Assembly: GCA_038321865.1 (NCBI GenBank)
Contig: JBBQFH010000052.1
Location: forward strand, 1-13,447
Length of the DNA stretch: 13,447 nucleotides
Direction of reading: 5' to 3'
DNA from: Gemmatimonadales bacterium
GTDB lineage: Bacteria; Gemmatimonadota; Gemmatimonadetes; Gemmatimonadales; GWC2-71-9
Shown: piece after piece, positions 1 through 13,447 of the stretch
Layout: every line of letters begins with the position of its first letter
Numbering within the stretch: the first letter of the stretch is position 1
Program-made: the position numbers and the translations under genes
The notes under the pieces: generated by a model
What the model was told of the DNA's origin: nothing
What the model saw: only the letters and a program-made list of their open reading frames with translations
The model's database searches: none

Positions 1-22
1 CACCGCTCGAGAGGGCAGGCAT
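1..22 (-). CDS. Possible 5' end of a gene running off the left edge (MPALSSG...); identity unknown
   Basis: Minus-strand ATG at 22 with GAGG (31-28) 5 nt upstream; frame open to the window edge; lies downstream of the predicted promoter at 316-343. Only 7 codons are visible. Confidence 0.4.
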
Positions 23-309
23 GAGGGCCTCGGCTTCGATCCCCAGACCGGATGGCCGTCCCATCTGGTTCGTCGCCGTGAGCGCTGCGAGTCAGGCCGA
101 GTCGCGGACCGGCCATTCGCACTGCATCCCGAGGCGCAAAATCGGGGTGGATGAAGCACGCGACTGGCTTCACCTGCTCAGACGGAGTGCACCTGGATCA
201 ACGATCGCCTTGGCCCTTGGAAGCGTTGGCGGTCTCCCCTGACGTTCCATCCGAACCGTCCGACGTGTCGCCGCTGAAGCCGGGGGCCGCAGCAGGTATC
301 CGACTGACG
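23..309 (-). ncRNA. Candidate structured 5' leader / cis-regulatory RNA
   Basis: No convincing ORF. Hand-identified stems: 291-297/172-178, 256-263/178-185, 152-157/167-172, 125-132/142-149, 86-121, 47-69; complementary loops 159-164 and 101-106. Not recognised as a known family. Confidence 0.35.
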
Positions 310-315
310 TGCTAC

Positions 316-343
316 AAGATAGGCACCTGCGAAATGCTCGCAA
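316..343 (-). promoter_or_regulatory. Putative sigma70-type promoter
   Basis: Minus strand TTGCGA (343-338), 16-nt spacer, TATCTT (321-316); embedded in the inverted repeat 321-349. Confidence 0.5.
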
Positions 344-376
344 GTGCCTGATTTCATTCGGGTTACGCGATCTGCT

Positions 377-461
377 TGTGGACGTCGTGTGGAGAGTTAA
401 GTCCTGCGGCGGCCATGCTCTTGGCCTCTTCCTCCACAATTTGTGGAGATGTGTATCCACA
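377..461. promoter_or_regulatory. Cluster of five degenerate DnaA-box-like motifs
   Basis: TGTGGA at 377, 388 and 442; TCCACA at 433 and 456. Best 9-mer is GTATCCACA (453-461), one mismatch from TTATCCACA; the others have 2-3 mismatches. Perfect inverted repeat CTCCACAA-T-TTGTGGAG at 432-448. Confidence 0.45.
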
Positions 462-477
462 CCGATCGTCGGCCTGT

Positions 478-1044
478 TTACATCGGCACCGGGTTCGGGC
501 GGGCTCCGATCGGCCGCACTTCGATCCCCCAGACCGCGAAAAACCGGGAAAGCGCGTCATCATAGCGGCCGAGTTGGGCCAGGATCGGCTCGGCGCGGCG
601 GTTGCCGTATCCGCGCACTTCCTCGCCGTTGCCGCGCCCGCCCATGGCGGAAAACTCGTCTCCGCAGCGCGTCATCGTCCCGCTGAGCGAATCGAGGCTG
701 CGGACGAGCGCCGCCTGCTCCCGTGCCTGCACCGGCGTCGCGGGGCTGGCCGAGGCGACCGCGCTCCGCGCCCCAGGGATGACGCGGGCCGAGCTCATGC
801 ACGCGGCGCCGACCAGACGCGCGCGCGCGGACAGCGCGGCGGCCGACGTCGCGCGAAAGTCCCGCTGCAGCCGTGCGGCGCTGCTGTTGACGGCATTCAG
901 CGAATCGCGCAGCATCAGCAGGCGGTCGCGGATGCCGGCGCGGCGGGCGTCGATGGGAGCCGCCGGACGGACAAATTCCTGGGCCCGGAGCGCGAGCGGC
1001 GCCGATCCGGCGAGCGTGATGATCAGCAGCAGGGTTCGTGTCAT
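478..1044 (-). CDS. Hypothetical secreted protein, 188 aa, likely helical
   Basis: Signal peptide MTRTLLLIITLAGSAPLALRA-QE; ATGA overlap with the stop of the upstream gene (1041-1044); two Cys. Confidence 0.8.
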   Translation of the reverse strand: MTRTLLLIITLAGSAPLALRAQEFVRPAAPIDARRAGIRDRLLMLRDSLNAVNSSAARLQRDFRATSAAALSARARLVGAACMSSARVIPGARSAVASASPATPVQAREQAALVRSLDSLSGTMTRCGDEFSAMGGRGNGEEVRGYGNRRAEPILAQLGRYDDALSRFFAVWGIEVRPIGARPNPVPM

Positions 1045-1652
1045 GATTCCAGACCGACCTCGATGTACCGGTAGGTCGGCTCGCCTTCATTTGAGGTGAA
1101 CAGGCACCCGGCGGCGCTGGCGGCAAACCATCCGCCGACGAGTGGCCGGGGTGCATCAAGCTCCTTGACGATCGCCGGCAGCCAGCGGCGCATGTGCCGA
1201 AGCTCCGGCGCCCGCCGCCCCAGCAGTGCGAGCAAGGCGCCGGCTCCCGCGGTGGCTCGCAGGAAGTGCGCCAACGCGTGTGCCCGTTGGCTGAACTCCA
1301 CCGCCTTGACGCCCGGCTCGTCGAACAGCACGGCGCCTTCGAACACGTCCATCGGCGGAGCGTCCAGCCGGGGCCCGAGATAGACGTACCGCCGGCCCTT
1401 CTCGGTCTTCCGCTCAACGACCGCGGCCGCCGTCTCGCTGGTGAGCCGGCCGGCGTGCAGCAGGTCGTCGTCCAGGAGAATGCCGACGGCGCCCGTCCAC
1501 TCGAGCGCCGAGAGGGCAGTCTCGATCGGACAGCCGAGCGTATCATCGAACGCCAGGAGGCGAGGAGCCTCGCCGGCGTGCAGCAGCAGGTGCGACAGCC
1601 CCTCGGCCCGATCCGTAAAGGTTCGGACGACGAGGGTGGTGGGAATGGCCAT
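1041..1652 (-). CDS. Hypothetical cytoplasmic protein with a two-fold internal repeat
   Basis: Protein-like composition; ATG at 1652 preferred over TTG at 1658; coupled to the downstream gene; the two halves align by eye. Confidence 0.8.
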   Translation of the reverse strand: MAIPTTLVVRTFTDRAEGLSHLLLHAGEAPRLLAFDDTLGCPIETALSALEWTGAVGILLDDDLLHAGRLTSETAAAVVERKTEKGRRYVYLGPRLDAPPMDVFEGAVLFDEPGVKAVEFSQRAHALAHFLRATAGAGALLALLGRRAPELRHMRRWLPAIVKELDAPRPLVGGWFAASAAGCLFTSNEGEPTYRYIEVGLES

Positions 1653-1694
1653 GCTCAAATCTACTCTGTCGGCACGGGGCCGACGAGGGTGATC

Positions 1695-3689
1695 TCAGGG
1701 CGTGAGCTGAGACCTGGCATCCACCTTCACGATCCAGAGTCCGCTGTTGATGTCTGGAACGTATATGAACCCGTCCCGGTAGATCGCGCCCCAGGCGTTG
1801 GCCGCATTGGGCACGCTCCCCTTGTTGTCACCCGTCACCGCGTGGGCGATCTCCCGCCCCTGCGCCTGCAGGTCTCCCCGCAGCTCGCCCGAGATGTCCA
1901 GCACCCGGAGTCCCCCCTGGTAATCGCCGAGATAGAGTGTGTCGCCGGCCACCCAGACGTTGTGGGTTCCCCCGTCCGTCGGCTCGTACCACGCGACCTC
2001 CTTCGGCTTCGTCAGGTCGGACACGTCGATTACATGCAGACGGCCGAAGGCACGGCCGAGTCCGACGACGCCACCGCCATCGGTGGGACGCGGCTTGGCG
2101 GAGAACACCTCGTCGCCGACGAACACGTACTTCCCGGCACGCCAGGCCGTATGGGTGCCGCGGATGAAGCCGGGCCCGCCGACCGCCTCGACGTTGCGGT
2201 ACAGCGTGTTGAGATCATACTTGAACTGGGACACCAGCTGCGGCTTGTCCGGCGCTCCGCCCTTGACGCCGTTGCCGACGTCGAGGATGACCAGCCCGTC
2301 GTTCCAGTAGCTCAGGTACGCGAGCCCATCCTTGACGTCGATGTCGTGCAGCATGCGCCCCGCCTCGGAACGCGGGGTTTCCCAGCGGCCCACCTGCTTC
2401 GGATGGAGCGGATCCCGGATGTCGATGACCCGCATGGAGCCGGTCGCATCGTCGGTGAGGTACACGTAGCCGCGGTAGATGTAGGTACTGTGCACGCCGC
2501 CGGTCACCGTCTCGGTGAACTCCGCGATCTGCTTCGGATGTGCCGGATCGGCAAAGGAAAGGATCACGATGCCGTTCTTTCGCGTCGAGGCGCCCTCGCG
2601 CGTCATCACGCCGTACTGGCCGTCCTCGGTGGTCATCAGATCGTTGATGGTGCGCGCGTCGGCCATGATCGAATCGGTGATCACCGGCGCCGACGGGTTG
2701 CTCACGTCGATCGCGTAGGTACGATCCCCGATCGTCGTGAGATAGCCGTGCTTGCCGTCGGGGTGCAGCCAGAACTCGGCGGCCTCGCCCTTGATCGGCA
2801 GCCGGCCGACGAGCGTCGTCGGGCGCCGTACATCGCGCGGCCGCACCTCGACCACGGACTCGGCCGTGCGTCCGGCAAAGCTGGCGAGCACGCGGTAGCT
2901 GCCGGGCTCGGATGCCACGAACGCCCCGTCGCCGCCGATCTGGCCGCTGCCGGGAGCGATCGCCCACTCGGGCGTCACGCCGGTCACCGGCCGGCCGGCC
3001 GCCGTGCGTGCCGCAAAACCGAACCGGACGACATCACCGGTTCGCACCGAGGCGGTCGCCGGCGTGAGTTCCACCGCGGCCACCGGGTTTCGCTCCACCG
3101 TCACCGCAACCGTTCTGGTGGCGCGTCCCGCTCGTGCCGTCAGCACGGCGCGCCCCGGACGCCCCGCGACGAACCGCCCGCCGCTCGCGATGGATACGAC
3201 CGCCGGCTGGTCCGACGTCCACGCCACCTGGTCCGACCGCCGGTCGTCGTTGGCGGCGTACGGCGTCGCGTCCACGGTAATGGACTGGCCGGTATACATC
3301 CGTGCGACCACGGGCTCGAGCACGATCTTCGACGCGGGCTGGGGCAGGACGGTGACGCGGGCGAATGCCGTTCTCGGTCTGCCCCCGGCGGCAGGGCTCA
3401 CCGCCGCCGAAAGCGTCAGGGTGCCGGTCGACCCCCCGGTGACCAGCCCGGTGGAATCGACCGACCCCTCGAAGCGGCCGCCGCCCAGGAACCAGCGTAC
3501 CCGCACATCGGGCATGGCGCGGCCGGCCGTATCGTACGCCGTGACCCGCAGCCGCAGCGTGTCGCCGACTTCGAGCGCGGCCTCGGCGGGGACCACGGCG
3601 ACGCGTGCGATCGGCGACACCGCGATCGCGGGGGTTGGCGGCGTGGCGGGCTGTTGCAGGAGCGCGAGCAGAGGAAGGGCGACGAGCAT
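1695..3689 (-). CDS. Secreted protein with Ig-like (BIG2-type) domains and a C-terminal LVIVD-repeat beta-propeller, 664 aa
   Basis: Start reassigned to ATG 3689 (GAGG upstream; hydrophobic leader MLVALPLLALLQQ). Ig-like motifs such as QVAWTSDQPAVVSI and VDSTGLVTG; LVIVD repeats YAIDVSNP, RVIDIRDP, LVILDVGN, LHVIDVSDLTKP, LRVLDISG. Confidence 0.88.
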   Translation of the reverse strand: MLVALPLLALLQQPATPPTPAIAVSPIARVAVVPAEAALEVGDTLRLRVTAYDTAGRAMPDVRVRWFLGGGRFEGSVDSTGLVTGGSTGTLTLSAAVSPAAGGRPRTAFARVTVLPQPASKIVLEPVVARMYTGQSITVDATPYAANDDRRSDQVAWTSDQPAVVSIASGGRFVAGRPGRAVLTARAGRATRTVAVTVERNPVAAVELTPATASVRTGDVVRFGFAARTAAGRPVTGVTPEWAIAPGSGQIGGDGAFVASEPGSYRVLASFAGRTAESVVEVRPRDVRRPTTLVGRLPIKGEAAEFWLHPDGKHGYLTTIGDRTYAIDVSNPSAPVITDSIMADARTINDLMTTEDGQYGVMTREGASTRKNGIVILSFADPAHPKQIAEFTETVTGGVHSTYIYRGYVYLTDDATGSMRVIDIRDPLHPKQVGRWETPRSEAGRMLHDIDVKDGLAYLSYWNDGLVILDVGNGVKGGAPDKPQLVSQFKYDLNTLYRNVEAVGGPGFIRGTHTAWRAGKYVFVGDEVFSAKPRPTDGGGVVGLGRAFGRLHVIDVSDLTKPKEVAWYEPTDGGTHNVWVAGDTLYLGDYQGGLRVLDISGELRGDLQAQGREIAHAVTGDNKGSVPNAANAWGAIYRDGFIYVPDINSGLWIVKVDARSQLTP

Positions 3690-3812
3690 GGCGACCTCGG
3701 GCCGTGGTGAGCGAACGGCTGGATTCGGAGCGCTCAATGTAGCCAGCGGCTCGGCCGCGGGGTACCTTTTCGAGGGAAGGGGCGGGCACGCCGATTCAGC
3801 CGCGGAGCGTCG

Positions 3813-4334
3813 ATGCGGGTCGAGTGGAACAGCTACCAGTCGCCGATCGGCCCGCTCACCATCGTCGAGTGCGACGCCGGGCCGCTGGTCGTCGAGTTTC
3901 CTCCGCGCACCCCGCGAATTCCCTGGGCCGTCCGCCTCCGGGCGACACTGCCGAAGATTCACGTCGCCGAAGGACCGTGCACGGTCACGCGTGGCTGGCT
4001 CGATGCCTACTTCGGCGGCCGGGTCCGGCGCTTTCCGTATCCGGCATATCGCAGCCGATGGCTCGAGCTGTCCCCGTCGCAGACGCTCGTCTTCCGCGCG
4101 ATCCGGCGGATACCCTCCGGCGAGACCCGCTCCTACGACGATCTGGCCCGCGCCACCGGGCTGCACCCAAGACAGATCGGCCAGCTGGTCGGATCGAACC
4201 ACCTTGCCGTCCTCATCCCCTGCCATCGTGTGGTGGGCAAGGACGGCTCGCTCGTGGGGTATGGCGGCGGGCTCAAGGCCAAGCGCTGGCTGCTCGATCA
4301 CGAGCTGCGGCGGGCCGGGGTCGTTCTGCGCTAG
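3813..4334 (+). CDS. ogt: Methylated-DNA--protein-cysteine methyltransferase
   Basis: Active-site IPCHRVVG, plus [22 protein letters not shown] and N-terminal SPIGPL. Confidence 0.93.
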
Positions 4335-4351
4335 GCCGGTCGCGGGTGTTA

Positions 4352-4380
4352 TTGACAAGACCCTTTCCCCGCCGCACGTT
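4352..4380 (+). promoter_or_regulatory. Putative sigma70 promoter for the cold-shock gene
   Basis: Perfect TTGACA (4352-4357), 17-nt spacer, CACGTT (4375-4380). Confidence 0.55.
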
Positions 4381-4429
4381 AGGCAATGCTTTCGCGGTCC
4401 CGGTCTCGACCATAGCCAGCGCTCAACTG

Positions 4430-4464
4430 CCGCTCGGATCCTCCAGGGTCCGGTCGGTTTTTTT
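4430..4464 (+). terminator. Intrinsic terminator-like hairpin between ogt and csp
   Basis: Stem 4430-4441/4446-4457 (11 of 12 positions paired, two G-U), loop TCCA, followed directly by T7 (4458-4464). Confidence 0.6.
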
Positions 4465-4528
4465 CGCCCGGTCACTCCGACCGGGAGTTTTACCGGGGCC
4501 CCGGCCCCCCACAGAAGAGGTTGCGGCA

Positions 4529-4729
4529 ATGGCGAAGGGCACCGTCAAATGGTTCAACGACGCTAAGGGCTTTGGTTTCATCGCGCAGGATGGTGGCAAG
4601 GACGTGTTCGTGCACCACACCGCCATCGTGGCCGAAGGCTTCCGATCGCTGGCCGAAGGCGACCAGGTCGAGTTCGAGGTGGTCGAGGGGCCGAAGGGCC
4701 TTCAGGCCTCGAACGTCCGGAAAGCCTGA
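4529..4729 (+). CDS. csp: Cold-shock protein (CspA family), 66 aa
   Basis: [18 protein letters not shown] (RNP1), DVFVH (RNP2), [20 protein letters not shown] upstream. Confidence 0.97.
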
Positions 4730-4780
4730 CCAGGGACCCGGCGCCCACCCCTTTCTCCAGCCCAGTCGCTCAACGGAAAC

Positions 4781-4818
4781 CCACGGGCCAGCCGGCCCGT
4801 GGTGGCGGCGTGTCTTTT
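4781..4818 (+). terminator. Possible terminator or stabilising hairpin after csp
   Basis: Perfect 9-bp stem CCACGGGCC-agcc-GGCCCGTGG (4781-4802); the T-run is short and ~12 nt downstream. Confidence 0.4.
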
Positions 4819-4862
4819 GCTGGCCCCGGGGCGGTCCGCCCCTCCGACCGAGGACCTTGCCC

Positions 4863-5417
4863 GTGAATCGCACATCTCCCATCCGCAGCGGCCTGATTGG
4901 CCTCCTGCTCGCTCTCGCAACCCACCAGCTTGCCGCGCAGACCGCGGCGCCGCGCGATGGCGGTCTCGCCTTCTTCGGCTTCCGTCCCGGCGTTCGCCTC
5001 GGCGAGGTGGCTGCGCGGCTCGACAGCCTGGACGGCAGCCGCCTGCGCTGCGATCACGCCAAGGCTGACCGGCACATTACGGAATGTCGCGCCACCGTCG
5101 GCGATCCGTCACTTGGCGGCCCGGTGAACCTGTGGATCTCGGCGATGGACAGCGTGAGCGGCGTGCTCACATTGTCCGGCGACGTCTCCGCCGAGCAGCT
5201 GGACAACTGGCGAGCCGCCCTCGAGGACTCCTACGGACGAGTCGGCGCCCACGTGCAGGGCACCCAGTGGATGATGCAGTGGGTGCGCCGCGGGCGGATG
5301 ATCCGGCTCACGTGGCGGCTCGACCGCGGCAATCGAGTCGCGTCGGTCAGCCTGATCGACGGCAGTGTGCTCGATTCCTGGGGGCGGGCCCGCGCCCACG
5401 CCACCCGCGGCAGCTGA
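4863..5417 (+). CDS. Hypothetical secreted protein, 184 aa
   Basis: GTG at 4863 with GAGGA at 4850-4854; signal peptide ...GLIGLLLALATHQLAA-Q; Cys pair (LRCD...TECR). Confidence 0.78.
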   Translation: MNRTSPIRSGLIGLLLALATHQLAAQTAAPRDGGLAFFGFRPGVRLGEVAARLDSLDGSRLRCDHAKADRHITECRATVGDPSLGGPVNLWISAMDSVSGVLTLSGDVSAEQLDNWRAALEDSYGRVGAHVQGTQWMMQWVRRGRMIRLTWRLDRGNRVASVSLIDGSVLDSWGRARAHATRGS

Positions 5418-5639
5418 GCCGCGGAGAGTACGCCTCTTGCCTTTCCGGTAGCAGCCAGACCGGAGGCCAGCAGCGTCCGCCACGCGTCGCGCGGGACGGA
5501 CGCCGCCGCGAGTGAAGTCTGCAACTCGTTGACTCCGAGACTCTTACATCAGGACTTGAGGTTGCAGGCGCGCCCGAATTACGGCGCGCCCGTGGGCGCC
5601 GCCGCGGACTGGCCGGCGCATTCCGCATGGGAGACCGCC

Positions 5640-6776
5640 GTGGCATTGTTCGAACGTTCGACGCTTTTCGCGTTAGTCGGGCCCGCGCTCGCCGCCGTGC
5701 TCCTGGGCTGCGCCAGCGGCGACACCGCACCGATCCGCATCGGAGTCGCCGGAGCGTTCGACGACCCGATCGGACGGCCGATGCGGCTCGCCGCGGAACT
5801 GGCCGCGGACGAGATCAACGCGGCCGGCGGTGTCAACGGCCGGAAGATCGCCCTGGTCGAGAAGAACGACTTCGGGGATCCGGATTCGGCGGTCGTCGTC
5901 GCGACAGCATTGTACCAGTCGGACGTCAGCGCCGTCATCGGCCATCTCTTTTCCGGCACCACACTCGCGGCGGCACCGGTCTACAACGCCGGCAGCAACC
6001 CGGTCGTGGCCATCTCCCCGTCATCGTCGTCGCCCGAAGTGTCCGGCGCCGGCCCCTACACCTTCCGCGTCTGTCCCAGCGACGATGCGCATGGCGCCGC
6101 GCTCGCCCGCTGGGTGCGGGACCGCCTTGGCCTGCAGCGCGGTACCGTGCTCTATCTGAATAATGAATACGGCCGAGGAGTGCGCCAGCAATTCATAGAC
6201 GAGTTCGTCCGCCGCGGCGGTGAGGTGCTGGCCGAGAGCCCATACCTCGGCGATCGGCCGGAGGTGAGCGCGTACCTCGACCGCATGGTGAAGGACGGCC
6301 ACTCGCAGTTCCTGGTCGTGGCCGGCAACCGAACCGAGGCGGAGGAGATCCTGCGCCAGGCCCGGCATCGCGGTCTCACCATCCCCGTGCTCGGCGGCGA
6401 CGGTCTCGAAGGGATCGAAGAGGCGGGGGCGCTGGCCGAGGGGGTCTACACCTCCATGGCCTACATCTCCCTGCTCGAGACGCCGGCCAATCGGAAGTTC
6501 GTGGCGGCGTACCGCGCCAGGTATCCCGGCGCGCTGGCCCCGAATCAGCCGGCCGCGGCCACGTACGATGCGGTCTACCTGCTGCGTCAGGTCGTCGCCG
6601 GGTCGGGAACGAGCCGCCGGGCGGTGCGGGACGGTGTGCAGCGGGTGAACCTCGCGGCCCCCTTCACCGGCGTGACCGGTGCGATCGCCTTCGACTCCCT
6701 CGGCGACGTGCCTACCCGCCAGGTCTATATCGGCGTGGTCCGCAGCGGCGCCGTTCAGCTCGCGGAGGGCCAGTGA
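5640..6776 (+). CDS. LivJ/LivK-like (branched-chain amino acid type) periplasmic solute-binding lipoprotein
   Basis: GTG at 5640 with GGGAG upstream; lipobox LLGC; family motifs [44 protein letters not shown]. Confidence 0.9.
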
Positions 6777-8464
6777 TGCTCCGGAGCCTGCGCGCCAAGG
6801 TGATCGCCACGATGGCGCTGCTGATCGCGCTCGTGTTGCTGATCTCCGTGATCGGCGTCAACTCGATCGGCGCACTCGACCGAACGGTCACCCGCCAGAT
6901 GAACCTCCTCCTCGCCGGCGAGGAGTTGAGCAATGGCCTGGTCGGCACCGCCACGGCCGAGATCCGCGCCGGGGAGCAGTACCTGGTACGGCCGAGCGAT
7001 GCACTGAAAGCCGAGTTCGTGCGCAGCGGCGATTCGGCGTACGCCCTGCAGCACCGCTACCGCGACATCGGCGAGCTGACGACAGCCGACCGGGTGACCC
7101 TCAATCGCATCGCGGCGTCACAGGCGCAGGCGGAGGTCGCCTACGCGACGTCACACGCGCTCGCCGACCTCGGCCGGATGGACGACGCGCGCATCGCCGC
7201 CGAGCGCGCGCGCGGACCGTCCGACACCCTGGTGGCCGATGTGCACGCACTGTCCATGAGCCAGGCGTCCCGCGTGCGCGCCCACGCCGATGCCCTGGGG
7301 ACCGATGCGGCACGGCGGCGCTCGCTCCTGTGGGCGCTGTTCGCGGTCGTGCTGCTGATTGCCGCCGGCGCGTCGGCCGTGACGGTCCGCTCCATCGATC
7401 TGCCACTCCGCCGGCTGGTCGGCGCCGCGGACAGCTTCGGAGCGGGCGATCTGCGCCCGGTCCAGCTGGGCGAGATGCCGACCGAGCTGGGACTGCTGGC
7501 GGGAGCGATGGACAACATGGGCCAGCGGCTCCGCACCGTCGTCGAGGCGGTGGTCAAGGAGGCGACCGACATCGGCAGCAGCGCCAGCGACTTTTCGGCG
7601 ATGAGCCAGGAGCTGGCGGCGAGCAGCGGCGAGATCTCGACCGCGATGGTGCGGATCGCCACCAGCGCGGACCAGCAGCGCCGCGGGATGGACGAAGCGG
7701 GCATGCTGCTCGCCGGCCTCAACCAGGCGGCGAGCACGAACGCCGAAGCCTCCCGAAGGCTGGTGGCGCTGGGCGACCGGATCCGCGACCTCGCCGCGCA
7801 TCACCGGGCCGATGTCGGCGCCGCCGGCCGCACCCTGCTCGACGTGCGCGAAGTGGTCACGACCTCGGCCGGTCAGGTGAAGGAGCTTGCCGAGCGGAGT
7901 GAGACGATCACCGAGTTCATCGACCTCATCAAGCAGATCTCGTCCCAGACCAACCTGCTGGCACTCAACGCCGCCATTGAGGCCGCCCGGGCCGGCGAGC
8001 ACGGGCGCGGCTTCGCGGTCGTGGCGGAAGAGGTGCGCCGCCTGGCCGATTCGAGCGCCCGCGCGGCCGAAGACGTGACCAAGACGGTGGAGTTCATCCG
8101 CCGGCAGGTGCGCGAGGTGTCCGCGACCATGGAGCTGGGATCATCGAAGGTGGCGGGCATCGAGAACGTGGCGCATGCGGCGGCAAACGCACTCGAGGAG
8201 ATCACGCTCGCCGTGCAGGACGTCTATACCGCCGCGACCGAAGTCGCCCGCGAGGCGGACGACAACCGGCTGGTGGTGGACGAGCTGGGACGAAAGACGG
8301 TCGAGGTGAGCCAGGCGGCCAGCGAGCACGCCTCCGCCAGCGAGGAAGTGACCGCGGCGGCCGAGGAGCAGAGTGCGTCGACTGAGGAGATGGCTGCGTC
8401 GGCGGGAGACCTGCTGCATGGCGCCAACCGGCTGACGGCGCTCATGCAGGAATTCCGGACTTAG
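6773..8464 (+). CDS. Methyl-accepting chemotaxis protein (2 TM, helical periplasmic sensor, HAMP, signalling domain)
   Basis: Hairpin [43 protein letters not shown]...GDLR...ELGLLA..MDNM; EE/EQ methylation pairs; GTGA overlap with the upstream gene (ATG 6776 is an alternative start). Confidence 0.95.
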
Positions 8465-8467
8465 ACG

Positions 8468-8872
8468 CTAGCGCTTGCGGCCCTTGACCGGTTTCCTGGC
8501 CGCCCGCACCGGCTTGACTGACTTCTTCCCCGCCCTGGCCGGCTTCGGTTTCGACTGGGGCTTCGGCTTGGGCTTCGCTTTCGCCTTGATCTTCTGGGCC
8601 TTTACCCGGTCGGCGGCCTTCTCGATCCGCTTCTGCTGAGCCTGCTGCACGTCGAGTACGATCCGGTCCGCCTCGTCCCCGCCCATCAGGCTGCGCCGTA
8701 CCGCAAACCGGGTCAACTCCTCCGCATCGGCGATGCGGAATTCCTCCAGTCGCGCCGCCGCCCGGATCACGTGGGCGAGGGCATCGGCCACCGGGCTGCG
8801 CAGCACGGTGGCGATGCCGGGAAGCGTTTCGAGCAGGGTCGAGATCTGCGAACTGCCGAGTTCAGTGCCCAC
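8468..8872 (-). CDS. Hypothetical protein, 134 aa, with a basic Lys/Pro/Ala-rich C-terminal tail
   Basis: Start reassigned to GTG 8872 (AAGGAG at 8885-8880, 7-nt spacing); tail KAKAKPKPKPQSKPKPARAGKKSVKPVRAARKPVKGRKR. Confidence 0.8.
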   Translation of the reverse strand: MGTELGSSQISTLLETLPGIATVLRSPVADALAHVIRAAARLEEFRIADAEELTRFAVRRSLMGGDEADRIVLDVQQAQQKRIEKAADRVKAQKIKAKAKPKPKPQSKPKPARAGKKSVKPVRAARKPVKGRKR

Positions 8873-8898
8873 CGGCGCCCTCCTTGGCGTAGGGCGGG

Positions 8899-8927
8899 AA
8901 CGTATGCGCTCGGCCACGCCGCGTCAA
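8899..8927 (-). promoter_or_regulatory. Putative sigma70 promoter
   Basis: Minus strand TTGACG (8927-8922), 17-nt spacer, TACGTT (8904-8899), directly upstream of the SD and GTG 8872. Confidence 0.65.
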
Positions 8928-8998
8928 GCAAACTGCCCAGATTCAACGACGTAAAGTAGTAGTTGTTAGCACAACCACTGCGTGCCGGCAGGCTCGGC

Positions 8999-9397
8999 TC
9001 AGCGAATGCTCAGCACGCCAGCTTCGTCATAGGCCCGGTGTGCCAGGCAGTAAAACCGGTACTCGCCTGCCGGAAGTCGCGGCAGGACAATGCGATACTC
9101 CGCCCGGGGGCCGAGGATCGGACCCGCCAGCTCACCGACCCGGCGCGGCATGGCGGCGCCAAGCGCGCTGCGAGCCGCGGCGGACATGCCGTCCTCAAAG
9201 ACAATGCTGTGATCGCCCCCGCCGGTCACCTTGAACACGAGCACGTCACCTGCGTGGGCCTCGAGCTTCGTCGGAGCAAACCGGTATTCCCCGGCGACGG
9301 CGTCATGCTCCAGGCGGATCTCACGAACCGTCTGGGCGCCGAGCACGCCGGCGGGAAGCAGGAGCGCCACCGCGAACGGCAGAACGAAGCGGGTCAT
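8999..9397 (-). CDS. Secreted plastocyanin/azurin-family cupredoxin
   Basis: Signal peptide; F.P..L....GD.L.F; DHSIVF; GEYRFYCLAH; SD GGAGG upstream. Confidence 0.88.
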   Translation of the reverse strand: MTRFVLPFAVALLLPAGVLGAQTVREIRLEHDAVAGEYRFAPTKLEAHAGDVLVFKVTGGGDHSIVFEDGMSAAARSALGAAMPRRVGELAGPILGPRAEYRIVLPRLPAGEYRFYCLAHRAYDEAGVLSIR

Positions 9398-9510
9398 GCA
9401 CCCTCCCTGACGGCCCGGCTTTCGTCGGGCCCGATGCGTTTGTAATATTGCTGGTGGCGGGACTCGCCCGATCGCGGGCCATTTTTCCCTTCCCGCCGAA
9501 GGGGCGGGCC

Positions 9511-9771
9511 GTGGGACGCAGGGGCATCAAGGAATATCGAGCACCCGAAGCCCTGATCCTGATTGCCGCGGATCGAGAGCACAAGGTGCTCGTGTGCCCG
9601 TCCTGCGGCTCCGCCGAAGTGGAGCGCGTGCCGCGGCGTGGCGGCGAGGATGACGCGCCGGCCGGCAAGGTGACGCTGCACTGCGCCGCCTGCGGGCGCA
9701 GCGCGGTTTACATCGATCGGTCACCTAGCCGGGATTCGCTTCCCGAGGCCCCCCGCCCCCACGAGGGGTGA
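9511..9771 (+). CDS. Small zinc-ribbon protein, 86 aa
   Basis: CPSCGS and HCAACGR pairs; GTG at 9511 with GAAGGGG upstream; fills the gap between a divergent and a convergent neighbour. Confidence 0.7.
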   Translation: MGRRGIKEYRAPEALILIAADREHKVLVCPSCGSAEVERVPRRGGEDDAPAGKVTLHCAACGRSAVYIDRSPSRDSLPEAPRPHEG

Positions 9772-9783
9772 GGCGCACGGCCG

Positions 9784-10503
9784 CTAGCGCAGTCCGGTGA
9801 AGATCCGTCCCCAGCGCACCGCCGTGACGAACGGGAGCGGGCGATAGCTCTCGGCATCGTAGCTGTAGTAGACGAACATCGGGCTGCCGCGGATGTTCCC
9901 CCTCGGCAGAAAGCCCCAGTAGCGGCTGTCCAGCGAGTTCTCCCGGTTGTCGCCCATCACGAACAGCGAATCCCGCGGCACCACGATCGGCCCCCAGTCC
10001 TCGACATCCGGCGCGTAACCCGCGGTGTCACGGCCGACCACGTGCGGCAGCTGCCACTCGCGCATCCTGGCACGCAGATCGGGCGGCGCCGACTCGTCGA
10101 GATTGATGTGCTGCACGTAGGGCTCGCTCACGGGGCTGCCATTACGGTAGAGCTGGCCGGTCCGCATGGCCAGAGTATCACCCGGGGTCCCGATCAGGCG
10201 CTTGACGACCTTGATCCCCGCTTCTTCCACGCCGGCCATGTACTTGGAATCGAAGACGACGATATCGCCCCGGTGCGGCTCCCGGACGGCGGGCAGCCGC
10301 TTGTTGAGCAGCGGCACCTCGGCGCCGTAGAGCGCCTTGTTCACGAACAGCCAGTCGCCGACCAGCAGCGTCTTTTCCATGCTGCCGGACGGGATGTGGA
10401 ACGCCTCGACCAGAAAGGTGCGCAGGAAGAACCACACGATCAGCGCCACGCCGATCGATTTGGCCCAATCCCACAGCCAGGCGCCGAGCGCCGACGATTT
10501 CAT
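9784..10503 (-). CDS. lepB: Signal peptidase I (downstream copy)
   Basis: IPSGSMEKTL (catalytic Ser), VVKRLIG (catalytic Lys), GDNRENSLDSRYWG; ATG 10503 with GGAG upstream (GTG 10509 is an alternative start). Confidence 0.94.
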   Translation of the reverse strand: MKSSALGAWLWDWAKSIGVALIVWFFLRTFLVEAFHIPSGSMEKTLLVGDWLFVNKALYGAEVPLLNKRLPAVREPHRGDIVVFDSKYMAGVEEAGIKVVKRLIGTPGDTLAMRTGQLYRNGSPVSEPYVQHINLDESAPPDLRARMREWQLPHVVGRDTAGYAPDVEDWGPIVVPRDSLFVMGDNRENSLDSRYWGFLPRGNIRGSPMFVYYSYDAESYRPLPFVTAVRWGRIFTGLR

Positions 10504-10505
10504 GC

Positions 10506-11216
10506 TCACTCCAGAGGGCTCAGGATGCGCCGCCAGCGGATCGCGCTGAACACCGGCAAGGCCCGCCAGCTGGCGGGATCGTAGCTGAAATAGATAAACA
10601 TCGGGTGACCGCGAACGTTCCCGCGGGGGAGGAATCCCCAATAACGCCCGTCGTAGGAATCATCCCGGTTGTCACCCATGACGAACAGGGAATCGGGCGG
10701 CACGACGATCGGGCCCCAGTCGTGCAGATCGGGGGCATAGCCCGCCGGGTCCGCCTCGACGAGGTGGGGCAGCTGCCAGGCGCGCATCCGTTCCCGGTTG
10801 GCCGGCGACTCCGACCGCGTCGGATCGGCATGCACGGCGTAGGGCTCGGCGAGGGCGCGGCCGTTGCGGTACACGTCGCCGTCTCGCATGGCGAGCGTGT
10901 CGCCGGGCGCGCCGATCAGCCGCTTGACGAGCTTCCGGCCCGGCTCCTCGACGGAGTCGAAGACGATGAGATCGCCCCGGCGCGGCTCCCGGACCGCGGG
11001 GAAGTGCCGCTGGGTGAACGGCAGCTCCGCGCCGTAGAGCGCCTTGTTGACGAAGAGAAAGTCACCGACGAGGAGCGTGTTCTCCATGCTGCTGGACGGG
11101 ATGCGGAACGCCTCCACGAGAAACGTGCGCATCACCAGCCAGATGCCGATCGCGATCAGGATCGATCTCGTCCATTCGCGCAGTACCGAGCCGGTGCCCG
11201 GCGCGGCTTCCGTCAT
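10506..11216 (-). CDS. lepB: Signal peptidase I (upstream copy)
   Basis: IPSSSMENTL, LVKRLIG, GDNRDDSYDGRYWG; one N-terminal TM; ATGA overlap with the upstream gene. Confidence 0.94.
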   Translation of the reverse strand: MTEAAPGTGSVLREWTRSILIAIGIWLVMRTFLVEAFRIPSSSMENTLLVGDFLFVNKALYGAELPFTQRHFPAVREPRRGDLIVFDSVEEPGRKLVKRLIGAPGDTLAMRDGDVYRNGRALAEPYAVHADPTRSESPANRERMRAWQLPHLVEADPAGYAPDLHDWGPIVVPPDSLFVMGDNRDDSYDGRYWGFLPRGNVRGHPMFIYFSYDPASWRALPVFSAIRWRRILSPLE

Positions 11217-12277
11217 TCCACCCAGTCGGCGATGAACAGGTCGGTTTCGCCCGCTTCATGCCCATGCCGGTTGGAGGCCCAGACGAGCTTCCGGCCGTCG
11301 GGGCTGAACATGGGAAACCCGTCGAACTGCGGCGTGTAGGTGATGCGCTCGAGCCCGCTCCCGTCGGCATTGATCAGGAAGAGATCGAAGTCCGGCCCAC
11401 GCGGATTCAGGTAGTTCGACGCGAAGATGATGCGCCGGCCGTCGGGATGGAAAAAGGGGGCGAAGTTGGCACCGCCGAGCGACGTGATCCGCCGGGGATT
11501 GCCGCCGTCCACATCGGCGATCCACAGCTCCAGCTTGGCCGGGCGCACCAGGCGCTCACCCAGCAGGCGCTGGTAATCGACGGAGTCCGAGGCTGTTTCA
11601 GGATACTGGGCCCGCCACACCAGGTGCTTGCCGTCGGGCGAGAAGAACGCCCCGCCATCATAACCCACCCGATGCGTCACGCGACGCACGTCGGAGCCAT
11701 CGGTGTTCATCGTGTACAGGTCGAGATCACCATCGCGGGTGCTGGTGAAGACGATGCGCCTGCCGTCGGGCGAGACGGTCGCCTCGGCGTTGTAGGCGCC
11801 GTTGCTGGTGAGCTTCCGCTGGTCGGTACCGTCGAGCTTCTGGCTGTAGATCTCGAAATGTCCGAGGGGCCAGACGTATCCCTTGGAGCGATCGACCGGC
11901 GCCGGGCACTCGCGCGAAAACTCGTGGGTCGAGCTGTAGAGCACACGGCGGTCGTGATCGTAGAAGTATCCGCAGGTCGTCCGCCCCGCACCGTTGGAAA
12001 TCCGGCGCAGGTGGGAGCCGTCGATATCCATGACGTATTCCTGGTCACACCCCGCGTTGACCTGCTCCTGCCGCTGGAAAATCAGCTGGCGGCCGGACCC
12101 CGAGAAATAGGCCTCCGCATTGTTGCCGCTGAACGTGAGCTGCCGGACGTTCCGCAGGTGCCGCTCGGCGGGGAGCGTAAGGGAATCTCGGGCGGCGGAC
12201 GTCGTCGCCGGGGCGGGGGCCGAATGGCCGGCGCACGCGGTCACCACGACCAGCGTGACTGCTGTGGGATAACGAAT
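11213..12277 (-). CDS. TolB-like PD40-repeat beta-propeller lipoprotein
   Basis: Repeats SPDGRRIVF, FSPDGKHLVW, FHPDGRRIIF, FSPDGRKLVW; lipobox VTAC. Start uncertain: ATT 12277 proposed, GTG 12247 in the ORF track. Confidence 0.88.
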   Translation of the reverse strand: MRYPTAVTLVVVTACAGHSAPAPATTSAARDSLTLPAERHLRNVRQLTFSGNNAEAYFSGSGRQLIFQRQEQVNAGCDQEYVMDIDGSHLRRISNGAGRTTCGYFYDHDRRVLYSSTHEFSRECPAPVDRSKGYVWPLGHFEIYSQKLDGTDQRKLTSNGAYNAEATVSPDGRRIVFTSTRDGDLDLYTMNTDGSDVRRVTHRVGYDGGAFFSPDGKHLVWRAQYPETASDSVDYQRLLGERLVRPAKLELWIADVDGGNPRRITSLGGANFAPFFHPDGRRIIFASNYLNPRGPDFDLFLINADGSGLERITYTPQFDGFPMFSPDGRKLVWASNRHGHEAGETDLFIADWVE

Positions 12278-12354
12278 TGGATCCTCGACCGGAGAGTGAG
12301 TGTGAGGGACGCCTCAATATAACGGGGCCTACTGCCGCAGGTTTCAGCTCCGGA

Positions 12355-13447
12355 TCAGGGCGTCACGATCCGGGTGCGCACCAGGTCGGGGACCTCGTCC
12401 TCGATGGTAAACGTCAGCTCCGGCACGAGCGCCCGGCGGCTTGGCGCCGGGATGGTCCGGCCGGGAGCACGAGCGAAAGCTGCCCACGCCGCGGCGACCG
12501 CAGGGTCGTCGAGCAGCGCCGCGCCGCCACGCGGGTCGATCGCGGCGCCCTCAAGGAGGGCCACCATGCGGGTTTCGTCCGGCACCGCGGCCGCCAGCGC
12601 GCCGATCAGCCGATAGCCGAGCACGTGCTGATCGTCGGGGCGCGTCCGGGCGATGCGCGCGCGCTTCTCCAGCTCGGCCACGCCGAGCAGCGGCTCGCGC
12701 GCGATGAACGGACGCAAAATCCGTTCGGCGCGCCACTCGGCCAGCCCCTCAGCGATGAACGGATCCACGCCGGGAAGCACGATGGGGCCGCCGGATGAAT
12801 CGGCGGCAAGCAGCAGCCGGCGCTGAAAGAGCAGGTGCTGCCACTCGTGCACGACGGCGCCGAGCGCGAGCAGGGGGAAGTAGCCCGGGTCGATGGCGAT
12901 CGCGTCACGCGCCTCGAGAAAGCCGTTCGCGTCCTGTCCGGTCAGGCCGCGCGGGCTGGCGAGCCGAAGCGTCTCGGTGCGCAGTTCCACCGTCGCGCCG
13001 GGGCCGTACTCGACGGCGACCCGGTGGAGCACCTCGAGAAACCCGCCGCGTCCATGCCGCCGCATCCACTCGCCGGCCGACCAGTTTTCTCGATGCACCA
13101 AACGCTCGAACAGGGCATCGGGTACGCCGTAGCGGGGGACGGCCTGCGGGTAACCGAACACGCGGGATTCGATCGCGGGAGTCGAGGCTGAGTCGTGCCA
13201 GGCCTCGCGAACGGCATCGCCGATGGAGTGCGCCGGGCTGCCCGGAAGCCAGGGTTCGTCGAGGAAGAAGCGGATCGCATCGGCGTACCATGCCGAGGCG
13301 GACTGGTAGCCGGCGAGGAGCCGGCTCACGGCCTGCGCCGACGCGGGCTCGAGCGCACGCATCCGCTCGACGATGCCGGCGGCCGCGGCGCTGTCGGAGG
13401 ACTGCAGTGCGAAGAGCCGGTACAACGCGAGTGCGACGGTGCCGGCA
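12355..13447 (-). CDS. 5'-truncated hypothetical protein with a gluzincin-type zinc metallopeptidase motif
   Basis: Frame open to the right edge; VVHEWQH (12835-12849) followed by FIAEGLAEW (E at 12748-12750). Confidence 0.75.
   Translation of the reverse strand, partial: AGTVALALYRLFALQSSDSAAAAGIVERMRALEPASAQAVSRLLAGYQSASAWYADAIRFFLDEPWLPGSPAHSIGDAVREAWHDSASTPAIESRVFGYPQAVPRYGVPDALFERLVHRENWSAGEWMRRHGRGGFLEVLHRVAVEYGPGATVELRTETLRLASPRGLTGQDANGFLEARDAIAIDPGYFPLLALGAVVHEWQHLLFQRRLLLAADSSGGPIVLPGVDPFIAEGLAEWRAERILRPFIAREPLLGVAELEKRARIARTRPDDQHVLGYRLIGALAAAVPDETRMVALLEGAAIDPRGGAALLDDPAVAAAWAAFARAPGRTIPAPSRRALVPELTFTIEDEVPDLVRTRIVTP

Follow-up and report, generated by a model that had tools for sequence, protein, structure and literature searches.

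The RNA gene and its neighbours

The window of 13,447 nt is contig C52 of a 3.4-Mb Gemmatimonadales genome (G000), and the locus studied here lies at the end of this contig. Its minus strand carries the larger part of a structured non-coding RNA (Table 1), and this element extends past position 23, where the initial annotation had ended it. Positions 1-141 of a second contig of the same genome, C90, are identical to window positions 141-1, so that the two contigs overlap. On C90 the minus-strand RNA runs about 105 nt further and is followed by an intrinsic terminator of 16 pairs with a T run (C90 210-247), directly after which a convergent amidase gene ends. As read from the sequence, the gene unit is a predicted promoter (343-316), the RNA of ~415 nt and the terminator; a crude terminator rule was satisfied by 83 of 138 ends. 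The minus strand is settled by the promoter, the terminator and the G-U patterns in the alignment of homologues, the last of which had initially been taken to favour neither strand.

Table 1. Features of the RNA gene and of the region upstream of it, in window coordinates
Feature	Position	Strand	Remarks
Non-coding RNA, 5' three-quarters of ~415 nt	1..309	-	rest is C90 142 to ~250 (L031); contiguous in homologues
Optional 3' multi-branch domain, start	1..79	-	closing helix 79-72 with C90 209-202
Tail pairing with loop B (pseudoknot 2)	81..85	-	C-G to U-A swap at 136-83 in 15/73
Core hairpin C	86..121	-	loop 106-101 kisses loop A; stems 97% and 96% paired
Core hairpin B	125..149	-	loop 137-134 pairs with tail 85-82; stem 576/584 cells paired
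Core hairpin A	150..174	-	loop 164-159 kisses loop C; 578/584 cells paired, 30 double changes
Optional 5' stem-loop domain P2 (256-247/185-176), P3, P4	176..256	-	conserved CAAGGG loop
Variable optional 5' hairpin	257..309	-	inner stem 77% paired; outer stem 47% as aligned
Sigma70-type promoter (predicted)	316..343	-	-35 TTGCGA (343-338), 16 nt, -10 TATCTT (321-316); conserved in alignment
Conserved upstream promoter element	344..365	-	TAACCCGAA-N8-GGCAC
TCCACA/TGTGGA cluster, DnaA-box-like	377..461		putative DnaA sites
188-aa ORF, N-terminal signal-like stretch	481..1044	-	no Pfam match; 25/72 family genomes, one query
Orphan 203-aa protein gene, candidate partner	1041..1652	-	same 74/151 genomes as the RNA

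The initial annotation had proposed a riboswitch-like leader, or a small RNA, of a kind that it did not recognise. Kissing loops do occur in riboswitches, and in G000 an ATG preceded by GAGG sits at position 22, where a gene under the control of such a leader might start. However, an equivalent ATG was found in only 6 of 73 homologues, a terminator and a convergent gene lie downstream of the RNA, and the genes beyond it differ between loci. The last RNA helix ends at C90:209 and the terminator starts at C90:210; because the two do not overlap, there is no antiterminator alternative, and neither an alternative terminator/antiterminator nor an RBS-sequestering structure was found when sought at the RNA 3' end. 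We consider the cis-regulatory leader effectively excluded. What stood of the proposal was the unrecognised structured RNA, and its second option, a small RNA, comes close. Judged by comparison of the homologues, this is almost certainly a stand-alone gene with its own promoter and terminator and a covarying fold, in which a core of ~95 nt with two pseudoknots is joined by optional 5' and 3' domains.

Upstream of the RNA lies the gene for the 203-aa protein. It was detected in exactly the 74 of 151 genomes that have the RNA (by a profile search in 73 of 151, G000 not counted), and in 72 of 73 genomes it lay within 1 kb of the RNA, 67-958 nt from the core of a copy. It shared the RNA's strand in 69 genomes and lay on the opposite strand (convergent) in 3, so that adjacency was kept through inversions. 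An adjacent partner gene is a trait of OLE RNA, which is adjoined by oapA; the trait is present here with another, orphan protein. The other usual neighbour, a gene for a YhaM-like OB-HD nuclease, was found in only 40 of 72 genomes, which argues that the link between the RNA and the 203-aa gene is specific. Since their shared distribution is essentially one clade, it counts as one evolutionary event; their joint absence from G100 may be an assembly gap. At 18 of 20 second-copy loci the 203-aa gene was absent within 3 kb, and it was not found within ~1.5 kb of the divergent RNA copy in G006.

The 203-aa protein matched nothing in Pfam, NCBIfam or the PDB sequences. Its structure model is confident (pLDDT 86.5) and consists of two similar alpha/beta halves; a fold search gave no clear match (best Z 5.8 over ~70 residues, rmsd 3.2), and no known RNA-binding fold resembling the model was seen. 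The protein is acidic, with a net charge of -2 to -11 (mean -6), and has conserved arginines and aromatics. In a type III toxin-antitoxin-like pair the RNA would neutralise the neighbouring protein, and such a reading would suit an RNA with pseudoknots whose neighbour is a small orphan protein, the two being present or absent together. Yet the locus is single-copy, vertically kept and origin-proximal and is free of repeats, the toxin families of Pfam and NCBIfam gave no match to the protein, and its gene lies upstream with a separate promoter; we regard such a pair as very improbable.

The remaining neighbours vary or are ordinary. The 188-aa ORF is probably a variable neighbour and not part of the system. 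The YhaM-like gene, encoding an OB-fold and HD nuclease (C90:1855-2838 in G000 and 1791-2795 in L053), is convergent to the RNA in many loci and was the convergent neighbour at 37 of 102; in this genus the amidase gene is inserted between it and the RNA. Further into the window, a periplasmic binding protein and methyl-accepting protein pair (5529-8464) and two signal peptidase I-like genes in tandem (9784-11216), which the ORF list places on opposite readings, are ordinary by appearance.

A core with two pseudoknots and optional domains

Of 41 genomes searched at the DNA level, 33 contained the region. When a 46-pair model was applied to 29 homologues, 97.2% of the pairs were formed and 21 pairs had double-sided changes; none of 500 shuffles matched it, and controls with a slid register gave 34-44%. 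Because the shuffle ignores relatedness, independent double changes were counted on a tree of 73 sequences too, with 30 for hairpin A, 16 for hairpin B and 13 for hairpin C, compared to 0.09 for a random column pair. Among 89,676 column pairs in 138 sequences, the top 15 co-changing pairs all fell in modelled helices, six of them at E <0.05; pair 117-90 of hairpin C ranked first, and the co-change scans brought out no additional long-range pair. Conservation and covariation in relatives thus bear out the three minus-strand hairpins that had been drawn at the outset, namely A (172-152, which can be extended to 174-150), B (149-125) and C (121-86). The internal loop of hairpin C is conserved as well, and the GA at 93-92 within the hairpin is invariant.

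The six-base-pair kiss between loops A and C (164-159 with 106-101), also part of the initial annotation, was confirmed by 437 of 437 paired cells in the 73 sequences. In the 29 homologues it was 100% paired, including one G-C/A-U swap. Five of the six pairs are invariant across the 73 sequences and the sixth, 164-101, swaps between G-C, A-U and C-G; in a tree-based test no single kissing pair passed the multiple-testing threshold, with 2 co-changes at 164-101 against 0.23 expected. Among 45 diverse cores the kiss was 97.4% paired and two pairs were doubly changed, and it was broken in L103 and damaged in L102. The divergent G006 copy, which was found by a second (core) model at E 0.002, pairs UUCGU in loop A with ACGAA in loop C, which adds two more double changes as read by eye.

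The initial annotation missed a second pseudoknot, formed by loop B (137-134) and the tail (85-82), in which 354 of 365 cells were paired. In 45 diverse copies it was 99.6% paired, with three of five pairs doubly changed, and further swaps occurred in L092 and L401. G006 keeps it with new letters, GACGC in loop B and GUGUC in the tail, and it persists in L102 and L103, although the kiss is damaged in the first and lost in the second. It appears from the comparison that both pseudoknots are supported by covariation. The core was seen correctly at the outset, but the role and the extent of the RNA were misread.

Folding energy had been set in advance as a point on which the structure could fall, and on this point positions 23-309 did no better than shuffled sequences (z 0.31 on the minus strand and 0.01 on the plus strand). 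The core alone gave z -1.21, and the whole RNA +0.75 to -1.39. At such GC content folding energy is uninformative; that the structure exceeds chance rests on the comparison of homologues, and energy gives it no support.

Covariation cannot tell pairs within one molecule from pairs between molecules, which leaves room for an RNA-only multimer, in which loops A and C would pair between molecules and so form rings or cages, in the manner of ROOL, GOLLD and phi29 pRNA. Both knot sequences hold a self-complementary CGCG or GCGC, and the zero-length junctions A/B and C/tail could allow stacking into a rod whose two ends carry loops A and C. Intermolecular kissing loops are used by ROOL and GOLLD, as described in the accessible part of PMC12286853. 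On the other hand, the internal loop of hairpin C could bend C back to A within one molecule, the G006 loops are complementary without being palindromic, and no copies were found on phages or plasmids. We consider the multimer improbable.

Compact double-pseudoknot cores with invariant junctions are a trait of catalytic RNAs, and the invariant junction bases of the present core might in this sense indicate a ribozyme or a ligand-binding core acting in trans. However, no Rfam ribozyme matched and no cleavage site was seen, and we hold this to be highly improbable.

Outside the core, the 5' helices of the initial annotation did not hold in the relatives. The helix 297-291/178-172 was paired in 216 of 377 cells (57%) and 263-256/185-178 in 218 of 439 (50%); the conserved partner of 185-176 is 256-247. 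This helix, P2, was paired in 464 of 549 cells, and P2, P3 and P4 reached 85%, 95% and 95% with 20, 8 and 15 independent double changes, respectively. The domain is absent in genus g36 and in most second copies. In the 3' domain the closing helix has 36 double changes, the inner helices are 90-97% paired and the junctions GAACC, GGGAU and GAAGAAC are conserved; the domain is lost in 19 of 91 copies. According to the profile span of these 91 distinct copies, 56 have both flanking domains, 16 are without the 5' domain, 10 without the 3' domain and 9 without both. The ~95-nt core is the only part kept by all copies, and those of genus g36 are reduced to promoter, core, short linker and terminator. 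The natural variants already serve as a deletion mapping, in which the core survives alone, and it is small enough for probing, crystallography or cryo-EM.

Distribution, RNA libraries and the promoter region

Among 151 genomes of the phylum, 74 gave a match to a covariance model of the RNA (R1). By family, these were 71 of 72 genomes in its own family and 2 of 2 in a second one, with 0 of 31 in a third (f2) and 0 of 45 in nine others. In f2, the core model (R2) gave 0 of 40, the promoter pattern gave 2 chance-like matches in 51, and no homologue was found beside yhaM-like genes at 15 loci and L114. Several of the genome tallies (DNA search, R1, 203-aa gene, 6S RNA, 188-aa ORF, YhaM-like gene, profile) each include one unpublished genome, which is G019, G081 or G119; the pair counts exclude these genomes, and no conclusion depends on them. 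All 80 of the 80 metagenome loci listed by a pattern scan were members. A looser scan of GTDB yielded 6 true members among the 80 matches listed, all titled Gemmatimonadota. One locus from Phycisphaeraceae (L157, 30-40 bits) was rejected as a homologue because neither knot holds. For the range beyond the phylum the result was negative and weakly tested, and no copies were found in the viral contigs, phages and plasmids searched.

Extra copies occurred in 17 of 73 genomes, which have two or three copies each. The extras are found in unrelated contexts, each with a promoter and a terminator of its own, which is what would be expected of a trans RNA that acts by dosage.

The RNA shows up in many soil metatranscriptomes. 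Of the 21 RNA runs listed, 20, which come from 11 studies, contained words of positions 1-480. For four runs, one per study, contigs on a locus of the same genus (L002) covered 1674-2020, where the RNA spans about 1654-2075, with summed contig depths of up to 4,874, 17, 31,444 and 12,737. As the contigs are mixtures of relatives, they indicate presence in RNA libraries and not strand, ends or level. The flanks at L002 were almost uncovered, and this is not counted as evidence, because this RNA had served to select the runs and the contigs derive from relatives. Contig ends near 2012-2020 were too weak to be read as processing.

Transcription is predicted to start at ~309, in agreement with the RNA with a kissing loop starting near 309 that was proposed at the outset. 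The promoter pattern was found in 68 of 73 main copies, compared to 1.3% of random windows; a generic promoter scan made no call at 343-316. The element TAACCCGAA-N8-GGCAC just upstream was present in 72 of 73 main copies, in 0 of 18 second copies and in 5.9% of random windows; it bears some likeness to an IHF site and may be an IHF/UP site or the site of another factor. Still further upstream, the cluster at 377-461 is the densest TNCACA cluster of the genome (6 in 200 bp), and at least three boxes lay upstream of 73 of 73 main copies, compared to 6.7% of random windows. The regular expressions for promoter, element and boxes were drawn from the loci on which they were counted, so these counts describe the patterns and do not test them.

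In this genus only, a perfect-looking inverted repeat at 321-349 spans the -35 box and the spacer; it may be a genus-specific operator, because other genera have the promoter without the repeat. Nine second copies of genus g32 (L076, L079, L081, L083, L084, L086, L087, L090 and L091) have another promoter signature upstream, TGTGGAAATGTG-N-AATGTGCAC followed by GGATAA, and are without the TAACCCGAA element.

The boxes share their core with those of the dnaA-dnaN origin. By their resemblance to the DnaA consensus they are putative DnaA boxes; the sites at 377-461 are degenerate. The locus itself was rejected as oriC: it is dnaA-dnaN, at a distance of 41 kb in G161, that has the trios, an AT-rich element and the local skew minimum. 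A trio search located the origin in 3 of 8 extra regions. Ten genomes were checked for the distance to dnaA, and in all eight that had both genes on one contig the RNA gene was at a distance of 41-196 kb from dnaA and was oriented away from dnaA; this position is inherited and is not independent evidence. With boxes at the promoter, a place near the origin and an orientation co-directional with the fork, the chances appear evenly balanced that transcription is tied to the replication state through DnaA.

The likely oriC of the lineage, with degenerate boxes, trio repeats and an AT-rich stretch, is the dnaA-dnaN gap on C6 in G000, and lies at about 880,000 on C1 in G161. Past this point in G161 the skew climbs for no more than ~60 kb before it falls again, which suggests an inversion or a misassembly. 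The second-densest TGTGGA/TCCACA cluster of G000 (C6:90867-91100) is just upstream of an ORF whose start, to our eye, looks like Ku; this cluster may be a second DnaA-type target.

Comparison with known RNAs and a possible role

In the Rfam 15 covariance-model scan no family reached the gathering threshold in the window, and positions 1-520 gave matches at chance level only (up to E 10), as did eight homologous loci (up to E 5). Identity with tmRNA, RNase P RNA or SRP RNA was rejected, as G000 has copies of these elsewhere, on C1, C6 and C45. Our literature search, which left most subscription journals outside, found no published description of the RNA. There was nothing describing it in the accessible part of PMC9331176, and the main texts of two 2026 preprints on prokaryotic non-coding space leave the phylum unmentioned, while their supplements could list the cluster. 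The RNA is genuine and represents a hitherto undescribed class of large non-coding RNAs in bacteria. Its newness is that of an RNA class, and its biochemistry may prove to resemble that of raiA or OLE.

By analogy, the RNA may work most like the raiA motif RNA (RF03072) among known families. The accessible parts of PMC12968392 and PMC10861870 describe raiA as independently transcribed and abundant, with a two-pseudoknot core, one of the knots of 6 bp, optional peripheral stems, a minimal form of ~110 nt and an unknown biochemistry; the shared traits are thus the stand-alone gene, the compact core with two pseudoknots, the optional stems and the minimal form. In raiA, as far as the accessible part of PMC12968392 goes, PK1 and PK2 both form on one single-stranded linker and a terminal P1 is conserved, whereas the Gemmatimonadales RNA has one loop-loop knot and one loop-tail knot, no enclosing P1 and a different host phylum. 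RF03072 gave no match at the locus in five genomes, and no control genome reached the cut-off either, so that the exclusion of raiA rests mainly on the Rfam scans.

OLE RNA is likewise a large orphan RNA, and it works as an RNP with OapA, OapB and OapC. In contrast to the present RNA, it is ~600 nt long, belongs to Bacillota and has a membrane partner; here the neighbouring gene encodes a soluble orphan alpha/beta protein, and there is no Rfam match. ROOL and GOLLD are large covarying RNAs with kissing loops, some of them intermolecular, according to the accessible part of PMC12286853. ROOL is borne by phages and prophages, often near tRNA islands, while the RNA described here is chromosomal and core-like and again without a match in Rfam. 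Riboswitches with kissing loops (cobalamin, purine, lysine) share the loop-loop pseudoknot between hairpins, but neither a downstream regulated gene nor an expression platform nor an Rfam match is found here.

Abundance, a free-standing gene and a strong sigma70 promoter with a terminator are reminiscent of 6S RNA and of actinobacterial Ms1. Identity with 6S RNA was rejected, as there was no RF00013 match and the fold is not a long rod with a central bubble. It is conceivable that the stand-alone RNA keeps RNA polymerase or another general machine in store, or titrates it, in the manner of 6S or Ms1, and that the neighbouring gene is a passenger. The high depth in soil RNA runs, the multiple copies and the lack of a 6S match in the RNA's two families (0/72 and 0/2 genomes) would agree with this. 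Yet 6S was barely detected in families without the RNA too (2/31 weak, 0/16), so there is no complementary pattern, and the fold differs; we think such a role distinctly unlikely. As an observation in itself, the Rfam search for 6S RNA came out negative across nearly all of the class and positive in families of other classes; 6S RNA was either lost in the class or is too divergent there.

The explanation that we favour, with slightly better than even confidence, is an abundant, trans-acting structured RNA in complex with the 203-aa protein and under the control of DnaA. The independently transcribed RNA would act in trans, and its ~95-nt core, three hairpins locked by the A-C kiss and the B-tail knot, would be rigid. 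Since the invariant bases of the core are locked in two knots, the core would be a docking surface and not a base-pairing guide. The most likely ligand of the core may be the 203-aa protein, in an RNP after the manner of OLE and OapA, and this we put forward tentatively, at somewhat less than an even chance. A housekeeping or dormancy RNP controlled by DnaA would then hold or scaffold the protein. The RNP and the multimer described above are not mutually exclusive. It is an unlikely, though more far-reaching, prospect that the RNA represents a new class of housekeeping RNP in soil bacteria, in which a DnaA-controlled double-pseudoknot RNA and a protein of orphan fold would connect the replication state to growth or dormancy, possibly with an intermolecular A-C kiss.

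Direct tests of these proposals can start from the one candidate partner protein, whose fold is unrecognised, and from the promoter with its DnaA-box-like sites. The RNA occurs almost universally in two families of bacteria that are common in soil, and yet was uncatalogued. There are few large, well-conserved RNAs in bacteria whose function is unknown, and those that are understood run basic processes.
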